In this document: one piece after another, positions 1 through 64,000 of the stretch
How the letters are laid out: each line of letters starts with the position of its first letter
Numbering within the stretch: the stretch's first letter is position 1
Origin: Coriobacteriaceae bacterium
GTDB taxonomy: Bacteria; Actinomycetota; Coriobacteriia; Coriobacteriales; Coriobacteriaceae
Assembly: GCA_036718335.1 (NCBI GenBank)
Contig: DAIMBN010000003.1
Location: 1,862 to 65,861 of the forward strand
DNA length: 64,000 nucleotides
Reading direction: 5' to 3'
The notes under the pieces: generated by a model
What the model was told of the DNA's origin: nothing
Databases searched by the model: none
Seen by the model: only the letters and a program-made list of their open reading frames with translations
Translations under genes and position numbers: made by a program

Positions 1-694
1 GCGTCTCGGGCTCCGGCGCCGACTCGGTAGCGTCTTGATCTGCGGGCTCGTCGGACTGATCGTCCTCGGCCTCGTTGCCAAAGACATCGCTGTTTTGGAA
101 CGCAGACGTCTCGGGTTGGTCAGCGGCTTCTTCGGTTGTCGACTTGGGCGCTTCGTTGAGCTCCACAGTGGCTTCCTGCTCGGATATGTCTTTGGGATCG
201 GTCGTGGCGGCGATTTCGGTTTCGGCTTCTGCCGTTACCTCAATAGCGACTTCGATCTCTGTCTCGGGCTCGGGTTCCGGCGCGGCTTCAACCATGGTTT
301 CTGGCTCGGTGCGCTTAACGTGCTTGGGGCGCACGGCCTTGAGGTCCTTCTCACCGCGCTTTTTCTTTTTGTAGGACTGCTTGGCGCCCTTGGCGGTCTT
401 GGGCTTGTCCTCGCCCTTGGCAAGTGCGGCATCCCAGGCCTCGTTGGCGATGACGGTGGCATACAGGCGGCCGCCCTTAAAGACGGTCAGCTTAACGCAG
501 TCGTTGAGCTCCTCGAGCAGCTCGCGCGTGGACTCGAAGCCCAGGTCATAAGCGGTCATGTCGCTAGCGGCGAGCGCCTCCTCGACCTGCGTCATAAATG
601 TTTGCTTGCCGCATCCAATCGCATCGCGCAGCAGGCGATACAGATAGATGTGGTTGCCCAGCGAAAGCGTGGGCCTAACTATTGTCTTGCTCAT
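1..694 (-). CDS. Hypothetical acidic protein (N-terminal part in window; gene runs off the window start). The N-terminal ~90 aa may be an OST-HTH/LOTUS-like fold.
   Basis: ATG at 692-694 (minus) preceded by GGAG. The frame stays open to position 1 and translates MSKTIVRPTLSLGNHIYLYRLLRDAIGCGKQTF..., followed by a Glu/Pro/Thr-rich tail. It is absent from the ORF track because there is no stop in the window. The + strand ORF 35-838 is its shadow. Confidence 0.6.
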   Translation of the reverse strand, partial: MSKTIVRPTLSLGNHIYLYRLLRDAIGCGKQTFMTQVEEALAASDMTAYDLGFESTRELLEELNDCVKLTVFKGGRLYATVIANEAWDAALAKGEDKPKTAKGAKQSYKKKKRGEKDLKAVRPKHVKRTEPETMVEAAPEPEPETEIEVAIEVTAEAETEIAATTDPKDISEQEATVELNEAPKSTTEEAADQPETSAFQNSDVFGNEAEDDQSDEPADQDATESAPEPET

Positions 695-834
695 GGCAAA
701 TCTCCTCTTTACACATGTAAAGCATCTTACCATCGCATGGCGTTCGCCATGGCGGCGCCCAAGGCAAACGGGCGCGAACCGCTTTCGATTCGCGCCCGTT
801 GTATAGGTCGGTTATCTATGAGAGGCAAATGTGC

Positions 835-1788
835 TTAGTTGCCCGATGCCGTGCCTTGGCTCGAGTTGTCAGATGCCGTGCCGGACGCGGTTCCGCTCGA
901 GCTGTTGGTGTTGCTACTGTCTGCTGCACCCGTTCCCGACGTGGTGTCGCTCGTCTGGCCTCCCGTGTTCGGCTGTGAACCGTCAGTCGTTTGGCTTGAG
1001 TCGGTCGTGTCGGACGGCGTGCCACTGTTGGCCGTAGAGGAATCGGTGCCCTGCGATTGGTTTTGGGTGTTCGAGGACGAATCGGCAGAGGTAGAACTGT
1101 CTTGCGTGCCGTCCGCCTGTGCCTGCTGATCTTGCGACTGGGTGTTGCCATTTGCATCGCTCTCGGTCGTGCGCGACGACAGGATTGGCTCGGGACGCTC
1201 GCCCAGACCCTCGCCGGCGGTGGTGATAAGGATGGCGCCGGCGCAGGCGATGACCGCGACGATGGCGATGGCGATCGAGAAGACGATGACCTTCTTTTGT
1301 GTCTGGCTGCGCTCTGCCGCGGCCTTGGCGCGCAGGCTGTTGGGGGCGACGCGCGCCGTGGTCGCGCATCCCGCAACCTGGCGCATCTCCTGCGTGGTCG
1401 CGGCGCCACCTAGGTGCTCCTCGATATTGGGCTCAACGGGCTCGTAGGCGCCGGTAGGGTAGTCGACAGCGGCATGCGTACCCTTAATTGCTTCGGCGCT
1501 GGCGGAGATAAAGTGGCGATAGACCTGCGAGGACACAACAGTGATGACTGAGCTCACAGCGGCACCAATCACCGAGCCGGCAATGCCGATCTTTGAAGCA
1601 AGCGCCACGCTCGTGGCGGCAGCTGCGGCGCCGGCGATGATCTGGGGAATGGAAATGTCGTCGAACAGGCCCTTTTTGGGCGCGATGGCCATGGTCTGTC
1701 CGATGGAATGGTTCTCGTGCACGCCGTTGTTGAGCGATGCCGGCGTCATGACGCGCGTGCGCGGCGCGTCGGTGTACTTGGTTGTCAT
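835..1788 (-). CDS. Membrane protein with one clear TM helix and a Ser/Thr/Gln/Gly-rich low-complexity C-terminal tail
   Basis: ORF 835-1917. The preferred start is ATG 1786-1788 (MTTKYTDAPR...), preceded by GGAGGA. TM segment VIVFSIAIAIVAVIACAGAILITTAG; tail ...SSTSADSSSNTQNQSQGTDSS... Confidence 0.6.
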   Translation of the reverse strand: MTTKYTDAPRTRVMTPASLNNGVHENHSIGQTMAIAPKKGLFDDISIPQIIAGAAAAATSVALASKIGIAGSVIGAAVSSVITVVSSQVYRHFISASAEAIKGTHAAVDYPTGAYEPVEPNIEEHLGGAATTQEMRQVAGCATTARVAPNSLRAKAAAERSQTQKKVIVFSIAIAIVAVIACAGAILITTAGEGLGERPEPILSSRTTESDANGNTQSQDQQAQADGTQDSSTSADSSSNTQNQSQGTDSSTANSGTPSDTTDSSQTTDGSQPNTGGQTSDTTSGTGAADSSNTNSSSGTASGTASDNSSQGTASGN

Positions 1789-1963
1789 ACGGGGTCCTCC
1801 CGGTGTAAATCTGCTTCGTTTCATGTAGCCATCAGGGTACCCACCAGATGTGAATCGTACGTGACATTTAACAGATACCATCAACTCATCAAGGGGGGCT
1901 TGCTGTCTTTGGTGCAATAGCTTGATGCTAAACTGGATTTACGATTGTGAGGTGGTTTACGTG

Positions 1964-2203
1964 ATGTACCCGTATATGACATTCGAAGACGGTACCGAGG
2001 TCGTTCATTCTGACCTGATAGCAGATGGGGATATCGAAAAGGTTATCGTGCATTTTGAACGACCGACGGCAGAGGGCTTCGACTCCGCTCGTTGTGAGTT
2101 GCCTTCCTGTTCGTGGACTGACTGGGAAGGGCATTTTACTCAAAGTGAAAAACGAGCTTTCGAAGAGTGTTTGAGCAAATCATTTAGATTAGTTCGAGTT
2201 TAG
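1964..2203 (+). CDS. Small hypothetical protein at the left edge of the AT-rich island
   Basis: ORF 1922-2203. SD-like GAGGTGG at 1949-1955 favours GTG 1961 or ATG 1964 as the start. Translation MYPYMTFEDGTEVVHSDLIADGDIEKVIVHFERP...; no family recognised. Confidence 0.45.
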   Translation: MYPYMTFEDGTEVVHSDLIADGDIEKVIVHFERPTAEGFDSARCELPSCSWTDWEGHFTQSEKRAFEECLSKSFRLVRV

Positions 2204-2282
2204 TTCGAATATAGAAGCCGAATGCGATGACCTAAAGCGTATGCATTTTTAGTATTAGATGCGTATGAAATGGAGGATGTGA

Positions 2283-2564
2283 ATGGATGAGCTAATAGAC
2301 TTTAAAAAACGATTTCTCAAGAATGGCGAGCTGGTTTCAATTCCAAAAAAGGAAAGCTATAAAAGAATCATGCTGCTATGGGCCGTCTCTTTCTTTGAAT
2401 TAAATACAAGTTATACGGAGCTTCAGGTTAATCGTGTACTGTCACAGCTCTATCCTGATTATGCCGTGTTGAGGCGGTACTTGGTTGATTATGGATTCCT
2501 ATTAAGGGATGAGCGAGGCCTGAAATACGAGGTTAATCGTGATGTTCACGGTATTGAGAGCTAG
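2283..2564 (+). CDS. DUF2087-like small protein (domain often attached to ArsR-type regulators)
   Basis: GGAGGA sits 5 nt upstream of the ATG. The pattern ...YTELQVNRVLSQLYPDYAVLRRYLVDYGFLLRDERGLKY resembles the DUF2087 signature. The gene overlaps the start of the following MFS gene, so the two are probably translationally coupled. Confidence 0.5.
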   Translation: MDELIDFKKRFLKNGELVSIPKKESYKRIMLLWAVSFFELNTSYTELQVNRVLSQLYPDYAVLRRYLVDYGFLLRDERGLKYEVNRDVHGIES

Positions 2565-3726
2565 CCGTCCGGTTCGAGTCCTATATATTGCTAGAGGGAT
2601 AAGCGAAATAGGCAATTGGTGTGCGAATATTGCTTTGCCAATGCTGATTTACGAGGTAACTCACGATGTTTCTGCAACTGCTTTGATGGTCTGCTGCAGA
2701 TTTGCCCCCTCTCTGTTTTCAGTTGCGCTCGCGCAGCTGCCTCAGAAGATGGGTATCGGGACACTGCAGGCCATGAGATTGGCAGACTTAATTCGCGCGG
2801 GATTATTCGTTTGCTATATTTTTGTTGATAGTAAATGGAGTATGTTTGCTATTACGTGCGCGGTATCGCTTTGCCGAACGGTTGAAATGCCCTGCTTTTA
2901 CTCGTTGTTAAGAGCCAATACGAATAGTATCAATCGCGACGTAATTAATAATTCGTTTGGGTTTCTGCAGAATTTGATGATGGTTCTGGGGCCAGTTGCC
3001 GGCGGTTTTGTTGTCGCTCAATTTGGGGCGGAGGCTGTTCTTGCATTAGACGCGCTTTCTTTTGCCGCGTCGTTCTGGTTGCTGCGAGATGTTCCGTCGG
3101 TTATCGAGGTTAATGATAAAGAGGGGATAAGCAAAAATGAAAAAAACAGGACTGCATTTAGTGATCTTAGCGCGAAGCACTTGGCAATTGGTTTCCTATT
3201 AATCGATATTTCTAGTGGCGTGGCATTCGGCTCTCTGAATTCTCTTTTGCCAGCTATTGCGCAATTGCAATTTGACTCGTCATCGATACAATACGGATTC
3301 CTTCAGAGTAGTCTTACAATCGGACTGTTGTTCGGAAATACAATATATGGTCGTTTAATTAGTGGTTCCGATTGCATTAAATCATATTGTTTTGTGACGT
3401 ATCTTGCGCTCGGTGCGTATCTGGCGTTTGGCTATCGCTATGCGTCTGGAATATCGTTTATTTTCCTTTTTATCGTCGGTGCCGGAAACGCCATTCAAGA
3501 TGTGCTTCTCATAACATCGCTGCAGGATTTGGCGAGAGACGAATCTGAATCGATAAGCCTGTTTTCAATTAGGGAGTCTTTGCAATCGGTTGCTGTTGTT
3601 ATTTCAACACTCCTTGTTTCGCTGTTCACGAGCATCGCGATGTTCTCAATTCTCGTTACAGGACTTGGTGTATTTTCAATTATGATGGTAGTTGTGTTTC
3701 AATTGAATTATTTGCGAAAGATGTGA
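2539..3726 (+). CDS. MFS transporter (putative exporter of the island)
   Basis: 395-aa ORF that is hydrophobic throughout with about 12 predicted TM segments. The start is GTG 2539 or ATG 2542. AT-rich codon usage matches the island. Confidence 0.8.
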   Translation: MMFTVLRASRPVRVLYIARGISEIGNWCANIALPMLIYEVTHDVSATALMVCCRFAPSLFSVALAQLPQKMGIGTLQAMRLADLIRAGLFVCYIFVDSKWSMFAITCAVSLCRTVEMPCFYSLLRANTNSINRDVINNSFGFLQNLMMVLGPVAGGFVVAQFGAEAVLALDALSFAASFWLLRDVPSVIEVNDKEGISKNEKNRTAFSDLSAKHLAIGFLLIDISSGVAFGSLNSLLPAIAQLQFDSSSIQYGFLQSSLTIGLLFGNTIYGRLISGSDCIKSYCFVTYLALGAYLAFGYRYASGISFIFLFIVGAGNAIQDVLLITSLQDLARDESESISLFSIRESLQSVAVVISTLLVSLFTSIAMFSILVTGLGVFSIMMVVVFQLNYLRKM

Positions 3727-3733
3727 CGTTGAT

Positions 3734-4105
3734 ATGCCTAAAACGCTTTTAGTATTTCCCCCAGGATGGAGTCCAGTGGGGCCGTATCTTGCCTTGCCTG
3801 TTTTGAAGTCATATCTTCAAGAGGTTGAACAATATAAAGTTGACATCGTTGACTTAAACGTGGAATTTTACGATGACCTCCTATCTTTTAGACATGTCGA
3901 AGAGTGCTGTAAAAGGTATCGGGAATCAAAGGATTCGTTTAGTTCGAATGTTCAATTAACAATCGAGTTGATACAAAAGTCAGCACTTAATGTTGACGAG
4001 GCAAAAGATATTTTCAGATCGAAGAGATACTTTAATCTAAAAGAAAGACAATATGCTGAAAACATTTTTAGAAATGCACTCTATATCATAAATCACGTCT
4101 CATAG
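3734..4105 (+). CDS. N-terminal fragment of a B12-binding-domain radical SAM protein, ended by TAG TGA
   Basis: MPKTLLVFPPGWSPVGPYLALPVLKSYLQEVEQYKVDIVDLN resembles the first beta-alpha unit of the cobalamin-binding domain of class B radical SAM enzymes. It is in the same reading frame as ORF 4169-6055. Confidence 0.6.
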   Translation: MPKTLLVFPPGWSPVGPYLALPVLKSYLQEVEQYKVDIVDLNVEFYDDLLSFRHVEECCKRYRESKDSFSSNVQLTIELIQKSALNVDEAKDIFRSKRYFNLKERQYAENIFRNALYIINHVS

Positions 4106-4168
4106 TGAGTTAAATACACGTTCAACTCCATAGATCTGCCCTATGATTATTATTCGACACCAGAAATA

Positions 4169-6055
4169 ATGAAATCGCTTGCGGATACCTTGCATAATCC
4201 GTTTATTTCCTTCTATGAAACTGCCTTTCTTAAGCGTATTCAGAGGGAAAAAATCGAGTTTATTGGGATTTCGGTGAGCGGCTGTTTCCAATTGATTTCT
4301 GCAGTTACGTTAGCGAAACTGATTAAAGAAGAATGTCCATCTGTTAAACACGTCTCATTGGGCGGCAATTACATTACTCGTTTAGCAGATGACTGCATGA
4401 AAGAATGGCATCCCTTTTTTGAATACACTGATTCGATAATGATGTATGACGGCGAAGAGCCGCTTGCACGTCTTCTTGAGGCTCTTGACTCTGGTGATGA
4501 CAATCTCGACTGTGTTCCAAACCTTTGCCATGCTAAAGGTGGGAAGATATATAAAAACCATCGGATTGAGCAAACATTTATCAACGATACGGTTCCCGAT
4601 TTCGATGGCTTCGCCCTTTCTAAATACTTCATGCCTGAGTTAATATTGCCGGTTTATTCCTCTAGGCAGTGTTTTAATCATTGCGCCTTCTGCACCATTC
4701 CCGGTGCTACCGGTGGTTGTTACCGAAAGATGCCTATATCGAGAGTATTTGAAATAATGTGTCGGTTAAATGAAAAATACGGCACGAGAGTTTTCTCTTT
4801 TGTGGATGAAACATTCGAAGGCAAAAGAATGGAGCAACTCGCGGATGAAATAAACGCATCGGGAAAAACGTTTTTCTGGCATGGAGAAACGAGGTTCTCT
4901 CCAACCCTAAGTACAGACGTTTTCAACAAGATATACCAAAGTGGATGTAGGCAGATTCAGTTTGGCCTCGAGTCATACAACCAAAGAGTTCTTGATCTAA
5001 TGAAGAAGAACACGAGAGTTGATTGGATTGATCGCAATATCCATGATTGTCTCAATGCGGGTATTCCTGTTCATCTATTCTTTATGATTGGCTTTCCGAC
5101 CGAAACTAAAGAAGAGGCTCTGAACACCTTAGCTTATACAGAGAATGTTTTGAATTATTCAAAACAGGTATGTGGTGTTCCATATTCCACGAGAGGATTT
5201 ACGAATTTTGGTCTCGTTATGGGGTCGGATGTTTGGAATCATCCCGATAAGTATGGTGTCTCTGTAATGCCGAAGTCCCAATATGAGGATTTGCGCCTCG
5301 AAGTGGATTATGTTTCAGGCACTGGTTTAACTTTAAATGAAGCAAAATCCTTATCTGATGAGCATCATATTGATTTTTATATGCAAGAGGTCATAAACGG
5401 TAGCGACACAATTGACTTGCCCCAGCGGCTTCATATTTCAGAGGTGACCTGGATCCTAGATTCTATTCACGCTGTCAGGTATAAGGGACATTTGACCAAA
5501 GTAAAGCGACGGCTAACTAGTCTAAATCCAGCTGATCGAATCTGGCTGGATTCCAAGACCTCTGTCGTGCTCGTTGAGCCATTTGCCTACTTCTATAATT
5601 CTGAATACCATCATGTCTATGCTGTTTCCCAGTTGGTATACCTTAAGTTGGCCCGTTTATTGGAGGCCGATTGTAGCATTTCTCTTATCCTTGATCAAGG
5701 CGACCTCGAGCTGACAAGGACGATAGAAGAACTGTTGCATTATGGATTGCTGAATACAAATATCGATGCCGATTATGTAATGCACGATAATGGTTTTCAA
5801 TTGGTTAAAAGTTCGTTTGTGAAAGAAGTCGGACGCTCAAAAGAGGGGTTAAGAGTACTGCTGAGTTGTGCCACCCATAGAATGTGTGCGGTTAATGATT
5901 TTTCGTTCGCTTTGCTTTCGTTGTTTGAAAAGCCGATTACTAAGAACGAGGTGCGCGACATTTTGAAAAAAGAGGGACTATCGGCAAACGAGGAGCAATT
6001 AAACAAGTTGGTTGATAATTGCATGAAAGCAGATATACTACAGTTGATTAGATAG
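4169..6055 (+). CDS. B12-binding-domain radical SAM protein (core plus C-terminal PqqD-like peptide-recognition domains)
   Basis: CxxxCxxC (CFNHCAFC) is encoded at 4670-4693. Upstream, ...IEFIGISVSGCFQLISAVTLAKLIKEECPSVKHVSLGGNYITRL matches the rest of a B12-binding domain. The C-terminal ~170 aa contain two segments with PqqD/RRE-like character (ELTRTIEELLHYGLL; ITKNEVRDILKKEGLSANEEQLNKLVDNCMKADILQLI). No SD precedes ATG 4169. Confidence 0.8.
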   Translation: MKSLADTLHNPFISFYETAFLKRIQREKIEFIGISVSGCFQLISAVTLAKLIKEECPSVKHVSLGGNYITRLADDCMKEWHPFFEYTDSIMMYDGEEPLARLLEALDSGDDNLDCVPNLCHAKGGKIYKNHRIEQTFINDTVPDFDGFALSKYFMPELILPVYSSRQCFNHCAFCTIPGATGGCYRKMPISRVFEIMCRLNEKYGTRVFSFVDETFEGKRMEQLADEINASGKTFFWHGETRFSPTLSTDVFNKIYQSGCRQIQFGLESYNQRVLDLMKKNTRVDWIDRNIHDCLNAGIPVHLFFMIGFPTETKEEALNTLAYTENVLNYSKQVCGVPYSTRGFTNFGLVMGSDVWNHPDKYGVSVMPKSQYEDLRLEVDYVSGTGLTLNEAKSLSDEHHIDFYMQEVINGSDTIDLPQRLHISEVTWILDSIHAVRYKGHLTKVKRRLTSLNPADRIWLDSKTSVVLVEPFAYFYNSEYHHVYAVSQLVYLKLARLLEADCSISLILDQGDLELTRTIEELLHYGLLNTNIDADYVMHDNGFQLVKSSFVKEVGRSKEGLRVLLSCATHRMCAVNDFSFALLSLFEKPITKNEVRDILKKEGLSANEEQLNKLVDNCMKADILQLIR

Positions 6056-6068
6056 AGGAGGTTTCTGC

Positions 6069-6179
6069 ATGGACGTTATTAATAAAGATCTCTTGGAGCA
6101 ACTGAAAGAGTTTCAGGAAGAGGGCGTCGTGGTAGAAGTGTTCGACTTTGAGGACTACATGGATAAATTCTGCCATTAG
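6069..6179 (+). CDS. 36-aa acidic peptide, candidate RiPP precursor (not in ORF track)
   Basis: ATG at 6069 is preceded by AGAGGAGG with 7-nt spacing and lies 13 nt after the radical SAM stop. Translation MDVINKDLLEQLKEFQEEGVVVEVFDFEDYMDKFCH, stop TAG at 6177-6179, followed by an intrinsic terminator. Confidence 0.55.
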   Translation: MDVINKDLLEQLKEFQEEGVVVEVFDFEDYMDKFCH

Positions 6180-6204
6180 TTTCGGAATTTACTCGCCTCG
6201 CTTA

Positions 6205-6238
6205 AAGGAGAAGTCGATTATCGATTTCTCCTTTTTTA
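6205..6238 (+). terminator. Intrinsic terminator closing the island operon
   Basis: Stem GGAGAAGTCGAT / ATCGATTTCTCC followed by TTTTTT. Confidence 0.7.
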
Positions 6239-6367
6239 ATTAAAGATATTATTGAAATACATGCTCCTAGCACAGGTTGGCCTCTCAGTAAACTGGGAGG
6301 TTGCTTTGGCTAGTTAGAGATATGTGAACGTCCGTTAGACTGAATCTCAGGGTAGAAGGGGCCTCCA

Positions 6368-8368
6368 GTGTCCAGATCAACTAGGCAATGCTGCGTTTCG
6401 GCTAATAAGAACGATGGCTTTTTGCGTGTGGCGGCGGCTTCGCCGCGGATTCGCGTTGCCGATGTCGAGGGCAATGCCGAGGTTGCGCTGGCGGCTGTTC
6501 GCGAGGCTGCCGAGCGCGGCGTTCGCGCGCTGGTGCTGCCCGAGCTCAACTTGTGCGGCTATACCGCGGCCGACCTGTTCCATAATCGCACACTGCTGCA
6601 TGCCTGCGAGGCTGCTTTGGTGCATATCCTCGATGAGACTCGTGAGCTGCCGATTGTCTTTACCATCGGTCTTCCCGTTGCGGTTGCCGAGAATATCTAC
6701 AACTGCGCCGCCGTGTGCTGCGCGGGCGAGCTTTTGGGCCTCACGGCCAAGAAGTATCTGCCCAACTATGGCGAGTTCTACGAGCGCCGCTGGTTTGCTC
6801 CGGCGCCCGCAGATCCTGTGTGGGTCGAGTTTGCCGGTCAGGGTCCGGTTCCGCTGGGTTCGGAGCTTGTCTACCGCTGCTGTGACGAGGGTGCCGAGGA
6901 TATGGTGCTGGGCGTTGAGGTCTGCGAGGACCTGTGGGTGCCGGCGCCCCCTTCGACCGAGATGGCGCTTGCCGGTGCGACGGTGATCCTCAACCCGTCG
7001 GCCTCGGACGAGATTATCGGCAAGGCAGATTACCGACGCAGCCTCATATCCAACCAGAGCGCGCGCCTGTACTGTGCCTATGCCTATGCAGATGCGAGCG
7101 AGGGCGAGTCCACGACCGACATGGTCTTTGCGGGCGAGAACCTCGTCTACGAAAACGGATCTAAGCTCGCCGCCACGAAGCTTCTTACCTGCGATATAGC
7201 GGTGGCCGATGTCGATCTTGACCGTCTGGTTGCCGAGCGCCGCCGCTCGACGACGTGGACGCGCGCGGACGATGCGCCGGAGGCCACGACCGTTGAGTTT
7301 TCGTTTGAGGGCGTGCTGACGGACGAACCTGTCCTGCGCGATGCACTCGGCATCGACCGTGTCTTCCCCCGTGCGCCCTTTGTGCCGGCCGACCACGGTG
7401 ATCTGGCCGAGCGCTGCGAGACTATTCTCAATCTGCAGACTGCTGGCCTCAAGACCCGCCTTGCCCACACAGGTACCAAGGCTGCGGTTATCGGCCTTTC
7501 GGGTGGCTTGGACTCCACGCTGGCACTGCTTGTGACCGTGCGTGCCTTCGATGCGCTGGGGCTGCCGCGCACGGGTATCACGGCGGTCTCCATGCCAGGT
7601 TTTGGCACGACGCATCGCACCAAGTCCAATGCCGAGTCGCTTGCCCGCGACTTGGGTGTGAGCTTCCGCGAGGTTTCGATCCACGCGGCTGTGGAGCAGC
7701 ACTTCAAGGACATTGAGCACGATCCGACCGTGCAGGACGTGACCTACGAGAACAGCCAGGCCCGCGAGCGTACGCAGATTCTGATGGATCTTGCCAACCA
7801 GGCTGGCGGTTTTGTCATCGGCACGGGCGACCTGTCGGAGCTGGCGCTCGGCTGGGCTACCTATAACGGCGACCACATGAGCATGTACGCCGTCAACGCG
7901 AGCGTGCCCAAGACGCTCGTGCGTCACTTGGTGCGCTATGCGGCTGATGTCTTTGGCGGGAGTATTGCCGAGGTCTTGCTCGACATCCTCGATACGCCGG
8001 TATCTCCCGAGCTTCTGCCGCCCACGGGCGACGGCGAGATTGCGCAGAAGACCGAGGATTTGGTGGGCCCGTACGAGCTGCACGACTACTTCCTCTACTA
8101 CCTGCTGCGTTTTGGCTTTGAGCCGGGCAAGATCTACCGCATGGCGCTCAAGAGCTTCGAGGGCGTCTACGACGCCAAGACCGTCCACACGTGGCTACGT
8201 ACGTTCTACCGTCGCTTCTTTGCCCAGCAGTTTAAGCGCAGCTGCCTGCCCGATGGTCCCAAGGTGGGCTCGGTGACGCTCAGCCCGCGCGGCGATTGGC
8301 GTATGCCGAGTGACGCTAGCTCGCGTCTGTGGCTTGCGCAGATCGACGCGCTCAATCCAGTTGACTAA
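6368..8368 (+). CDS. nadE: Glutamine-dependent NAD+ synthetase (CN-hydrolase domain plus NAD synthase domain)
   Basis: 666-aa ORF. N-terminal nitrilase-type domain (FLRVAAASPRIRVADVEGN..., EVCEDLW). C-terminal NAD synthase P-loop GLSGGLDST. The GTG start at 6368 is uncertain. Confidence 0.9.
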   Translation: MSRSTRQCCVSANKNDGFLRVAAASPRIRVADVEGNAEVALAAVREAAERGVRALVLPELNLCGYTAADLFHNRTLLHACEAALVHILDETRELPIVFTIGLPVAVAENIYNCAAVCCAGELLGLTAKKYLPNYGEFYERRWFAPAPADPVWVEFAGQGPVPLGSELVYRCCDEGAEDMVLGVEVCEDLWVPAPPSTEMALAGATVILNPSASDEIIGKADYRRSLISNQSARLYCAYAYADASEGESTTDMVFAGENLVYENGSKLAATKLLTCDIAVADVDLDRLVAERRRSTTWTRADDAPEATTVEFSFEGVLTDEPVLRDALGIDRVFPRAPFVPADHGDLAERCETILNLQTAGLKTRLAHTGTKAAVIGLSGGLDSTLALLVTVRAFDALGLPRTGITAVSMPGFGTTHRTKSNAESLARDLGVSFREVSIHAAVEQHFKDIEHDPTVQDVTYENSQARERTQILMDLANQAGGFVIGTGDLSELALGWATYNGDHMSMYAVNASVPKTLVRHLVRYAADVFGGSIAEVLLDILDTPVSPELLPPTGDGEIAQKTEDLVGPYELHDYFLYYLLRFGFEPGKIYRMALKSFEGVYDAKTVHTWLRTFYRRFFAQQFKRSCLPDGPKVGSVTLSPRGDWRMPSDASSRLWLAQIDALNPVD

Positions 8369-8435
8369 GGTTGGCTAAATTGAACCAATATGGGGGTTGC
8401 AAGCGTTACACTTTTGCAATCTGATGGCCCGTATC

Positions 8436-8468
8436 GCGCGGCGCTCTTGTCGGAGCGCCGCGTTTTTC
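8436..8468 (+). terminator. Intrinsic terminator after nadE
   Basis: Stem GCGCGGCGCTC / GAGCGCCGCG followed by TTTTT. Confidence 0.6.
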
Positions 8469-8486
8469 ATATCGAAAGGTGGCACC

Positions 8487-9650
8487 ATGCAGGCATCGCA
8501 GCGTCTCGACCGCTTTGGCGCGGAGGTCTTCGCCTCGCTCAACAACAAGCTTCTCGCGCTGAAGGCTCAGGGCAAGACCATTTACAACATGAGCGTGGGC
8601 ACGCCCGACTTTAAGCCGTACGACCATGTGGTCGAGGCGCTCACGCAAGCAGCCCAAGATCCCGAGATGTGGAAGTATGCCCTGCGTGACCTGCCCGAAC
8701 TCAAGCAGGCCGTGTGCGATTACTATGAGCGTCGCTTTGGCGTTTCGGGCATTACGCCGTCCATGGTGCAGTCGTGCAACGGCACGCAGGAGGGCGTGGG
8801 CCATTTGGGCCTGGCCCTGCTCGATCCGGGCGACACTATTTTGGTTCCCGATCCGTGCTACCCGGTCTTTGAGGCGGGTGCCAAGATCGCCGATGCCAAG
8901 CTCGAATACTATCCGCTGGTTGCCGAGCATAATTACCTGCCCTATGTGGCGGGTATCGATCCCGAGGTGGCCGATCGTGCCAAGTATATGATCGTGTCGC
9001 TGCCCGCCAACCCGGTGGGCTCGGTGGGCACGCCCGAGGTCTACGAGGAGATCATCGCTTTCGCCCGCGAGCACGACCTGCTGATCGTCCATGACAACGC
9101 ATACTCCGACATCGTGTTCGACGGCGAGCCGGGCGGCAGCTTCTTGCAGTATCCCGGTGCGCTTGAGGTGGGCGTGGAGTTCTTCTCGCTCTCCAAGTCG
9201 TTTAACGTCACCGGTGCCCGCATCGGCTTTTTGGTCGGTCGCGAGGATGTGGTCTCGGCCTTTGCCAAGCTGCGCGGCCAGATCGACTTTGGCATGTTCT
9301 TCCCGATCCAGAAGGCCGCCATCGCCTGCCTGAACGGTCCGCGCGATGAGGTCGAGGCGCAGCGTCTGAAGTACCAGGAGCGCCGCGATGCCCTGTGCGA
9401 CGGTCTTGAGGGCCTGGGCTGGGAGCGCCCCAACGCGCATGGCTCTATGTTTGTGTGGGCCAAGCTTCCCGGTGGCCGCACCGATTCCATGGCGTTTTGC
9501 GAGGAGCTCATGGAGAAGGCCGGCGTTGTGGTGACGCCGGGTGCGAGCTTTGGTCCTTCGGGCGAGGGGCACGTGCGCATGGCGCTGGTCCTGCCGCCCG
9601 ACCAGATCGCTTTGGCTGTCGAGGCCATTCGCGAGGCGGGCTTGTATTAG
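8487..9650 (+). CDS. Class I/II PLP-dependent aminotransferase (possibly the DAP-pathway aminotransferase)
   Basis: Start ATG 8487 (MQASQRLDRFGAEVF...) with upstream GAAAGGTGG. PLP-lysine motif SLSKSFNVTGARIGF. The DAP role is inferred only from the nearby lysine genes. Confidence 0.8.
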   Translation: MQASQRLDRFGAEVFASLNNKLLALKAQGKTIYNMSVGTPDFKPYDHVVEALTQAAQDPEMWKYALRDLPELKQAVCDYYERRFGVSGITPSMVQSCNGTQEGVGHLGLALLDPGDTILVPDPCYPVFEAGAKIADAKLEYYPLVAEHNYLPYVAGIDPEVADRAKYMIVSLPANPVGSVGTPEVYEEIIAFAREHDLLIVHDNAYSDIVFDGEPGGSFLQYPGALEVGVEFFSLSKSFNVTGARIGFLVGREDVVSAFAKLRGQIDFGMFFPIQKAAIACLNGPRDEVEAQRLKYQERRDALCDGLEGLGWERPNAHGSMFVWAKLPGGRTDSMAFCEELMEKAGVVVTPGASFGPSGEGHVRMALVLPPDQIALAVEAIREAGLY

Positions 9651-9851
9651 AAAGGTATTTTGGCTCGTCAATAGCTCGAAACCGATTTCGTGCAGTTATT
9701 TTACGAATTCTGCAAACAATTTCGGTAAACGGTCGATTTTTGGCTGCGAATAGGAGCATAATCAAAGTCCCGATTGGATGTATTGGGATTACGGCAAGCC
9801 GCTCGGGTCGTTCCCGGGCGGCTTGTTTGTGGAGAGAGATGGGAGTTTCTA

Positions 9852-10802
9852 ATGGTTAACGAGAAGAAGGTCGCTATTGTCGGCTGCGGTTTCGTCGGTT
9901 CGTCTTCGGCGTTCGCGCTGATGCAGAGTGGTCTGTTCTCCGAGATGGTCCTCATCGACGTGGACAAGAACCGCGCCGAGGGTGAGGCCCTGGATATCGC
10001 GCACGGCATGACGTTTGCCGAGCCGATGAAGATCTACGCCGGCGATTATTCCGATGTCGCCGACGCCGCCATGATTGTCGTCACCGCTGGCGCTGCCCAG
10101 AAGCCCGGTGAGACCCGCCTGGACCTGGTCAACAAGAACGTCAACATCTTTAAGTCCATTATCCCCGAGATTAAGAAGTCCGGCTTCGACGGCATTCTGC
10201 TCATCGTCTCCAACCCGGTCGATGTTCTGACCTACGCCGCCATCAAGATGTCCGGCCTGCCCGAGGGCCACGTCATCGGTTCCGGTACCGTGCTCGACAC
10301 CGGCCGTCTGCAGCAGATGCTTGGTGCCCACGTCGAGGTTGACCCGCGCGACGTTCAGGCCTATGTCATGGGTGAGCACGGCGACTCCGAGTTCGTCGCT
10401 TGGTCCAGCGCCCAGGTTGCCGGCGTGCCGCTGAACACCTTCTGCGAGCTTCACGGCCATCTGGAGCATGAGGCCGCCGAGAAGCGCATCGCCGAGGACG
10501 TCAAGAACTCCGCCTACACCATCATCGAGAAGAAGCACGCCACCTACTATGGCGTCGCCATGGCCGTCAAGCGCATCTGCACCGCCGTCATGCGCGATGA
10601 ACAGACCGTTCTGCCCGTCTCCTCGCTCATGGTGGGCGAGTATGGCCTGTCCGATCTTGCCATCTCTATGCCGACCGTCGTTGGCCGCGACGGCGTTGTC
10701 TGCCGCGTCCCCGTGCCGCTGGACGATGACGAGCAGCATGAGCTCACCGCCTCCGCCAAGGCCCTCAAGGACATCATCGACAGCGTCGACTTCTCCTGCT
10801 AA
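9852..10802 (+). CDS. ldh: L-lactate dehydrogenase
   Basis: MVNEKKVAIVGCGFVGSSSAFAL Rossmann motif; GEHGDSE catalytic His region; typical length of about 316 aa. Confidence 0.9.
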   Translation: MVNEKKVAIVGCGFVGSSSAFALMQSGLFSEMVLIDVDKNRAEGEALDIAHGMTFAEPMKIYAGDYSDVADAAMIVVTAGAAQKPGETRLDLVNKNVNIFKSIIPEIKKSGFDGILLIVSNPVDVLTYAAIKMSGLPEGHVIGSGTVLDTGRLQQMLGAHVEVDPRDVQAYVMGEHGDSEFVAWSSAQVAGVPLNTFCELHGHLEHEAAEKRIAEDVKNSAYTIIEKKHATYYGVAMAVKRICTAVMRDEQTVLPVSSLMVGEYGLSDLAISMPTVVGRDGVVCRVPVPLDDDEQHELTASAKALKDIIDSVDFSC

Positions 10803-10867
10803 ATCAAGCTCGCTAGAGCGAAAAGCTACAATGAAGGCGTCCGAGTCCACGCGGCCCGGGCGCTTTT

Positions 10868-10910
10868 TTGGTGCAAAGTAACCTGACCCCAATGCACTAT
10901 AGTCGATGGG
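10868..10910 (+). repeat. 43-bp direct repeat, copy 1 (TTGGTGCAAAGTAACCTGACCCCAATGCAC...)
   Basis: About 36/43 identical to 12080-12122. It lies between the ldh terminator T-run and the start of the DUF2974 gene. Confidence 0.7.
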
Positions 10911-10916
10911 AGGGCC

Positions 10917-12077
10917 ATGTCGGATTCGCCTAATTTTTTGACCTATGCCCAGACGGCGTTTGATCCGTTTGAGGAGCGGCCGTTCTGCGCGGTGGATAGC
11001 CTGGTCTTTGCGTGGTTGTCCTATTTGCGTTTGCCGGGTGATATGGCGGAGCTGACGAACTGGCAGGGCCTAGACGTATGCGAGCTGCTGCGTGCCGAGT
11101 GCTATCGGGACATGATTGACGACTTGTGGGACCCGGAGGGGAGCAGGGCCTTGTTGGAGGCCGTGGCAGCAAGTCCTCGCTACCGTGGCGTGCACGTTTG
11201 CGGCTATCGTGCTGTGAGCGATGTGGTGGCGACGGAGCAGTTTGCAGCCATGGCGTTCCGGTTTCCGGCGGGGTTTAGTTACCTTTCCTTCCGGGGGACC
11301 GACAGCACGATTGTGGGTTGGAAAGAGGACTTTAACATGGCGTTCCGGTGTCCTGTGCCGGCCCAGGAATCCGCGGCACGTTATGTGGACGAGGCGGCGG
11401 ATGCGATTGACGGGCCGCTTTTGTGCGGAGGTCATTCCAAGGGTGGAAACCTTGCGGTGTACGGTGCGGCAATGTGCTCCGATGTCGCCCGTGAGCGAAT
11501 CGAACGGGCATATTCCCATGATGGTCCGGGTTTCGTCGAGGAGTTCCTGAACGGCGACGCCTTTGCCGATCTTTCCGGTCGAATCGACAAGACGCTACCT
11601 CGGTCGTCGATCTTTGGCATGATGTTCGAGACACAGGAGGACTATGCCATCGTTGAGAGCACCGAGTTCAGCCTGCTGCAACACAATCCCTTTAGCTGGG
11701 TGGTTGATGGTCGCGACTTCGTGTACTGCGAGCGCCTGTCCGCCGGTGCTCGATACGTTGATGGCTCTATTCGCGAGATGCTGCTTGCAGTGTCGCCTAG
11801 CGAGCGCGAGCGTTTTGTAGATGCGTTGTTCTCCGTGTTTGAGGCTACGGGTGCTGAGCGGTTTGCGGATATCGCTGGGAATCTGCGCGAGAGCCTGCCC
11901 GTGATGCTCCAGGCTGCGCAAGGCTTTGACAAGGATACGCGACGCTTTGTCTCGCAGACCATCGCGGCAATCCTTAAATGCGCACTGCTGCCCAAACGAC
12001 CCCAGATCGACATGCCCGCTGCCGGCAAGAGTTTGGCAGAACAGCTCGAGGCTTGGCAGTCCGAGCTCCTGCGCTAG
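10917..12077 (+). CDS. DUF2974 / Mbeg1-like alpha/beta-hydrolase-fold protein
   Basis: 386-aa ORF with the lipase-like nucleophile elbow GGHSKGGNLAVYGA typical of DUF2974. Confidence 0.7.
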   Translation: MSDSPNFLTYAQTAFDPFEERPFCAVDSLVFAWLSYLRLPGDMAELTNWQGLDVCELLRAECYRDMIDDLWDPEGSRALLEAVAASPRYRGVHVCGYRAVSDVVATEQFAAMAFRFPAGFSYLSFRGTDSTIVGWKEDFNMAFRCPVPAQESAARYVDEAADAIDGPLLCGGHSKGGNLAVYGAAMCSDVARERIERAYSHDGPGFVEEFLNGDAFADLSGRIDKTLPRSSIFGMMFETQEDYAIVESTEFSLLQHNPFSWVVDGRDFVYCERLSAGARYVDGSIREMLLAVSPSERERFVDALFSVFEATGAERFADIAGNLRESLPVMLQAAQGFDKDTRRFVSQTIAAILKCALLPKRPQIDMPAAGKSLAEQLEAWQSELLR

Positions 12078-12079
12078 CC

Positions 12080-12122
12080 ATTGGTGCAAAGCAACCTGTC
12101 CCCGATGCACCAATCTTCGATG
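12080..12122 (+). repeat. 43-bp direct repeat, copy 2 (contains 9-bp inverted repeat ATTGGTGCA-N17-TGCACCAAT)
   Basis: TTGGTGCAAAGCAACCTGTCCCCGATGCACCAATCTTCGATG, immediately after the DUF2974 stop. Confidence 0.7.
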
Positions 12123-12179
12123 CGCCTGGGGCGGGCTCGACCGCTATACTGGTTCGTGCCGAAATCGATCTAGAACGGA

Positions 12180-13193
12180 ATGCCGTATATGAAAATCAAT
12201 CACGCGATTCTGCATATCCTGGACTTTGACTCTGCCGTCAACGTTATGAGCCAGCGCGAGCTCGATATCGAGAGTCGTACCGTGCGCAACTTCGTGACCA
12301 CGCATCTGCGCCGCGCACGCACCTCGGCCGACAACAAACGCGCCACGTTTGCCGAGAGCTCTGCGTTTGGTGGCGAGCTCAAGGGCTATTTCTTTGGCGA
12401 GCGCGAGTTCGTGGACCTGTCGCAGCAGATTGCGGAGTTTATTTCCTCCGAGCTCACCAAAGCCGAGAAAGCCGAGTCCACCGACGTGCTCGTGGCCGAT
12501 TTTGACGACGATGAGGATGCCCGCTGGTTTGCCGTGATGCTGCTGGGCTCCAAGCAGGCTTTTATGCACGAAGTGGGCCGCGAGGAGGGGGAGGTGCGCA
12601 ACGACATCGCGCGCCACTACGCCATTCTGCCAAACCCCTCGCAAAAGGTGCCGAGCTATGCCATCGTGCGCGCGAGTACCATGGAGATCGGCTACGTGGA
12701 CAAGAAGCGCAAGATTGCCGGCGAGGACCGTATGCTTATCCCCGATGGCCTGCTGCAGTGCGACACGGGCGTATCGGGCAAGGAGGTCATCGACACCGTG
12801 ACGCGTGTGGTCGAGGAAGTCGCCGAGGAGCACGGTGCCAACACGGCTGTAGCGCTCGCCAAGGTTAAGGCTGCCGTTGCCGAGAAGGTCGAGGATGACG
12901 AGGAGCTGCCGCCTTGGGATATCGTCGACGAGGTCTTTGAGGACGAACCGGTTATCAAGGAGAGTGTGCGCGCGGCACTGACCGAGGAGAAAGTGCCTGA
13001 GCGTGTGCCCGTGGAGCGCAAGCAGGTCGAACGCGCGGCGGTGCGCAATCATAAGATCCGTACCGACACGGGTATCGAGATCAGCTTCCCGGCCGAGATG
13101 GGCTCGAACTCCGAGTACATCGAGTTTGTCAACGAACCCAACGGCCTCATCTCCATCGAGCTCAAAAACATCGGCAGCATCGAGAATCGATAA
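12180..13193 (+). CDS. Nucleoid-associated protein (NdpA/YejK-like, 37-kDa NAP family)
   Basis: The N-terminus MKINHAILHILDFDS is characteristic of Gram-positive members of this family. 337 aa. The start is ATG 12180 or 12189. Confidence 0.6.
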   Translation: MPYMKINHAILHILDFDSAVNVMSQRELDIESRTVRNFVTTHLRRARTSADNKRATFAESSAFGGELKGYFFGEREFVDLSQQIAEFISSELTKAEKAESTDVLVADFDDDEDARWFAVMLLGSKQAFMHEVGREEGEVRNDIARHYAILPNPSQKVPSYAIVRASTMEIGYVDKKRKIAGEDRMLIPDGLLQCDTGVSGKEVIDTVTRVVEEVAEEHGANTAVALAKVKAAVAEKVEDDEELPPWDIVDEVFEDEPVIKESVRAALTEEKVPERVPVERKQVERAAVRNHKIRTDTGIEISFPAEMGSNSEYIEFVNEPNGLISIELKNIGSIENR

Positions 13194-13220
13194 GTTGCGT
13201 TACGCCTGCAGCGAGAAAGC

Positions 13221-13255
13221 AAAGGCCGAAGCCCCTTGGGGTTTCGGCCTTTTTA
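13221..13255 (+). terminator. Intrinsic terminator after the NAP gene
   Basis: AAAGGCCGAAGCCCC TTGG GGTTTCGGCCTTTTT. Confidence 0.75.
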
Positions 13256-13278
13256 CGTGGGGCTTAATTACGCTACTG

Positions 13279-13483
13279 GTTGAGCATAAGTCAGCGAAAA
13301 CGCCCCTAGGCGAGCAAGGTGACGTGAAAGAGGAGGGAAGCGTACTTCGGTACGCGACCGACGATTGAACGTCAGATTGCCGCTTAGGGGCGTTTGCAGC
13401 GTCGACCGGTCCGTCGTTCGTCAGAACGACGGAACCAAAGGTGTAGCGTCGACTAGTTACGCGGTTTGGTAAAACCGCGTAAC
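13279..13483 (-). repeat. Family-1 structured intergenic repeat, copy A (minus orientation, directly 3' of dapH)
   Basis: The reverse complement aligns with 35048-35194 and 60921-61079. It shares the blocks GTTACGCGGTTTTACCAAACCGCGTAAC, TCGACGCTGCAAAC, GCAATCTGACGTTCAATCGTCG, CTCTTTCACGTCACCTTGCTCG and GTTTTCGCTGACTTATGCTCAACC. It also carries an extra ~50-nt hairpin insert. Confidence 0.85.
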
Positions 13484-13484
13484 C

Positions 13485-14204
13485 CTACAGCTGGCGCAGG
13501 CCTTCCTCGAGACCGGTCTTGCTGTCGGTCTTCTCGTCACGCATCTTGATGACGCGGGCGGGAACACCGGCCACGACGGCGCCGGCGGGGACGTCCTCGA
13601 CGCATACGGCACCGGCAGCCACGACGGCGCCCTTGCCCACGCGCACGCCCTCCAGGACCACGGCGTTGGCGCCAATCATGACATCATCCTCGATGATGAC
13701 GGGCGTGGCGCTGGCGGGCTCAACGACGCCTGCCAGTACGGCGCCGGCGCCGATGTGGCAGTTCCTGCCCACGGTGGCGCGGCCGCCCAGGACGGCGCCC
13801 ATATCAATCATAGAGCCCTCGCCGATAACGGAGCCGATGTTGATGATAGCGCCCATCATAATGACGGCGCGGTCGCCGATCTCGACGCGGTCGCGAATGA
13901 TCGCACCCGGCTCAATGCGGGCGTTGATGCCCTTAAGGTCTAGCATGGGGACGGCGGAATTGCGGCAGTCATTCTCGACGTCGTAGTAGTCGATGGAGTC
14001 GGCATTGGCATCGAGGATGGCTTTGAGCTCATCCCAGTCGCCAAAGACGGTCTTGCCACGACGACCGCCGTAGACGTGCGCATTGCCCCACTGGACCTTC
14101 ATGCCGGGCTTTTCACGCACGTACAGCTTGACGGGCGTCTTTTTAGGCGCGGTGGCGATGTAGTTGATAATCTCCTGTGCATCCATCTCGGCTGCGCTGC
14201 TCAT
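13485..14204 (-). CDS. dapH: 2,3,4,5-tetrahydropyridine-2,6-dicarboxylate N-acetyltransferase (hexapeptide-repeat, DapH type)
   Basis: 239 aa. The N-terminal domain and the left-handed beta-helix hexapeptide repeats ([38 protein letters not shown]) are typical of DapH. AAAGGAGAG lies upstream of the ATG. Confidence 0.85.
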
Positions 14205-14243
14205 TTGCTATCTCTCCTTTGGGCGGATTCGGTTGATACCTGG

Positions 14244-14984
14244 TTAGGCAAACATGACCTGGTCAAACGTATAGAAGCCGTGCTCACGGGTGACGAGCTT
14301 CTGCGCGGCTGCCAGGGCGCCGTTGACGAAGATCTGACGGCTCGTGGCGCGATGCGTGAGCGTGACTTCCTCGTCCTGGCCAAAGAAACTCACTTCGTGC
14401 ACGCCGGCGACAGTGCCACCGCGCAGCGAGTGCATGCCGATTTCCTTGGGGTCACGCGCGCCGCACATGCCCTCGCGGCCATAGACGGGGTGGTAGCCTG
14501 CCTCGGGCTCGGCTTCGGCGACGGCGTCGAGCAACAACTTGGCGGTGCCGCTGGGAGCGTCGACCTTTTGGTTGTGGTGCGTCTCGACAATCTCGCAGTC
14601 AAAGCCGGGCAGCTCGCGCGTGGCCTGTGCTACCAGATGACGCAGGGCTGCGATACCGATGGAGTAATTGCCGGAGTGCATGACGCGGGTGCTCTGACCC
14701 AGCTCGCGCAGGCGATCCATCTGATCGGGTGTGTAGCCCGTGGTGCCCGAGACCAACGCGGCACCCGTGCGCTCGACATAGGTGACGATGGCATCGAAGG
14801 TCACGACGTTCGAGAAGTCGATGATGACGTCGGCTGCCGGGGCGCTCTCGAGCTCGGACAGATCAAAACCGATCTGGGCGACGATATCAAAAACGGGCTG
14901 ACCGGCGGCGTCGACAACGCCCTCGGCGGTAGTGCGGATGAGCGAGCCCATGCGGCCCGTTCCCATAATGACGGTCTTAATCAA
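14244..14984 (-). CDS. dapB: 4-hydroxy-tetrahydrodipicolinate reductase
   Basis: MIKTVIMGTGRMG Rossmann start; the E(T)HHNQKVDAPSGTA motif is diagnostic of DapB. The start overlaps the end of the lysA-dapA ORF by 8 nt. Confidence 0.9.
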   Translation of the reverse strand: MIKTVIMGTGRMGSLIRTTAEGVVDAAGQPVFDIVAQIGFDLSELESAPAADVIIDFSNVVTFDAIVTYVERTGAALVSGTTGYTPDQMDRLRELGQSTRVMHSGNYSIGIAALRHLVAQATRELPGFDCEIVETHHNQKVDAPSGTAKLLLDAVAEAEPEAGYHPVYGREGMCGARDPKEIGMHSLRGGTVAGVHEVSFFGQDEEVTLTHRATSRQIFVNGALAAAQKLVTREHGFYTFDQVMFA

Positions 14985-17283
14985 GCAGACCAGCCCCCTT
15001 CAGAGCATCGGTAAGTGCAGAGCGCGTGTCGTCTGCCATGGGGCACAGCGGCATGCGGTAGTTTGCCTCGATCATACCCATCTGGGCGAGCGCCTCTTTG
15101 ACGGGGATGGGGTTGACCTCACTAAAGAGGGCATTGATGAGCGGCTGGCCGGCAATTTGGATATCGCGGGCACGCGCCACGTCACCGTCCAAATAGGCGC
15201 GGCACATGTCATGCACGAGCTGCGGCTGCACGTCTGCCCACACGCTGATGGTGCCCGAGGCGCCCAGGCTCATGAGCGGCACGGTAAGCGCGTCCTCGCC
15301 CGAGTACATGCGGAAGTCGTCTGACAGCAGGTGGGCGATCTTGGCCGCGTAGGCGACGTTGCCCGAGGCCTCCTTAATACCCATGATGTTGGGGTGCGCG
15401 GCCAGGCGCTCTACGTTGCGCTCGCTGATGCCGCAGCCACAGCGGCCGGGGATGTTGTACAGGATGCAGGGGATGTCCACGGCATCGGCGACGGTCTTAA
15501 AGTGCCGATAGATACCCTCTTCATTGGACTTGTTGTAGTAGGGGGTGATGAGCAGCAGACCGTCGGCGCCCAGGCCCTGATAGGTGAGCGACTTGGTGAG
15601 CATGGTCTGCGTGGAGTTGGAGCCCGAGCCGGCGATGACGGGGACGCGTCCTGCAACATGCTTGACCACGGCGGCGACGACGGAGTTGTCCTCGTCATCG
15701 GTCATCGTGGCACTCTCACCGGTGGTGCCCAGGGTGAGGATGGCGTCGGTGCCATTTTGCAAGTGGAAATCGATAAGGCGCTCGAGCGCGTCAAAGTCGA
15801 CGCTGCCGTCCTTTTTAAACGGCGTGACGAGGGCGACGATCGAGCCCTCGAGGTTGCGGATATCCATGTTCTTCTCCTTCGCTTCCGCGATCTGGATGCG
15901 TTTGTTCCATTGGGCGACGGCCAGGCGCTCGTCCTGAGCGCGACGGCGGGCGCTTTCGGCGCGCGATTTGGCCAGCAGCTCGCGGCCGCACGGCAGCACG
16001 TCGAGCGTGGCAAAGTAATCACCCGGGCGCTCGGCGCGGCGAATGAGGTCTGCCGAGCCATCGGGGCGCAGCAGGACCTCGGCGGAGCGCAGGCGGCCGT
16101 TGTAGTTGTAGCCCATAGAGTGGCCATGCGCGCCGGTGTCGTGAATCACGAGCAGGTCGCCCATGTCGATATGCGGAAGCTCGCGGTCGATGGCGAACTT
16201 GTCATTGTTCTCGCACAGATTGCCCGTGATGTCGTACGTGTTCGTGACGGGGGCTGCGGTTTTATCGGGACCGTCTGGCTGACCCATCACCGTAATGTGG
16301 TGGTAGGCGCCATACATGGCAGGGCGAATCAAATCGACGGCACTTGCATCGACACCGATATAGTCCTTGTAGATCTGCTTCTCGTGGATGGCCTTGGTGA
16401 CCAGGCAGCCGTAGGGGCCCATCATAAAGCGGCCCATCTCGGTGCAGATGGCCACATCGCCCATGCCGGCGGGAACCAGAATCTCGTCGTATGCCGCGTG
16501 TACTCCCTCGCCGATGGCGTGAATGTCGTTGGCCTGCTGCTCGGGCAGGTAGGGGATGCCGACTCCGCCGGACAGATTGATGAAGGCGACGTGTGCGCCG
16601 GTCTCGCGCTCCAAGCGCACGGCGAGCTCAAAGAGGATGCGCGCGAGCTTGGGGTAGTAGTCGTTGGTGACGGTGTTGCTGGCAAGGAATGCGTGGATGC
16701 CAAAGTCCTCGGCGCCCTTGGTTTTGAGCATGCGGAACGCCTCGAAGAGTTGTTCGGTGGTCATGCCGTACTTGGAGTCGCCCGGGTTGTCCATGATGCC
16801 GTTGGAGAGCTGGAATAGGCCGCCTGGATTAAAGCGGCAACTGACCGTTTTGGGGATGGGCCCCGCAACACGCTCAAAGAACTCGATGTGGCTGATGTCG
16901 TCAAAGTTGACGATGGCACCCAACTTGTCGGCGAGCTCAAAGTCGGCCGCCGGCGTGTCGTTGGACGAGAACATGATGTCGTGTCCCGTGATACCCAGCG
17001 AGCGGGCGATCATGAGCTCGGTATAGCTCGAGCAATCACAGCCGCAGCCGTATTCGTTGAGAATGGAGATGAGCGCCGGGTTGGGATTGGCCTTGACGGC
17101 AAAGTATTCCTTAAAGCCCGGGTTCCATGCAAAGGCGTCGCGCACTTCTTGCATGTTGCGGCGGATGCCCGCCTCGTCGTATAGATGAAACGGCGTGGGG
17201 AACTGCTCGACGATATGCTCGAGCGTCTCCTTGTCCACAAACGGCTGCTTGGCCGCATATGCTTCGTTGGGGGTCAATGCCAT
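14977..17283 (-). CDS. lysA-dapA: Single 768-aa ORF fusing diaminopimelate decarboxylase (N-terminal, about 15868-17283) to 4-hydroxy-tetrahydrodipicolinate synthase (C-terminal, 14977-15867)
   Basis: LysA part: FAVKANPNP PLP-lysine region and an Orn/DAP decarboxylase-like barrel. DapA part: MDIRNLEGSIVALVTPF...LGTTGES...IKEASG. There is no stop between the two parts. An internal AAGGAG-N6-ATG at 15865-15867 could also start a separate DapA. Confidence 0.8.
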   Translation of the reverse strand: MALTPNEAYAAKQPFVDKETLEHIVEQFPTPFHLYDEAGIRRNMQEVRDAFAWNPGFKEYFAVKANPNPALISILNEYGCGCDCSSYTELMIARSLGITGHDIMFSSNDTPAADFELADKLGAIVNFDDISHIEFFERVAGPIPKTVSCRFNPGGLFQLSNGIMDNPGDSKYGMTTEQLFEAFRMLKTKGAEDFGIHAFLASNTVTNDYYPKLARILFELAVRLERETGAHVAFINLSGGVGIPYLPEQQANDIHAIGEGVHAAYDEILVPAGMGDVAICTEMGRFMMGPYGCLVTKAIHEKQIYKDYIGVDASAVDLIRPAMYGAYHHITVMGQPDGPDKTAAPVTNTYDITGNLCENNDKFAIDRELPHIDMGDLLVIHDTGAHGHSMGYNYNGRLRSAEVLLRPDGSADLIRRAERPGDYFATLDVLPCGRELLAKSRAESARRRAQDERLAVAQWNKRIQIAEAKEKNMDIRNLEGSIVALVTPFKKDGSVDFDALERLIDFHLQNGTDAILTLGTTGESATMTDDEDNSVVAAVVKHVAGRVPVIAGSGSNSTQTMLTKSLTYQGLGADGLLLITPYYNKSNEEGIYRHFKTVADAVDIPCILYNIPGRCGCGISERNVERLAAHPNIMGIKEASGNVAYAAKIAHLLSDDFRMYSGEDALTVPLMSLGASGTISVWADVQPQLVHDMCRAYLDGDVARARDIQIAGQPLINALFSEVNPIPVKEALAQMGMIEANYRMPLCPMADDTRSALTDALKGAGLLD

Positions 17284-17339
17284 GTCCCGTAAACCTCGCT
17301 ATCCAGACGGCGCCATCTGCGCATCGAATCCGCATAGCG

Positions 17340-17515
17340 TGGACCCAATGTCCGGATAGCGCTCCCGCATTGCTGCAGACAGTCCTGCGGGTGTTTCCCG
17401 CAGGCCCACCAGGTTGTTCGTGCCTGAAAAACCCAGTTCGGCGGGTTTCGCCTCCCCGCGGGGTCAAAGCCTGCCGGCTCGCCCGCGGCTCTTCGTGCCC
17501 GCGCCTCTATCAAGT
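17340..17515 (-). promoter_or_regulatory. Lysine riboswitch (L-box) in the leader of the lysA-dapA-dapB-dapH operon
   Basis: The minus-strand leader reads ...GATAGAGGCGCGGGCACGAAGAGCCGCGGGCGAGCCGGCAGGC...GGGGAGGCGAAACCCGCCGAACTGGG...GGACTGTCTGCAGCAATGCGGGAGCGCTATCC. This matches L-box hallmarks: AGAGGCGC at the 5' end, GGGGAG...GCCGAA, and ACTGTC...GGAGCGCTATC at the 3' end. Confidence 0.8.
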
Positions 17516-17661
17516 GGTAACGACCCTACCACGTTGCACTTTACCAAACAAGAGTATTCGTATATAACGTTTAAAAAATGCAGCAATATGCTGGAAACAT
17601 GTGTGCCACAATCCTGTATCACAATAAGTTGCAACAGATGTGCCTTACGAAGGGATTCTCT

Positions 17662-18849
17662 ATGACCGAGCTCCAAGAACTCCGTCGCTATCGCCGCGAT
17701 CTCCATCGCATTCCGGAGCTCGATTTCGATCTTCCTCAAACCATAGCCTATATCGAGGGCGTGCTCGCTTCGCTTGCCTGTGAAGTGACCCATCCCTGCC
17801 CCAGCTGTGTTTGTGCTTTCTTCGACGCTGGCACGGGCGCCGCGCATGCCACGGCGATTCGCGCCGATATGGACGCACTGCCCATCGCGGAGGCGACGGG
17901 TGCGGCCTTTGCCTCGACGCATCCCGGAAAGATGCACGCTTGCGGACACGATGGACACATGGCCATGGCACTTGCGGCGGCAACCTTTGTCGATCGCACG
18001 ATTCGTGAGCAGCCAGGTGCCATCAAGCGCAACGTGCTCTTTGTGTTCCAGCCTGCCGAGGAGACGACTGGTGGCGCCAAGACAGTTTGCGAGAGCGGTG
18101 TGTTCGAGCGCTACGGGGTCGACCGCATTTTTGGCTTTCACGTGTGGTCCGATCTGACTGCGAACACATTGGCGAGCTGTTCCGGCCCGCTGCTGGCGCG
18201 CTCGAGCGAGACACATATCCATATTCACGGTACGAGTATCCATATTGCTAAGACTTATGGTGTGCCGGTTGAGGAGTCGCACGATGCCGCGTTGGCGGCA
18301 GCGAAGTTTTTGGTTGCAGAGCGCGAATTGATGGACGAGTTGGGTGCCGATGAACCCTGCATTGCTAAGTTCGGCCTGCTGCAGGCCGGTACGGTTTGCA
18401 ATGCGGTGGCGGGGGAGGCCCATGTGGCCGGCAGCTTGCGTGTGTTTACGGACGACATGTTCGACCGCGCGCGCGAAGGCGTGCGCCGCGTGCTTGATGA
18501 GGCATGCGCCGCAACGGGCTGCACATATGACCTCGATTTTGCCGAGGGCTATCCGCCGGTCGACAACGACCCCGAGCTGTTTGCCAACATCACGCCTGCC
18601 TTGCCCGGGCTGCAGCTCGTGGAGGAACCGCTGCTGATCGCCGAGGATTTCGCGTTCTATCAACGCCATCTGCCGGGCGTGTTTTTCCTGCTGGGCACGG
18701 GTATGCCAGAGGACCAAGACAACCCGAGTGATTCGGATGGCTGTCCCGCCTATGCCACAAGCGCTCTGCATACCGATAGCATGCTCTTCGACGAGGAAAT
18801 CCTACTCAAAGGCCTCGATGTCTATAAACGATTGCTTTTGCTTGACTAA
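17662..18849 (+). CDS. M20-family amidohydrolase, probably N-acetyldiaminopimelate deacetylase
   Basis: MTELQELRRYRRDLHRIPELDFDL and ACGHDGH metal-binding motifs of the M20D/ama-hipO-hyuC family. Divergent from the L-box operon that encodes DapH. Confidence 0.75.
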   Translation: MTELQELRRYRRDLHRIPELDFDLPQTIAYIEGVLASLACEVTHPCPSCVCAFFDAGTGAAHATAIRADMDALPIAEATGAAFASTHPGKMHACGHDGHMAMALAAATFVDRTIREQPGAIKRNVLFVFQPAEETTGGAKTVCESGVFERYGVDRIFGFHVWSDLTANTLASCSGPLLARSSETHIHIHGTSIHIAKTYGVPVEESHDAALAAAKFLVAERELMDELGADEPCIAKFGLLQAGTVCNAVAGEAHVAGSLRVFTDDMFDRAREGVRRVLDEACAATGCTYDLDFAEGYPPVDNDPELFANITPALPGLQLVEEPLLIAEDFAFYQRHLPGVFFLLGTGMPEDQDNPSDSDGCPAYATSALHTDSMLFDEEILLKGLDVYKRLLLLD

Positions 18850-18951
18850 GGCGCGAAGGACAATTTGTTCTAGAAAACACGAACAAACGTACGATATAAT
18901 AGAGATGTAAGTCTATAGAAACGTTTGACGTTACTAACGTAAGGCGATACT

Positions 18952-19233
18952 ATGATTGCATCGTATAAAGATGAGGATACCGAACGCTTTGCCATGGGTG
19001 TGCGGGTCAGGAGGTTCGTGCCCTTTGAGCGTGTTGCGTTGAGGAAGATTCGCCAACTGCAGGTTTGCGCTTCGCTTGATGATCTTCGCGTTCCACCGGG
19101 CAACCGCCTGGAAGCTTTGAAGGGCGATCGTGCCGGTCAATATAGCATCCGTGTTAACGAGCGCTATCGGGTCTGTTTTGAGTGGAGACAGGAGATGGCT
19201 TGGAATGTCGAAATCGTCGATTATCACAAGTGA
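18952..19233 (+). CDS. higB: HigB-type toxin (plasmid maintenance system killer protein family)
   Basis: 93 aa. ...LRVPPGNRLEALKGDRAGQYSIRVNERYRVCFEW... is the classic HigB/RelE-fold signature. Confidence 0.8.
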   Translation: MIASYKDEDTERFAMGVRVRRFVPFERVALRKIRQLQVCASLDDLRVPPGNRLEALKGDRAGQYSIRVNERYRVCFEWRQEMAWNVEIVDYHK

Positions 19234-19546
19234 TGAGACTTCGGCCGATTTGCTGTCGCCGGTGACTCCTGGTGAGCTTCTCAAAGAGGAGTTTCTTGTT
19301 CCCATGGGCATTTCTCAATATCGCCTTGCGAAAGAGACTGGGATTCCGGCTCAGCGTATCGGGCAGATTGTCTTGGGAAAACGTCGCGTGACGGCCGACA
19401 CCGACCTCCGTCTTTGCCGTTATTTTGGCCTGACGGATGGTTATTGGCTGCGCGCTCAGGTGGCGTTTGACCTTGAGGCCGAGAAAAGGCGGATTGAACC
19501 GGAACTCGACAAGATCGTTCCTGTTCAGCAGGCTATCGCACTGTAG
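19205..19546 (+). CDS. higA: HigA-type antitoxin (XRE HTH)
   Basis: Start ATG 19205 overlaps the higB 3' end. PGELLKEEFLVPMGISQYRLAKETGIPAQRIGQIVLGKRRVTADTDLRLCRYFG is the HigA/VapI HTH signature. Confidence 0.8.
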   Translation: MSKSSIITSDETSADLLSPVTPGELLKEEFLVPMGISQYRLAKETGIPAQRIGQIVLGKRRVTADTDLRLCRYFGLTDGYWLRAQVAFDLEAEKRRIEPELDKIVPVQQAIAL

Positions 19547-19899
19547 TGCTCAAAGATGATGGGGGTGGCGCGGCGATGAGGCGACGCCGACAGTCTGCCG
19601 TATATAGTCCGGGTGGATGCGGGTGCGGTTTGCTGCTGCTTCCGGTCATCGCTGTGGGCATTGGCGTGATGTTTGTGCTTGCTGGGCTGGCTACGGCGGC
19701 ACTCGTACTGTTTATCACTGCTATCGGCGTGACGATTTGGCTTTATCGCAGTCGTGAGCAGCGCCGCGCCGACGGTAAGACCAATGTAGGATGGATTGCC
19801 TTTTTGGTCATCGCCTACCTGCTGAGCATCAGCTATCTGGCCTTCTTTATCCTGTTGCTTGTGAGCACCTTTACCGGGGAATCCGTCACGGTGGGTTGA
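19546..19899 (+). CDS. Small integral membrane protein (hypothetical)
   Basis: Three hydrophobic helices (LLLLPVIAVGIGVMFVLAGLATAALVLFITAIGVTIWL; WIAFLVIAYLLSISYLAFFILLLV). The start is uncertain: GTG 19546 or ATG 19576. Confidence 0.45.
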   Translation: MLKDDGGGAAMRRRRQSAVYSPGGCGCGLLLLPVIAVGIGVMFVLAGLATAALVLFITAIGVTIWLYRSREQRRADGKTNVGWIAFLVIAYLLSISYLAFFILLLVSTFTGESVTVG

Positions 19900-20004
19900 T
19901 GCACTGCCAGCAGACGGTTGCGCAAAGTGCGTTTGCTCGGCGTTTGGATAACTGCATTGGCCGTTTACCGCAGCCTTAGCTCTCAGCTAATGAATTCAAG
20001 TTTA

Positions 20005-20058
20005 ATCCTTCCTACGATGTGCTGTGTGCCGGCACGGTAGCCGGATCGTAGGAAGGAT
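20005..20058 (+). promoter_or_regulatory. Perfect 14-bp stem hairpin whose 3' arm contains the SD of the downstream lipoprotein gene
   Basis: ATCCTTCCTACGAT (20005-20018) and ATCGTAGGAAGGAT (20045-20058), with the ATG at 20061. Confidence 0.5.
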
Positions 20059-20060
20059 GC

Positions 20061-20606
20061 ATGATGAAAAAGCTTGAAAACGAAGTGCTGCTGAGCCGTC
20101 GCGCTGCACTGGGCGCATTCGCCACCGTCGCCTTGGGGACTGCCGGTCTTCTTACCGGTTGTGGTAGCGATAAGGCGACCGTCACCGAGGACGCTGGCGA
20201 TGGCGACAAGAAGGAAGAGGCGAAGAAGGAAGAGCAGTCTACGACTGACCTGGCGGTTGGTGCGACGGTGACCACGGCTGCCGGTCTTTCCGTCGTTGTC
20301 GATTCCGTCCAGCCCGGCCTCACAAATTATGACGGTTCGACCATGACGGGCATTCACGTCACGTACGTCAACAATGGTGATGAGGGCGCAGATTACAACA
20401 TCTACGACTGGAAGGGCGAGGACGCCAACGGCGCTCAGCAGAATCAGGGCTACTACAGCGAGGGCTCCGATGAGCTGCAGTCTGGTACCCTTGCCGCTGG
20501 TGGCTCTGTGGCGGGCAATATCTACTTTGATGGCGATATCAAGAAGGCACTGTATTTTGCCAACATGTTTGATAAGTCTGCCACTGCAAGCTGGGTGTTG
20601 GCCTAG
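20061..20606 (+). CDS. Lipoprotein, DUF4352-like
   Basis: Signal peptide with lipobox LLTGC, followed by a beta-rich domain (GIHVTYVNNGDEGADYNIYDWKGEDANG...SVAGNIYFDG) resembling DUF4352. Confidence 0.6.
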   Translation: MMKKLENEVLLSRRAALGAFATVALGTAGLLTGCGSDKATVTEDAGDGDKKEEAKKEEQSTTDLAVGATVTTAAGLSVVVDSVQPGLTNYDGSTMTGIHVTYVNNGDEGADYNIYDWKGEDANGAQQNQGYYSEGSDELQSGTLAAGGSVAGNIYFDGDIKKALYFANMFDKSATASWVLA

Positions 20607-20645
20607 CATGTCGCTACCGTTGCGCCGTATGGGAGGTGAAGTCGT

Positions 20646-21068
20646 ATGCCCGATAAAAAGCTGACTGACGAGTTGCTCAATGAGCTTCTCGACGTGCCAA
20701 ACATCGATGGCTATATCAAAGAACACGACTTTGCCGCCCCGTCGCTTTCGAACTACCTGAAGCAGCTACTGCAGGAAAAGGGCTTGGAGCGCTCGCGCGT
20801 GGTTCGTATGGCCGATCTCAATGAGACCTTTGGCTATCAGATCTTTACCGGTGCGCGGCATCCGAGCCGCAATAAGGTGCTGCAGATTGCCTTTGCGATG
20901 GCGCTGACGCTCAAAGAAACCAACCGTGCGCTGACGGCTGCCGGGGTAAGCGTCCTTAACTGCAAGGACCGCCGCGATGCGATTATCATTTTTTGCATCG
21001 ATCGCGGGTGCAGCCTCCAAAAGGTCAACGAGGAGCTGTATCGCTTTGGCGAGGAGACGGTGAGTTAG
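20646..21068 (+). CDS. HTH (XRE-like) domain protein
   Basis: 140 aa. LERSRVVRMADLNETFGYQIFTGARHPSRNKVLQIAFAMALTLKETNRAL resembles the HTH_26/XRE-like small proteins of Gram-positives. Confidence 0.5.
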   Translation: MPDKKLTDELLNELLDVPNIDGYIKEHDFAAPSLSNYLKQLLQEKGLERSRVVRMADLNETFGYQIFTGARHPSRNKVLQIAFAMALTLKETNRALTAAGVSVLNCKDRRDAIIIFCIDRGCSLQKVNEELYRFGEETVS

Positions 21069-21136
21069 CGGCTGATATCTGAGCCGGCGGAGCTGCCGAA
21101 CAACGATGCAAACGAACGGGGCGCAGATGCCATGGG

Positions 21137-22546
21137 GTGTCTGCGCCCTGCGCTATGATGGAGGCTATGGATACTCAGAGCCCAACATATTCCGATGACG
21201 AGCTGACCGCAGCGCTTGCCGAGCACCTGGCGTCGCTCGATCGCGACGGCAGCTATCGCGTGGAGCGTGTACTTAAGCGCTCGTCCGTTGAAACAACCGA
21301 GCTCGTGTACTTTGAAGGAACCGGCGGTGGTTCGCTCGGCCCCTTTGTCCGTAAACGTATCGATGCTTCGGCTCAAATCGGCGGGGCATACGAGCGCCTG
21401 TTTGCCGCTCAGCGGGCAGGCAGGCGTTTTGAGCACCTGCCCAGAATCGTCGATTGTCGTCGTGTGGGCGACGAGCTCAACGTGGTTATGGAATACATCG
21501 AAGGGGAGACGCTCGGGGCGCTGGTGGACCGTCTGGGAGCCACCCCCGATTATGCACGTGAATTGTATCCTGTCCTTTGCGACGCCGTGGGCGAGCTCCA
21601 TGCCGGTTTTGCAATGGCGGGGGAGGCTTCGGCGCCAGTGATCCATCGCGACCTCAAGCCGTCGAATATCATCGCGACAGGTGCCAACTATACGCCTGAT
21701 GGCGGCCTGACGTTTTCATCGCTGGTGATTATCGACCTGGGGATCGCGCGCGTATGGCGCGATGGCGCCGATGCCGATACCGTCAAGTTTGGGACACGGC
21801 CCTATGCGCCGCCCGAGCAGTATGGGTTTGGGCAGACGAGCGTACGAAGCGACGTCTACGCACTTGGCGCCCTGTTGTTCTTCTGCTTGACGGGAGTCGA
21901 CCCTAAACCAGGGCTCGACATGCGCGAGCAATGCGAGGCGCGCGGCATTCCTACTCCACTTGCCGATGCCGTCTGCATGTCGATGGCGCTCGACCCGGCC
22001 AAGCGTTTTGCGAGCGCGGAAGCGTTGGGACGGGCGACGCGCGCGGCATACGATCTAAGTCGCCCCGTGCGGCCTCCTGCGCCTGCGCCTGTCCGTACTC
22101 CGGCCTCGGAGACGGTGTTGACGCCCCAAGGGCTCCAGAACCCCACAGGGCTTCCTAGGCCTGCCGCCTCCGCTGCATGCGGTCTGCTCTCTCGCGTTCC
22201 GGAGTCTCTGGGACGTATTTGGAATACGCTCGTCTGCTTCTCGCTGCTTGTGTTCTTTGCCGGAAGTCACTTTGCCGTCTTTCACCCCACGGGAGCAAAT
22301 CAAGGCTACCCGACGTGGCTTCTCATAATCGAGTATTTTTTCTTTGTCGATGGCCTTATGGTGCTTATGCATTTTGCGCTGCTCGATAAGCGCCGTCTTC
22401 GTCGGCGATTCGCACTGCTCGACAGCTATCGCGGCAAGAAACTCGCGAAACTCTGGCTCAAGGTATTGGGTGTGCTGCTCCTATGCATGATCGTCATAGT
22501 CGCGGTTGTCAATGCGACCGGCGTCGTCGATACCTCCGCTACCTAA
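21137..22546 (+). CDS. Ser/Thr protein kinase with a C-terminal multi-TM region
   Basis: Hanks kinase motifs HRDLKPSNI, DLGIAR and PYAPPEQ, plus C-terminal hydrophobic segments. The start is GTG 21137 or ATG 21155. Confidence 0.85.
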   Translation: MSAPCAMMEAMDTQSPTYSDDELTAALAEHLASLDRDGSYRVERVLKRSSVETTELVYFEGTGGGSLGPFVRKRIDASAQIGGAYERLFAAQRAGRRFEHLPRIVDCRRVGDELNVVMEYIEGETLGALVDRLGATPDYARELYPVLCDAVGELHAGFAMAGEASAPVIHRDLKPSNIIATGANYTPDGGLTFSSLVIIDLGIARVWRDGADADTVKFGTRPYAPPEQYGFGQTSVRSDVYALGALLFFCLTGVDPKPGLDMREQCEARGIPTPLADAVCMSMALDPAKRFASAEALGRATRAAYDLSRPVRPPAPAPVRTPASETVLTPQGLQNPTGLPRPAASAACGLLSRVPESLGRIWNTLVCFSLLVFFAGSHFAVFHPTGANQGYPTWLLIIEYFFFVDGLMVLMHFALLDKRRLRRRFALLDSYRGKKLAKLWLKVLGVLLLCMIVIVAVVNATGVVDTSAT

Positions 22547-22576
22547 AAGAAAAGGGCCCCATTGGGGCCCTTTGCA
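22546..22576. terminator. Bidirectional terminator between convergent genes
   Basis: AAAAGAAAAGGGCCCC ATTG GGGCCCTTTG. Confidence 0.7.
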
Positions 22577-22583
22577 GTTGCAC

Positions 22584-23717
22584 TTAGATGCGGTTCATCT
22601 GAGCGGCGACTTTGTTGTACCAGTCCTGCCACGTGGGCGGGCAGTACTTTTTGGCCGCTGCCGGGGTAAGGGTGGAGCCGTAGTTGGCGCCCAGATAGGC
22701 AACGTGAGCGGAGATGCCCTCGCTCCAGCTGCCAAAGCTGCGCCAACCGCCGCCACGTGCACTCCAGCCCCAGGCGTTGTAAGAATTGGCGCAATAAGCA
22801 CCCTTGGTGCTCTCGATGCAGGCGATGGCGGGGGACCAACGGGGGTCGACACCGGTATTCCAAGCGGCGACGGCAAAGTTATAGCCCTGGCCTGCCATGG
22901 GGGAGCCGGCGAGATAATTGTCGATGCGGCCTGTCCACTCATTAATGAACGAATCGTAATCGGAGTTACCAGTATTGGAGCTGTTCACCGTGGTGTCGAT
23001 GGTGGTGTTGGTGTTGGTGGCCTGGCTGCTGGAATTGCTGCCGCTTACGCCCTCGCCCGAGAGCTTCTCAGCGGCAGCGGCCTTATCGGCCTCAAGCTTG
23101 GCAAGCTCGGCGGCATTTTCCTGCTCGGCTTTTGCCTGCGCCTCGCTGCGGAGCTGCTGGGCCTGCGCCAGCGCGTCCTCGGCGTTTTTCTGCTCTGCCT
23201 CAAGTTGAGACTTGGCCTGCTGGAGCTCAGCCTTGTTCTGCTCGAGTTCGGTTTGCATGTTATTGAGCTCTTCGATCTCGTCGACGCTCGAGCTCGTGAT
23301 CTGGTTGGTGTATTTGCAGGTCGTGATGAACTCACCCAGGCTCTGCGCGTTGACCAGGAAGCTCACGATGGGATTGGTGCCCTTCTGATACTTGTACAGA
23401 TCGCGCATGGCGGAGCTTGCCTTGGCCTGCTGCTCGGGAAGCTTGGCCTCGATTTCCTCGATGCTTGCCTCATTGGAGTCAATCTGCTTTTGCAGGTCAT
23501 CGAGTTTGGTGCGGGCGTCGTTGTAGGCGCTCGTGGCGGCTTCGATCTTCTGCTGGGCTGCGGAAAGCTGGTCCTGCGTTGCCTGCGAGGCGGCATACGC
23601 CGCAACGGGGGAGAGCATCGGCGTGGCCGTCAGCGCAACGGCGAGCGCGGCGCTCGTGATGATACGAGCCGGCTTCGACGCAATGAGCGCTGCGGTGCGA
23701 TGATTCGAATGCTGCAT
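22584..23717 (-). CDS. Secreted coiled-coil protein with a C-terminal putative cell-wall-active domain
   Basis: Signal peptide (AALAVALTATPMLSPVAAYA), a long PcsB-like coiled coil, a Ser/Thr/Asn linker, then a ~130-aa domain (...WSPAIACIESTKGAYCANSYNAWGW...). The function of that C-terminal domain is not recognised with certainty. Confidence 0.6.
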   Translation of the reverse strand: MQHSNHRTAALIASKPARIITSAALAVALTATPMLSPVAAYAASQATQDQLSAAQQKIEAATSAYNDARTKLDDLQKQIDSNEASIEEIEAKLPEQQAKASSAMRDLYKYQKGTNPIVSFLVNAQSLGEFITTCKYTNQITSSSVDEIEELNNMQTELEQNKAELQQAKSQLEAEQKNAEDALAQAQQLRSEAQAKAEQENAAELAKLEADKAAAAEKLSGEGVSGSNSSSQATNTNTTIDTTVNSSNTGNSDYDSFINEWTGRIDNYLAGSPMAGQGYNFAVAAWNTGVDPRWSPAIACIESTKGAYCANSYNAWGWSARGGGWRSFGSWSEGISAHVAYLGANYGSTLTPAAAKKYCPPTWQDWYNKVAAQMNRI

Positions 23718-23951
23718 CCAGTCCCTCTGCAATCAATCGTAGGTTATGGTTCGAACGGTATTCTACTACTGCTTTCGACCTCAACTTGAACCTTAAAGGT
23801 TCCAAAGGGTCAAGTTGAACTTGAGGCTTTGGCTTTGACCTGCAGTTATGATGAATTGTTGAGAAACCATAGAGTTCAACTTTAACGTTACAGAGCCCTG
23901 TTTGAGAGGAGTTTTGGGCTGTAAAAGCTATCTCAACGTGGGGTTTCATAA

Positions 23952-24584
23952 CTACAGCGTGCCCTTCTGGCGAGCCTGCTCAATCTCTTCGAGGGCCTCG
24001 GCGGGGGTGAACGAACAGGTGCCGTCGCCGAGTTTGACTACCCGGATATCGTCGCCGGTATGGACCTCTCCGCCCTCTAGTACCACGCCAAAAACGCCCT
24101 CGTGGGGAAAGATACAGTCGCCGGCGAGATAGTAGATGGCACAGCGGGTGTGGCAGACCTTGCCGATCTGACTGATTTCGACCAGGACATCGTTGCCAAT
24201 CTTGAGCTGCGTTCCCAGGGGGAGCGAGAGCAGGTTGATGCCCTGGGTTGTGAAGTTCTCGCCAAAGTCGCCCTCGTGCACATCGAGCCCGCGCGCCTGC
24301 GCCGTCTGGATAGACTCTGCAGCTAAAAAGGAAACCTGGCGGTGCCAATGCCCGGCGTGCGCATCGGAGGCGAGGCCAAACTGCTCGATGACGGTGTCGT
24401 GCCCGTCGGCGACGGGTGACTTACGCGTGCCTTTGTGCTCCGACGTGTTGATTGAGACGATACGGGCAGGCCCGTTGTAAGCATCGTTTGCGGTGCGTAG
24501 GGGAGCTGCCGTTTGTGCACGTTCCGCCAGCTCGTGCTTCGCGGCATTGAGGATGGGATTATCGGTCGGATGGTCTTGGGGCAC
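23952..24584 (-). CDS. MOSC domain-containing protein
   Basis: 210 aa. ...GLASDAHAGHWHRQVSFLAAESI...GDFGENFTTQGI... fits the MOSC beta-barrel signature. Confidence 0.7.
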   Translation of the reverse strand: MPQDHPTDNPILNAAKHELAERAQTAAPLRTANDAYNGPARIVSINTSEHKGTRKSPVADGHDTVIEQFGLASDAHAGHWHRQVSFLAAESIQTAQARGLDVHEGDFGENFTTQGINLLSLPLGTQLKIGNDVLVEISQIGKVCHTRCAIYYLAGDCIFPHEGVFGVVLEGGEVHTGDDIRVVKLGDGTCSFTPAEALEEIEQARQKGTL

Positions 24585-24818
24585 GTGCGCGCCTTTCGCT
24601 CGAGGATGTCAATACACTGAATCCTACAACAATGGTAGGTTCATTGCCCATTGTCATACAACGGTGAGCGCCGTCTTCGTGCTGGCCTTCGTGCTGGACG
24701 ATTACGTCGATTGCCATAGATACGGTGGAGCTTTGGGCGCCGGCGGCTTGGCACGCTAGAATAAATCAGTTGCGCAAAGACCGCCCGTTGTGTGGGCAGT
24801 TCATGATAGGAAGTTTCC

Positions 24819-26075
24819 ATGGCATTGCAGTTTACAGAGCGCGAGTTCATCCCCGTGCTGCTCGGTGGCGACATCAACGCCTACTCGGTGGCGCGCGCCT
24901 TCTACGAGGAGTACCAGGTCAAGAGTCTGGTCTTTGGCAAGTACCAGACGGGCCCTGCGTACCGCAGCCAGATTATCGACTACACGCCCAACGTGGATAT
25001 CGATACCATGCCCGTGATGCTCAAAACCGTCAACGGCATTGCCCAAGCGCATGCCGACAAGACGATTGTCCTTGTGGGCTGTGGCGATAACTATGTTGCC
25101 CTCGTGGCTCAGGCCAAGGATGCCCATGAGTTGGCGGATAACATCGTCGCGCCTTACGCTCCCTATAGCATGCTTGAACAGTGTCAGAAGAAGGAGATCT
25201 TCTACGAGCTGTGCGAGAAGCATGGCGTGCCCTATCCGCACACGTTTACCTTTACCAAGGCGATGCTCAATGCCCAGGGTGAGGCGCCTGCCGAAGTGCT
25301 CGACCAGATCGATTTTCCTTACCCGATGATTCTGAAGCCTTCTGACGGCATCATGTGGTGGCAGCACGAGTTCGAGGGCCAGAAGAAGGCCTATGATATT
25401 GCCGACCGCGCCGAGCTGGAACAGGTCATTCGCGATTCGTATGCCAGCGGCTACACCGACGATCTGATCTTGCAGGATCGCGTGCCCGGCAACGACGAGT
25501 ACATGCGCGTGCTCACCAGCTATTCCGACCGCAACGGCAAGGTGCGCATGATGTGCCTGGGCCATGTGCTGCTCGAGGAGCATCAGCCCCACGGTGTCGG
25601 CAACCATGCCTGTATCATTACCGAGCCCAACGACGAGCTCATGGGCGGCGTGCGCAAGCTGCTCGAGGACCTTCACTTTGTGGGCTATTCCAACTTTGAC
25701 GTTAAGTACGACGAGCGCGACGGCTCGTTTAAGTTCTTCGATTTCAACACGCGCCAGGGCCGCAGCAACTACTACGTTACCAACAGCGGCTTTAACGTTG
25801 CCAAGTATGTGGTGGACGAGTATGTGTTCAACCGTCCGTTTGAGCCGGAGTTTGTGACGGCTCAGGACGAGGCCCTGTGGATGGTCGTCCCCATGGGCGT
25901 CGTCGACAAGTACGTCAAGGATCCCGAGCTGCGCGCTAAGGTGCATCGCCTGGACAAGGAAGGCAAGGGCGCCGACCCTTCGTTTATGAAGGGCGACTTT
26001 GTCTTTAACCGCTGGCTGCGCATGTGGCACACCAAGCTGCGCCACTTTAAGCTGTTCAAGACGTATTACAAGTAG
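24819..26075 (+). CDS. ATP-grasp ligase, D-aspartate ligase-like (peptidoglycan side-chain D-Asp addition)
   Basis: 418 aa. The N-terminus EREFIPVLLGGDINAYSVARAF, VRMMCLGHVLLEE and FDFNTRQGRSNYY resemble the Asl-type ATP-grasp enzymes of enterococci and lactococci. An Asp/Glu-racemase-family gene follows directly. Confidence 0.6.
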   Translation: MALQFTEREFIPVLLGGDINAYSVARAFYEEYQVKSLVFGKYQTGPAYRSQIIDYTPNVDIDTMPVMLKTVNGIAQAHADKTIVLVGCGDNYVALVAQAKDAHELADNIVAPYAPYSMLEQCQKKEIFYELCEKHGVPYPHTFTFTKAMLNAQGEAPAEVLDQIDFPYPMILKPSDGIMWWQHEFEGQKKAYDIADRAELEQVIRDSYASGYTDDLILQDRVPGNDEYMRVLTSYSDRNGKVRMMCLGHVLLEEHQPHGVGNHACIITEPNDELMGGVRKLLEDLHFVGYSNFDVKYDERDGSFKFFDFNTRQGRSNYYVTNSGFNVAKYVVDEYVFNRPFEPEFVTAQDEALWMVVPMGVVDKYVKDPELRAKVHRLDKEGKGADPSFMKGDFVFNRWLRMWHTKLRHFKLFKTYYK

Positions 26076-26159
26076 ATGAGCGCGGCGCCCGTCCGGTTTG
26101 CATCGGGCGGGCGCGGGTATGATACGCGCAATTGCGCAAGCGTCACCAAGGAGGCGGCG

Positions 26160-26906
26160 ATGGAAAAGCTGGGAGTTATCGGCGGCATGGGCGCCGAGGC
26201 CACGTCGTATTACTATGACCAGGTGGTGCGTCATACGACTGCTGCCTGCGATCAGGAACATATCGACATGGTGGTGCTCTCCAAGTCGACCATGCCCGAC
26301 CGCACGTTGGCCATTAAGACCGGCGAGCATGCCAAGCTGCTGGCGACCATGAAAGAGTGTGCCCAGGCACTCGAGTCGCTGGGCTGTGCACACATTGCCA
26401 TTCCCTGCAACACGTCACACTACTTCTATGACCAGATCCAGTCGTTTACGAAGGTGCCGATTATCCACATGCCGCGTGAGTCGGTGCGCTATGCTCTGGC
26501 CGGTGCGGTGATGGGGGAGTGCGAGTTCGACCCCAACCTGAGTATGCCGGCCGAGCCGGTGCACAAGATTGGCATCATGGGCACCGACGGAACCGTGGGC
26601 GCGGGTGTCTACGGCCGCGAATGTAAGGCTGCGGGTGTTGAGGTCGTCTATCCCAGCGAGAAACGTCAGAACGATGTGATGTCCCTTATCTACGATGATG
26701 TGAAGGCCGGACGTGAGCCCGATATGGATAAGTTCGACCGCGTGATGTGGGAGTTCGCCCGTAGCGGCTGCGACCGCGTCATTCTGGCCTGCACCGAGCT
26801 CTCGGTGCTGCAAAAGTACCGAGAGATGCCCGAGATCACCCTCGACGCCATGGATGTCCTGGTGCGCGAATCCATCATCCGCAGCGGCGCCCCCTACCGC
26901 CTCTAG
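26160..26906 (+). CDS. Aspartate/glutamate racemase-family protein (probable aspartate racemase)
   Basis: AAGGAGG lies upstream of ATG 26160. MEKLGVIGGMGAEATSYYY plus two catalytic-Cys regions (IAIPCNTSHYF, ILACTELS). Confidence 0.8.
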   Translation: MEKLGVIGGMGAEATSYYYDQVVRHTTAACDQEHIDMVVLSKSTMPDRTLAIKTGEHAKLLATMKECAQALESLGCAHIAIPCNTSHYFYDQIQSFTKVPIIHMPRESVRYALAGAVMGECEFDPNLSMPAEPVHKIGIMGTDGTVGAGVYGRECKAAGVEVVYPSEKRQNDVMSLIYDDVKAGREPDMDKFDRVMWEFARSGCDRVILACTELSVLQKYREMPEITLDAMDVLVRESIIRSGAPYRL

Positions 26907-26965
26907 CTTCCGACCTGTCAAAAAGGGCCAGGTTAATTTTGGTAGGTTTTATCTGGTGAAACAGT

Positions 26966-27005
26966 AAAGGCCTCGGCTCGTTTGGTGCGAGCCGAGGCCT
27001 TTTGC
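26966..27005. terminator. Bidirectional terminator
   Basis: AAAGGCCTCGGCTCG TTTGGTG CGAGCCGAGGCCTTTTG. Confidence 0.75.
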
Positions 27006-27031
27006 GTTGGGCGGTTGCTGTCGGTGGTGAA

Positions 27032-27778
27032 CTAGAACAGGAAGCCGATGGCGATAAGGGCGATGCTGGTGATAAGTACGGCGATATCCAGGCCTTTGAT
27101 GGGGTAGCGCTTATACGAGCTCGCGCGCGTGCGCAGGTAGAAGCCGCGCTGCTCGGCGGCAAGCGCGGTGGCATCGGTCTTGCCCACGCTCGAGATAAGT
27201 AGTGGCACGCACAGCGGCAGCATAAGCTTGAGTTTCTTGACGGGATTCTTAGTGTCGTATTCGACGCCGCGTGCAGTCTGTGCCTCCATGATGGCGTTCA
27301 TTTCCTGGCCAAATACCGGCACAAAGCGCAGTGCCGTGGTAAAGGTGAAGGCATAGCGATATGGCACGTGCAGCACCTCGACGCAGGCGTTGGCGAGGTC
27401 GTTGAGCTTGGTCACCATAAGCATGAGGATGAGTGGCAGCGCCACGCCCAACAGGCGTAGGCAGGCCTTCGATCCGGTAATGAGGCCCGTGTCGGTGATA
27501 AAGCCCCACACCATGTTGCCGTCGCGCATAAAGGCCAGCTGAAGCACCAGCATGATGAGCGCGAGCGGAATCAGCAGCTTGAGCAGTGCGAGCAGACGGT
27601 CGGCGACGCCGGCGTAGGCGCCCAGTGCAAGGGTGAGCGCCAAAAAGCCCAACAGCGCCACGTAGGTGTCGGACAGGAAGATGCCGATGATGATGGCGGC
27701 GGCAAGGCCCAGTTTGACGACCGGGTTCAAGCGGTGCAGCAGTGTATCGCCCGGCATATAGTCGATGACGTTAACCAC
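27032..27778 (-). CDS. ecfT: ECF transporter transmembrane (T) component
   Basis: 248 aa, CbiQ/EcfT-like topology. The start overlaps the end of the ATPase gene. Confidence 0.8.
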   Translation of the reverse strand: MVNVIDYMPGDTLLHRLNPVVKLGLAAAIIIGIFLSDTYVALLGFLALTLALGAYAGVADRLLALLKLLIPLALIMLVLQLAFMRDGNMVWGFITDTGLITGSKACLRLLGVALPLILMLMVTKLNDLANACVEVLHVPYRYAFTFTTALRFVPVFGQEMNAIMEAQTARGVEYDTKNPVKKLKLMLPLCVPLLISSVGKTDATALAAEQRGFYLRTRASSYKRYPIKGLDIAVLITSIALIAIGFLF

Positions 27779-29522
27779 GGTGGACCATCCCCTCGGTAAT
27801 GCGAACGATATCGGTGACCTCGCTCACCTGTGCAAAGGCGGGAGAGACGGAGGATGCCAGACGACGAGAAAGCTCTATGACCTGGGGCGGCTCAACGTAG
27901 GCGCGCTGCATGAGCTCGATGTCCGAGAACAGCTCGTGCGTGCGGCCGCGCTCGAGGATGCGGCCGTCGGCCATTACCACAATGCGCTCGGCAAAGTCGG
28001 AGACGACTTCCATGTCGTGGCAGACCATGATTACAGCGCAGCCGCGCTCGGCCATGGTGCGCACCGTTTCCATCACGGTCATGCACTCGCGGTAGTCAAG
28101 GCCGCTCGTGGGCTCGTCGAGCACCACGATTTTGGGCTCTACGACCACGACGGAGGCGAGTGCCACCATCTGGCGCTGACCGCGCGAGAGCGAGAAGGGC
28201 GCCTCGTCGGCCGGCAAGCCAAAGCGGTCGATGACGAGCTGGGCGCGACGCAGCGCCTCGGCGCGGTCGATGCCGGCAAGCTCCAGGCCAAAGGCGACCT
28301 CGTCGAGCACGGTGTCCTTGCAGATCTGGCGGTCGGGGTTTTGGAAGAGGGTTGCGACTTCGCGGGCGATGCGGCTCGTGGGAACGGCTGCGGTATCCAG
28401 TCCCGTGACGCGCACGCTGCCCGAGGCGGGCTTAAGCAGGCCTGTGAGCAGCTTGGTGAGCGTGGTCTTGCCGGCGCCGTTTTGACCGACGATGCCCACG
28501 AGCTCGCCGGGATAGAGGGTCAGGTTGAGGTCGTGGACGGCGGCGCCGCCATTGAGATAGGCAAACTCAACGTGATCGAAGGTGAGCACGGGCTCGGCGT
28601 CCTTGGCGCGCGGGCGCAACGACGGTGCGTGCGGTGAGCCGGCGGGCGCCTGGGCTTCGATAGCCGCGCGTGCGGGGTCGACGATGCCCGAAATCATGCG
28701 CTCGGCCTCATCGACATCCAAGCAGGGGGTACCGCTTACCAGGCCATCGGCCTCGAGGCTATTGAAGATACGCGTGACGCGAGGGCAGTCGACGCCGATG
28801 GCACGAAGCTCGTCGGTATGCGCGAAGACCTCGTGTGGCTCGCCCTGCAGCGCGATTTCGCCATGGTTGAGCACGAGCACGCGGTTGCAGTACTCCGAGA
28901 GCAGGGCGACCTTTTGCTCAACGACGACGATGGTGATTCCAAGTGTGCGGTTTGCCTCGCGCAGCGTCTCGAAGACCAACGTGGAGCTGGCGGGGTCGAG
29001 TGCCGCGGTGGGCTCGTCGAGAACCAAGACGCGCGGGCGCATGGCGAGGATGGCGGCGATGGCTACCTTTTGCTTCTGTCCGCCCGAGAGCGTGGCAATC
29101 TCGCGGTCACGCAGGTCGCTGATGCCGACGGTCTCGAGCGTTTCGCTCAAGCGCTGCTCGATCTTGTCGTGGGGAACGCCAAAGTTCTCGAGGCCAAAGA
29201 GCATCTCGTCCTCGACGATCGAAGCGACCATCTGCGTGTCGATATCCTGTAGCACACTGCCGACGATTTGCGACACGTCGGTCAGCGAGACCTCGCAGGT
29301 GTCGTGGCCGTCAACCATGACGGACCCAAAGAACGTGCCGGTGTAGTGGTGGGGCACGGCACCTGACAGGCAGGCGGCAAGCGTGGACTTGCCGGCGCCC
29401 GAGGGCCCGATGATGCCGATGAAATCTCCCTTGTTCACGCTGAGCGAGATGTGGCTGAGCGCCTGCTCGGTCTGCGTGCCATAGGAGAACGAGACATCGT
29501 CGACGTTGATGATCGTTTCCAT
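27771..29522 (-). CDS. ecfA: ECF transporter ATPase, fused duplicated ABC ATPase (EcfA1-EcfA2)
   Basis: Two Walker A motifs (GPSGAGKST, GQNGAGKTT), two signature motifs (LSGGQKQ, LSRGQRQ) and two Walker B motifs in 583 aa. Confidence 0.9.
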   Translation of the reverse strand: METIINVDDVSFSYGTQTEQALSHISLSVNKGDFIGIIGPSGAGKSTLAACLSGAVPHHYTGTFFGSVMVDGHDTCEVSLTDVSQIVGSVLQDIDTQMVASIVEDEMLFGLENFGVPHDKIEQRLSETLETVGISDLRDREIATLSGGQKQKVAIAAILAMRPRVLVLDEPTAALDPASSTLVFETLREANRTLGITIVVVEQKVALLSEYCNRVLVLNHGEIALQGEPHEVFAHTDELRAIGVDCPRVTRIFNSLEADGLVSGTPCLDVDEAERMISGIVDPARAAIEAQAPAGSPHAPSLRPRAKDAEPVLTFDHVEFAYLNGGAAVHDLNLTLYPGELVGIVGQNGAGKTTLTKLLTGLLKPASGSVRVTGLDTAAVPTSRIAREVATLFQNPDRQICKDTVLDEVAFGLELAGIDRAEALRRAQLVIDRFGLPADEAPFSLSRGQRQMVALASVVVVEPKIVVLDEPTSGLDYRECMTVMETVRTMAERGCAVIMVCHDMEVVSDFAERIVVMADGRILERGRTHELFSDIELMQRAYVEPPQVIELSRRLASSVSPAFAQVSEVTDIVRITEGMVHRG

Positions 29523-29575
29523 GGATACCTTTCATAGTCATTGGGGACGTTCTTTGGTGGTGGGGCAGCGATGAG

Positions 29576-30148
29576 TTAGTTGAGCTTCAGGGCCTTCTGG
29601 ATGGGCAGATAGAGGGCGCCGACCAGAATGGCGTTAAAGACGGCGGTCATGGCGACGACGGGCAGCATGGCGGCGGCGAGCTCGCCTACCACGCCGAGCA
29701 TGGCCATCTTGATGACCATGAAGATGACGCCGGAGACAAAGGTGGTCAGGAAGGTTGCGACAATAGCGATGACGGGCTTGACCTGACCGTTCTTGCCGGC
29801 GGCGTTGACGATGCCGGCCATGAGCATGGCGGCGATGCCCTCGGCGGCAAAATCGACGAACGGCGAAGTGGTGGTGATCTGGATCACGGCAGCCGAGATG
29901 AGGCCAATAACGAGCGCCTGGCCGATGTTGGGACGAACGACCAGGATGGTGAGGCAGAAGGCCGAGATGATGAACTCGGGGCTGATCATGCCGCCCGAGA
30001 TGCCCGAGATTGCCTTGCCGACGGTGAAGTTGAGGATGAAGCCGGCAGCGAGCAGGATGGCGAGCAGGACGAGGGCACGGACGTCGAGTTTGCCGCGGTC
30101 GGCGGTCTGGACGGTGCGGGGCTGGGCGGCGGTGGTGTTCTGAGACAT
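29576..30148 (-). CDS. trpP: ECF S-component, TrpP-like (putative tryptophan-specific)
   Basis: Start ATG 30146-30148 (MSQNTTAAQ...). About 190 aa with 5-6 TM segments. GGMISPEFIISAFCLTILVVRPNIGQALVIGLISAAVIQITT resembles Bacillus TrpP (YhaG). A Trp-codon leader lies upstream. Confidence 0.65.
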   Translation of the reverse strand: MSQNTTAAQPRTVQTADRGKLDVRALVLLAILLAAGFILNFTVGKAISGISGGMISPEFIISAFCLTILVVRPNIGQALVIGLISAAVIQITTTSPFVDFAAEGIAAMLMAGIVNAAGKNGQVKPVIAIVATFLTTFVSGVIFMVIKMAMLGVVGELAAAMLPVVAMTAVFNAILVGALYLPIQKALKLN

Positions 30149-30225
30149 GGTGAAAATCCTTTCGGAATGGGAGTGCAAGAGAAAAGCGGGGGCGCGTGAT
30201 GCGAATGCGATCGGGCTCGAGATAG

Positions 30226-30257
30226 AAAAAGGCCCCCGGTCGAAACCGGAGGCCTTT
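30226..30257 (-). terminator. Intrinsic terminator inside the trpP leader (attenuator)
   Basis: Minus strand: AAAGGCCTCCGGT TTCG ACCGGGGGCCTTTTTC, located between the leader ORF stop (30293) and the trpP start (30148). Confidence 0.75.
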
Positions 30258-30292
30258 CAATCACCTAGAGCGCAAAAACAGGCGTGAGGGAC

Positions 30293-30361
30293 TCACTGTC
30301 GACCGATCGTATTCGCATCACGCCACCACCAGTTGTTAAGAGACTTCATCGTGTTCTTCAT
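30293..30361 (-). CDS. 22-codon leader peptide with three consecutive Trp codons (not in ORF track)
   Basis: AAAGGAG-N8-ATG. Translation MKNTMKSLNNWWWRDANTIGRQ*, with TGG TGG TGG at 30323-30331. Confidence 0.7.
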   Translation of the reverse strand: MKNTMKSLNNWWWRDANTIGRQ

Positions 30362-30419
30362 GTCGGTGGCTCCTTTCGTGATGCCATGGCGCGGTCGCAC
30401 CTAGTTGCTGTTGCGCTGC

Positions 30420-30425
30420 ACTATA
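30420..30425 (-). promoter_or_regulatory. Candidate extended -10 (TGcTATAGT) for the trpP leader transcript
   Basis: The minus strand reads ...CTTTGCTGTGCTATAGTGCAGCG... about 50 nt upstream of the leader ATG. The -35 element is weak. Confidence 0.3.
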
Positions 30426-30490
30426 GCACAGCAAAGTGCGTGCGGGGAAATCTTTTTTGAAAAGATTTCAGGCGGGTTTCCCGCCGGTCA

Positions 30491-30543
30491 AAAGAGTGGG
30501 CTGAGCGGGCGAGAGGCTGCCATTGCTGCCTTGCCCGCTCAGC
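30491..30543 (-). terminator. Terminator after the C69 peptidase gene
   Basis: 11-bp perfect stem GCTGAGCGGGC / GCCCGCTCAGC followed on the minus strand by CCACTCTTTTG. Confidence 0.6.
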
Positions 30544-30550
30544 TAAGACG

Positions 30551-32482
30551 TTACTCCTTATTGCGACGGTAGAGGAAGTAACCGCCCGCGGAGATGACGG
30601 CAACGCCAGCGATGGCGAATGCGGCCACCATGCGGCCATCAAAACGATCGCCAGTGGTGGGCAGGCCGCCCTTGGTGTTCGTCTTGTTAGTGGTTACCGT
30701 GGTCGTGGTGTCGGACTTGCCAGGCTTCTCAGGCTTGGCGGCCGGCTGCTCGGGCTTAGCGGGCTGCTCGGGAGTGCCAGGCTGCTCAGGAGTGCCGGGC
30801 TGATCCGGGGTGACCGGATCGGTGGCAAGAGCATCCTTGGCGTAGGTGATGGACACCTTGAGGCCGTTGGTCTCGGTGTTCAGGTCGCTTGGGGTAAAGG
30901 GCTGGTCGAAGTTTTCGGCCTTCTGATAGGCGCGCATCTCCTGGAGCAGTGCCTTGCACTTCTTGTAGGTGTTCTCGGTAGCAGCCTTGCCGGCCTTGTT
31001 GGCCAGGGCAGTGCGGCCCTCGGTGGTCGTCTCGGCCAGCATGGCGGCGTCAACTTCCTTGTTCTGCTCGATAAGCTCGTTCTGGAGCGCATCGAGGTAG
31101 GCACGGACGCTGACACCAAGGGTGTCAGGGTTCTCGAAGCAGAGCGAGCTGATGTCCATGAGGACGTAGTTGATTGAGTTCTCGGGCTCCTCGTTGTACA
31201 CGACGTCAGTCTGGTTGCAGTGATCAAAGGAGACGGTCTGATCGCTGAAGTACGGGCTGACCTCAGTTATCAGAGCGGAGTACAACGGGATGGCGACGGA
31301 GTACGCGGCGCGGGAGAGCATTTCCCACTGGATGGTAGCGACTTCGGGGTCATACCCGCGACGAATCTGGAAGAGGTTGATCTCGGTGTTGCGCTCGCTG
31401 CCGATGCAATAAACACCATCAGTGTTCGCGTTGAGGCCAGGGACGTTCTCGCCGCGGTTGCCAAAGGCACGAATCAGCTCAAAGGTGCTCCAGCCAGACT
31501 TGCCAGGCCTGAAGAACAGGGGCTGGATTTCGCTGACCATGGCTCCCTTTTGGTCAGGTTTTCCATCCTTCTTTACTGTGATAATGTCGTAATCTGTGCC
31601 TTCGGTCAGCTGACTACCAAAATAATCGCGGCCTTGCACATAGCGGGACCACTGGTTTACGCCGGAATCGGCGAGGCTCTCGCCATACGTTTGGGCGACA
31701 TCGAATTTGCCGTCAGCGGAGTATTTGGCGAAGCCCTTCTCCACGGGCATGGACTCGATGCCCTCGGAGTGTAGGCAGTTCTCGGGGTCATCAAGGTCGA
31801 CATCGTAGTTGAGGCTCCCGATATTAGGGTTGAGCGACGCGACGTCGTCAGCGAGCTTCATGGCGATCCACTGATGGGCGGAAAGTGTGGCGAACAGCCA
31901 GGTCTCGTTGTTGTCGGCGATGATGATCTGGTCGTTGGTGCAGACGCCTTGATCATCGATCAGTCTGCCGAGAAGCTCGACGCCCTCGCGGGCCGTGGCG
32001 CTCTCGCCCAGGATGATGCTGCCGTAACTGTACTCGCCCAGACCCACTTTCTCATCGATGTGGTCTGCTGCATCGGCCTCCTCGTTATAGGAAGTGCTTA
32101 GCGTGGCAGAGCAGGAGACGCCCTTCTCGTTGATTCCGGCTTCGGAATAGGCGTCGGTGCGACCCATCCAGTTGGAGGGGTGGTCGCGTACATAGCTGTA
32201 ACGATAGGTAGGCTTGTTCGAAGTGTATTCAAAAGCAGATTCAATCGAGCTGTACTTAAAGCCAGGTTCGTGGGCAGGTTCGATGCCGTAGTGCTTAAGA
32301 TAGCGCTTGCCAAAGTCCTCGGCGCGGCCGTAGTACGTATTGCCGTCGGCCGTATAGTTTTTGCCCATGTACATCTGCGTGCAGGCGAGCGCAGATGTCG
32401 GCATGGACATGATGGTTGCAGCTCCAAAGGCGAGGCCTATGCCTAGCTTCTTGAGCGCGTTGACGGGGTGAGTTTTCCTCAT
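30551..32482 (-). CDS. C69-family dipeptidase, secreted and LPXTG cell-wall anchored
   Basis: Signal peptide, then the mature N-terminal nucleophile ...ALA|CTQMYMGKNYTADGNTYYGRAEDF. Pro-rich PGTPEQ repeats follow, then LPTTG, a TM helix and an RRNKE sortase signal. Confidence 0.8.
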   Translation of the reverse strand: MRKTHPVNALKKLGIGLAFGAATIMSMPTSALACTQMYMGKNYTADGNTYYGRAEDFGKRYLKHYGIEPAHEPGFKYSSIESAFEYTSNKPTYRYSYVRDHPSNWMGRTDAYSEAGINEKGVSCSATLSTSYNEEADAADHIDEKVGLGEYSYGSIILGESATAREGVELLGRLIDDQGVCTNDQIIIADNNETWLFATLSAHQWIAMKLADDVASLNPNIGSLNYDVDLDDPENCLHSEGIESMPVEKGFAKYSADGKFDVAQTYGESLADSGVNQWSRYVQGRDYFGSQLTEGTDYDIITVKKDGKPDQKGAMVSEIQPLFFRPGKSGWSTFELIRAFGNRGENVPGLNANTDGVYCIGSERNTEINLFQIRRGYDPEVATIQWEMLSRAAYSVAIPLYSALITEVSPYFSDQTVSFDHCNQTDVVYNEEPENSINYVLMDISSLCFENPDTLGVSVRAYLDALQNELIEQNKEVDAAMLAETTTEGRTALANKAGKAATENTYKKCKALLQEMRAYQKAENFDQPFTPSDLNTETNGLKVSITYAKDALATDPVTPDQPGTPEQPGTPEQPAKPEQPAAKPEKPGKSDTTTTVTTNKTNTKGGLPTTGDRFDGRMVAAFAIAGVAVISAGGYFLYRRNKE

Positions 32483-32707
32483 TTTCCCTCCCAGCGTGCG
32501 AAAGCCCTCTGTCGCCAGAGGGCTTCAGCCAATAAAGACACCCCATTAGCGTAACGAACTGGAAACAATATTCATCTATGAAAGACACTTACTCGATAAG
32601 CGTGATGAAATATGCGACGAGCGGTTAATTGTACTCAGTTTGTAGCTTTACTTTAATAAAGACGCCCTGTAATTACTGTAGCCGAATAAAGTAGCTGGGA
32701 ATGCCTG

Positions 32708-32753
32708 AAATGAAAATCCCCTGCTGTTTGGCAAATGCATAAACAGCAGGGGA
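32708..32753 (-). terminator. Terminator after the dagK / small-peptide unit
   Basis: Minus strand: TCCCCTGCTGTTT ATGCATTTGCC AAACAGCAGGGGA TTTTCATTTC. Confidence 0.65.
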
Positions 32754-32788
32754 GACGATAATTGGATGAATATCATACCAATGTGGAA

Positions 32789-32881
32789 TTACTTCTTCCG
32801 GCGGTGAATCACGTTGATCGCATAGCCGACGAGCATGGCCAAAACGATGATGATAAAGCCGAGCAGGGGATTGTCGTTCAT
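32789..32881 (-). CDS. 30-aa hydrophobic peptide (not in ORF track)
   Basis: GGAGGACCCT-ATG lies 10 nt after the dagK-like stop. Translation MNDNPLLGFIIIVLAMLVGYAINVIHRRKK: one TM helix plus a basic tail. Confidence 0.4.
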   Translation of the reverse strand: MNDNPLLGFIIIVLAMLVGYAINVIHRRKK

Positions 32882-32890
32882 AGGGTCCTC

Positions 32891-33808
32891 CTATTTTCCG
32901 AGCGGGGAGAATTCGTCGACGATGAGGTCGAGGCATTGTGGAAGCGCGCGGGCTCCAAAGACGCCCGAATTGCTGGAGATAATCTCGCCATCGAACTGCA
33001 TGCCCAGCGACGGGGTGCAGGTGATCTTGGCTTCCTTGGTCTGGATGATCTTGAACTGCGGGCGCCCGAGTACCTTGCCGGCGGGGTCGAGTGCGGCGGT
33101 GATCACGGTAGGTAGCAGCTGCACGGTGCGCACGGGTTCGATGACCGCAATGTCGACCATGCCATCGTTCATACGGCAGTCGGGGAACAGGTTGATGTCG
33201 TTTTGGATGACCGAGGTGTTGCCGGCCATGCAGCAGATGCCGTCGAGCTCCTCGACAATGCCGTCATGCTCAATCGTAAAGTGCGCCACCGTGGGATTGG
33301 GCGTGGCGAGCGCGGAGAGGAAGTAGGCGATCTCGCCGATGTCGTTTTTGGTGGGGGCGGCCTTCATCATGATCTCGGCGTCGAAGCCCGAGCCGGCGAT
33401 GATGATAAAGCCGTGGTGCTTCTCGTTGCCGTTCTCGTCGAGCCAAAAGAGCTCACCCATGTCGACTTTGACCGTGCGACCGGCACGGCAGGCCTTGGCG
33501 AGCGCCGCTGCCTCGGGGGCATTGCCGATGTTGTTGAAGAACAGGCAGGCTGTGCCGGAGGGGAAGACGAGCGTGGGGACACCGCACCCGCGCATCTGGT
33601 CGAGCACGTTGGAGACGGTGCCGTCGCCGCCCGAAACGACCACGCGGTCAAACTCGCGCACGTCTGCCACGGCATCCTCGGGCTCCATGCCATCGCCGAT
33701 AAAACGCATCACGACCTCGTCGCCGCCCTGCGCGAGGGCGTGCGTGAATGCGTAGATTTCATCTGAGCTGGGGCCCGATGCCGGGTTGTGGATGATAAGG
33801 CAGCGCAT
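32891..33808 (-). CDS. Diacylglycerol/lipid kinase family protein (YegS/DagK-like)
   Basis: MRCLIIHNPASG... and the VVVSGGDGTV motif; 305 aa. Confidence 0.8.
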   Translation of the reverse strand: MRCLIIHNPASGPSSDEIYAFTHALAQGGDEVVMRFIGDGMEPEDAVADVREFDRVVVSGGDGTVSNVLDQMRGCGVPTLVFPSGTACLFFNNIGNAPEAAALAKACRAGRTVKVDMGELFWLDENGNEKHHGFIIIAGSGFDAEIMMKAAPTKNDIGEIAYFLSALATPNPTVAHFTIEHDGIVEELDGICCMAGNTSVIQNDINLFPDCRMNDGMVDIAVIEPVRTVQLLPTVITAALDPAGKVLGRPQFKIIQTKEAKITCTPSLGMQFDGEIISSNSGVFGARALPQCLDLIVDEFSPLGK

Positions 33809-33906
33809 ACTTACGTTCCCGTTCTGTGACTAACCGAGTATAGTTGTAAGGCAATGCCGATATCCTACCCGTGTTTTTCGGGCCTAACCTTATTCGATGG
33901 GTTGAT

Positions 33907-35040
33907 ATGTACATTTCCACACATCAGGCTCTACTCGACTTTTGCCAGCGCGCCCGTGAGTTCGACGCGATTGCCGTCGATACCGAGTTTTTGCGCGAGC
34001 GCACGTTCCATCCGCGTCTATGTTTGGTTCAGATTGCCACCCCTGCTGAGAGCGTCGCGGTCGATCCCCTGGTAATCGACGACCTATCGCCGCTGGCCGA
34101 GCTTATGGCCGACGAGAGCGTGACCAAGGTCTTCCACGCGTGCTCGCAGGATATGGAGGTCATGCTCCATACCGTGGGCGTGCTGCCACGACCGATTTTT
34201 GACACGCAGGTGGCCGCCGCCTTTTTGGGCGAGCGCCAGCAGATTTCGTATGGCGCGCTTGTTCAGACGTTCTGCGGTGTATCGCTGCCCAAGACCGAGT
34301 CGCTGACTGACTGGTCGCGCCGCCCGCTGACCGATAAGCAGATTGAGTATGCGATCGACGACGTCAAGTACCTGATCGTCGCCTATACCGAGATGATGAG
34401 CCGTCTGCGCGAGCTGGGCCGTGTGGACTGGGTGCTCGACGAGTTGCGCCCGCTGGCTGACGAGTCGCACTATCGCGCCGATCGCCACGAGGCGTTCCGC
34501 AAGGTCAAACGCATCAATTCGTGTAGCCGTCATCAGTTGGGCATCGCGCGCGAGCTCGCCGCTTGGCGCGAGGATCGCGCCGAGCGCCGTAACATCCCGC
34601 GCAAGTGGGTCATGTCCGACGACACGCTGCTTGCGCTCGTTAAGCGCAATCCCGTGCGCGTTGAGGAGTTCCGTAGCATTCGCGGTACCGATCAGTTGGG
34701 GGAGCGCGACGTGGACGGTGCGCTCATGGCCATCAAGCGCGGCGCGAGCTGCCCGCACGATCGCCTGCCGCTCATGGTGCGCGGGCACCGTCAGATTTCG
34801 CCGGAGTTGGAGAGCGTGACGGACCTGATGTATGCGCTCATTCGCCTAGTTGCCGAGCGCTCGGGCGTGGCGACCTCGGTCATTGCCTCGCGCGATGACC
34901 TGGCCGACTACATTGAGCATCCCGAGCAGAGCCCCCTGCGCGAAGGCTGGCGCTTTGAGCTCGTGGGTTCGCGTCTAGACGATCTGCTTTCCGGCAATAT
35001 GGGGTTGACGGTGAAGGACGGCAAAATCGAGCTCCTGTAG
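33907..35040 (+). CDS. rnd: Ribonuclease D
   Basis: DEDD exonuclease motifs (AVDTEF, HACSQDMEV, YAIDDV) plus an HRDC-like C-terminus. Start ATG 33907. Confidence 0.85.
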   Translation: MYISTHQALLDFCQRAREFDAIAVDTEFLRERTFHPRLCLVQIATPAESVAVDPLVIDDLSPLAELMADESVTKVFHACSQDMEVMLHTVGVLPRPIFDTQVAAAFLGERQQISYGALVQTFCGVSLPKTESLTDWSRRPLTDKQIEYAIDDVKYLIVAYTEMMSRLRELGRVDWVLDELRPLADESHYRADRHEAFRKVKRINSCSRHQLGIARELAAWREDRAERRNIPRKWVMSDDTLLALVKRNPVRVEEFRSIRGTDQLGERDVDGALMAIKRGASCPHDRLPLMVRGHRQISPELESVTDLMYALIRLVAERSGVATSVIASRDDLADYIEHPEQSPLREGWRFELVGSRLDDLLSGNMGLTVKDGKIELL

Positions 35041-35047
35041 GTATATA

Positions 35048-35194
35048 GTTACGCGGTTTTACCAAACCGCGTAACAGCTCGACGCTGCAAACGGCCGAGA
35101 GCGGCAATCTGACGTTCAATCGTCGCTCGCGTACCAAAGTACGCGTCGCTTCTCTTTCACGTCACCTTGCTCGCTCTCGGCCGTTTTCGCTGAC
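35048..35194 (+). repeat. Family-1 structured intergenic repeat, copy B (directly 3' of rnd)
   Basis: GTTACGCGGTTTTACCAAACCGCGTAAC hairpin, then a long imperfect hairpin: GCAAACGGCCGAGAGCG-GCAATCTGACGTTCAATCGTCG-[CGCGTAC CAAA GTACGCG]-CTCTTTCACGTCACCTTGCTCG-CTCTCGGCCGTTTTCGC. Confidence 0.85.
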
Positions 35195-35278
35195 ATTGCC
35201 AAAACATCGATGTTGATTTGCTGGTCAGTCGAATGGGTAGAATGCCTCTAACGTGTAACTCGATTCGGAGGAATTCGC

Positions 35279-35983
35279 ATGCCCTATTACTATGGTTACG
35301 GCTTTGGCATCGACCCGCTGTACCTGCTGGTTGTTCTTGTTTGTACGGTGCTTGGCCTTGCTGCGCAGAGCTATATCAACTCGACGTACAAGACCTGGTC
35401 CAAGGTTCGTTCGGACGGCGACACGGGTGCCACGGTCGCTCGCCGCATGCTCGATGCCAACGGTTGTAGCGCCGTGGGTATCAAGGGTGTCGCTGGCGAG
35501 CTCACCGACCATTACAACCCGCAGGACAACAACCTGTATCTGTCGGATGCCAACCGTTCGGGCGGTTCGGTCGCAAGCGTTGCCGTCGCCTGCCACGAGG
35601 CGGGCCATGCCGCCCAGCGTCAAAGCGGCTATGCCATGATGAAAGTGCGTACCGCCCTCGTGCCGGTCGTCAACTTTACCCAGAACACCTGGACCATCGT
35701 GTTACTCTTGGGCCTGTTTATGAACATTGCCGGGCTCACGACCCTCGCGTTGATCTTCTTTTCGTTTAGTGTGCTGTTCCAACTCGTTACGTTGCCTGTC
35801 GAGATTGACGCCAGCCGACGTGCTGTGGCGTACATCGAGCAGTCGGGCATGAGCTCCAAGCAGGTCAACGGCGCCAAGAAGGTACTGACGGCAGCCGCGC
35901 TTACCTATGTGGCCGCAGCGCTCACTTCGATTATTCAGCTGCTCTACCTTATGGCTCGCTACAACAGAAACTCCAACCGATAA
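35279..35983 (+). CDS. Putative neutral zinc metallopeptidase (Zn_peptidase_2 family membrane protein)
   Basis: The MPYYYGYGFGIDPLYLLV start, the HEAGHA zinc motif and the C-terminal TM helices are typical of the YpjG-like family. Confidence 0.8.
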   Translation: MPYYYGYGFGIDPLYLLVVLVCTVLGLAAQSYINSTYKTWSKVRSDGDTGATVARRMLDANGCSAVGIKGVAGELTDHYNPQDNNLYLSDANRSGGSVASVAVACHEAGHAAQRQSGYAMMKVRTALVPVVNFTQNTWTIVLLLGLFMNIAGLTTLALIFFSFSVLFQLVTLPVEIDASRRAVAYIEQSGMSSKQVNGAKKVLTAAALTYVAAALTSIIQLLYLMARYNRNSNR

Positions 35984-36098
35984 CAAATTGGGTCACTGGG
36001 CGCCGCGGGGATTCGTGTCCCCGCGGCGCTGTACTATGTGTTGGACTTAATTTCGCACGGGGCCGAAGCCCTTGTGCACGATGACGAAAGGAGGCTGC

Positions 36099-37550
36099 GT
36101 GGCAGGCTGGAATCTAACCGGCAATGCCGTTTCCGCCGAGTTTGACGGTTCGGATGAGCAGGAGCGCAAGGAGCTCAGCGTGAGCCAGGCGGTGGAGATC
36201 GCCGCTGGTGCGCTCGATGCCATTCCGCAGCTGAGTGTCCTGGGCGAGGTCACGGGTTTCCGTGGTCCCAACGCCCGAAGCGGCCACTGCTACTTCCAGA
36301 TTAAAGACGACTCGGCCGCCGTCGACTGCATCATCTGGAAGGGCGCCTATCTCAAGCGTACCTTCGATCTGCGTGACGGCATGCAGGTGAGCTTTAAGGG
36401 CAGCTTCAACCTCTATAAGCCCACGGGTCGTATGAGCTTTGTCGCTCGCTCGTTTTCGCTGGCGGGGGAGGGTCTGCTGCGTCAACAAGTGGCGCAACTG
36501 GCCGAAAAGCTACGCCGCGAGGGCCTGATGGACGAAGCGCGCAAACGCCGCATCCCGGTGTTCTGCTCACGCGTGGCGGTTGTCACCTCGCTTTCCGGTG
36601 CGGTAATCGACGACGTCAAGCGTACGCTGCGCCGACGCAACCCGCTCGTCGAGCTCGTCTGCGTGGGCGCAAAGGTCCAGGGCGAGGGTGCGCCGACAGA
36701 GCTTATTGAAGGCTTGCGCCGCGCCGCTGCCATTACGCCAGCGCCCGACTGTATTTTGCTCGTGCGTGGTGGCGGTTCCTTCGAGGACCTCATGACCTTT
36801 AACGACGAGGAGCTTGCCCGCGCGGTGGCGGCTTGCCCTGTGCCCGTGGTGACCGGCATTGGCCATGAGCCCGATACCTCGATTTGCGACATGGTGAGCG
36901 ACCGCCGCGCCTCTACGCCCACGGCGGCGGCCGAATCGGTGGCGCCGGCCATGACGGAGTTGGCCGATGTGCTCGAGGCGCGCCATCAGCGTCTGGGTGC
37001 CGCGATGGCATCGATGATCGGGTCGGCCCAGGTCGATCTGGAAATGCTCGATCAGCGTGGCCGTCGTTCCTGGGATACCTATACGGCTCGCTTGGGCGAC
37101 GCGCTCGATGCGGCCGCATGCCGCCCGTGTCTCAACGACCCAACATTTATGGTCGAGCGTCGCGAATCGGAGCTTGCGCTGACTGCCGATCGCCTGTCGG
37201 GCGCCATAGCACGCTCGCTCGGGACATTCCGCTCCAACTTTGAGCGCCTGCCCGAGCGTCTGGTTGCAAGCACCTCGGGACTCGATGGCAAGCGCCATGC
37301 GCTCACGCTCGCAAGCTCCCGCCTGGAGCATCAGGGGCGCACGATGCTCAGCAAGCCAGCGTCCGACCTGGGCCGTGCAGCGGCTTCGCTCGATGCCCTG
37401 TCGCCGCTCAAGGTGCTTGCCCGCGGCTATTCCATCGCGTACAGCGTTGACGGCGTGGCTACAAGTGCCAAGACCTTTAAGCCGGGCGACGCCATTCGCG
37501 TGCGCATGGCAGACGGCAACGTGGCAGCAACGGTCAATACGGTCGAATAG
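36099..37550 (+). CDS. xseA: Exodeoxyribonuclease VII large subunit
   Basis: OB-fold N-terminus (LSVLGEVTGFRGPNARSGHCYFQIKD), catalytic core and a long coiled-coil C-terminus. The preferred start is GTG 36099, downstream of AAAGGAGG. The ORF is open from 36072. Confidence 0.85.
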   Translation: MAGWNLTGNAVSAEFDGSDEQERKELSVSQAVEIAAGALDAIPQLSVLGEVTGFRGPNARSGHCYFQIKDDSAAVDCIIWKGAYLKRTFDLRDGMQVSFKGSFNLYKPTGRMSFVARSFSLAGEGLLRQQVAQLAEKLRREGLMDEARKRRIPVFCSRVAVVTSLSGAVIDDVKRTLRRRNPLVELVCVGAKVQGEGAPTELIEGLRRAAAITPAPDCILLVRGGGSFEDLMTFNDEELARAVAACPVPVVTGIGHEPDTSICDMVSDRRASTPTAAAESVAPAMTELADVLEARHQRLGAAMASMIGSAQVDLEMLDQRGRRSWDTYTARLGDALDAAACRPCLNDPTFMVERRESELALTADRLSGAIARSLGTFRSNFERLPERLVASTSGLDGKRHALTLASSRLEHQGRTMLSKPASDLGRAAASLDALSPLKVLARGYSIAYSVDGVATSAKTFKPGDAIRVRMADGNVAATVNTVE

Positions 37551-37592
37551 ACCGCGTTTTACAGTGATAAACCTTTGGGAAAGGAAACAGCT

Positions 37593-37859
37593 ATGGCAGA
37601 GAAGACCCCGGTCGAGCAGCTTACGTACAAGCAGGCTTCGCAGGAGTTGGAGCTCATCATTCGCAGCTTGGAGTCGGGCGATATGGAGCTCGAGGAATCG
37701 CTCGAGAGCTATACCCGCGGCGTCGAGCTCCTCAAGAGCCTGCGCACCCGCCTGTCCGATGCCGAGCAGAAGGTCTCGGTGCTTCTTAAGGACGTTGACG
37801 GCAACGACGTGCTCGCCGACGGCGAAGCCGCCAACACGGACGACAACCTCTCGTTCTAA
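37593..37859 (+). CDS. xseB: Exodeoxyribonuclease VII small subunit
   Basis: LTYKQASQELELIIRSLESGDMELEESLESYTRGVELLK is the XseB signature. Confidence 0.85.
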   Translation: MAEKTPVEQLTYKQASQELELIIRSLESGDMELEESLESYTRGVELLKSLRTRLSDAEQKVSVLLKDVDGNDVLADGEAANTDDNLSF

Positions 37860-37908
37860 CCATCCCGACCAAATATAATTGCCTTGGTCTGTGAGAAAGG
37901 AACCAACC

Positions 37909-38244
37909 ATGTGCGATTGCATCTTCTGCAAAATTGCCAACCACGAGATCCCCTCGACCGTTGTCTATGAGGACGACCAGGTCATCGCCTTCGACGACCT
38001 CAATCCCCAGGCGCCGGTCCATACGCTCGTGATCCCCAAGAAGCACTACAGTGACATCGCCGACAACGTACCTGCCGAGACCATGGGCGCCATGGCTCAC
38101 GCCATCCAGGAGGTCGCTAAGGTCAAGGGCTTGGAGGACGGTTTCCGGGTCATCTCCAACAAGGGCGTCAACGCCGGCCAGACCGTCATGCACTTCCACA
38201 TGCACGTTCTCGGTGGCAAGAACCTGGGCGAGAACCTCATCTGA
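37909..38244 (+). CDS. HIT-family (histidine triad) protein
   Basis: MCDCIFCKI... and the HFHMHVLGG triad. Confidence 0.85.
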   Translation: MCDCIFCKIANHEIPSTVVYEDDQVIAFDDLNPQAPVHTLVIPKKHYSDIADNVPAETMGAMAHAIQEVAKVKGLEDGFRVISNKGVNAGQTVMHFHMHVLGGKNLGENLI

Positions 38245-38285
38245 GGACGCACAGCCCGTCGCCTTGGCTGCCTTTGGAGTAACCT

Positions 38286-39176
38286 ATGCAGCTTTCTCAA
38301 CTCGAATACCTTCAAGCGGTAGCGAACTACGGCGGCGTGCGCAAAGCGGCTCGCGCCGTTCACGTAAGCCCACAGGCCGTTTCGTCGGCAATCAAAAAGT
38401 TGGAATCTGAGTATCAGATTGTTTTGCTCGACCGATCGGCGGGGGAGGCTGTTTTGTCTCCGGCGGGCAGAGAATTTGCGCGTCGTGCACGCGTGATCCT
38501 GGCACAAGTCGACGATCTCAAAAAGTACACCCAATCGGGGAACGGCGGCGTTTCGCCCGACGGTCACTTTCGTCTTTACGCCCCCTGTCTTCACGGGCGA
38601 GGGCGTCTTTTTTCCGAAAACTGGTACGACTCGTTTGAAAGCTCGCACCCTCAGATTCACCTTGATGTTTGGCATCAGCCAACGGCCACATGCTTTGAAT
38701 CACTTGTGCTTGGCATTTCGGATGCGGCCATCTCATTTGAGGAACCAAGGGACAGCGTCCTTTCTTCGAAATACTTGGGTGAAAAGGAGCTCAAGGTTCT
38801 TTCGTGCCCAGCGGGTCATCAATCTGTGGATGCTATGACCGTTCGTGAGTTACTAGGCGGCAGGCTCGCTGTTCCAATTAATTTGTCACCCTGTCTCAAT
38901 GCAATCAATCAATGCCCCGAAGCCCAGCTGGTTAATTTCCGCTTTCGCGATGTCGAATACGGAAACAGGGCGCAGACTGAGTTTCTTCAAGCCGGGGGAT
39001 TGATATTGAGCTTTTCTGGCTCTTCTCTCGCATCAGATGGACTGGAAGTGAGCGAGTGTTTCATTGAAGGCTCGCATGACGTAGCCTTGCCCATCTACTT
39101 TTGCTATCGACAAAATGCCTGGACCGATCGACACCAGACGGTATTTCTTCACCTATTGCGTCACCTTGCTTCGTGA
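38286..39176 (+). CDS. LysR-family transcriptional regulator
   Basis: N-terminal HTH MQLSQLEYLQAVANYGGVRKAARAVHVSPQAVSSAIKKLE; about 296 aa. Confidence 0.85.
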   Translation: MQLSQLEYLQAVANYGGVRKAARAVHVSPQAVSSAIKKLESEYQIVLLDRSAGEAVLSPAGREFARRARVILAQVDDLKKYTQSGNGGVSPDGHFRLYAPCLHGRGRLFSENWYDSFESSHPQIHLDVWHQPTATCFESLVLGISDAAISFEEPRDSVLSSKYLGEKELKVLSCPAGHQSVDAMTVRELLGGRLAVPINLSPCLNAINQCPEAQLVNFRFRDVEYGNRAQTEFLQAGGLILSFSGSSLASDGLEVSECFIEGSHDVALPIYFCYRQNAWTDRHQTVFLHLLRHLAS

Positions 39177-39295
39177 GGCCATTTGGCCTCGTGGCGTCAA
39201 GTGAATGTTGACGCCTTATAACACATGACTGACGGCTCTGCCCTCATGCTTTTCCAAGATTCCGATTTAGATTGCTGACTCTTGGAGGGCGGAGT

Positions 39296-40456
39296 ATGAA
39301 AAACCGTACGGTTTTGCTTTATATGACGTTCGTTTTTCTGTCGAACTTCAGCACCATTTTGTATTTTCTGACGGTTTACCTTGAATTTGTCGGATTCTCG
39401 ATGGTGGCGATTTCTAGCATGATGATTGCATATCAAGTGAGCAAGTTCATCCTTGAAGTTCCCACTGGCTATATTGCTGATAGGTTTGGACGAAAGACAA
39501 GCGGTCTCGTTGGCGTCGTGGGAATGCTTGGATACTACGCCGCCCTGCTTTTCGTCCGTTCTCCTCTGCTTTTAATCGGCGCGTTTGCTCTCAAGGGTTT
39601 TGCCGTTGCATGTGTGAGCGGATCCATAGAAGCAATTTACATTGACAGTGTCTCTCAGGACCAGCTCGTAAGACTTAATGTCGTTGAGCGATTTGTTTTC
39701 TATGCCTCTTATGCCATCTCCGCTTGTGCGGGCGGTTTCATTTCGTCTGTCGGTGCATATCTCATTGGTCTTTCGGCAGATATCATCGCAATGGTGTTGA
39801 CGTTGGTTGTCGTTGTCTGCATTCCTGAGATGCGAAGAGGGGGCACTGCGGCGACACCTGAGCGTGGAATTAGCCCGAAGACGATCGGAGCCGCTATTGC
39901 GTACAATCGCATTCTTCGTTCGGCGTTCATCATGGACTGTTCTCAGGCGTTTGCTTTTGTCGCCCTGGAAGACTTTTTCTCACTGCTGCTTGCGGGTCGC
40001 GGAATGAATGCCGTCGCTTCGGGTGTGACCATTGCGGTCCAGCTCCTTGCCTCGGCCTCCATGGGGCTTATTGTGCCCAATGTGATTGCTCATGTCGACA
40101 AGGGCCGTTTTGCGCGTATTTGCGGCATTGTGCGCCTTTCCCTGACTGCCCTGTTTTTGATTCCCCTTACTCCGGCTAATTTGCTGCCCGTGTTCTATGT
40201 GCTGCAGACGGTTGCGTACTCGTTGTTTGCCCCAATCAAATACTCAGTTTTTCAAAATGCTGCCGATTCTTCGATGCGCTGTTCACTGATTTCGGTTCAA
40301 AGCCAGATGGTGGCGGTGGGTGCCGTTCTTTTCTATCTGCTCAACGCTGTGTTGAGTAGCGTTGCAGGCATTCGAGTCGTATTGCTTGTTGCGCTCGGGA
40401 TTTCTTCCTTGGTGTATATCCCCGCGCTCTTTCGTCTTACAAGTCAAAGGCCGTGA
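39296..40456 (+). CDS. MFS transporter
   Basis: About 12 TM segments, with the conserved loop GYIADRFGRK between TM2 and TM3. GGAGGG lies upstream of ATG 39296. Confidence 0.8.
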   Translation: MKNRTVLLYMTFVFLSNFSTILYFLTVYLEFVGFSMVAISSMMIAYQVSKFILEVPTGYIADRFGRKTSGLVGVVGMLGYYAALLFVRSPLLLIGAFALKGFAVACVSGSIEAIYIDSVSQDQLVRLNVVERFVFYASYAISACAGGFISSVGAYLIGLSADIIAMVLTLVVVVCIPEMRRGGTAATPERGISPKTIGAAIAYNRILRSAFIMDCSQAFAFVALEDFFSLLLAGRGMNAVASGVTIAVQLLASASMGLIVPNVIAHVDKGRFARICGIVRLSLTALFLIPLTPANLLPVFYVLQTVAYSLFAPIKYSVFQNAADSSMRCSLISVQSQMVAVGAVLFYLLNAVLSSVAGIRVVLLVALGISSLVYIPALFRLTSQRP

Positions 40457-40576
40457 GTATTTGGACATCGATAACTTATATATCAACGCAATAAACCCGA
40501 GCGCGAGGGCGTTTGGGTTTATTATTGAAACGTATGTAACCTGGCGGCGCCACACCGCCTGTTAGTAGGGAGACAC

Positions 40577-41755
40577 ATGAACGTTCTGGTCGTCAACGCA
40601 GGATCTTCGACCCTTAAGTATCAGGTCATCGATACCAAGTCCCACAAGGTGTCCGCAAAGGGCTCCTGCGAGCGCGTCTGCTTTACCGGCGGTACCTTCA
40701 CCCACGCTGCCAACGGTTCCAAGAAGGTGACCGAGAACATCGAGTTCCCCGACCACAAGGTCGCCATCGAGGTCGTCCTGAAGGACCTCGAGGCCAACGG
40801 CGTCAAGATCGAGGGCATTGGTCACCGTATCGTTCAGGGCGGCTGGTACTTTGGTGATTCCTCCCTCGTCGACGAGGACGTCCTCGCCAAGATCCGCGAG
40901 GTTGCCCCGCTGGCGCCGCTGCACAACAACCCCGAGGCCAACGTTATCGAGTACTGCCTGGAGCAGTATCCCGATCTGCCCAACGTTACGGTCTACGACA
41001 CCGCTTTTCACTTCAACATGCCCGAGGTTGCCAAGACCTACGCCCTTCCCAAGGATGTTTGCGACAAGCTGCACATCCGTAAGTACGGCGCCCACGGCAC
41101 CAGCTATCGCTACATCTCCAAGAAGGTCGCCGAGATGACCAGCGGCGAGGCCCGCAAGGTCGTCGTGTGCCACATCGGCTCTGGTGCCTCCCTGTGCGCC
41201 ATCGAGGACGGCAAGTGCATGGATACCACCATGGGCCTCACCCCGCTCGACGGCGTCATGATGGGCACCCGCTGCGGCTCCATTGACCCGGCTACCGTGT
41301 GCTACCTGCAGCGCGAGGGTGGCTACACCTTCGACGAGGTCGACGAGATGATGAACAAGAAGTCCGGTCTTTTGGCTGTGACCGGTGGCAAGACCAACGA
41401 CTGCCGCAACGTCGAGGAGCTCGCCGCCGCTGGCGACCCCGAGGCTCAGCTCGCCTTCGACATGTTCGTCTACAAGATTGCCGCCAAGGCTGCCGAGATG
41501 GCCACTTCCATGTGCGGCATGGACACGCTGGTCTTCACCGCCGGCATCGGTGAGCACGCTCCGGCCGTTCGCGCCGGCGTTGCCGACCGTCTGGCCTTTA
41601 TGGGCGTCAAGATGGACCATGCCCGTAACGCCCTGCGTGGCGACGGCGCTTGGTGCCTGTCTGCCAAGGATTCCAAGGTCAAGATCTTTGTCATCCCCAC
41701 GGACGAGGAGTTCATGATCGCTTCCGACGTCGAGCGCATCGTCAACGGCAAGTAA
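40577..41755 (+). CDS. ackA: Acetate kinase (paralog 1)
   Basis: MNVLVVNAGSSTLKYQ, GHRIVQGG, KYGAHGTS and TAGIGE motifs; 392 aa. Confidence 0.9.
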   Translation: MNVLVVNAGSSTLKYQVIDTKSHKVSAKGSCERVCFTGGTFTHAANGSKKVTENIEFPDHKVAIEVVLKDLEANGVKIEGIGHRIVQGGWYFGDSSLVDEDVLAKIREVAPLAPLHNNPEANVIEYCLEQYPDLPNVTVYDTAFHFNMPEVAKTYALPKDVCDKLHIRKYGAHGTSYRYISKKVAEMTSGEARKVVVCHIGSGASLCAIEDGKCMDTTMGLTPLDGVMMGTRCGSIDPATVCYLQREGGYTFDEVDEMMNKKSGLLAVTGGKTNDCRNVEELAAAGDPEAQLAFDMFVYKIAAKAAEMATSMCGMDTLVFTAGIGEHAPAVRAGVADRLAFMGVKMDHARNALRGDGAWCLSAKDSKVKIFVIPTDEEFMIASDVERIVNGK

Positions 41756-41767
41756 TTGCAAGAGGGG

Positions 41768-41806
41768 AGGGGCTGGACGACCAAGTGCCGTTCAGCCCCT
41801 CTTTTG
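41768..41806 (+). terminator. Intrinsic terminator between the two kinase genes
   Basis: AGGGGCTG ... CAGCCCCT CTTTTG. Confidence 0.55.
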
Positions 41807-41919
41807 CGCTCGTTGGGCGATATGCCTGATAGTTATTTATTAAGTTGTGATAACTTCTTATTAACATGCGGCCGCCTTAAGGGGTCTGCGTCGACCGTAT
41901 TGCACTGCAAAGGAGTCTC

Positions 41920-43098
41920 ATGAACGTACTTGTTGTCAACGCCGGCAGCTCAAGCCTTAAATATCAGCTTTTGGATACCGATACCCGCGAGGTTTTCGCC
42001 AAGGGCAACTGCGAACGTATCGGTTCGGACATGGGCATCTTTGGCCACTCCGAGAACGGTGGCGCCAAGCAGACCGAGGAGGTCCCTTTCCCCGATCATC
42101 GCTCTGCTATCGCTCGCGTGCTCGAGGGGCTCGAGAAGACCGACTTTACGATCGATGGCATTGGCCATCGTATCGTTCAGGGCGGCTGGCACTTCGATGA
42201 TTCCGCGGTCGTCGACGATGAGGTCATGGCTAAGATCCTTGAGGTGGCCCCGCTCGCTCCGCTGCACAATTACGGCGAGGCCGCGGCAATCGAATATTGC
42301 CGCGAGAAGTATCCTGAGCTGCCCAACGTGGCCGTCTTCGACACCTCGTTCCACATGACCATGCCCGAGGTCGCCTACACCTACGCGCTGCCCAAGGACG
42401 TGTGCGACAAGTACCACGTGCGCAAGTACGGCGCACACGGTACGAGCCACCGCTACGAGTGGATGATGGCCAAGGAGATCCTGGGCTCGCGCTGCCACCG
42501 TCTGCTTTCGTGCCATCTGGGCAACGGTGCTTCGCTTGCCGCCATTGAGGACGGCGTGTGCCGCGATACCACGATGGGCCTCACGCCGCTTGACGGCCTG
42601 ATGATGGGCACCCGTTGTGGTTCCATTGACCCGGCCACCGTGTGCTACCTGCAGCGCGAGGGCGGCTACAGCTACCAGGAAGTCGACGACATGATGAACA
42701 AGCAGTCCGGCCTGCTTGCCATTTCGGGCATCTCCAACGACGCCCGCGACATCCGCACGCGCGCCTCCGAGGGAGATGAGCGCTGCCTGCTCGCCTTCGA
42801 TATGTTTGCCTACAAGGCTATGCAGCAGGCCGGCTCCATGATCGCCTCCATGGCGGGCGTGGATACCATCACCTTTACCGCCGGCATCGGCGAGAACGAC
42901 TGGTCGATTCGCAAGGCCTTCTGCGACTGCTTTGAGTGGCTGGGCGTGCGCATCGACAATAACAAGAACCGCGAGGCCGTGGGCAACGGCCCGCAGGTCA
43001 TCAGCGCCGCCGGTTCCGCCGTCACGGTCATGGTCATCCCCACCGACGAGGAATACATGATCGCCCACGACGTCGAGCGTCTGACCAAGAACAACTAA
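41920..43098 (+). CDS. Acetate/propionate-family kinase (paralog 2)
   Basis: Same length and motifs as paralog 1 and roughly 60 % identical by eye. It has its own AT-rich upstream region. Confidence 0.85.
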   Translation: MNVLVVNAGSSSLKYQLLDTDTREVFAKGNCERIGSDMGIFGHSENGGAKQTEEVPFPDHRSAIARVLEGLEKTDFTIDGIGHRIVQGGWHFDDSAVVDDEVMAKILEVAPLAPLHNYGEAAAIEYCREKYPELPNVAVFDTSFHMTMPEVAYTYALPKDVCDKYHVRKYGAHGTSHRYEWMMAKEILGSRCHRLLSCHLGNGASLAAIEDGVCRDTTMGLTPLDGLMMGTRCGSIDPATVCYLQREGGYSYQEVDDMMNKQSGLLAISGISNDARDIRTRASEGDERCLLAFDMFAYKAMQQAGSMIASMAGVDTITFTAGIGENDWSIRKAFCDCFEWLGVRIDNNKNREAVGNGPQVISAAGSAVTVMVIPTDEEYMIAHDVERLTKNN

Positions 43099-43120
43099 CG
43101 CTCGCATTTGCAAGTAAACG

Positions 43121-43155
43121 AAAGGCCTCCAGAGCAACAGCTCCGGAGGCCTTTT
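43121..43155. terminator. Bidirectional terminator between kinase paralog 2 and pta
   Basis: AAAGGCCTCCAGAG CAAC AGCTCCGGAGGCCTTTTG. Confidence 0.7.
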
Positions 43156-43195
43156 GCTAGCGGGCGGAAATTCCTGTCCCGAGGGGATATGTACG

Positions 43196-44176
43196 CTACT
43201 CAGCCATCTGAGCCTGGACGGCGGTGATGGCTACGACACCCACGATGTCGTCGGCAGAGCAGCCGCGCGAAAGGTCGTTGACCGGCTTGGCGATGCCCTG
43301 CAGGATGGGGCCGTAAGCGTCGGCGCCGGCGAAGCGCTGGACCAGCTTGTAGCCGATGTTGCCGGCCTCGAGATCGGGGAACACAAGCACGTTGGCCTTG
43401 CCGGCAACGGAGGAGCCGGGGGCCTTGAGCTGGGCGACGGTGGGAACGATGGCGGCGTCGAGCTGCAGGTCGCCATCGATGGCGAGCTCGGGAGCCTTCT
43501 CCTTGCAGAACTTAACGGCCTCCTGGACCTTCTTGGCGACCTCGCCGCCGGCGGAGCCCATGGTGGAGTAGGAGAGCATGGCCACGTGCGGCTCGACGCT
43601 GCCCATAAAGGTGGACCAGGAGTGAGCGGAGGCGATGGCGATCTCGGAGAGCTCGTCGGAGGACGGGTTGATGTTGAGGCCGCAGTCGGCGAAGATCAGC
43701 GTACCGTCGGTGCCGAACTGCGGGGTGTCGGTGCACATCACGAAGAAGGCCGAGACCAGCTTGGTACCCGGGGCGGTCTTAAGGATCTGCAGCGCGGGGC
43801 GCAGGGTGTCGGCGGTGGAGTGGCAGGCGCCGGAGACCAGGCCGTCGGCGTCACCCATCTTGACCATCATGGTGCCAAAGTAGGTGGCGTCCATCACCTG
43901 GGCGCGAGCCTGCTCGATGGTGACGCCCTTCTTGGCGCGGAGCTCGGCAAACTTCTGCGCGTACTCCTCGTGCTTCTCGGCATTGCGCGGATCGATGACG
44001 GTGGCGCCGGGAACGTTGATCTCGTCGGGGTTGCCCAGGATGACGATCTTTGCCAGGCCCTCCTCGATGATCTTGGTGGCCGCGACGATGGTGCGCGGAT
44101 CCTCGCCCTCGGGCAGGACGATCGTCTTAAGGTCGGCCTTGGCGGCAGACTTCATACGGTTAAGGAAATCGCTCAT
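43196..44176 (-). CDS. pta: Phosphate acetyltransferase
   Basis: 326 aa. MSDFLNRMKSAAKADLKTIVLPEGEDPRTI... is the short Pta form. Confidence 0.9.
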   Translation of the reverse strand: MSDFLNRMKSAAKADLKTIVLPEGEDPRTIVAATKIIEEGLAKIVILGNPDEINVPGATVIDPRNAEKHEEYAQKFAELRAKKGVTIEQARAQVMDATYFGTMMVKMGDADGLVSGACHSTADTLRPALQILKTAPGTKLVSAFFVMCTDTPQFGTDGTLIFADCGLNINPSSDELSEIAIASAHSWSTFMGSVEPHVAMLSYSTMGSAGGEVAKKVQEAVKFCKEKAPELAIDGDLQLDAAIVPTVAQLKAPGSSVAGKANVLVFPDLEAGNIGYKLVQRFAGADAYGPILQGIAKPVNDLSRGCSADDIVGVVAITAVQAQMAE

Positions 44177-44407
44177 GTTACTCCTTACAAGCGTTTCACT
44201 AAGCTCCAGGCGCCCGGCTGTTCACGAATAAACCCGCTGCTAGCGGGTTTACCTTTCAATTATGTACGCCGCGGTGCTTGAGCTTTCCTTGTGTGGCAAG
44301 CTCATTATAGGACGCATTAGCGCTATAATCGCTCTGATAAATATGTCTCGAAGAATGTTCGAGAAAAGCCCAGCTAACGAGCCCGTGGCTTTTGACAAGG
44401 AGTATCG

Positions 44408-45610
44408 ATGCAGATTACCTCAGGCCTGCCTGAAGGCTTTAACGCCGGCGCGTACGACATGATTGTCGTCGGTGCTGGATATGCCGGTGCCGTTTGCGCC
44501 CGCCGTCTTGCCGAGACCATCGGCTATCGTGTTGCCGTTTTGGAGCGCCGTAGCCACATTGCGGGCAATGCCTATGACTGCACTGACGAGGCCGGAATCC
44601 TGATCCACGAGTACGGTCCGCATATCTATCACACCTTTAACGAGCGCGTGCACAATTTCCTGTCGCGCTTTACCAAGTGGACGGATTATCAGCACAAGGT
44701 GCTCGCCAACATCAACGGCACCCTTATGCCCGTGCCCTTCAACCACGCGAGTCTCAAGCTCGCCTTTGGTGACGAGCGCGGCGAGGAGCTGTATCAGAAG
44801 CTCGTGGAGACCTTTGGCAAGGATGTCAAGGTGCCCATTATGGAGCTGCGTAAGAAGAACGACCCCGACTTGGCCGAGGTCGCTGATTACGTCTACGAGA
44901 ACGTCTTTTTGCATTACACCATGAAGCAGTGGGGCCAGACGCCCGATCAGATCGATCCCTCGATCACCGGCCGCGTTCCCGTCTTTGTGGGCGATGATGA
45001 CCGCTACTTCCCGCAAGCTCCCTTCCAGGGCATGCCGCAGGAGGGCTACACGGCGCTCTTTGAGCACATGCTCGACCACGACCTGATCGACGTGTTCTGC
45101 GACGTGGACGCCCGCGATCTCTTTGAGATCGACGAGACCACCGTCAAGATCGACGGCAAGGTCTATGGTGGCGAGATTGTCTACACCGGTCCGCTCGATG
45201 AGCTGTTCAATCTCGATCTGGGCGCGCTACCGTACCGCACGCTCGACATGAAGTTCGAGACGCTCGATATGGACCAGTTCCAGCCCGTGGGTACCGTCAA
45301 CTACACCACGAGCGAGGACTACACGCGCATTACCGAGTTCAAGAACATGACCGGTCAGATCCTGCCCGGCAAGACCACCATCATGAAGGAGTATTCCAAG
45401 GCCTATACGCCCGGCTCGGGCGAGACGCCGTACTACGCCATTCTTGAGCCCGAGAACCGTGAGCTCTATGAGCGCTATCTTGAGCGCGTCCAGAACCTGA
45501 CGAACTTCCACCCGGTGGGTCGTCTGGCCGAGTATCGTTACTACGATATGGACGCTGTGACCAATTCCGCCCTCGATCTTTCGGATGAGATTATCGCCTG
45601 CCATGCATAA
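44408..45610 (+). CDS. glf: UDP-galactopyranose mutase
   Basis: FAD motif DMIVVGAGYAGAVCA, the HIYHT region and YRYYDMD near the C-terminus. AAGGAG lies upstream. Confidence 0.85.
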   Translation: MQITSGLPEGFNAGAYDMIVVGAGYAGAVCARRLAETIGYRVAVLERRSHIAGNAYDCTDEAGILIHEYGPHIYHTFNERVHNFLSRFTKWTDYQHKVLANINGTLMPVPFNHASLKLAFGDERGEELYQKLVETFGKDVKVPIMELRKKNDPDLAEVADYVYENVFLHYTMKQWGQTPDQIDPSITGRVPVFVGDDDRYFPQAPFQGMPQEGYTALFEHMLDHDLIDVFCDVDARDLFEIDETTVKIDGKVYGGEIVYTGPLDELFNLDLGALPYRTLDMKFETLDMDQFQPVGTVNYTTSEDYTRITEFKNMTGQILPGKTTIMKEYSKAYTPGSGETPYYAILEPENRELYERYLERVQNLTNFHPVGRLAEYRYYDMDAVTNSALDLSDEIIACHA

Positions 45611-46634
45611 AGTCATAACATTCGGTATTCCCTCGTATAACGCCGCCAAGGACATGGACCATTGCATCACCTCCATCTTGGAGGGGAGCAATTACGCCAC
45701 CGATATCGAGATTATCGTAGTGGACGACGGCTCCAAGGACGAGACGGCCGATAAGGCCGACGAGTGGGAGGCACGTTATCCCGGTATCATTCGCGCGGTG
45801 CACCAGGAGAACGGCGGCCACGGTATTGCCGTCCTTTCGGGTCTGCGCGAGGCACAGGGCACCTACTACAAGGTCGTCGACTCGGATGACTGGCTCGATG
45901 CTGCGGCTCTTTCGACTATGCTGTCGATTCTGCGTGGCTTTGAAGAGCGTGACCAGCGCGTTGACCTGTTTATCTCGAACTACGTGTACGAGAAGGTTTA
46001 CGAGGGCACGCATACCGCTATTGGCTACAAATTTGCCCTGTCGCGCAAAAAGATCTTTTCCTGGGATCAGATCGGTCATTTCCGCCTGGACCAGAACCTA
46101 CTCATGCACAGCCTGTGCTATCGCACGGATGTGCTGCGCGAGTCCAACCTTCCCATGCCGCCGCACACGTTCTATGTGGACAACATCTACGCCTACGTGC
46201 CGCTGCCGCGTTGCAAGACCATGTACTACGCCGACATCGACCTCTATCGCTACTTTATCGGTCGCGAGGGCCAGAGTGTCAACGAGGCCACGATGGTCAA
46301 GCGTCTGGACCAGCAGTTCCGTGTGACGCGCATCATGATGGAGTCGTACCACCTGTACAGCGATGTTGAGTCGTCGCGTCTGCGCTCGTACATGATGGGC
46401 TATTTCACCATGATGATGGCGATCTGCTCGGTGCTCACCAAGCTTTCCGAGGAAGATTGCGCCGACGAGCGCCTAAAGACGCTGTGGAATGATTTGAAGG
46501 CCTACGACGAGCGCATGTATCGTCGTGCCCGCTACGGCGTGGTCGGGTTCTTCACCAATCTGCGCGGACGGGCCGGAGACAAAACCACACTCGGCCTATA
46601 CCGTCTTGCCTCAAAGATCTTCAAATTCAACTAG
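45603..46634 (+). CDS. Family 2 glycosyltransferase (probably galactofuranosyl-related, by context)
   Basis: FGIPSYNAAKDMDHCITSIL...VVDDGSKDET...DSDD motifs. The start overlaps the glf stop. Confidence 0.8.
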   Translation: MHKVITFGIPSYNAAKDMDHCITSILEGSNYATDIEIIVVDDGSKDETADKADEWEARYPGIIRAVHQENGGHGIAVLSGLREAQGTYYKVVDSDDWLDAAALSTMLSILRGFEERDQRVDLFISNYVYEKVYEGTHTAIGYKFALSRKKIFSWDQIGHFRLDQNLLMHSLCYRTDVLRESNLPMPPHTFYVDNIYAYVPLPRCKTMYYADIDLYRYFIGREGQSVNEATMVKRLDQQFRVTRIMMESYHLYSDVESSRLRSYMMGYFTMMMAICSVLTKLSEEDCADERLKTLWNDLKAYDERMYRRARYGVVGFFTNLRGRAGDKTTLGLYRLASKIFKFN

Positions 46635-46666
46635 CTGCCGAGTAATCGCTGCTGATAGGTTGACTG

Positions 46667-46776
46667 GGCCCCTTGGCCTTTAGTTTGCTACTGCGAACAG
46701 TCCTGCTCGCACGGAAAGCACATTAAGTGCTTTCCGGCTCGTGCGGAACTTGTATCAAACTAAAGGCCAAGGGGCC
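46667..46776 (+). repeat. Family-2 long hairpin repeat, copy X1 (3' of the GT2 gene)
   Basis: Outer stem GGCCCCTTGGCCTTTAGTTT / AAACTAAAGGCCAAGGGGCC. Core ...ACAGTCCTGCTCGCACG-GAAAGCAC ATTAA GTGCTTTC-CGGCTCGTGCGGAACT... Confidence 0.85.
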
Positions 46777-46871
46777 TCTGCTATAAGAATCGATTGTCAG
46801 TTTATTTGAATTTGAAGATCTTCGACGCGCGGTACACAGGGGCCTGGGCTGAAAAGAATCTGGTTGGTAGG

Positions 46872-46992
46872 TTGCCCGGTGGGGCTTGGTTATGTTTGTC
46901 GCGAGTTCCGCACGAGCCGAAGAGCACTTAATGTGCTCTTCGTGCGAGCCAGGACTGTAGAGCAGCAAACATAACCAAGCCCCACCGGGCAA
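46872..46992 (-). repeat. Family-2 long hairpin repeat, copy X2 (inverted, 3' of the S58 peptidase gene)
   Basis: Reverse-complement core ...ACAGTCCTGGCTCGCACG-AAGAGCAC ATTAA GTGCTCTT-CGGCTCGTGCGGAACT... The outer stem has an entirely different sequence (TTGCCCGGTGGGGCTTGGTTATGTTT / AAACATAACCAAGCCCCACCGGGCAA). Confidence 0.85.
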
Positions 46993-47006
46993 CCGGTCAG
47001 GTTAGG

Positions 47007-48008
47007 CTACTTCGCGGCGCCGGGGATGCCGTGGGAGGTTTTGGCGGTTTTGGCTCCGTTTACGATGGCGGTCTGTAGGGCCCTTACGGCGAGCATGCCC
47101 AGTAGGTCTAGGGGAACGGCGGCGCTTGTCTGAGCGTCTAGTTTGCCGCTGGCGAGGGTGTAGATGGTGTCGCCGTCGTTGGTGGTGTGTGTGGGGCGGA
47201 TGGCGTGTGCGTAGGCGTCTGCGGCCATCTGGGAGACCTTGGTGGCTTGTGCCTTAGTGAGTTCCACGTTGGTGACGATGCAGCTGATGGTGGTGTTGGT
47301 GCGGTCGAGCGGCATCTGCATGGATCCGGCGGCGGCAAAGGCTGCGAGTTCCATGTCGACGATCTGGTCGCTATCGGCTGCGGCGCGCATGCCGGCGACC
47401 CACTCGCCGGTGAAGGGGTCGACAACGTTGCCGCAGGCGTTGACCGAGACCACGGCGCCCACCTTGATGGGGCCGAGTGCCACGGCGGCAGCTCCAAGGC
47501 CGGCCTTCATGCAGGTGGCAGGCCCCATGAGCTTACCCACGGTAGCGCCCGTGCCGGCGCCTACGTTGCCCTGTTCGAGCTTGGTGGGGGTGTGGTCGAG
47601 TGCTTCGCGCACGGCGGCGATGCCGGCCTCAATGTCGGGGCGCACGGTGGGGTTACCAAAGGCGAGGTCGAAGATACAGCTGGAGCACACGATAGGCACC
47701 TGCGTGGGGCCGACGGGAAGGCCGATGCCGCGGCTCTCAAGCTCGCGAGCGACGCCGCTTGCAGCCTCGAGGCCAAAGGCCGATCCACCCGAAAGGCAGA
47801 CGGCGTGGACCTTGTCGACGGTGTTCTCGGGTCGCAGCAGGTCGGTTTCGCGCGATGCTGGAGCACCGCCGCGAACGTCAACGCCGCCGGTGGCGCCCTC
47901 GGGTGCCACGATTACGGTGCAACCGGTGCCGGCCTCCTCGTCCGTATAGTTGCCATAGCAAAAGCCATCGACATCGCAGACGTCAATGGCCTCGAGCAGT
48001 GTATCCAT
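47007..48008 (-). CDS. P1/S58-family aminopeptidase (DmpA-like)
   Basis: ...GTGCTVIVAPEGATGGVDVRGGAPASRETDLL... and the GGSAFGL motif; 333 aa. Confidence 0.8.
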   Translation of the reverse strand: MDTLLEAIDVCDVDGFCYGNYTDEEAGTGCTVIVAPEGATGGVDVRGGAPASRETDLLRPENTVDKVHAVCLSGGSAFGLEAASGVARELESRGIGLPVGPTQVPIVCSSCIFDLAFGNPTVRPDIEAGIAAVREALDHTPTKLEQGNVGAGTGATVGKLMGPATCMKAGLGAAAVALGPIKVGAVVSVNACGNVVDPFTGEWVAGMRAAADSDQIVDMELAAFAAAGSMQMPLDRTNTTISCIVTNVELTKAQATKVSQMAADAYAHAIRPTHTTNDGDTIYTLASGKLDAQTSAAVPLDLLGMLAVRALQTAIVNGAKTAKTSHGIPGAAK

Positions 48009-48109
48009 GTTTAACTCCTATCGGTTTTCCGCCGCGCCTTGTGCCCGGTCGGGATCCGTACGGTACGCCAAAATTGTAGGCGCCGGGGGATACCCAGCGC
48101 CAGATGCAA

Positions 48110-48691
48110 TTACGAGAGTTTTTGAATCGCGCGCGCGACGCGGGCGATGGGTAGGCCCACCACGTTATAGAAGTCGCCCGAAATATCGTGCACGAGCATG
48201 CGTCCTCCTGTGCCCTGAATGCCGTAGGCGCCGGCCTTGTCCATGGGCTCACCCGAGGCGACGTAGTGCTCGATCTGCTCGTCGGTGAGCTCGTAGAACG
48301 TCACGTCGGTCACATCGACAAAGGACAGGCTTTCGGCGGCATGCGGGGCGGCCGTATCGCCTGCCTTAACGATGCAGACGCCGGTTGCGACCTGGTGCGT
48401 GCGGCCCGAAAGCTCACGGAGCATAGTGCGCGCCTCGTCCTCGGTTGCCGGCTTGCCCAGAATCTTGCCGTCAAAGGTGACGATGGTGTCGGCCGCGACC
48501 GTCAGCTCATTGGGCTCGGCATACTCGGCAGCAACGGCAGCCGCCTTGGCGCGTGCCAAGCGCTCGACAAGCGTGAGCGGGGCCTCGCCATCAAAGGGCG
48601 TTTCGTCGATATCCGCGGGAATCACGCGAATGTTGTAGCCTGCCTCGCGCATCAGCTCTATGCGGCGCGGCGATTGCGAAGCCAAAATCAT
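48110..48691 (-). CDS. maf: Maf-family nucleoside triphosphate pyrophosphatase
   Basis: MILASQSPRRIELM... and the ...DKAGAYGIQG motif. Confidence 0.9.
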   Translation of the reverse strand: MILASQSPRRIELMREAGYNIRVIPADIDETPFDGEAPLTLVERLARAKAAAVAAEYAEPNELTVAADTIVTFDGKILGKPATEDEARTMLRELSGRTHQVATGVCIVKAGDTAAPHAAESLSFVDVTDVTFYELTDEQIEHYVASGEPMDKAGAYGIQGTGGRMLVHDISGDFYNVVGLPIARVARAIQKLS

Positions 48692-49230
48692 AGTTGGATG
48701 CCCTCGGCGACCTTCTCGACGGCCTTGTCGCCGGCGAGCGTGCGCAGCAGCTCCAATGCAAAGGGGAGGGACTGTGCCATGCCGCTGGCAGTGATGATGT
48801 TGCCGTCTTGCGTGACCTTCTCGCCGGTATAGGCGCCTTCGGGGAAGCTTTTCTCAAAGCCAGGGAAGCACGTGGCATGGCGCCCCTCGAGCAGGTCGAG
48901 CTCGCCCAGGATAAACGGGGCGGCGCAGATGGCGGCGACGTGCTTGGTTGCGGCGAACTCGCAGACCACGTCGCAGACGCGCTGATCTGCGCGCAGGTTG
49001 GTGGCACCGGGCAGGCCGCCGGGCAGCACGACGCAGTCGTACTCGTCAAAGTTGATCTCATCAAAGAGCGCATCGCAGGTCACGGGGATCTGCAGCGAGC
49101 TTACGACCTCGCGCGTGGGCATGATCGAGACGAGCGTGGCACGCACGCCGCCGCGACGCATGACATCGACCATGGTCAAGCATTCAATAGTTTCAAAGCC
49201 ATCGGCGGCGAGAACGGCAACGCTGGGCAT
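48688..49230 (-). CDS. DJ-1/PfpI-family protein
   Basis: ...VAVLAADGFETIE...AICAAP nucleophile-elbow Cys. ATGs at 49230, 49245 and 49254 are all possible starts. There is a 4-nt overlap with maf. Confidence 0.75.
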   Translation of the reverse strand: MPSVAVLAADGFETIECLTMVDVMRRGGVRATLVSIMPTREVVSSLQIPVTCDALFDEINFDEYDCVVLPGGLPGATNLRADQRVCDVVCEFAATKHVAAICAAPFILGELDLLEGRHATCFPGFEKSFPEGAYTGEKVTQDGNIITASGMAQSLPFALELLRTLAGDKAVEKVAEGIQL

Positions 49231-49267
49231 GAGGGTTCCTTTCATAGGCGGCATACAATTAGCCGTC

Positions 49268-50650
49268 TTATACCCCGAAGACTTCCGCTTGCCACGCTCG
49301 ATTTCCCAATGATTTTTCTGAGCAATGATTAAGTGGATAGTTGCGTCTAAGGTGGACGACGGTCTCGCAGTGGAAGGTTTGTGGGAACAGGTCGACTGGC
49401 GCGATCTTTACGGGGGAGAAGGTGCCTTCTTCGACAAAGCGTTTGAGATCGCGCGCCAGGGTGGCCGGGTCGCAGCTCACGTAGGCGACATCGCGGGCAC
49501 TCGTGCTGGCGATAAGGTCGATCGCTTCGGGGGCGAGGCCTGCGCGCGGCGGGTCGACCACCAAGACGTCGGCATCCAGGTCGGGGAACTCGCGCACCGC
49601 GTCTCCGCCAATGACGTCGACGTTATCAAGCTTGTTGATCTCCAGGTTACGGCGCAGGTCGCGCACGGCGGGGCCGTAGGCCTCGACGGCGGCGACAAAG
49701 TCGCAGCGGCGGGCGAGCGGCAGGGTAAAGGTGCCGGCACCGCAGTACAGGTCCACGGCAAGCTCGTCTTCCTGCGGATCGAGCGCTTCCATGACAAGCT
49801 CGATCAAAATCTCGGCACCCTTGGTGTTGACCTGGAAAAAAGACGGGGCAGACAAGCGCATCTGACCCTCGGCGATATTCTCGGTCCATGAGCCCTCACC
49901 GGCGAGCATCTCCACCTTAGAGACACGGCGGGCCTTCTTTTCGCCCTTGCTCATCACGCGCACGATGCTCGTGGGATGAGCGGCGTCCGCCAGCACGCGG
50001 GAGACCTGCGAGCGCGGAAAAGAGCCTGTCGGCGTCCAGAGTGCGACCTCGAGTGCCTTGGTGCGGCGCGATGCGCGAATGCCCACGCGTTCGAGCCCCA
50101 AGTCATGGCTGCCGCTTAGATAGTTAAGTGCGCCGACGACCGATTTGAGTGCCTTCGGGAAGCGCTTATCGAACAGCGGACACATATCGACGGTCACGAT
50201 TTTGCTGGGGTCGACACCGTGCATGCCAAGGCGCACGCGACCGTTGACGACGGTCGGTTCGAGCTCGATTTTATTGCGGTAGCCCCAGTCGTCCTTGGTG
50301 TGGCAGATGGGCTGTACCAACTCATCGACCTGCTCAGGAGCGAACTTGCCGATGCGCTCGAGCGTGGAGCGCAGGTTTTGCTCCTTGGCAGCGAGCTGTG
50401 CCGTGCGTGAGAGATTGCCCCACGAGCAGCCGCCGCAGATGCCCACGAAGGGGCAGGGAGGCTGAATGCGATTGGGGCTTGGCTCCAGAATCTCGGTGGT
50501 GCGGGCGCGCATGAATGACTTGCCGTCCTGTACGACCTCGGCCTCGACGGTGTCGCCTGCCACGGCACCCTGCACAAAGACGGCCTTGCCGTTGTCGGCG
50601 TGCGCCAGCCCGTCGGCGCCGTAGGTCATCGATTCTATAGTGAGCTTCAT
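49268..50650 (-). CDS. 23S rRNA (uracil-5)-methyltransferase, RumA/RlmD-like (TRAM plus Fe-S plus SAM MTase)
   Basis: TRAM N-terminus, Cys cluster CPFVGICGGCSW, the SAM motif DLYCGAGTF and a C-terminal catalytic Cys (YVSCDP). Confidence 0.85.
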   Translation of the reverse strand: MKLTIESMTYGADGLAHADNGKAVFVQGAVAGDTVEAEVVQDGKSFMRARTTEILEPSPNRIQPPCPFVGICGGCSWGNLSRTAQLAAKEQNLRSTLERIGKFAPEQVDELVQPICHTKDDWGYRNKIELEPTVVNGRVRLGMHGVDPSKIVTVDMCPLFDKRFPKALKSVVGALNYLSGSHDLGLERVGIRASRRTKALEVALWTPTGSFPRSQVSRVLADAAHPTSIVRVMSKGEKKARRVSKVEMLAGEGSWTENIAEGQMRLSAPSFFQVNTKGAEILIELVMEALDPQEDELAVDLYCGAGTFTLPLARRCDFVAAVEAYGPAVRDLRRNLEINKLDNVDVIGGDAVREFPDLDADVLVVDPPRAGLAPEAIDLIASTSARDVAYVSCDPATLARDLKRFVEEGTFSPVKIAPVDLFPQTFHCETVVHLRRNYPLNHCSEKSLGNRAWQAEVFGV

Positions 50651-50763
50651 ATTCCTGCCTGTCATTCGCGTTGTTGTTCGCACCATGGTAGCAGGGAAAA
50701 GCGCCCCGCATCCGAGGCTTTCCTCAAATGCGGGGCGCTTCTACAAACTGCTTCTACAAACGA

Positions 50764-53172
50764 CTATTTCGTCTTGCCGGTAATGAGCGTCTTAAGACCC
50801 AGGCCGATCAGACCCAGGCCCATGCGCACGCGGCCGGGGCGATGGCGCTCGATGGCCTTGGTCTTGCCAGCGGGCTTATCGCGACGGGCGCTCGTCTCGG
50901 GTGCGGGCTTGGTGACCTGCGGATCGGGCTGAGGTGCAGGTGCAGGCTCGGGCTCAATGACGGTCGCCTGGACCTCTTGGACCTTGGGTGCTACTGGCTG
51001 CGGCTCGGCCTCGGAGGCAGGTTCCGCCTCAATGACGGGCCCGGGCGCGGCCTCGGCGTTGCGATAGGCGCGCTCCAGCAGGGCTTCCTGTGAGTTGAAG
51101 GGTTTCTCACCCTCTGCACGCTCCACGGGGACCCAGGTGCCGTCGCTCGTGAGGCTGCGGGCCTTCACGTTGTCGCGCAGCTGCATGCCCATGTACTCGT
51201 GCACCAGGGCGCGGCAGGTGGGGTCGAGCACGGGGAAGGCAATCTCCACGCGGTGCTCGGTGTTGCGCGTCATCATGTCTGCCGAGCTCAGGTAAATCAT
51301 GTCCGAGTCCACGCCGAAAGCATAGACGCGCGCGTGCTCCAAAAAGCGTCCGACGATGGAGCGGACATGCACGTTCTCGGTCTTGCCCGGAACACCGGGC
51401 TTGAGGCACGAGATGCCTCGGATGATCATGTCTACGCGCACGCCGGCACACGATGCCTCGGCGATCTTGTCGATAACCTCGCGGTCGGTCAGCGAGTTGA
51501 GCTTAAAGAACACGCGGGCGGGCTCGCCGGCAAGGGCGCGCTGGATCTCGCGGTCAAGCCCGCGCATGATGAGCGGTTTCAGTCCGACGGGCGCCACACC
51601 CAGGAAGCGGTAGTCGCCGCGCAGGTTGCCCAGCGACAGGTTGCGGAAGAACAGGTTGGCGTCCTCGCCGATGCCGGGATGGGCTGTCATGAGCATAAAG
51701 TCGCTGTAGAGTTTGGCCGTCTTCTCGTTAAAGTTGCCGGTGCCCAAAAGTGTGAGGCGCGTTAGCGCCATGCCCTCGCGATAGGTGAGCTGGCAGATCT
51801 TTGAGTGGCATTTAAAGCCCTCGGAACCATAGATGACGGTGCAGCCGGCCTCTTCCAGGCGCTCGGCCCACTCGATGTTGTTCTGCTCGTCAAAGCGTGC
51901 GCGGAGCTCCATGAGCACCGTGACCTCTTTGCCGTTCTCGGCAGCATCGATCAGCGACTCGCATAGGCGGCTCTGCTTGGCCACGCGGTAGAGCGTGATG
52001 CGCAGCGAGATGCACTCGGGGTCATAGGCGGCCTCGTGCACCAGGTCCAAGAACGGGTTCATGGCCTCGTAGGGATAAAAGAGCAGCTTGTCGTGCTGCA
52101 GCACCTGCTCGCGGATGGAGCGGGTCATGTCGATGGTGGGATTGGGCTGCGGCTTAAACGGCGTAAAGAGCAGCTCGTTGCGCAGGTGCTCGGGAATCTT
52201 GCCCTCAATGCCAAAGACGTAGCCCAGGTTGAGCGGGATATCGCAGGTAAAGACCGAGCGACGCGAAAGCTCGAGCGCCTTGCGGATAGTCTTGAGCGTC
52301 GCCTTCTCGAGCGATCCCGAGACCGCGAGCACTACCGGCTGCAGGCGCAGGCGCTTCTTGAGAATGCGCTTCATGTGCTGGCGGTAGTCCTCTTCCTCCT
52401 CGACGCCCTCGCCGTCCGGATCGATGTCAGCGTTGCGGGTGACGCGGATCAGCGCACGATCCAGCGGCTTATAGGAGCCAAAGCAGCTGTCCAGGCAGGC
52501 GAGGATGACGTCCTCGAGCAAGATGTAGGAGTAGGTGCCGGTGGGCGAGGGGATCTCGACCACGCGGTTCATCGAGGCGGGAATCTCGATAAGGCCCAGC
52601 AGGCTCTCCTCGTCGGTGGCACCGTCCAGACCACAGGCCAGATAGAGCGCGCCATTGCGCAGGTTGGGGAAGGGGTGGCGAGGATCGATGACCAGCGGCG
52701 AGATGACCGGTGACACGTAGGCCTGGAAGTAGCGGGTTACAAAGGTGCGCTCCTCGGGCGTAAGCGAATCGATGCGGGCGCGGTGAACGCCCAAGGTGTC
52801 GAGCTTGCCCTCGATGCTCTTAAAGATGGACTCCCAACGGGTAAGGAGCCCGGGCATTTCGGCCATGACAGCATCGACCTGTTCGGAGGCGGTCATATTG
52901 CTCTTGTTGTCGACAGGTTGTTTTTTGAGCTCCGCCAGATCGGACAGGCCGCCCACGCGCACCATAAGGAACTCGTCGAGGTTGGACTCGAAGATCGAGA
53001 CGAACTTTAGTCGCTCGAATAACGGAACGGTTTCGTCGAAGGCTTCGTCGAGCACGCGGTTGTCAAAGCGTAGCCAGCTGAGCTCTCGGTTTTGCGTGTA
53101 CGAGAAGTCGCGCGGCGGTTTGCGCAGCTTTGCGGCGGCTTGCTTCTTTTCGATTTTGCTCGGCATATGCAT
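50764..53172 (-). CDS. ppk1: Polyphosphate kinase 1 with a ~110-aa Pro/Glu-rich C-terminal extension ending in a hydrophobic segment
   Basis: YTQNRELSWLRFDNRVLDEA N-terminus and two PLD-like HKD regions (CHSKICQL...). The tail reads ...EPEPAPAPQPDPQVTKPAPE...RMGLGLIGLGLKTLITGKTK. Confidence 0.85.
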   Translation of the reverse strand: MHMPSKIEKKQAAAKLRKPPRDFSYTQNRELSWLRFDNRVLDEAFDETVPLFERLKFVSIFESNLDEFLMVRVGGLSDLAELKKQPVDNKSNMTASEQVDAVMAEMPGLLTRWESIFKSIEGKLDTLGVHRARIDSLTPEERTFVTRYFQAYVSPVISPLVIDPRHPFPNLRNGALYLACGLDGATDEESLLGLIEIPASMNRVVEIPSPTGTYSYILLEDVILACLDSCFGSYKPLDRALIRVTRNADIDPDGEGVEEEEDYRQHMKRILKKRLRLQPVVLAVSGSLEKATLKTIRKALELSRRSVFTCDIPLNLGYVFGIEGKIPEHLRNELLFTPFKPQPNPTIDMTRSIREQVLQHDKLLFYPYEAMNPFLDLVHEAAYDPECISLRITLYRVAKQSRLCESLIDAAENGKEVTVLMELRARFDEQNNIEWAERLEEAGCTVIYGSEGFKCHSKICQLTYREGMALTRLTLLGTGNFNEKTAKLYSDFMLMTAHPGIGEDANLFFRNLSLGNLRGDYRFLGVAPVGLKPLIMRGLDREIQRALAGEPARVFFKLNSLTDREVIDKIAEASCAGVRVDMIIRGISCLKPGVPGKTENVHVRSIVGRFLEHARVYAFGVDSDMIYLSSADMMTRNTEHRVEIAFPVLDPTCRALVHEYMGMQLRDNVKARSLTSDGTWVPVERAEGEKPFNSQEALLERAYRNAEAAPGPVIEAEPASEAEPQPVAPKVQEVQATVIEPEPAPAPQPDPQVTKPAPETSARRDKPAGKTKAIERHRPGRVRMGLGLIGLGLKTLITGKTK

Positions 53173-53361
53173 CTGTCCGTTCAGTCCCCACAAGGGACGG
53201 TAGCCTAACACTAATCACTATTGTCTCAATTTAGTCGACCGCTGGCACGGACGTATCGCGTGAACGGTATCTTTACCTACTTCTTACGCTGACAAGTCAT
53301 AGGACTGACGTCCTGCTCGTCTGCAAGCGGTCTATATCCTCACTCAACTGGTACGTAAGTG

Positions 53362-53396
53362 TGAATAAGAATGATGGATAGCTGAATATCATTGAA
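53362..53396 (+). promoter_or_regulatory. Two ARG-box-like sequences upstream of arcA copy 1
   Basis: TGAATAAGAATGAT (53362-53375) and TGAATATCATTGAA (53383-53396), compared with the Gram-positive ARG box TGAATwwwwATTCA. Confidence 0.3.
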
Positions 53397-53697
53397 TGCA
53401 GGCGGAAACGTAAACAAACATCATTTATATACATAAAACCGATTTAGCTATGCAATTCTGAATCAAAAGTTTAGAGATGCAATTGCAAATAGTTTTTTGG
53501 AAAAAAGAGCGTTTACCTTAGAAAAGTTACTTTAGAACGCCGAAGTACATTATGGGGGAATCTCGTGCGATATACCGTTCATCGCACTTTGTTGACCGTT
53601 CGGGGGCGAGGTGGAATTGCGGGTGGAATTTGGATATAACTAGAGCTGTCAGCAAGCAGCGTCCGCTATGGAAGGGCGCTGAGAGATTCGGCCGAAA

Positions 53698-54962
53698 GGC
53701 CCGAAAGAAAGGTAGGAGGCCATGACGAAAGGTCTGCACGTGCCTTCCGAGATCGGCAAGCTCAGGAAGGTCTGCCTGCACCGTCCCGGCGACGAGCTCC
53801 TCAACCTGCCGCCCGACGAGCTCGAGCGACTCCTGTTCGACGACGTCCCGTTCCTGGAGGTCGCGCAGCAGGAGCACGACACCTTCGCCCAGATCCTGAG
53901 GGACCAGGGCGTGGAGGTCCTCTATCTCGAGAACCTCGTCGCCGAGGTGTTCGACCAGGTCCCCGGCGCCCGCGCCGAGTTCACCGACCAGTACATCGCC
54001 GAGGCCGGCATCCGCGGCCAGCACATGCCGCAGATCGTCCGCGAGAAGCTGGACTCCATCGAGGACAACCTCGAGTTCGTCAAGAAGACCATGGCCGGCA
54101 TGACCAAGTCCGAGATCGACATGCCCCTCACGGCCTCCACGACCCTCGACTCCCTGGTCAACTCCGAGTCCGAGTCCGACCTGATCATCGACCCGATGCC
54201 CAACCTCTACTTCACCCGCGACCCGTTCGCGGTCGTCGGCGAGGGCGTCAACCTCAACCGCATGTACTCGGTCACCCGCAACCGCGAGACCCTGTACGGC
54301 AAGTACGTCTTCAAGTACCACCCCGACTACAAGGACGTCTCGCTGTACTTCCGCCGCGACTGCCAGTTCCACACCGAGGGCGGCGACGTGCTGAACATCA
54401 ACGAGAAGACCCTCGCCGTCGGCATCTCCCAGCGCACCCAGGCCGCCGCGATCGACGTCATGGCCCAGAACATCTTCTGGAACTCCGACTCCAAGGTCGA
54501 GCGCATCCTGGCCTTCGACATCCCGGTCTCGCGCGCCTTCATGCACCTCGACACGGTCTTCACCCAGATCGACGTCGATAAGTTCACGATCCACCCCGCC
54601 ATCATGGGCACCCTGCGCGTCTACGAGCTGACCGCCGGCAAGAACCCGGGCGACGTGAACATCCGCCTGATCGAGGACACCCTCGAGCACGTCCTGGAGG
54701 ACGCCACCGGCGTCGACCAGGTCAAGCTGATCCCCTGCGGCGGCGGCGACCCGATCGCGGCCTCCCGCGAGCAGTGGAACGACGGCTCCAACACCCTGTG
54801 CGTCGAGCCCGGCAAGATCTGCGTCTACGCCCGCAACACCGTCACCAACGACGTGCTGTACAAGGAGGGCCTGGACCTTCTCGTCGTGCCCTCCGCCGAG
54901 CTCTCCCGCGGCCGCGGCGGCCCGCGCTGCATGAGCATGCCCTTCTGGCGCGAGGACCTCTA
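53698..54962 (+). repeat. 1265-bp direct repeat, copy 1 (SD plus the whole arcA CDS)
   Basis: Appears nucleotide-identical to 56787-58051 (offset 3089 bp). Identity starts at GGCCCGAAAGAAAGGTAGGAGGCC and ends inside the stop codon (TAG here, TAA in copy 2). Confidence 0.9.
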
Positions 54963-54963
54963 G
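53722..54963 (+). CDS. arcA: Arginine deiminase (copy 1)
   Basis: 413 aa. The SEIGKLRKVCLHRPG start and the catalytic-Cys region GGPRCMSMP. Confidence 0.9.
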   Translation: MTKGLHVPSEIGKLRKVCLHRPGDELLNLPPDELERLLFDDVPFLEVAQQEHDTFAQILRDQGVEVLYLENLVAEVFDQVPGARAEFTDQYIAEAGIRGQHMPQIVREKLDSIEDNLEFVKKTMAGMTKSEIDMPLTASTTLDSLVNSESESDLIIDPMPNLYFTRDPFAVVGEGVNLNRMYSVTRNRETLYGKYVFKYHPDYKDVSLYFRRDCQFHTEGGDVLNINEKTLAVGISQRTQAAAIDVMAQNIFWNSDSKVERILAFDIPVSRAFMHLDTVFTQIDVDKFTIHPAIMGTLRVYELTAGKNPGDVNIRLIEDTLEHVLEDATGVDQVKLIPCGGGDPIAASREQWNDGSNTLCVEPGKICVYARNTVTNDVLYKEGLDLLVVPSAELSRGRGGPRCMSMPFWREDL

Positions 54964-55112
54964 GGTCTTCTAGGACCCGTACAGGTCATAATACATACAT
55001 CTAGCTGCCATTAGATGTCTCCCATTGGGGCGGTGCGGGTTTTCGCACCGCCCCAATCTTGTATGAGGAACGTCAACACGATTGGATGACTGCTTTTGTA
55101 AGGAGCTTGGCC

Positions 55113-56237
55113 ATGGACATCAAGACGATTGGCGTTGAGGAATGGCTCAACGTTTGGGAGAAGAGCGCCACGTGGGACATCGCCCAGTCGACGATCTCGT
55201 CGCTCACCATGGGCGAGCTGCGCGCGCTTGATGAACAGGACGGCGCCACGTTCTACGAGCGCCTGGATCGCGAGAAGATGAACTACGGCTGGATCGAGGA
55301 CTCGCCGGAGTTTAAGGCCGAGGTTGCCAAGCTGTATCGTCGGGAGGTCAATCCCGATCACATTCTGCAGACCAATGGCTGCACGGGCGCTAACCTCAAC
55401 GCCATCATGGCTGTGGTCGAGCCCGGCGACCATGTTATCGCCGAGTGGCCCACCTACGCGCCGCTCTACGAGATTCCGCGCACGCTGGGCGCCGAGGTCG
55501 AGTATTGGGAGCTTCGCGAGGAACTCGGCTGGAAGCCCGATATCGAGGAACTCAAGCGCTTGGTGCGCCCCAACACCAGACTCATCTGCATCAACAACGC
55601 ATCGAACCCCATCGGTACGGTGCTCGATGCCGATATGCTCGGCCAGATTGCCGAGATCGCCCGTTCGGTGGGCGCCTACGTGCTGTGCGACGAGGTGTAT
55701 CTGCCGCTTGAGAACACCGAGGCCTTTATGTCGATGGCTGACGTGTACGAGAATGCCATTGTCACCAACTCGGTGTCCAAGACCTATTCGGCGCCTGCGG
55801 CCCGCGTGGGCTGGGTCGTGGCAGACGAAGAGATATCCAGCCGCATCCGCACCTATCGCGATTACACCATGATCTGCGGCGGCGTGTTCAACGATGCCCT
55901 GGCGACCTATGTGCTTGAGCACAAGGACAAGATCCTTGAGCGCAATCGCAAGATCGTGTTTGGCAACCGCGATATCGCGCAGGCTTGGATCGATACGCAG
56001 CACCGCGTTTCCTGGACGGCGCCGCAGGGCGTGTCCACCTCGTTTATCCAGCTTGATATTCCCGAGGACGACGAGGAGTTCTGCAAGCGCCTGCTGTCCG
56101 AGAGGGGAGTGCTGCTGGTACCCGGCAGCCGCTTTGAGCTTCCCTGCGGCGCACGCCTGGGCTACTGCGCGAGCGAGGACGTTCTGCGCGAGGGCCTGAG
56201 GCTTTTGGGCGAGGCACTGGCGGAGTTCGATCGCTAG
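55113..56237 (+). CDS. Class I/II PLP-dependent aminotransferase
   Basis: AAGGAG lies 7 nt upstream of ATG 55113. PLP-lysine motif NSVSKTYSAPAARVGW; 374 aa. Confidence 0.8.
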   Translation: MDIKTIGVEEWLNVWEKSATWDIAQSTISSLTMGELRALDEQDGATFYERLDREKMNYGWIEDSPEFKAEVAKLYRREVNPDHILQTNGCTGANLNAIMAVVEPGDHVIAEWPTYAPLYEIPRTLGAEVEYWELREELGWKPDIEELKRLVRPNTRLICINNASNPIGTVLDADMLGQIAEIARSVGAYVLCDEVYLPLENTEAFMSMADVYENAIVTNSVSKTYSAPAARVGWVVADEEISSRIRTYRDYTMICGGVFNDALATYVLEHKDKILERNRKIVFGNRDIAQAWIDTQHRVSWTAPQGVSTSFIQLDIPEDDEEFCKRLLSERGVLLVPGSRFELPCGARLGYCASEDVLREGLRLLGEALAEFDR

Positions 56238-56286
56238 GATTCCGATGATCTTCGAGGGCCTTATCCAAATTAGCCGAAGATAATCG

Positions 56287-56325
56287 AAAACGGACCCGTT
56301 TCCCTAGTGAAGCGGGTCCGTTTTT
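56287..56325 (+). terminator. Intrinsic terminator after the aminotransferase
   Basis: AAAACGGACCCG ... CGGGTCCGTTTTT. Confidence 0.75.
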
Positions 56326-56471
56326 CTATACCGAGAAGTCAAGTTGTTACAAATGGAGCCGTAAAGCGAGTCGGTATCCGCTGGGCCTTATACTGAGTTT
56401 CCGGTGAACGGTATCAAGCGTCTGGTAAACGGTAATTTATTTACCAGAAATGAATAGGACAAACTTTTTTC

Positions 56472-56485
56472 TGAATAAAAATGAA
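56472..56485 (+). promoter_or_regulatory. ARG-box-like sequence upstream of arcA copy 2
   Basis: TGAATAAAAATGAA, nearly the same as 53362-53375. Confidence 0.3.
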
Positions 56486-56786
56486 AATGGTTGAGACACG
56501 GTATGAACCGCTAATTCTATTCATAGCTTTATTGGAAATATGCAATATGAGGGTGGTTTAGCAAAGTTTAGTTCCATTTGATTTTAGGATTGAAAACGCG
56601 TTTAAGCACGTAAATACGCTTTATTAAGATGAAGTGTGCCATGCGTGAAGTATATGTGTATGCCGTTCACCCCCTATAAAAAACCGTTCGGGAGCAAGGT
56701 GGAAGTATGAGCTGATTTTGGATATAAATATGTCGTCAGCAATAACGCCTCACACGGAGGGGCGCTAACGAATCGGCCCTGACAAG

Positions 56787-58051
56787 GGCCCGAAAGAAAG
56801 GTAGGAGGCCATGACGAAAGGTCTGCACGTGCCTTCCGAGATCGGCAAGCTCAGGAAGGTCTGCCTGCACCGTCCCGGCGACGAGCTCCTCAACCTGCCG
56901 CCCGACGAGCTCGAGCGACTCCTGTTCGACGACGTCCCGTTCCTGGAGGTCGCGCAGCAGGAGCACGACACCTTCGCCCAGATCCTGAGGGACCAGGGCG
57001 TGGAGGTCCTCTATCTCGAGAACCTCGTCGCCGAGGTGTTCGACCAGGTCCCCGGCGCCCGCGCCGAGTTCACCGACCAGTACATCGCCGAGGCCGGCAT
57101 CCGCGGCCAGCACATGCCGCAGATCGTCCGCGAGAAGCTGGACTCCATCGAGGACAACCTCGAGTTCGTCAAGAAGACCATGGCCGGCATGACCAAGTCC
57201 GAGATCGACATGCCCCTCACGGCCTCCACGACCCTCGACTCCCTGGTCAACTCCGAGTCCGAGTCCGACCTGATCATCGACCCGATGCCCAACCTCTACT
57301 TCACCCGCGACCCGTTCGCGGTCGTCGGCGAGGGCGTCAACCTCAACCGCATGTACTCGGTCACCCGCAACCGCGAGACCCTGTACGGCAAGTACGTCTT
57401 CAAGTACCACCCCGACTACAAGGACGTCTCGCTGTACTTCCGCCGCGACTGCCAGTTCCACACCGAGGGCGGCGACGTGCTGAACATCAACGAGAAGACC
57501 CTCGCCGTCGGCATCTCCCAGCGCACCCAGGCCGCCGCGATCGACGTCATGGCCCAGAACATCTTCTGGAACTCCGACTCCAAGGTCGAGCGCATCCTGG
57601 CCTTCGACATCCCGGTCTCGCGCGCCTTCATGCACCTCGACACGGTCTTCACCCAGATCGACGTCGATAAGTTCACGATCCACCCCGCCATCATGGGCAC
57701 CCTGCGCGTCTACGAGCTGACCGCCGGCAAGAACCCGGGCGACGTGAACATCCGCCTGATCGAGGACACCCTCGAGCACGTCCTGGAGGACGCCACCGGC
57801 GTCGACCAGGTCAAGCTGATCCCCTGCGGCGGCGGCGACCCGATCGCGGCCTCCCGCGAGCAGTGGAACGACGGCTCCAACACCCTGTGCGTCGAGCCCG
57901 GCAAGATCTGCGTCTACGCCCGCAACACCGTCACCAACGACGTGCTGTACAAGGAGGGCCTGGACCTTCTCGTCGTGCCCTCCGCCGAGCTCTCCCGCGG
58001 CCGCGGCGGCCCGCGCTGCATGAGCATGCCCTTCTGGCGCGAGGACCTCTA
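56787..58051 (+). repeat. 1265-bp direct repeat, copy 2
   Basis: See 53698-54962. Confidence 0.9.
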
Positions 58052-58052
58052 A
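56811..58052 (+). CDS. arcA: Arginine deiminase (copy 2, identical protein)
   Basis: The 413-aa translation is identical to copy 1. Ornithine carbamoyltransferase follows. Confidence 0.9.
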   Translation: MTKGLHVPSEIGKLRKVCLHRPGDELLNLPPDELERLLFDDVPFLEVAQQEHDTFAQILRDQGVEVLYLENLVAEVFDQVPGARAEFTDQYIAEAGIRGQHMPQIVREKLDSIEDNLEFVKKTMAGMTKSEIDMPLTASTTLDSLVNSESESDLIIDPMPNLYFTRDPFAVVGEGVNLNRMYSVTRNRETLYGKYVFKYHPDYKDVSLYFRRDCQFHTEGGDVLNINEKTLAVGISQRTQAAAIDVMAQNIFWNSDSKVERILAFDIPVSRAFMHLDTVFTQIDVDKFTIHPAIMGTLRVYELTAGKNPGDVNIRLIEDTLEHVLEDATGVDQVKLIPCGGGDPIAASREQWNDGSNTLCVEPGKICVYARNTVTNDVLYKEGLDLLVVPSAELSRGRGGPRCMSMPFWREDL

Positions 58053-58157
58053 GTCTTTCCGTTTCCGGTGCGGTCCCCCTACAACCGCACCGGCTTCGCC
58101 CGTTAAACGGGCAACACTGATACTTACGTAATTCATTTCTTCGAAAGGAATCGAACC

Positions 58158-59153
58158 ATGGGTGTTAACCTCTCCGGCCGTAGCTTCCTCAAGCTTCTCG
58201 ACCTCACCACCGAGGAGATCGAGTACCTGCTCAAGCTCTCCAAGAACTTCAAGGATATGAAGCGCGCTGGCGTTCCGCATCGCTATCTCGAGGGCAAGAA
58301 CATCGTTCTGCTCTTCCAGAAGACCTCCACTCGTACCCGCTGCGCCTTCGAGGTCGGCGGCATGGACCTGGGCATGGGCGTGACCTATCTCGATCCCGGT
58401 TCGTCGCAGATGGGCAAGAAGGAGTCCATCGAGGACACCGCCCGCGTTCTCGGCCGCATGTATGACGGCATCGAGTTCCGTGGCTTTGCCCAGGACGACG
58501 TCGAGGAGCTCGCTGCTAAGTCCGGCGTGCCCGTGTGGAACGGCCTGACCACTGAGTGGCATCCCACCCAGATGCTCGCCGATATCCTGACCGTCCAGGA
58601 GAACTTCAACTACGACATCAAGGGCAAGACCCTCGTCTTCATGGGCGACTGCAAGAACAACGTCGCTCGCTCCCTCATGGTCGTCTGCTCCAAGCTCGGC
58701 ATGAACTTCGTGGCCTGCGGCCCCGAGGAGTGCATGCCCGCCGACGACGTCATCGAGGCCTGCAAGCCCATCGCCGAGGCCAACGGTTGCACCATCAAGC
58801 TGACCACCGACGTCAAGGACGGCGTCACCGGTGCCGACGTTATCTACACCGACGTGTGGGTCTCCATGGGCGAGCCCGACGAGGTCTGGGCCGAGCGTAT
58901 CGCTCAGCTCACCCCGTATCGTGTTACCTCCGAGGTCATGGCTATGGCCAACCCGGGCGCCATCTTCCTGCACTGCCTGCCCAGCTTCCACGACACCAAC
59001 ACCACCATTGGCGCCGAGAAGTGCGAGCAGTTCGGCATCACCGAGCAGGAGGTCACCGACGAGGTCTTCGAGAGCCCCGCTTCCAAGGTCTTCGACGAGG
59101 CCGAGAACCGCATGCACACCATCAAGGCTGTCATGTACGCCACGCTCAAGTAA
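58158..59153 (+). CDS. arcB: Ornithine carbamoyltransferase (catabolic, by context)
   Basis: STRTRCAFE carbamoyl-phosphate motif and HCLP motif; 331 aa. Confidence 0.9.
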
Positions 59154-59300
59154 GAGCATCTAGCATCTCGCTCGGGGTGTCTTGCTGCACACCCCGAGCG
59201 GCTTTGTCTGGTAAATATCTCGCACCAGGCGGCAGGCACGGCACGGAAGAGCCGCTTCGGGCGAGATCAGTAAATGATTTATGAAGGGGGGATGAGAACT

Positions 59301-60779
59301 ATGACTGAGACCGCTAAGAAAAAGCGCGGTATGCCTTCATCGTTCACCATTCTTCTTGCTCTGCTGGCAATTGTCGCAGTGATTACCGTTATCGTCTCCG
59401 GCACGTCCGGTGGCGCGGTTACTGCCGCCCGTCTGAGCGATTTCTGCACCGCCCCGATTAAGGGCTTCGCTGACGCTCTGCCCGTCTGCCTCTTCGTTAT
59501 GATCCTGGGCGGCTTCCTCGGCATGATGACCGAGACCGGCGCCCTGGACAACGGCATCGCCGTCCTGGTGCAGAAGCTTAAGGGTAATGAGATCATGCTC
59601 ATTCCCGTGCTGATGCTCATCTTCTCCCTCGGTGGTACCACCTATGGTATGTGCGAGGAGACCGTTCCCTTCTACGCCTTGCTTGCCGCTACCATGATGG
59701 CCGCTGGCTTCGACCCGATGGTCGGTGCCGCCACCGTCCTGCTCGGCGCTGGCTGCGGCTGCCTGGGCTCCACGGTTAACCCGTTCGCCGTCGGCGCTGC
59801 CGTCGACGCTCTGACCGGCGTTGGCATTGAGGTCAACCAGTCCATCATCATCGGCCTCGGTGCCGTCCTGTGGATTGTTACCACTGCTATGTCCATCTTC
59901 TTCGTCATGAGCTATGCCAAGAAGGTCAAGGCTGACAAGGGTTCCACCATCCTGTCGATGCAGGAGCTCAAGGACGCCGAAGAGGCTCACGGCAAGGCTG
60001 CTTCCGAGGTTCACAATGAGGTCAAGCTCACCGGTCGTCAGAAGGGTGTTCTGATCGCCTTTGCCTTCACCTTCGTCGTCATGATCGTCGGCTTCATCCC
60101 GCTGGCCGACCTCAACGAGGGCGTCGCCAACTTCTTTGACGCTGGCGCTGTCTACGATGCCGACGGTAACGCCGTCGTCCAGGGCTGGTCTGCCCTGATC
60201 ACCGGCCTGCCCATTGGCCAGTGGTACTTCGACGAGGCTTCCACCTGGTTCTTCCTCATGGCTGTCCTGATCGGTATCATCGGTGGCCTGTCCGAGAAGC
60301 AGATCGTCAACACCTTCATCACCGGCGCTGCCGACATGATGTCCGTTGTTCTCGTCATCGCCCTCGCTCGTGGTATCTCCGTCCTCATGGCTAACACCGG
60401 CCTCGACGTCTACGTCCTCGACGCTGCCGCCAATGCCCTGGCTGGCCTGTCCGGTGTGATCTTCGCTCCCATGAGCTTCCTGGTCTACTTCGGCCTGTCC
60501 TTCCTGATCCCCTCGACCTCCGGTATGGCCACCGTCTCCATGCCCATCATGGGACCGCTGGCTGTTAAGCTCGGCTTCTCGCCCGAGGTCATGGTCATGA
60601 TCTTCTCCGCCGCCATCGGTGTCGTGAACCTGTTCACCCCGACCTCCGGCGCCATCATGGGCGGTCTCGCCCTGGCCAAGATCGAGTGGACGACCTGGCT
60701 CAAGTTTGCCCTTAAGCTCATCGTCGCGCTCTCCGTCGTCTGCGCCATCATCCTGACCGTCGCCTGCGTGTTGCTCTAA
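59301..60779 (+). CDS. YfcC/DcuC-type anaerobic carrier family membrane protein (putative arginine/ornithine exchanger of the ADI cluster)
   Basis: About 490 aa and highly hydrophobic. Its position after arcA-arcB is typical for YfcC-type ArcD substitutes. The start is ATG 59301, 59292 or 59274. Confidence 0.75.
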   Translation: MTETAKKKRGMPSSFTILLALLAIVAVITVIVSGTSGGAVTAARLSDFCTAPIKGFADALPVCLFVMILGGFLGMMTETGALDNGIAVLVQKLKGNEIMLIPVLMLIFSLGGTTYGMCEETVPFYALLAATMMAAGFDPMVGAATVLLGAGCGCLGSTVNPFAVGAAVDALTGVGIEVNQSIIIGLGAVLWIVTTAMSIFFVMSYAKKVKADKGSTILSMQELKDAEEAHGKAASEVHNEVKLTGRQKGVLIAFAFTFVVMIVGFIPLADLNEGVANFFDAGAVYDADGNAVVQGWSALITGLPIGQWYFDEASTWFFLMAVLIGIIGGLSEKQIVNTFITGAADMMSVVLVIALARGISVLMANTGLDVYVLDAAANALAGLSGVIFAPMSFLVYFGLSFLIPSTSGMATVSMPIMGPLAVKLGFSPEVMVMIFSAAIGVVNLFTPTSGAIMGGLALAKIEWTTWLKFALKLIVALSVVCAIILTVACVLL

Positions 60780-60881
60780 GTACCCAACGGGTACCCCACG
60801 GAAACCTTGACGATCCTGTAAAGGATCACCTGGTCATCGTCTGTCCGGTGGGGTCAACCCACCGGTAGACTCCTACCTTTA

Positions 60882-60911
60882 GCCCCCTCCCGTTCCGTGC
60901 GCGGGAGGGGG
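60882..60911 (+). terminator. GC-rich hairpin after the carrier gene
   Basis: GCCCCCTCCCG TTCCGTGCG CGGGAGGGGGC, followed by a weak T-tract (GCTCTTGTGTT). Confidence 0.5.
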
Positions 60912-60920
60912 CGCTCTTGT

Positions 60921-61079
60921 GTTCCGGCGTTTTACCAAACGCCGTAACCGCTCGACGCTGCAAGCCCGCCAGAGCGGCAATCTGACGTTCAATCGTCGGG
61001 CATGGCCAAAAGGCCTATGCCCTCCTCTTTCACGTCACCTTGCTCGCTCTGGCGGGCTTTCGCTGGCTTATGCTCAACC
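60921..61079 (+). repeat. Family-1 structured intergenic repeat, copy C
   Basis: Same conserved blocks as copies A and B. The variable stems are CCGCCAGAG / CTCTGGCGG, and the apical hairpin is GGGCATGGCC AAA AGGCCTATGCCC. Confidence 0.85.
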
Positions 61080-61260
61080 TGCGGCGCTGCCATCGTTGGT
61101 GCTGAGCGACTTGTTCCCCGCCTCAAATTAGCCATCCTGGGTCCCCGGTGGTTGCGGTGGGCGTGTTTGGTTGGTGCCTGTTGATGGTTTGGGTATCGGG
61201 GAGGGCGGGCTCCGTTATAATCGCCTAGAACATTAAATGGAAACGGGACGGGAGCCATAT

Positions 61261-62742
61261 ATGCGCCAGGGTTTCGACAACGCGAAGTATATCGAGCTGC
61301 AGGCTGCTCACATTAAGGAGCGCATCTCACAGTTTGGTGGCAAGCTCTATTTGGAGTTTGGCGGCAAGCTGTTCGATGACTATCATGCGAGCCGCGTGCT
61401 GCCGGGTTTTGAACCGGACAGCAAGTTCCGCATGCTCAAGAGCATCGCCGACGATGTCGAGGTTATCATCGCGATCAACGCGAACCACATCGAGAAAAAC
61501 AAGGCTCGTGGTGACCTTGGCATTACCTATGACGAGGATGTGCTGCGCCTGGTTGACCTGTTCCGCGGCAACGGCTTTGCCGTCGCGGCTGTGGTCATCA
61601 CCCAGTACGCCGGCCAGCCTGCTGCCGATGTGTTCCGCAACCGCTTGAACGCGCTCGGTATTCCCGCCAAGCTGCACTATCCCATCGAGGGGTATCCGCA
61701 CGATGTCGATCTGATCGTGTCCGACGATGGCTACGGCAAGAACGAGTTTGTCGAGACCACGCGTCCGCTCGTTGTCGTGACGGCACCCGGCCCCGGCTCG
61801 GGCAAGCTCGCTACTTGCCTCTCGCAGCTGTATCACGAGCATAAGCACGGTACCGCCGCCGGCTATGCCAAGTTCGAGACCTTCCCGGTCTGGAATCTTC
61901 CTCTGACGCATCCGGTCAATATTGCCTACGAGGCCGCCACGGCTGACCTCGACGACGCCAATATCATCGATTCGTTCCACCTTGAGGCCTACAACAAGAC
62001 CACGGTCAACTACAACCGCGACGTCGAGGCCTTCCCGGTAGTCCGTGCCCTGATGGAAAAGATCCTGGGCAAGAGCCCCTACCAGAGCCCTACGGACATG
62101 GGCGTCAATATGGTCGGCTTTGCCATCACCGATGACGATGCCTGCCGCGACGCTTCCAAGATGGAGATTGTCCGCCGCTACTTTACCGCGGTCGAAAATG
62201 TGCGCCGTACCGGCGTGGGCGATGAGCAAGTCGACCGTCTCAAGATTATTATGAAGAAAGCCGGCATCGATAAGAACTACTCACCGGCGCGCTCGGCGGC
62301 CCTCACCAGGGAGCAACTGACGGGTGGTCCCGTGGGTGCCATGGTCATGCCCGATGGCTCCGTGGTGACCGGTAAGACCTCCACGCGCCTGGGCGCCGCA
62401 AGTTCGCTCATTATGAACGCCCTCAAGCACGTCTCGGGCGTCGACCTTGAGCTCGAGGTTATCAGCGATGAGGCGATCGAGCCCATCAGCAAGCTCAAGA
62501 CGCATTTCCTGGGCAGCAAAAACCCGCGCCTCCACACCGACGAGACGCTTATGGCGCTGTCGATCACCTCGGCCACGAGTGAGACGGCCGCTCGCGTCCT
62601 TTCGGGCCTGGAGCAGCTGCGCGGTTGCGATGCCTTCTTTAGCGTGATTATCTCGCCGACGGACGAGACGGTACTGCGCAAACTGGGTATCAACGTGTGC
62701 TGCGAGCCCAAGTTTGAGCGCCGCGGTTTCTTCCATCGCTAA
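61261..62742 (+). CDS. DUF1846 (UPF0371) family protein
   Basis: MRQGFDNAKYIELQAAHIKERISQFGGKLYLEFGGKLFDDYHASRVLPGF is the canonical N-terminus of this ~500-aa family. Confidence 0.85.
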   Translation: MRQGFDNAKYIELQAAHIKERISQFGGKLYLEFGGKLFDDYHASRVLPGFEPDSKFRMLKSIADDVEVIIAINANHIEKNKARGDLGITYDEDVLRLVDLFRGNGFAVAAVVITQYAGQPAADVFRNRLNALGIPAKLHYPIEGYPHDVDLIVSDDGYGKNEFVETTRPLVVVTAPGPGSGKLATCLSQLYHEHKHGTAAGYAKFETFPVWNLPLTHPVNIAYEAATADLDDANIIDSFHLEAYNKTTVNYNRDVEAFPVVRALMEKILGKSPYQSPTDMGVNMVGFAITDDDACRDASKMEIVRRYFTAVENVRRTGVGDEQVDRLKIIMKKAGIDKNYSPARSAALTREQLTGGPVGAMVMPDGSVVTGKTSTRLGAASSLIMNALKHVSGVDLELEVISDEAIEPISKLKTHFLGSKNPRLHTDETLMALSITSATSETAARVLSGLEQLRGCDAFFSVIISPTDETVLRKLGINVCCEPKFERRGFFHR

Positions 62743-62776
62743 GTTTGAAGCACCGCGGTAATTGCATTGCATTTTG

Positions 62777-62809
62777 GCCGTATCGGGTTAGCGCCCGGTA
62801 CGGCTTTTT
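62777..62809 (+). terminator. Intrinsic terminator after the DUF1846 gene
   Basis: GCCGTATCGGG TTAGCG CCCGGTACGGC TTTTT. Confidence 0.75.
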
Positions 62810-62998
62810 GATCAATAAAGCGCCTATTTCGGCGAAAAATAGCTGTTTACCTGCCTAGAAACAATTTGAGCGGTATACAATAACCGTAACTGTTTCATCC
62901 TTAGCGGGATGCCGCATGATGGATATTACCTGCCATCGTGAGGTGTGTCGGTCGCGCACGGCGCGTTAGATGCTCGTGCTCGGTTTGAGGAGGCTGCT

Positions 62999-63337
62999 AT
63001 GGCGGGCAAGGGTCGTGCGAGTGTCAACGATATGAAGCGTGTCGAGGTGCTGGTGTTGATGGAGATCGACCAGCAAACCGAAGACAATGGCGGGCCGTAT
63101 GGTTTCTCGCGCAAAACGCTTGCCGAGCGCGTGGGGGTTTCGCCGTATCGTGTCCGCGCCGCAATCGATCGCTTGGATTCCGAAGGCATGATTGATGTCG
63201 TCTCGCGTTATAGCGACGACGGCGGTCAGCTTGCAAATGGCATTTGCCTCACCGAACGTGGCGAGTGGTATCTTGAGGGCGTCCGTACCGGCATGCTCGT
63301 TCAAGAAATGCTTGAGGACGAGGTTTCTGATCGATAG
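62999..63337 (+). CDS. Small winged-helix (MarR/ArsR-like) DNA-binding protein, hypothetical
   Basis: GAGGAGG lies upstream of ATG 62999. ...FSRKTLAERVGVSPYRVRAAIDRLDSEGMIDVV... is HTH-like. Confidence 0.5.
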   Translation: MAGKGRASVNDMKRVEVLVLMEIDQQTEDNGGPYGFSRKTLAERVGVSPYRVRAAIDRLDSEGMIDVVSRYSDDGGQLANGICLTERGEWYLEGVRTGMLVQEMLEDEVSDR

Positions 63338-63361
63338 CAGCATGTAACCCTTGCCACAGCG

Positions 63362-63395
63362 ACGCCGCCTGGGAAACCGGGCGGCGTTTTGTTTC
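63362..63395 (+). terminator. Intrinsic terminator
   Basis: ACGCCGCC TGGGAAACC GGGCGGCGT TTTGTTT. Confidence 0.7.
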
Positions 63396-63509
63396 AAGAT
63401 TGAGAAATGCAATCGCACGCGAGAAAAATTGCGAACGGTCCGCGGCGCGAGTATTACAATGAAGACCCGTAAGATGTGGATAAACAACTTCTACGGGAAG
63501 CGCAGGTAA

Positions 63510-64000
<491 letters not shown>

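What the first reader, a model, noticed from the sequence alone, without database searches (positions are those of the whole stretch)
6069..6179. Untracked 36-aa acidic peptide ORF directly behind a B12-radical SAM enzyme: candidate new RiPP system (operon 2283-6179)
Thirteen nt after the radical SAM stop, a strong SD (AGAGGAGG) precedes an ORF encoding MDVINKDLLEQLKEFQEEGVVVEVFDFEDYMDKFCH. It has a helical, acidic leader-like N-half and a C-terminal FDFEDYMDKFCH segment containing the only Cys and His. An intrinsic terminator follows. The upstream enzyme has a cobalamin-binding-type N-terminus and a CX3CX2C radical SAM core (4670-4693). Its C-terminus is not Cys-rich and SPASM-like. Instead it has two PqqD-like winged-helix segments, the usual RiPP recognition elements. 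An MFS exporter and a DUF2087-like putative regulator complete a compact operon. I do not recognise the peptide as any described RiPP family (not sactipeptide, ranthipeptide, mycofactocin, PQQ or streptide-like). A class B radical SAM could methylate or crosslink the core.
Basis: partly seen in the sequence, partly recalled or inferred. Interest (0 to 1): 0.85.

Follow-up and report, generated by a model that had tools for sequence, protein, structure and literature searches.

The report
Undescribed RiPP cluster with broken enzyme
The 36-residue ORF is very likely the precursor peptide of an undescribed family of enzyme-modified peptides found in gut, oral and dairy bacteria, but in this Collinsella genome two stop codons have knocked out the modifying enzyme.

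Summary
ORF 6069-6179 (MDVINKDLLEQLKEFQEEGVVVEVFDFEDYMDKFCH) starts 13 nt after the radical SAM stop. It has a GGAGG Shine-Dalgarno site and a 14-bp terminator.

The RiPP interpretation is also well supported.
- A small ORF flanks the rSAM gene in all 12 divergent homologous loci (Lachnospiraceae, Dorea, Desulfosporosinus, Lactococcus, Fusobacterium, Paraclostridium, Streptomyces, others). All have a helical acidic N-half and a [KQ][YF] dyad near the C-terminus.
- Between two lineages whose enzymes are 60% identical, the 14-residue core is identical, with 5 synonymous and 0 non-synonymous changes.
- The enzyme models as a class B (B12-type) radical SAM. It has a C-terminal tandem PqqD-like recognition domain and no SPASM domain.
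- In Lactococcus the cluster adjoins a CbrT B12 transporter component.
- No NCBIfam model or searchable paper covers the family.

- The enzyme gene is 3734-6055, not 4169-6055.
- It is a pseudogene here, with tandem stops TAG TGA at 4103-4108. The same allele occurs in five other assemblies.
- The gene is recurrently inactivated across Collinsella.
- The conserved residues are Lys-Phe, not Cys/His.

The most likely chemistry is C-methylation at the K-F/Y dyad, as ApyD makes beta-methyltyrosine. This is inferred, not shown.

The parts
2283..2564 (+). DUF2087 protein (93 aa), a putative cluster modulator or regulator
   Evidence: Pfam PF09860, 72 bits. Homologous clusters carry DUF2087 fused to ArsR- or LuxR-type HTH domains. 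The DUF2087 protein BtmL modulates precursor-gene expression in the bottromycin cluster (PMC7113386).
2539..3726 (+). MFS transporter (395 aa), putative exporter
   Evidence: Pfam MFS_1 and MFS_3. An MFS gene is adjacent in all the divergent homologous loci examined.
3734..6055 (+). Class B-type radical SAM maturase gene (773 codons). It is a pseudogene in this window.
   Evidence: One reading frame runs from ATG 3734. The intact allele P0001 reads HVSYGVKYTF where the window reads HVS**VKYTF. The AF2 model has pLDDT 88.7, and Foldseek top hits are MgmA, TsrM, OxsB, TokK and CysS.
4103..4108 (+). Tandem in-frame stops TAG TGA (intact alleles read TAT GGA, Tyr-Gly)
   Evidence: The same 24-mer occurs in five independent assemblies, L180-L184.
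4670..4693 (+). CxxxCxxC radical SAM [4Fe-4S] motif (CFNHCAFC)
   Evidence: The cysteines are invariant or nearly invariant in the 24-sequence alignment. Pfam Radical_SAM, 63-65 bits.
5537..5740 (+). First RRE-like beta3-alpha3 module
   Evidence: DSSP of the AF2 models. Foldseek aligns both modules to ThcOx over 205 columns.
5798..6049 (+). Second RRE-like (PqqD-like) module
   Evidence: Foldseek hits to TigE, TbiB1, lasso B1, PbtF RRE and CteB. A profile of this region retrieves ~90-aa stand-alone proteins, 9 of 10 of which pass Pfam's PqqD cut-off.
6054..6061 (+). Shine-Dalgarno site AGAGGAGG
   Evidence: Read directly from the sequence. The equivalent GGAGG is present in L082 and L088.
6069..6179 (+). 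Precursor peptide gene (36 aa). Leader is roughly residues 1-20. The core is at most residues 21-36; only residues 23-36 (EVFDFEDYMDKFCH) are shown conserved, and they include the conserved Lys33-Phe34.
6204..6240 (+). Intrinsic terminator: 14-bp stem, 3-nt loop and T-run

Best explanation
Bases 2283-6240 are a four-gene, horizontally acquired low-GC cluster for a ribosomally made, enzyme-modified peptide (RiPP).

Proposed mechanism:
- The 36-aa product of 6069-6179 is the precursor.
- Its helical acidic N-half (LLEQLKE...) acts as the leader. The tandem PqqD-like recognition domain at the enzyme's C-terminus binds it.
- This places the peptide's C-terminal end, with the family-conserved [KQ][YF] dyad (Lys33-Phe34 here), in the active site of a cobalamin-type (class B) radical SAM domain.
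- The most likely reaction is methylation of an unactivated carbon at that dyad, best guess C-beta of the aromatic residue. The precedents are ApyD (beta-methyl-Tyr on a penultimate Tyr) and BotRMT1 (beta-methyl-Phe).
- The product would then be trimmed by an unlinked protease and exported by the MFS pump. The DUF2087 protein would tune expression.

In this particular genome the enzyme gene carries two tandem stop codons, so the pathway is predicted to be dead. The peptide, if made, would stay unmodified.

What is shown: the gene anatomy, the conservation pattern, the predicted folds, and the pseudogene state.
What is inferred: leader binding, cobalamin use, the site and type of modification, export, and biological role.

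Sub-probabilities: precursor/maturase pair about 0.85; methylation as the chemistry about 0.5; the aromatic C-beta as the site about 0.3.
For: 1. Conserved neighbourhood. All 12 divergent homolog loci examined have a small ORF abutting the rSAM gene (29-37 residues as read in most; 50 in Streptomyces), and all have an adjacent MFS gene. The loci are L082, L179, Lachnospiraceae, L149, Desulfosporosinus, L. lactis, L175, Dorea, F. nucleatum, the P. ghonii plasmid, L096 and Streptomyces.

2. Peptide similarity. Eight of the peptides were aligned and align end to end. All 15 listed carry [KQ][YF] 1-2 residues from the C-terminus in most, 3-4 in two, and 9 in Streptomyces. A random peptide of the same composition has this dyad within its last 6 residues with probability 0.059.

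3. Purifying selection on the core. Window and L082 enzymes are 60% identical, MFS 41% and DUF2087 42%. The core EVFDFEDYMDKFCH is 14/14 identical, with 5 synonymous and 0 non-synonymous differences, and similarity ends at the stop codon.

4. ORF integrity. The ORF is intact in 142 of 142 Collinsella loci.

5. Enzyme fold. Foldseek matches class B radical SAM enzymes at E of 1e-13. The strongest NCBIfam similarities are RiPP C-methyltransferase TIGR03975, PhpK and ApyD.

6. Recognition domain. The tandem RRE is supported by fold and by profile homology to PqqD. Two homologs pass PqqD directly at E of 7.5e-5.

7. Cobalamin link. In L. lactis the cluster is followed by DUF4430 and a homolog of the B12 ECF S-component CbrT (6FNP, E 1.5e-21).

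8. Precedent. ApyD is an RRE-containing B12-rSAM that beta-methylates the penultimate Tyr of its precursor (PMC11117315).

9. Tyr/Phe and Lys/Gln interchange in the dyad. This argues against chemistry that needs the phenol OH or the lysine amine.

10. Pseudogene state.
Against: - No experimental data exist for any member. Translation and modification of the peptide are not shown.
- No NCBIfam model reaches its cut-off (110 against 282 bits for TIGR03975; 84 against 750 for ApyD), so function cannot be transferred by orthology.
- The Pfam B12-binding match is sub-threshold. One good structural match, AprD4, is, from my memory, a class-B-fold enzyme that works without cobalamin.
- No protease is encoded in the Collinsella cluster.
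- The whole 14-residue core, not only K-F, is frozen in the Coriobacteriia lineages. A single methylation does not obviously explain that.
- B12-rSAMs also catalyse C-C crosslinks, for example PbsB (PMC12257519).
- The enzyme is broken in this genome and in a large share of Collinsella contigs. The cluster may therefore be losing its function in this host.
Confidence: 0.72

Rival explanations
1. The precursor/maturase pair is the same, but the class B radical SAM does not methylate. It would form a carbon-carbon or carbon-heteroatom crosslink, or carry out another radical rearrangement, involving the conserved aromatic residue. The product would be a small C-terminal macrocycle.
For: - B12-rSAM PbsB forms a biaryl C-C link in biphenomycin-like peptides (PMC12257519).
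- The Collinsella core has four aromatic residues (F25, F27, Y30, F34), and the Lachnospiraceae cores have two Tyr.
- The full 14-residue core is invariant across lineages whose enzymes share only 60% identity. That suits a structured, crosslinked product.
Against: - L. lactis, L175, F. nucleatum, P. ghonii, L096 and Streptomyces cores have only one aromatic residue near the C-terminus, with 1-3 residues after it in three of them. That leaves little room for the usual i/i+2 or biaryl rings.
- Lys/Gln and Tyr/Phe interchange removes the usual heteroatom partners.
- The best NCBIfam similarities are to methyltransferases.
Confidence: 0.2
2. The peptide is a disposable scaffold. After radical chemistry on the C-terminal Lys/Gln-Tyr/Phe unit, a small molecule (signal, cofactor or antimetabolite) is cut off and exported by the MFS pump. 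PQQ, mycofactocin and pearlin-type products are made this way.
For: - The conserved part across phyla is only a dyad close to the C-terminus.
- MFS_3/EntS-like pumps typically move small molecules.
- Clusters sit under signalling-type regulators: Rgg in L. lactis, LytTR response regulator in Lachnospiraceae, and a histidine kinase/response regulator pair in Dorea.
- L096 adds a LanB-type enzyme and an MNIO, enzymes known from scaffold-peptide pathways.
Against: - No peptidase or ligase is encoded in the compact Collinsella, L. lactis or Fusobacterium clusters.
- In Coriobacteriia 14 core residues are frozen, far more than a dipeptide-derived product would need.
- The enzyme lacks the SPASM domain of PqqE and MftC.
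Confidence: 0.1
3. This is not a RiPP. The small ORF would be a regulatory leader or a non-functional reading frame. The radical SAM enzyme would act on a small-molecule substrate handled by the MFS transporter.
For: - Many class B radical SAM enzymes act on small molecules (OxsB, TokK, CysS, AprD4 among the structural matches).
- The enzyme can be lost in Collinsella while the small ORF stays intact.
Against: - The synonymous-only divergence in the core (5 S, 0 N) shows selection on the encoded amino acids.
- The small ORF is conserved across four phyla.
- The enzyme carries tandem peptide-recognition (PqqD-like) modules that have no role with a small-molecule substrate.
- There is no Rfam hit or attenuator-like feature.
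Confidence: 0.04

Closest known systems
ApyD / aminopyruvatide pathway (Burkholderia thailandensis; PMC11117315)
   Same: An RRE-containing cobalamin-type radical SAM enzyme acts on a short precursor. It modifies an aromatic residue next to the C-terminus (the penultimate Tyr becomes beta-methyl-Tyr). It is the closest mechanistic precedent.
   Different: - Only 84-97 bits to the ApyD model against a cut-off of 750.
- The apy clusters are defined by an MNIO plus a P450 and a methyltransferase, and by a YLYD core.
- Here there is a single enzyme, a different precursor family, a C-terminal tandem RRE and an MFS pump.
Bottromycin cluster (BotRMT1-3/BtmB,F,J; BtmL; BtmA)
   Same: It combines class B radical SAM C-methyltransferases (one of which beta-methylates Phe), a DUF2087 modulator (BtmL) and an MFS exporter in a RiPP cluster.
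   Different: Bottromycin needs YcaO enzymes, a follower peptide and many other enzymes. Its precursor is unrelated. No orthology to the RMTs was tested here.
TIGR03975 rSAM_ocin_1 (PoyB/PoyC-type RiPP C-methyltransferases of proteusins)
   Same: It is the best-scoring curated family for the B12 plus radical SAM core. These are RiPP-modifying class B enzymes.
   Different: The score is 110 bits against a cut-off of 282, and the match covers only the core. The precursors there are long NHLP/Nif11 leader peptides, and those enzymes methylate many sites.
PbsB (biphenomycin-like peptides; PMC12257519)
   Same: It is a B12-rSAM in a RiPP cluster that also has an MFS transporter, and it acts on aromatic side chains.
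   Different: It needs prior MNIO ortho-hydroxylation and crosslinks two aromatic residues in an FRF motif. The precursor family is different.
Rgg-controlled RaS-RiPPs of streptococci (streptide, tryglysin and others; PMC9389541)
   Same: The layout is a regulator, a radical SAM enzyme, a short precursor and a transporter. The L. lactis member of the present family sits directly downstream of an rgg gene.
   Different: The review of streptococcal RaS-RiPPs describes no B12-type member of those families. From my memory, those enzymes are SPASM-type or lack an auxiliary domain. The precursor motifs are different.

Membership tests
RiPP biosynthetic cluster (generic definition) | A short precursor gene lies next to the modifying enzyme and is conserved with it | tested here: met
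   A small ORF abuts the rSAM gene in 12 of 12 divergent loci and in all Collinsella loci.
RiPP biosynthetic cluster (generic definition) | Bipartite peptide: a variable leader and a conserved core | tested here: met
   Between the window and L082 the leader is 6/16 identical and the core 14/14, with 5 synonymous and 0 non-synonymous changes. A [KQ][YF] dyad is shared across phyla.
RiPP biosynthetic cluster (generic definition) | A RiPP recognition element (PqqD-like winged helix) is present | tested here: met
   The AF2 C-terminal model has pLDDT 91.9, and Foldseek matches TigE, ThcOx, TbiB1, PbtF-RRE and CteB. The domain profile retrieves stand-alone PqqD proteins.
RiPP biosynthetic cluster (generic definition) | The peptide is actually post-translationally modified | not testable with these tools
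   This needs expression and mass spectrometry.
Class B (cobalamin-dependent) radical SAM enzymes | CxxxCxxC motif and a radical SAM TIM-barrel core | tested here: met
   CFNHCAFC at 4670-4693. Pfam Radical_SAM, 63-65 bits against a cut-off of 29.5.
Class B (cobalamin-dependent) radical SAM enzymes | N-terminal Rossmann-like cobalamin-binding domain | tested here: inconclusive
   Pfam B12-binding scores 14-19.5 bits, below the cut-off of 32.1, and only 5 of 24 homologs match at E<0.01. The predicted fold does align with TsrM, OxsB, TokK, MgmA and CysS.
Class B (cobalamin-dependent) radical SAM enzymes | Binds and uses cobalamin | not testable with these tools
   The only evidence is indirect: CbrT (a B12 ECF S-component) and DUF4430 genes follow the L. 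lactis cluster.
TIGR03975 rSAM_ocin_1, NF050148 ApyD and TIGR04479 PhpK (curated NCBIfam families) | Whole-protein score above the curated cut-off | tested here: not met
   110 against 282 bits, 84 against 750 bits and 106 against 600 bits. The same holds for four other family members.
SPASM/twitch radical SAM peptide maturases (sactipeptides, ranthipeptides, streptide, PQQ, mycofactocin) | Cys-rich C-terminal auxiliary-cluster domain | tested here: not met
   No SPASM Pfam hit appears in 24 homologs. The C-terminal 194 residues fold as two RRE modules and have no invariant column, so no conserved Cys.

The most novel reading that the evidence does not exclude
The family installs a post-translational modification not yet seen on peptides, at a Lys/Gln-Tyr/Phe dyad. 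This would be a new crosslink or rearrangement rather than a simple methyl group. The product would be a secreted signal or antimicrobial shared by abundant human gut (Collinsella, Dorea, Lachnospiraceae), oral (Fusobacterium nucleatum) and dairy (Lactococcus lactis) bacteria. The frequent loss of the enzyme in Collinsella, with the peptide gene always retained, would then reflect social 'cheating' or a second, enzyme-independent role of the peptide.
Probability: 0.2. Interest if true: 0.8.

Novelty: new variant of a known kind. Interest (0 to 1): 0.62.

Why it matters
The kind of system is well known: a radical SAM enzyme with a recognition domain modifying a small leader-core peptide. This precursor family and this enzyme architecture (a class B radical SAM with a C-terminal tandem PqqD-like domain) appear in no curated model and in no paper I could search.

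The family occurs in very common bacteria of the human gut and mouth and in dairy starter species. Its product could therefore be a widespread microbiome signal or antimicrobial.

The clusters are minimal: one enzyme, one peptide, one pump. That makes heterologous reconstitution straightforward, and the conserved K/Q-Y/F dyad gives a precise site to look at.

The population data add a second question. The enzyme is repeatedly destroyed in Collinsella while the peptide gene is never hit.

Tried and rejected
- **Genome scan.** I used protein-by-protein contig look-ups for that instead.
- **Metagenome scan.** I led with a Desulfosporosinus query to dilute Collinsella. The result was still about 90% Collinsella and added only two new peptide variants. 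It did give a less biased census of gene inactivation.
- **Peptide alignment search.** I repeated it with a 44-aa first sequence.
- **Literature.** Searches for the peptide core strings, for DUF2087 plus radical SAM, for Collinsella plus RiPP, and for Rgg plus B12 plus Lactococcus found no description of this family.
- **Island boundaries.** I looked for flanking direct or inverted repeats. Only weak, chance-level matches appeared, and there is no nadE-fragment duplication in the window itself.
- **DUF4430.** The L. lactis DUF4430 protein has no PDB sequence match. Its link to cobalamin binding rests on my memory of InterPro only.
- **Phase variation rejected.** I considered that the frameshifts near the 5' end reflect phase variation. 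The tracts are short (C5, A7) and the genome sample was selected on an alignment that tolerates upstream shifts. I therefore report them only as hotspots.
- **Sequencing error rejected.** I considered that the double stop is a sequencing error. The identical allele is in five independent assemblies.
- **Antisense ORF rejected.** I considered the antisense ORF 6048-6176 (-). The synonymous-only pattern is in the + frame.

Full report
**1. The observation**

The window carries the ORF exactly as described. ATG 6069 to TAG 6179 encodes MDVINKDLLEQLKEFQEEGVVVEVFDFEDYMDKFCH.
- The upstream reading frame stops at 6053-6055, so 13 nt separate the two.
- AGAGGAGG lies at 6054-6061.
- A 14-pair hairpin followed by a T-run lies at 6204-6234.
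- Pfam confirms DUF2087 (2283-2564) and an MFS transporter (2539-3726). It also finds a Radical_SAM domain whose CxxxCxxC motif is at 4670-4693.

One important correction concerns the enzyme gene. The 628-codon ORF 4169-6055 is only the tail of a 773-codon gene that starts at ATG 3734. The same frame is interrupted by two adjacent stop codons, TAG TGA, at 4103-4108. Intact relatives read Tyr-Gly (TAT GGA) there. The double stop is not a sequencing error, because the same 24-mer is present in five independent public assemblies. In this genome the enzyme is a pseudogene.

**2. Host and setting**

Eighty genomes carrying the gene at 99-100% protein identity are all Collinsella (C. aerofaciens group, Coriobacteriaceae).

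The cluster is a ~42% GC island in a ~60% GC chromosome. It lies just upstream of nadE and occupies the same site in all loci.

Among these genomes the island genes are 99.2-99.3% identical in DNA, while the flanking genes are 91.5-93.6% identical. The island has therefore spread or swept recently within the group. More diverged copies exist in other high-GC genomes (L082, enzyme 60% identical; L179, 68%), again as low-GC islands.

**3. Is the small ORF a real gene tied to the enzyme?**

I looked up contigs for twelve divergent homologs of the enzyme (33-68% identity).
- In every case a small ORF abuts the enzyme gene. It lies downstream in eleven and upstream in Streptomyces.
- An MFS gene is adjacent in every case.
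- The loci are L082, L179, Lachnospiraceae 54-53, L149, Desulfosporosinus acidiphilus, Lactococcus lactis, L175, Dorea, Fusobacterium nucleatum, a Paraclostridium ghonii plasmid, L096 and Streptomyces.

Eight of the peptides were aligned and align end to end. They share a helical acidic N-half (consensus xKExLxxLKE), then a variable stretch, then a C-terminal [KQ][YF] dyad. Examples of the C-termini are DKFCH, MKYAN, TQYV, TKYC, TQYSP, TKYA, TQYCLK, TKYTSPE and SKYALLQDGADN. The dyad is followed by 1-2 residues in most, 3-4 in two, and 9 in Streptomyces. A random peptide of the same composition shows such a dyad in its last six residues with probability about 0.06.

The strongest single result is the comparison of the window with L082.
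- The enzymes are 60% identical, the MFS proteins 41% and the DUF2087 proteins 42%.
- The last 14 residues of the peptide are identical, with five synonymous and no non-synonymous nucleotide differences.
- Similarity stops at the stop codon.

That is selection on the encoded amino acids. In addition, the ORF is unbroken in all 142 Collinsella loci where it is covered.

**4. The enzyme**

An AlphaFold2 model built on 24 homologs is confident (pLDDT 88.7, pTM 0.89). Foldseek against the PDB gives class B radical SAM enzymes as top hits: MgmA, TsrM, OxsB, AprD4, TokK and CysS, at E of about 1e-13. Sequence evidence for the cobalamin domain itself is weak, since Pfam B12-binding is below its cut-off.

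An independent hint of real cobalamin use comes from L. lactis. There the cluster is followed by a DUF4430 lipoprotein and a membrane protein that matches the CbrT chain of the ECF-CbrT vitamin B12 transporter (6FNP) at E 1.5e-21 (PMC5997447).

The C-terminal ~190 residues contain no conserved cysteine, and there is no SPASM hit.
- Modelled alone (pLDDT 91.9), they form two beta3-alpha3 modules.
- Their best PDB matches are almost all RiPP recognition elements: TigE, ThcOx (itself a tandem RRE, aligned over both modules), TbiB1 with its leader peptide, TglHI, MibB, lasso B1, PbtF-RRE, CteB and MccB.
- A profile of this domain was searched against 1.84 billion representative proteins. It finds only 19 clusters at E<=1e-10, so the architecture is rare.
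- Below that it finds ~90-residue stand-alone proteins, nine of ten of which pass Pfam's PqqD threshold.

**5. How it most likely works**

*Shown:* a leader-core peptide family co-inherited with an enzyme that joins a radical SAM catalytic core to peptide-recognition modules, plus an exporter.

*Inferred:*
- The leader docks on the tandem RRE.
- The C-terminal dyad enters the active site.
- The enzyme methylates an unactivated carbon there.

I favour methylation (about 0.5) for three reasons.
- The nearest curated families are C- and P-methyltransferases (TIGR03975, PhpK, ApyD).
- Tyr/Phe and Lys/Gln interchange in the dyad. This excludes chemistry that needs the phenol or the amine and leaves C-beta/C-gamma or ring carbons.
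- There are precise precedents. ApyD is an RRE-containing B12-rSAM that converts the penultimate Tyr of its precursor to beta-methyltyrosine (PMC11117315). BotRMT1 beta-methylates Phe in bottromycin, and that cluster also contains a DUF2087 modulator and an MFS pump.

A crosslink, as made by PbsB (PMC12257519), remains possible (about 0.2). So does a scaffold-peptide route to a small molecule (about 0.1).

The regulators differ by lineage:
- DUF2087 alone, or fused to ArsR or LuxR HTH domains
- Rgg in L. lactis
- a LytTR response regulator in Lachnospiraceae
- a histidine kinase/response regulator pair in Dorea

This fits a secreted signal or antimicrobial.

**6. State of the system in Collinsella**

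The enzyme gene is repeatedly and independently destroyed.

| Gene | 81 genomes (chosen for a full-length match, so biased towards intact) | Metagenome contigs |
|---|---|---|
| rSAM | 17 broken: 8 with nonsense mutations (7 distinct sites), 9 frameshifts | 39 of 67 broken: 24 frameshifts, 3 nonsense, 12 interrupted |
| MFS | 1 of 81 | 5 of 67 |
| DUF2087 | 0 of 80 | 5 of 66 |
| Peptide | 0 of 81 | 0 of 61 |

- Of the 12 interrupted metagenome copies, only L130 was read through; it carries an IS30-like element near the 3' end.
- Frameshift hotspots are a C5 tract (3758-3762) and an A7 tract (4247-4253).
- At the enzyme's per-base loss rate, about 2.6 hits would be expected in the peptide ORF. 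Zero is suggestive but not significant.

The window's TAG TGA allele is one more such event. The cluster is thus either decaying in this host or under selection for loss of the costly enzyme.

**7. Comparison with what is known**

No NCBIfam model (release of June 2026) reaches its cut-off for the enzyme or matches any of the peptides. Public sources name them 'B12-binding domain-containing radical SAM protein' and 'hypothetical protein'. Searches of the full-text library for the core sequences and for combinations of the cluster's features found no description. Subscription-only papers are not covered, so prior description cannot be fully excluded.

I class it as a new variant of a known kind: a new RiPP family within radical SAM-modified peptides.

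**8. Verdict**

The RiPP interpretation is supported by comparative genomics and structure prediction. The chemistry is unknown.

The copy in this window is inactivated. The lead is concrete and easy to test, but it is one of many uncharacterised radical SAM peptide clusters. Interest is 0.62.

Noticed in passing
window 2000-6400 (flanks 1-2000 and 6400-9000): The cluster is a ~42% GC island in a ~60% GC Collinsella chromosome, just upstream of nadE. Across 81 Collinsella genomes the island genes are 99.2-99.3% identical in DNA while the flanks are 91.5-93.6% identical. This suggests a recent sweep or recombinational spread of the island.
   Followed up: partly
window 3734-6055; loci L001-L081 and L099-L178: The radical SAM gene is independently inactivated many times in Collinsella. 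The events are nonsense mutations at 7 distinct sites in the genomes plus more in metagenome contigs, frameshift hotspots at a C5 tract (3758-3762) and an A7 tract (4247-4253), and interrupted copies. The peptide ORF is never broken and the MFS gene rarely is.
   Followed up: yes
L130 4750-6380 (insertion point corresponds to window ~5975-5990): An IS30-like transposase element (420-aa ORF, high GC) is inserted near the 3' end of the radical SAM gene in L130. Several other metagenome contigs break off at or near the same point.
   Followed up: partly
L088 4042-4902 and 8766-9681 (Lactococcus lactis): The L. lactis member of the family sits directly downstream of an rgg regulator gene. It is followed by a DUF4430 lipoprotein and a homolog of CbrT, the vitamin B12 ECF transporter S-component (6FNP, E 1.5e-21). 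So a B12-uptake module is linked to the B12-type enzyme.
   Followed up: partly
L096 6426-10448: In one metagenomic homolog cluster the [KQ]Y-type peptide (…NSTKYTSPE) is followed by a full-length LanB-type dehydratase and an MNIO (MbnB/TglH family) gene. This looks like a more elaborate pathway built on the same enzyme-peptide pair.
   Followed up: no
L179 2600-2806: In a diverged Coriobacteriia relative, a 68-aa duplicate of the nadE N-terminus (CN_hydrolase residues 1-42) lies upstream of the DUF2087 gene. This looks like a scar of the island's insertion at the 5' end of nadE. The window has an unrelated 79-aa ORF (1964-2203) at that place.
   Followed up: partly
window 17349-17517 (-): A lysine riboswitch (Rfam RF00168, 79.7 bits) is the only Rfam match in the window.
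   Followed up: no
L062 (peptide P0158): One Collinsella genome carries a peptide variant with five clustered core substitutions (VFDFEDYMDKFCH becomes ELDYEDNKHKFCH). It keeps the reading frame and the KFCH end.
   Followed up: no

Follow-up and report, generated by a model that had tools for sequence, protein, structure and literature searches.

A probable tryptophan-codon leader-peptide attenuator upstream of a TrpP-family ECF transporter operon in Collinsella and related Coriobacteriia

The DNA analysed here, hereafter the window, is a 64-kb stretch from Collinsella (Coriobacteriia). A trpP-like gene, a gene for a fused EcfA1A2 ATPase and a gene for EcfT are adjacent to one another on the same strand, and an identical order is found in relatives (Table 1). 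The protein encoded by the trpP-like gene matched Pfam TrpP (PF17099) end to end (profile positions 2-168 of 169) with a score of 23.6 bits, just below the curated cut-off of 27.2 bits. TrpP was the sole Pfam family matched by this S-component as well as by 13 of 13 of its aligned homologues, and PF17099 is assigned to many of its homologues in the databases. The operon has the layout of a group I ECF transporter, with a dedicated module of its own and an S-component of TrpP type, and tryptophan is the probable substrate. The gene upstream of the leader ends in its own terminator (30500-30543), and leader transcription probably starts near 30412. An initial annotation made from the sequence alone had described a Shine-Dalgarno (SD) sequence AAAGGAG with 8-nt spacing, a 22-codon reading frame with three TGG codons, a terminator about 35 nt after the stop codon, and downstream genes for a TrpP-like S-component, a fused EcfA1A2 and EcfT. 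All of these features are present on the minus strand, and the terminator begins 36 nt past the stop codon of the leader.

Table 1. Features of the trpP leader and operon in the window, listed in the direction of transcription.
Feature	Position	Strand	Sequence or description
Promoter, extended -10	30420..30430	minus	TGTGCTATAGT; TATAGT/TAAAGT at matching relative position in ~30/35 lineages
5'-proximal small hairpin	30388..30401	minus	GGUGCGACCGCGCC; in window MFE
Leader SD	30370..30376	minus	AAAGGAG; 8 nt before ATG; GGAG conserved
Region 0 (SD-AUG spacer)	30362..30370	minus	GCCACCGAC; complementary to UGGUGGC of Trp codons
Leader ORF	30293..30361	minus	MKNTMKSLNNWWWRDANTIGRQ; 22 codons plus UGA
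Three tandem UGG (Trp) codons	30323..30331	minus	Proposed sensor; inside leader ORF
Region 1	30303..30324	minus	Core GGCGUGA (30318-30324) pairs with region 2; all 22 nt pair with A'
Stop-codon block (antiterminator 5' strand, likely)	30288..30306	minus	B = UCGGUCGA (30299-30306), last codon CAG, UGA (30293-30295), GUCC
Region 2	30281..30287	minus	UCACGCC; partners: region 1, or region 3, or GUGAG of stop region
Region 3	30261..30266	minus	AGGUGA; partner of region 2 in 2:3 hairpin (folds)
Intrinsic terminator T1	30224..30257	minus	AAAGGCCUCCGG-UUUCGA-CCGGGGGCCUUU plus U-run; stem 30257-30228, U-run to 30224
A' (downstream arm)	30186..30214	minus	CCGAUCGCAUUCGCAUCACGCGCC(CCCGC); pairs with region 1, beyond T1
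U/C-rich tract	30177..30185	minus	UUUUCUCUU; directly 3' of A'; possible second-terminator U-tract or anti-SD
TrpP-like ECF S-component	29576..30148	minus	190 aa; SD GAAAGGA at 30157-30163
Fused EcfA1-EcfA2 ATPase	27771..29522	minus	583 aa; TIGR04520 and TIGR04521 above cut-offs
EcfT (CbiQ family)	27032..27778	minus	248 aa; Pfam CbiQ 92 bits

A scan of genome contigs gave Collinsella only (98-99% identical), and the wider diversity came from contigs encoding TrpP homologues and from one metagenome pattern scan. Upstream regions of the distant orthologues were retrieved by means of the TrpP protein, not by the leader. The metagenome scan was anchored on the stop-codon block and the terminator alone, Trp codons not being required, and yielded 85 loci. 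Conservation of tandem Trp codons in orthologous leaders had been set beforehand as a check on the initial annotation, and it was borne out in every set. The leader peptide is encoded, with WWW, in 79 of 81 Collinsella upstream regions. TrpP orthologues at 77-84% identity, including that of Olsenella uli, gave eight readable upstream regions, and all eight encode xNWWW(R/H)-x4-(I/V/L)GRx-UGA followed by a matching terminator, with WCW replacing WWW in one lineage. In-frame (N/S)WWW was present in all 64 readable metagenome leaders, in which the gap between the last UGG and UCGGUCGA is invariably 16 nt, and the distance from WWW to the stop codon is fixed. The next gene downstream encodes a TrpP homologue (44-98% identity) at nearly all of the metagenome-scan loci, and the leader arrangement is syntenic with trpP at more than 160 loci. 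Across the family, the small ORF is conserved at a length of 19-26 aa. Another sequence considered as a long-range partner of the Trp codons was the anti-WWW sequence CCACCACCA between trpP and ecfA (29555-29563); it was rejected as unconserved, CACCACC being common in coding sequence.

The predicted energy of the terminator hairpin T1 is -24.6 kcal/mol; terminator hairpins averaged -25.4 kcal/mol across lineages, and the T1 stem was 99% paired in 35 lineages. The stem contains a conserved G-U wobble, the U of which was seen by eye to pair with the A of GAG in the antiterminator. By this visual comparison the wobble, having an alternative partner, bears a typical mark of alternative pairing. 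A first terminator composed of the stop-codon hairpin followed by UGUUUUU (30296-30284) was also considered and rejected, its T-run and hairpin being unconserved beyond Collinsella-type leaders.

The sequence around the leader stop codon is conserved as nucleotides. The consensus of the stop-codon block is UCGGUCGA-NNG-UGA-GUC, in which TCGGTCGA and G-TGA-G are invariant alignment columns, synonymous sites included. GGT-CGA is used in the block even though GGT makes up 9% of Gly codons in the neighbouring genes and CGA accounts for 0 of their 76 Arg codons. Unbiased conservation of B, the stop-codon block and the terminator is given by the protein-retrieved set only, i.e. Collinsella and eight lineages, as all three were demanded by the search pattern for loci L094-L178. 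Complementarity between CGGTCGA of the leader ORF and TCGACCG of the terminator had been pointed out previously; it extends to 8 bp in the window (UCGGUCGA:UCGACCGG, -12.8 kcal/mol). This helix between B and the terminator 3' arm leaves the lower terminator stem unpaired. In most lineages the antiterminator is longer and comprises the last codons, the stop codon and GUC, also sequestering the terminator 5' arm. The duplex of the block with the terminator 5' arm, loop and upper 3' arm has a family mean of -21.8 kcal/mol and 16 pairs. The corresponding values for the window are -17.4 kcal/mol and 13 pairs (z = -1.9; 14 of 300 shuffles as good), and the window MFE had 0 pairs between the terminator 5' arm and the post-stop block.

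Equilibrium MFE folds with ribosome masks kept the terminator in every ribosome state. The same behaviour was obtained with an E. coli trpL control, indicating that equilibrium folding with ribosome masks cannot discriminate, and this procedure was dropped as a test of antitermination. In nascent folds with a ribosome stalled at UGG, 29 of 35 lineages had the terminator 5' arm paired to the post-stop block before the 3' arm emerged. The emerging GACCGG then paired with B in all 35 lineages, compared with 14 of 35 for ribosome-free folds. Since B, the stop-codon block and the terminator are invariant, the antiterminator is without covariation support. The CGGTCGA segment that the initial annotation had put forward as an antiterminator lies inside an invariant block that pairs with the emerging 3' arm in every stalled-ribosome nascent fold. 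We regard the stop-codon block as the likely antiterminator strand; it would lie within the footprint of a ribosome that has reached the stop codon.

The whole leader folded with a z-score of -5.9 relative to shuffles, and its MFE included a long-range helix around the terminator. The 5'-proximal hairpin was retained with differing sequences in most lineages, as judged by eye from the alignment. Duplexes of region 0 had a mean energy of -14.0 kcal/mol compared to -9.0 kcal/mol for a trpP ribosome-binding-site control (Wilcoxon p = 1e-5), and the 0:1 helix was part of the MFE in 31 of 35 ribosome-free leaders. As in the Collinsella leader, pairing within the E. coli trp leader can occlude its own ribosome-binding site. 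The 1:2 helix covaries: pair 134:170 is CG in 22 lineages, UA in 10 and UG in 3, and is unpaired in 0 of the 35. Dinucleotide-shuffle z-scores for the 1:2 helix did not reach significance, since region 1 is rich in G and pairs readily with short targets of high GC content; covariation counts and self-versus-cross-lineage comparisons were used in their place. The 2:3 hairpin was found by eye in other lineages with differing sequences.

We favour the interpretation, to which we assign a probability of about 0.78, that this leader attenuates transcription by a ribosome-mediated leader-peptide mechanism responsive to charged tRNA-Trp and so controls the trpP-ecfA1A2-ecfT importer in Collinsella and related Coriobacteriia. 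In this model the leader ORF would be translated as it is made. When Trp is sufficient, the ribosome would clear the three UGG codons and reach UGA, where its footprint would cover the stop-codon block; T1 would then form, and transcription would end at the U-run near 30224. When Trp is scarce, the ribosome would stall with UGG in the A site and leave the stop-codon block free. The stalled ribosome would also mask region 1 and thereby block the 0:1 and 1:2 helices. The free block would pair with the terminator 5' arm, loop and upper 3' arm, and this antiterminator would allow read-through into trpP. In the ribosome-free state, region 1 would pair with the SD-AUG spacer (0:1) or with region 2 (1:2), disfavouring the antiterminator. 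The choice among these structures would presumably be made by kinetic competition.

The long-range complementarity enclosing the terminator, for which the initial annotation had no explanation, is formed by inverted-repeat arms of 21 nt (30303-30323 and 30194-30214) that are 95% complementary and 88 nt apart. The 1:A' duplex has a predicted energy of -46.3 kcal/mol (z = -5.1; 0 of 200 shuffles as good). Like the 1:2 helix, 1:A' covaries between lineages, G-U pairs included. The helix encloses the terminator in about 20 of 35 lineages, the window's among them, and its length ranges from about 12 to 22 bp among lineages (partly by eye). After read-through in these lineages, A' would pair with region 1 and the first half of B, giving a second helix, the formation of which would be blocked by ribosome stalling. 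Among 31 analysed lineages, 11 are without A' and still carry WWW, the stop-codon block and T1, so the shared core works without A'.

Our leading guess as to the role of 1:A', which we offer tentatively, is that the leader has two ribosome-gated checkpoints, T1 being the first and the 1:A' helix, formable only without a stalled ribosome, being the second; sensing would then continue after the first decision. If so, in the Collinsella clade 1:A' and UUUUCUCUU might constitute a second terminator with the Trp codons forming the base of its stem, a speculative assignment that is possible because a U-rich tract follows A' there. In other clades the helix could act as an mRNA-fate switch, marking read-through mRNAs for processing or altering leader re-translation, which is an equally speculative suggestion. 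The U/C-rich tract after A' is found in the Collinsella clade and at locus L085 only, and 1:A' with the U-tract was accordingly rejected as a general second terminator, leaving the clade-specific version just described. In the window MFE this tract pairs with the leader SD.

The 1:A' helix also bears on an unlikely alternative in which control is mainly post-transcriptional, i.e. the stability or processing of the mRNA would depend, by way of 1:A', on ribosome stalling at WWW, and T1 would be a constitutive partial terminator. This alternative would account for the facts that 1:A' covaries, sits downstream of T1 and covers exactly the stretch occupied by the stalled ribosome, and it would accommodate the weak antiterminator of the window. 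The predicted accessibility of the leader ribosome-binding site (RBS) rose from 0.32 for terminated RNA to 0.45 for full-length RNA with A', which is also consistent with it. However, retention of WWW, the stop-codon block and T1 in the lineages that are without A' argues against this reading, and a helix of such variable length would be a poor universal RNase III site. Moreover, the predicted accessibility of the trpP RBS was equal with A' free or sequestered, a result on which A' control of trpP translation was also rejected. Silencing of the leader ORF in the full-length 5' UTR by A' and its flanking sequence was rejected as well, as the trend from 0.32 to 0.45 is the opposite of that expected.

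Several properties of the peptide resemble those of a TnaC/SecM-like arrest peptide, in which WWW...GR-x would stall the ribosome at UGA when free Trp is abundant, resulting in Trp-induced expression. The fixed distance from WWW to the stop codon puts W3 at position -9 relative to the P-site residue. UGA is the stop codon throughout, and the C-terminal part of the peptide has a conserved (I/V/L)GR. W12 of TnaC and W155 and R163 of SecM lie at similar distances from the peptidyl-transferase centre, a resemblance that would be compatible with arrest. We nevertheless consider this explanation very improbable. The C-terminal residues are conserved as nucleotides (xTC-GGT-CGA, with codons that are locally rare or unused) that are complementary to the terminator, and covariation links the arginine codon CGY to region 2. 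Neither the last residue (Q, R, L, S or W) nor the stretch of four residues following WWWR is constant. When the leaders were compared with the TnaC-type signature (W...D...P-stop, a C-terminal Pro and Rho termination), Pro was absent, the last and middle residues varied, and an intrinsic terminator followed. A ribosome held at the stop codon would also cover the antiterminator strand and favour termination, and an auxotroph would have little reason to induce a high-affinity ECF importer when Trp is in excess.

Equally improbable is that a trans-acting factor, whether a protein, a small RNA or, in the manner of a T-box, uncharged tRNA-Trp, binds the leader RNA and that the small ORF is incidental. 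The several conserved helices of the leader could serve such a factor, and the invariant block UCGGUCGA...GACCGG is a conceivable binding site. T-box control of trpP in Firmicutes other than B. subtilis is a precedent for this kind of regulation. In B. subtilis itself, trpP is reported to be under TRAP control (PMC10327191). However, an Rfam scan of 29800-30800 at E <= 10 matched neither Trp_leader (RF00513) nor T-box; all other Rfam families were likewise below threshold, the best matches being terminator look-alikes far below their cut-offs. The search for a TRAP-type leader, which needs nine to eleven (G/U)AG triplets spaced 2-3 nt apart, found five scattered triplets in 281 nt and no run. 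With neither element detected, leader-peptide attenuation is favoured over T-box or TRAP control, as the initial annotation had proposed. The SD, ATG and reading frame of the leader ORF are retained in 35 of 35 representative lineages, together with the three Trp codons and the position of the stop, while the N-terminal codons differ freely across lineages; this pattern is a prediction of translation-based sensing.

A DNA-level origin of the inverted repeat, as a miniature transposable element or a protein operator with the ORF and terminator present by chance, can be practically dismissed: although its 21-nt arms do flank about 90 bp, each arm is single-copy in the 64-kb window (the 22-mer was unique there, with 0 matches in 100 shuffles, on which grounds a MITE or other repeat was rejected), the arms covary in a manner that preserves RNA pairing, G-U pairs included, one of them lies inside a conserved reading frame, and the arrangement is syntenic with trpP.

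Under the attenuation model, the Collinsella leader resembles E. coli trpL and other proteobacterial amino-acid attenuators: tandem UGG codons lie in a short translated leader, an intrinsic terminator comes next, and the position of the ribosome would choose between mutually exclusive helices. The two differ in several respects. The Rfam scan at E <= 10 showed no sequence or structure homology to RF00513, and the Collinsella leader would control an ECF uptake transporter rather than biosynthesis. In addition, its likely antiterminator does not share one strand with the terminator, which is self-contained; the antiterminator 5' strand spans the leader stop codon and would pair with each of the two terminator arms. 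There is also a further covarying helix, between region 1 and a sequence located 3' of the terminator.

Within the same phylum, classical attenuation with two or three UGG codons and GC-rich terminators with poly-U has been described for Corynebacterium trpL, Streptomyces trp operons and trpS2 (PMC1262725, Seliverstov et al. 2005). They are located upstream of trp biosynthesis operons or of a gene for Trp-tRNA synthetase; that study names no transporter, and Coriobacteriia were outside its coverage (PMC1262725). In C. glutamicum, trpP has its own start site and a leaderless transcript, placing it outside leader control (PMC11995493). The trpP (yhaG) and other Trp transporter genes of Firmicutes that are controlled by TRAP or T-box share with the Collinsella operon the Pfam TrpP family and the logic of tying uptake to Trp or tRNA-Trp status through a 5' leader RNA. 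The sensor differs, however, being TRAP on (G/U)AG repeats or uncharged tRNA on a T-box in Firmicutes and, in our model, a ribosome translating UGG codons in Collinsella.

Translation of a leader peptide governs read-through into transporter genes in tnaC-tnaAB, mgtL/mgtP and bmrB-bmrCD, and the Collinsella leader would be similar in this regard. In tnaC, free Trp is sensed by way of the nascent peptide and Rho is blocked; the Trp-induced tnaAB operon includes the TnaB permease. The mgtL and mgtP leaders of Mg2+ transporters contain Pro codons. To our knowledge, none of the tnaC, mgtL/mgtP and bmrB systems links starvation for a cognate codon to uptake of that amino acid via an intrinsic terminator. 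The bmrB-bmrCD leader is antibiotic-responsive (PMC4191407). In Sinorhizobium meliloti, the released Trp attenuator RNA rnTrpL acts in trans on other operons (PMC6614838). A likeness to rnTrpL is that region 1 of the terminated Collinsella leader is complementary to A' on read-through mRNAs; a difference is that this complementarity lies within one transcript, although action in trans may occur.

No published case of a Trp leader peptide preceding trpP or an ECF transporter came up in a literature search, in agreement with the earlier impression that an attenuator on an ECF uptake system is unusual. Collinsella and Olsenella are predicted Trp auxotrophs (PMC10665431). Taken together, the sequence comparisons point to a real, unannotated attenuator on the uptake system of these organisms, the type of mechanism being known. 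The switch appears to be of a classic type; what would be new is its use on an importer and the extra long-range RNA helix. The leader associated with this TrpP clade would also provide independent genomic evidence that tryptophan is the cargo of a divergent clade.

If this interpretation is correct, a classical 'biosynthesis' attenuator has been redeployed onto import machinery. The leader would represent a family of cis-regulatory RNAs that is unannotated and missing from Rfam and that annotation pipelines could take up, and the small ORF would join the human-microbiome small-protein catalogue as a regulatory leader rather than a functional peptide. The leader also presents two testable architectural oddities, a likely antiterminator strand that runs across the stop codon and is complementary to the two arms of the terminator, and a covarying helix that bridges the terminator. 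Collinsella and Olsenella are common gut and oral Actinomycetota, and tryptophan is a nutrient central to host-microbiome signalling. On this reading, the intensity with which these bacteria compete for tryptophan from host and diet would be determined by the supply of Trp-tRNA to the ribosome.

The initial annotation had proposed that a Trp-codon leader peptide and a terminator form an attenuator controlling ECF-mediated tryptophan uptake. Its sequence features, i.e. the window coordinates, inverted repeat, terminator and leader ORF, were accurate, and all leader elements fall within a single intergenic region (Table). The whole-leader fold had a z-score of −5.9. The TrpP Pfam score of the window protein was below the cut-off (23.6 versus 27.2 bits); TrpP was the sole Pfam match in 13 of 13 aligned homologues. 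Collinsella, including C. aerofaciens, accounted for every one of the closest genomes, in which TrpP was 98–99% identical, and the Olsenella uli homologue was 79% identical. Collinsella and Olsenella are both Coriobacteriales and belong to separate families.

Table. Coordinates of the trpP leader elements, the surrounding genes and the TrpP paralogues of relatives
Feature	Position	Strand	Remark
C69-family dipeptidase	30551-32482	minus	upstream gene; LPXTG cell-wall anchor; own terminator
Intergenic region	30550-30149	minus	holds all leader elements
Terminator of upstream gene	30543-30500	minus	
Extended −10 promoter	30430-30420	minus	TGTGCTATAGT
Small 5′ hairpin	30401-30388	minus	
Leader ORF SD	30376-30370	minus	AAAGGAG
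Leader ORF	30361-30293	minus	22 codons, MKNTMKSLNNWWWRDANTIGRQ*
Three UGG codons	30331-30323	minus	inside leader ORF
T1	30257-30224	minus	strong intrinsic terminator, −24.6 kcal/mol
A′ segment	30214-30191	minus	
trpP-like gene start	ATG at 30148	minus	preceded by SD
TrpP-like S-component	30148..29576	minus	190 aa; TrpP is sole Pfam match, end to end
Fused EcfA1-EcfA2	29522..27771	minus	TIGR04520/04521 over cut-off
EcfT	27778..27032	minus	CbiQ family (Pfam)
Divergent TrpP-like paralogue	L083:4139-4684		
Divergent TrpP-like paralogue	L085:4390-4935		
Divergent TrpP-like paralogue	L089:4242-4811		
Divergent TrpP-like paralogue	L091:955-1506		

Conservation of the leader was assessed with loci retrieved in two ways. 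Protein-based retrieval relied on TrpP similarity and was thus unbiased as to the leader. The peptide was encoded, with few N-terminal substitutions, in 79 of 81 Collinsella upstream regions obtained in this way. A leader was also present in every readable upstream region of eight further lineages with 77–84% identical TrpP (e.g. MSRIARTSMNWWWRSLSAVGRS, MFQSMNNNWWWRNSISLGRW and MNRIAMLSNNWWWHGSLTVGRS*), where the same kind of terminator followed all of the leaders. Pattern-based retrieval was a metagenome scan specifying the stop-codon block and terminator while leaving the Trp codons unspecified; it yielded 85 loci, with 66 leaders differing in sequence. Each of the 64 leaders that could be read contained an in-frame (N/S)WWW at a fixed distance, and the next gene encoded a TrpP homologue (44–98% identity) in nearly all readable loci. 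As the Trp codons were unspecified yet present throughout, with trpP nearly always next, we conclude from these sequences that they are obligatory in the predicted element and that the element is specific to trpP.

Some leaders differ in the sensor. One lineage, represented by two assemblies, contains W-C-W (TGG TGC TGG; L091:33-41, same in L092), while WWWC or WWWH replaces WWWR in L108, L124, L171 and L089 (3220-3231). These leaders could act as natural mutants on the number of Trp codons needed. Farther upstream, a hairpin near the inferred transcript 5′ end was retained in position in most of 35 aligned lineages with unrelated sequences, as judged by eye, and may stabilise the transcript from its 5′ end. 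Just upstream of the promoter lies a perfect AT-rich palindrome, GAAATCTTTT-CAA-AAAAGATTTC (30447-30469, minus strand); at this position other lineages contain an A-rich 'AACAAAAAAG' tract followed by a TTGCGC −35 element. The palindrome or A-rich tract is a candidate UP element or a candidate target of a further regulator.

Conserved RNA features were read from the 35-lineage alignment. In helix 1:2, (U)GGCGYGA right after the Trp codons (region 1) pairs with UCRCGCC(A) right after the stop codon (region 2). This helix was 87% paired compared to 38–59% in slid controls, and contained one clean covarying switch (CG in 22 lineages, UA in 10 and UG in 3, with none of the 35 unpaired). Helix 0:1 joins the SD-AUG spacer (region 0), which reads GCCACCA or GCGCCAG, to the complementary UGGUGGC at the Trp codons. 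It averaged −14.0 kcal/mol, compared to a mean of −9.0 when the trpP RBS at these loci took the place of the spacer (p = 1e-5 with lineages that are not independent), and was present in the MFE structure of 31 of the 35 ribosome-free leaders.

The stop-codon block UCGGUCGA-YNG-UGA-GUC was invariant even at synonymous positions, with Gly always GGT and Arg always CGA; in four neighbouring genes, GGT constitutes 9% of Gly codons and CGA none of 76 Arg codons. Since the intervening residues and the last residue of the peptide vary freely, we conclude that selection acts on the RNA rather than the peptide. This block is complementary to the 5′ arm, loop and upper 3′ arm of T1, e.g. in L097, a locus of a relative, CGGUCGAUCG-U-GAGUC pairs with GGCUC-C-CGGUU-A-GACCG. 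The duplex averaged −21.8 kcal/mol and 16 pairs across the family, and the terminator hairpins averaged −25.4 kcal/mol. The T1 stem was 99% paired across lineages and contained a conserved G-U wobble, whose U lies opposite the A of GAG when the block pairs with T1 instead (alignments read by eye). In all leaders the CGA codon (30299-30301, minus strand) lies two codons ahead of the stop; if slowly decoded, it could prolong the stay of the ribosome on the antiterminator strand, beside its RNA pairing.

A ribosome footprint of approximately −15 to +14 nt around the A-site codon, in line with general ribosome profiling, was assumed in modelling ribosome states. A ribosome stalled on UGG covered region 1, with its edge at least 5 nt short of UCGGUCGA. 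Nascent transcripts of the 35 lineages were folded from this leading edge. Before the 3′ arm was made, the T1 5′ arm paired with the post-stop block in 29 lineages; once GACCGG emerged, it paired with UCGGUC in all 35 and with the 5′ arm in none. At the same step without a ribosome, the antiterminator formed in only 14 of 35, with terminator nucleation in most others. A ribosome at the Trp codons would expose the antiterminator and block the competing 0:1 and 1:2 helices, while one at UGA would physically cover, and hence hide, the whole antiterminator 5′ strand. The model reproduces the classical attenuation logic with different wiring. Equilibrium folds always retained T1, as did those of E. 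coli trpL, indicating that the decision must be kinetic.

The comparative evidence supports and refines the tryptophan attenuation reading, and we assign a probability of about 0.8 to Trp-codon leader-peptide attenuation at T1. We lean only slightly towards the specific antiterminator proposed. Its partners are invariant, so covariation does not back it, and in loci L094–L178 they were imposed by the search pattern. In the window the inner part of the antiterminator pairs weakly (13 pairs, z = −1.9) and the 5′-arm pairing is absent from the nascent fold; the remaining 8-bp helix between B (30299-30306, within the stop-codon block) and the 3′ arm leaves the lower terminator stem uncovered.

Region 1 can also pair with A′, a segment downstream of T1. 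The inverted repeat (30303-30323/30194-30214) spans 21 nt with 95% complementarity and is unique in the window, where 0 matches are expected by chance; its duplex (−46.3 kcal/mol, z = −5.1) surpassed all 200 shuffles. Among 35 representatives, A′ was found 3′ of T1 in about 20, comprising Collinsella-type lineages, several sister groups and part of a third group, and was absent from the remaining lineages. The pairs covary by lineage (GGCGUGAUGCG:CGCAUCACGC, GGCGCGAUGCG:CGCAUCGCGC and GGCGCGAUUCGC:GCGAAUCGCG). Pair 12:59 was UA in 18, CG in 8, UG in 2 and unpaired in 0, and pairs 16:55, 19:52 and 25:46 likewise switch on both sides. The true register was 82% paired versus 15–50% for slid controls. 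We conclude that this helix is real and maintained by selection.

Any specific role for the helix is doubtful. RNA polymerase reaches A′ only after passing T1; A′ therefore comes too late to affect the choice made there, and it had no effect on predicted trpP RBS accessibility. A′ competes with region 0, and predicted leader-RBS accessibility in the full-length RNA rose from 0.32 to 0.45, compared to an unchanged 0.26 in lineages without A′. A stalled ribosome would block the helix. In the Collinsella clade and L085, a U-rich tract directly follows it (CCCCGC-UUUUCUCUU, 30185-30177), such that helix and tract could constitute a second terminator with the Trp codons at its stem base; in the MFE structure the tract pairs instead with the leader SD. 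The 5′ part of A′ (CCGAYC) also pairs with the first half of B, and lineages without A′ tend to have longer pairing between B and the 3′ arm (11 bp, −17 to −19 kcal/mol).

Within the window, the amino-acid importer genes adjoin the surface peptidase gene, and two ORFs without a Pfam match (24801-26393 and 26415-26921, minus strand; 530 and 168 aa) lie 3′ of ecfT. The window contains only one TrpP-like S-component gene. Several relatives contain a second, divergent one between the leader-controlled trpP and ecfA, and no leader was found in the regions upstream of these paralogues. The mRNA sequence CCACCACCA in the trpP-ecfA spacer (window 29555-29563, plus-strand coordinates) is the exact complement of the three Trp codons; it was not conserved among other lineages and is probably a chance match.

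No Rfam family, including Trp_leader and T-box, matched the leader, nor were TRAP repeats present in it. In B. subtilis, trpP is part of the TRAP regulon (PMC10327191), and in C. glutamicum it is transcribed without a leader and lies outside the attenuator (PMC11995493). Trp leader-peptide attenuators precede trp operons and trpS2 in Corynebacterium and Streptomyces (PMC1262725); no transporter is mentioned there, whereas the leader described here precedes a trpP-ECF transporter operon. Full-text literature searches turned up no publication describing a Trp leader in front of trpP or of ECF transporter genes. Judging from sequence comparison, the leader defines an unannotated, conserved family of predicted Trp leader-peptide attenuators on the trpP-ECF operon of Coriobacteriia; the mechanism of leader-peptide attenuation is known, and the variant on this operon is new. 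In a survey of amino-acid auxotrophy, Collinsella and Olsenella made up 41.6% of the predicted Trp-auxotrophic Actinobacteria (PMC10665431), which fits a Trp attenuator that would have moved to an uptake system.

Follow-up and report, generated by a model that had tools for sequence, protein, structure and literature searches.

The stretch of Coriobacteriaceae DNA analysed here, 64,000 nucleotides long and called the window below, carries on its plus strand an rnd gene for RNase D (ORF 33871-35040; Pfam DNA_pol_A_exo1 and HRDC), which ends in a TAG stop codon at 35038-35040. Seven nucleotides past this stop begins a structured repeat, copy B, all parts of which lie on the plus strand. Its 5' module (35048-35075) is a perfect 12-bp hairpin, GTTACGCGGTTT-TACC-AAACCGCGTAAC, seen both in the fold and in covariation across the family. 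A single-stranded 5' block, TCGACGCTGCAA (35079-35090), comes next; it is near-invariant in the 90 distinct cores that were collected and holds the first of two CGCTG motifs. The largest part is a long irregular hairpin (35089-35186), recovered by RNAalifold, pair counts and single-sequence folding. From its base upwards it consists of a basal stem (35089-35100 with 35175-35186), a GGCAA/TTGCT helix with a conserved G.U pair (35103-35107 with 35167-35171), a 2x2 loop TC/CC, a TGACGT/ACGTCA helix (35110-35115 with 35159-35164), a 2x2 loop TC/TC, a 5x5 pyrimidine loop and an apical stem (35130-35134 with 35139-35143) closed by the loop CAAA. The second CGCTG (35188-35192) forms the 3' edge of the conserved core, with a jump in diversity directly after it, and leads into a loosely conserved tail, ACATTGCCAAAACATCGATGTTGAT (35193-35217). 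Comparison of alleles at the rnd site identifies this tail as part of the inserted unit: it is found in the full and relic alleles and is missing from the empty ones.

A preliminary description of this DNA had listed three copies of the repeat, and their coordinates and sequences proved to be as described. Two 22-mers, GCAATCTGACGTTCAATCGTCG and CTCTTTCACGTCACCTTGCTCG, occur three times each in the window (0 expected), with a spacing of 48 nt in every copy, and a covariance model built from the 90 distinct cores (R1, run with filters off) finds copies A, B and C and nothing else. Copy A (13262-13483, minus strand; 142.7 bits with R1) follows dapH (Pfam DapH_N/Hexapep), whose stop codon lies at 13485-13487 on the minus strand. 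Its first hairpin, a (13456-13483), begins 1 nt after that stop, and the remaining parts are hairpin b (13409-13435), the 5' block (13394-13405) within a core at 13292-13405, and a tail reaching down to about 13262. Copy C (60921-61092, plus strand; 142.8 bits) follows a gene for a DcuC-type carrier (59274-60779; assigned, like RNase D and DapH, via Pfam) and comprises hairpin a with one C.T mismatch (60921-60948), the core (60952-61065) and the tail (61066-61092). It starts 141 nt past the carrier stop codon and beyond a terminator-like hairpin. Each copy is therefore 3' of a gene and co-oriented with it, at 7 nt (B), 1 nt (A) and 141 nt (C), in agreement with what had been claimed.

The common architecture ascribed to the three copies stands in that they align along the whole unit, with the qualification that copy A is longer, having the extra small hairpin at 13409-13435 and, alongside it, a second, imperfect TCGACGCT linker. 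Several details needed amendment. The apical hairpins had been called completely different in each copy, yet A and B have the stem GCGTAC in common. The conserved tail does not extend to copy B, which lacks the CTTATGCTCAACC tail and has a diverged one in its place. Basal stem pairing is generally kept, with one A.C mismatch in A, and the two strands described as strictly conserved are invariant within this subfamily but covary in diverged members.

ORFs of 100 aa or more do not extend across the element. An open frame that reads through the repeat does exist, but its frame relative to the stop differs by site, so that it would give no consistent product; a small reverse-strand ORF behind GAGGAGG was likewise set aside as a candidate, having in the main type no start codon at a workable distance. 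A gathering scan of the whole window with Rfam 15 returned a lysine riboswitch only and no family for the repeat, and scanning 34950-35300 at E <= 10 gave only two microRNA chance matches (16-19 bits). The riboswitch aptamer (RF00168; 17349-17517, minus strand, 79.7 bits, full length) lies upstream of a minus-strand gene. Elsewhere in the window, the plus-strand ORFs 53722-54963 and 56811-58052 have the same length (413 aa) and a third-position GC of 0.98 each, far above that of other genes; they may represent a duplicated, highly expressed gene.

Collinsella is a common genus of the human gut. A pattern scan (TGACGTTCAATCG-N15-45-TTTCACGTCA) in one genome per species yielded at least 120 loci, which group into about 16 distinct genomic sites; among the matches listed, the only taxa named in the titles are Collinsella or Coriobacteriaceae, and some titles name neither. 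Searching with R1 added about 18 diverged copies at further sites. A 900-kb replicon of C. aerofaciens has 13 places matched by blastn which, together with the 3 copies in the 64-kb window, suggests tens of copies per genome. Carriage by phages or plasmids was considered and dropped: no copies were found in phage records or viral contigs, and the sole match labelled as a plasmid is this same 900-kb replicon. Neither in Rfam nor in the literature searched did we find the repeat described. It is a previously uncatalogued family of hairpin-forming repeats, about 150-220 bases long, scattered through Collinsella genomes.

The unit is modular. Its order is 0-3 perfect 12-bp hairpins, the ~100-nt irregular hairpin, CGCTG and a tail of about 30 nt. 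Each small hairpin is followed by nnnYCGACGCTG and is of type a (GTTACGCGGTTT-TACC-AAACCGCGTAAC) or type b (GTTCCGCCGTTC-TAAC-GAACGGCGGAC). Copy A contains a and b, copies B and C contain a only, and some sites have no small hairpin; the arrays seen at individual sites are a, b, a+b and b+a. The tail has two diverged forms and can be aligned over about 30 nt between copies at different sites. Other interspersed repeats adjoin copies to form composite intergenic mosaics (for example in loci L004, L012, L026, L037 and L083, and at about 29515-29540 in the window); the neighbouring families include TAGTCATTGGGGACGTTCTTAAATGACTAGTC palindromes, GGCACTTGGGGACGTTCCTTTTGTGCCGGCA, GGTGCAAAGGGGTCAGGTT... 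and AAGTTGCGGTGGAATAGTTCC...GGAACTATTCCACCGCAACTT.

The helices of the repeat are kept by compensatory changes. Across 89 distinct cores, 98.2% of paired cells can pair, versus 88.9% in shuffles, and double changes occur at 14 of the 32 pairs. The covariation score is 0.245, compared to 0.080 for shuffled alignments (0 of 500 shuffles reach 0.245) and 0.01-0.03 for slid controls. Once diverged copies are added, double changes are found at 24 of the 32 pairs, in an alignment that is fitted to the model and hence somewhat biased toward structure. In diverged members the TGACGT/ACGTCA helix becomes TGCCTT/AAGGCA, TGCCGT/ACGGCA or TTGGCG/CGCCAA, and the 5x5 loop turns into a helix in some subfamilies. 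The small 5' hairpin shows compensatory changes of its own, at positions 4/25, 7/22 and 8/21. Kept in most subfamilies are the 2x2 pyrimidine loops TC/CC and TC/TC, the G.U pair with a bulged C, the 5' block YCGACGCTGC and the 3' CGCTG. The preliminary view of a structured, multi-copy element with compensated helices thus holds when the covariance model is taken to related genomes.

As a single sequence, copy B folds at -78.1 kcal/mol on the plus strand (z = -8.65). The two strands are about equal in this respect (plus -78, minus -88 kcal/mol), and wobble events (17 G.U versus 10 A.C) favour the sense strand weakly; with such similar energies and this ratio, an assignment of the strand from wobble pairs was abandoned as not decisive. 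A pseudoknot between CGACG of the 5' block and a CGUCG loop was also rejected, since several subfamilies combine an altered loop with an unchanged block, and in one the loop occurs with no block at all. Types A, B and C are unlike at many stem positions but identical in the two 22-mers and the 5' block, so that constraint is uneven within one element. This argument is independent of population history. Conserved unpaired bases combined with covarying helices had been taken as the hallmark of a selected RNA or single-stranded DNA structure; both are observed, and they accord with RNA function and with recognition of folded DNA by a mobilising enzyme alike.

Given that shadow ORFs abound in a high-GC genome, a naive ORF orientation test was dropped in favour of a codon-position GC test. 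By this test, an ORF that is co-oriented and has a coding-like GC pattern ends just upstream of 115 of 128 copies. At the level of distinct sites, about 22 of 24 are 3' of a gene and co-oriented with it, which bears out the placement reported for the window copies, and about 20 of 24 start within 10 nt of the stop codon, mostly at -1 to +2. Where copies in opposite orientation occur inside single 8-kb loci, each is behind its own gene, showing that orientation tracks the gene, or transcription, and not the replication arm. The left flanks are variable (TAG, TAA, TAGG, TAATA and others), with TAR alone in common. The missing TGA stops were discarded as a clue to the target, because Collinsella hardly uses TGA anyway: coding-like ORFs end in TAA, TAG and TGA 271, 243 and 28 times in the fetched loci L001-L120, and 19, 19 and 4 times in the window.

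At sites 2, 4 and 7 the element is followed by canonical terminators, which places it inside the presumed 3' UTR there. Together with the sense placement just after the stop, this points to transcription of the element as the start of the 3' UTR. It also speaks against another role for the repeat itself, either as an intrinsic terminator or as a gene for a trans-acting small RNA whose seed would be an anti-Shine-Dalgarno CCUCCU. Such a role is suggested by a GC-rich basal stem that is followed by TTTT in most copies and by CCCTCCTCTTTC, which the main type has in its partly unpaired 3' strand. However, the T run is not conserved, being TTTT, TTT, GCT, CTC or TCT by variant, and the terminator scan is empty at copy B. 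The CCTCC motif is missing from B (CTTCTCTTTC) and from several subfamilies, and a promoter-like site was not found. Both the terminator and the seed were rejected on these grounds, and we regard this explanation as highly improbable.

The repeat is gained and lost at individual sites. Using the RNase D protein, we fetched 80 metagenome loci with 99-100% identity, 77 of which could be classified. Copy B is full in 13 of these contigs, whose RNase D is at least 99% identical, and reduced to a relic in 5; the other 59 are empty. The relics arose by internal deletions that took the 3' arms of both hairpins. The inserted unit at rnd includes the tail and, within about 10 nt, has the stop codon as its left boundary. 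Most alleles at this site are empty, so copy B is dispensable there. In the empty alleles the stop codon is only about 53 nt from the GGAGG region, and the spacer between copy B and the next gene (35193-35278) contains TTGATT...TAGAAT as well as GGAGG; from this spacing, the tail of copy B may replace the upstream part of the next gene's promoter region.

Two further occupied/empty pairs were found among the genome loci. In one of them the window itself has the empty site, right after the TAA of the upstream gene at about 29530-29575 (minus strand), where only CTCATCGCTGCCC is present and where loci L038, L060, L066 and L098 have a diverged copy without a small hairpin. L072 and L079 were also considered as empty sites, but retain the tail and are relics. 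The empty allele of each of the three pairs has its stop codon at the position found in the occupied allele; the element thus does not supply the stop, and a stop codon is the sole feature that the three empty sites have in common. No target-site duplication is seen in the three occupied/empty comparisons; the direct repeats CGCTG lie inside the unit and do not differ between copies. A TA-duplicating (IS630-type) insertion was rejected, since the TA-G expected after the element is missing at the rnd site. From genome to genome, one site may also differ in the module array or the subfamily that it holds.

These alleles bear on the possibility that the repeat is a cis-regulatory or protein-binding RNA, selected by the host, fixed at particular genes and not mobile. 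Its support comes from conservation within sites. At orthologous sites the core diverges by 0.01-0.04, compared to 0.09-0.28 at third codon positions. In copy B from nine species, variation affects 4 of 94 core columns versus 47 of 100 third positions (Fisher p = 2e-12), a count that leaves out the 23 nt fixed by the search pattern. Diversity climbs sharply at both core edges, the 5' block has a within-site diversity of 0.00-0.04, and the locus-specific types B and C are kept across species. In-situ selection on the core is likely, if unproven. The low diversity of B fits purifying selection, and it also fits a young minority insert allele whose flanks have recombined with the commoner empty alleles. 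A fixed regulatory RNA is hard to reconcile with the 59 of 77 near-identical strains that do without B and the 5 with a hairpin-less relic, with near-identical copies behind functionally unrelated genes, or with sites that hold different variants or module arrays. We therefore consider this reading quite unlikely.

The repeat had also been proposed to be a hairpin-recognised mobile element of the REP/RAYT or IS200/IS605 type. The mobile part of this proposal stands at least in that the family is insertion/deletion-polymorphic (the rnd alleles and the two additional pairs), while no link to REP/RAYT or IS200/IS605 was found. In the main rival to our own interpretation, the repeat would be a purely selfish single-stranded DNA element, its hairpins serving as recognition structures for an HUH/Y1 enzyme (IS200/IS605, RAYT) or another structure-specific recombinase, so that covariation would reflect selection for mobility and any effect on the host message would be incidental. 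Presence/absence polymorphism with relics, insertion without target duplication and a single insertion orientation all agree with this. So do the modules, which all end in CGCTG and stack in either order, as if each inserts 3' of CGCTG, and the focus of sequence conservation on the central mismatched part of the hairpin.

Against this rival, the neighbourhood of the copies showed neither a Y1 nor any other transposase, and a Y1 transposase did not turn up elsewhere in the sequence examined. In about 0.85 Mb of fetched loci no parent insertion sequence with matching ends was found; a self-comparison of the loci for recurrent insertion sequences near copies returned mostly orthologous overlaps. 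A tblastn search with E. coli RayT (E <= 10) gave 0 hits in NZ_OY725717.1, a weak test, given a remote-homology query against a 900-kb, partial genome of C. aerofaciens. The left hairpin sits at the extreme end of the element, 0-2 nt from the junction, with no space for a guide segment, and the common left flank, TAR only, is shorter than known IS200/IS605 targets. Moreover, orientation follows the gene and not the replication arm, and a 3-nt target alone cannot account for a real stop codon at about 20 of 24 sites. A purely selfish element is possible, but on balance we think it rather unlikely.

The repeat is the landing target of an IS110-family insertion sequence. This element of about 1.5 kb (DEDD_Tnp_IS110 and Transposase_20; L045 at about 3139-4672, and also at the contig ends of L040, L070 and L115) has entered three copies of the repeat, each at a different genomic site, precisely at TTTCGCT|GAC and with CT at both junctions. 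The insertion sequence does not occur in the window, and its ends bear no relation to the repeat. In addition, two direct copies bracket a 3.4-kb segment with agmatine deiminase and an amino-acid permease (L023 1741-5325; also L106), and a locus with a single copy (L078, about 1471-1589) lacks the segment, which suggests that it was gained or lost through recombination between copies. Both observations would agree with a role at the DNA level, as cruciform or folded single strand: a recombination site, a landing pad or a nucleoid-protein site like BIME or attC. The anatomy is also broadly like that of attC: the palindrome is imperfect, the tip varies, unpaired bases are conserved and the site comes right after an ORF. 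Against such a role, copies are dispersed in both orientations by housekeeping genes, with no cassette arrays and no integrase nearby, and the GTTAC...GTAAC ends are opposite in arrangement to the attC boxes RYYYAAC...GTTRRRY. Serving as an insertion-sequence target would, furthermore, leave the spread of the family itself unexplained. We judge a DNA-level role to be very unlikely as the explanation for the family.

The best reading is that the repeat belongs to the small structured interspersed repeats of bacteria, of the REP/BIME, bcr1 or MITE sort. In the explanation that we favour, with a probability of roughly 0.5, copy B is a non-autonomous modular hairpin repeat that exerts a stop-proximal RNA effect in the 3' UTR and is spread by an enzyme acting in trans. 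The element would be transcribed together with the upstream gene, as the first part of its 3' UTR. In the basal and apical stems of the ~100-nt hairpin pairing alone would be needed; the central part, with its two 2x2 pyrimidine loops and the G.U pair, is conserved in sequence. As RNA, the stop-proximal and long hairpins may act on the upstream message and, by analogy with E. coli REPs, could block 3'-to-5' decay, hinder the terminating ribosome, or both. Spread would depend on an enzyme supplied in trans, for which no candidate gene was found in the sequence examined, and copies would afterwards be rearranged by recombination and eroded by internal deletions. An RNA effect and mobility as single-stranded DNA are mutually compatible. 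Copy C, 141 nt from the stop codon, counts against the favoured explanation.

To our knowledge, no bacterial repeat has a described rule for targeting stop codons. The placement of the family raises the idea, which we think unlikely, that the element homes to real stop codons or is kept at them, with insertion or retention coupled to the end of translation. Homing might use the non-template strand or the nascent RNA exposed where the ribosome leaves the message; alternatively, a hairpin at -1 to +2 might be a selectable, tunable brake on translation termination. How any repeat finds stop codons is the question that this placement poses, and the natural full, relic and empty alleles at such positions offer a ready test of stop-proximal hairpin tuning outside Proteobacteria. 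The family also accounts for many intergenic stretches of Collinsella that appear as conserved and structured, and should be masked or modelled in searches for non-coding RNAs. Because it marks strain-level insertion/deletion differences at housekeeping genes, it is usable for strain typing. As an IS110 landing site it is a natural target for study alongside such elements, and it may influence how genomes rearrange, since it brackets at least one variable segment of genes.

Comparison with known repeats and structures gives likenesses on several sides. The repeat does not qualify as an Rfam family, a classical MITE (for want of a duplication), a tagged REP, an IS200/IS605 derivative, an attC site or a terminator. 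It resembles MITEs (Correia/nemis, RUP) and BOX of Streptococcus pneumoniae in being modular, with internal or 5' modules that vary in number, in having long imperfect inverted repeats able to form a hairpin, and in its intergenic, polymorphic occurrence. Like a MITE it is small, has no coding capacity and has terminal inverted repeats (imperfect, with hairpin arms of about 35-45 nt), and like mobile repeats in general it is polymorphic for presence and absence (the rnd site and two pairs). Unlike MITEs, it shows no target-site duplication in the three occupied/empty comparisons and lies strictly in sense orientation at stops; no parent insertion sequence was found in the 0.85 Mb or so of fetched loci.

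The palindrome-associated elements of the IS200/IS605 group and attC sites resemble the repeat in their orientation-specific insertion without duplication, structure-dependent function, conserved mismatches and variable tip; attC also lies directly after an ORF. IS200/IS605 elements, however, have a fixed 4-5-nt target and guide segments, whereas the Collinsella repeat has TAR only and, at most sites, a hairpin 0-2 nt from the junction. Similarly, attC belongs to a cassette array with IntI, while the Collinsella repeat is dispersed in both orientations, and neither TnpA(Y1) nor IntI was seen in the sequence examined.

REP and BIME sequences are alike in consisting of small GC-rich palindromic units in mosaics, 3' of genes, that are targeted by IS110-family elements; ISPpu9, of the IS110 family, targets the REPs of Pseudomonas putida (PMC12288879). 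The 28-nt 5' hairpin modules, 0-3 per site and 3' of genes, correspond to the 20-40-nt GC-rich palindromic unit of a REP, but the Collinsella repeat is mainly a ~100-nt irregular hairpin. REPs have a GTAG or CGTC tag adjacent to the stem (PMC3733652), while the Collinsella repeat has no constant tag, with GACG 4-5 nt beyond the stem; Actinobacteria are absent from the 2013 survey of tagged REPs (PMC3733652). REP/BIME sequences come with a RAYT, and none was found with the Collinsella repeat (E. coli RayT tblastn, 900 kb of partial genome). For the REPs of E. coli, many of which lie within 15 nt of a stop, both protection of the 3' end and hindrance of the terminating ribosome are reported, with ribosomes stalling only where no more than 15 nt separate REP and stop (PMC12306157, citing Liang et al. 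2015).

Among known repeats bcr1, from the Bacillus cereus group, comes closest: both repeats are about 150 nt long, confined to one lineage, present in dozens of copies and patchy between close strains. Work on bcr1 by Okstad in 2004 and Klevan in 2007 is summarised in PMC3184786, which describes a group-specific, polymorphic and transcribed repeat of about 155 bp with two stem-loops kept by compensatory changes. The Collinsella repeat is likewise lineage-specific, with two independent stem-loops that carry compensatory changes, no coding capacity and no transposase of its own. Differences lie in the 5-bp direct repeats (TTTAT) at the ends of bcr1, none being seen here, and in transcription, which has been shown for bcr1 and which we infer for the Collinsella repeat from its position. 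Unlike bcr1, the Collinsella repeat has a variable number of 5' hairpin modules and lies in sense orientation at stop codons, and it is this placement that makes it unusual among structured repeats.
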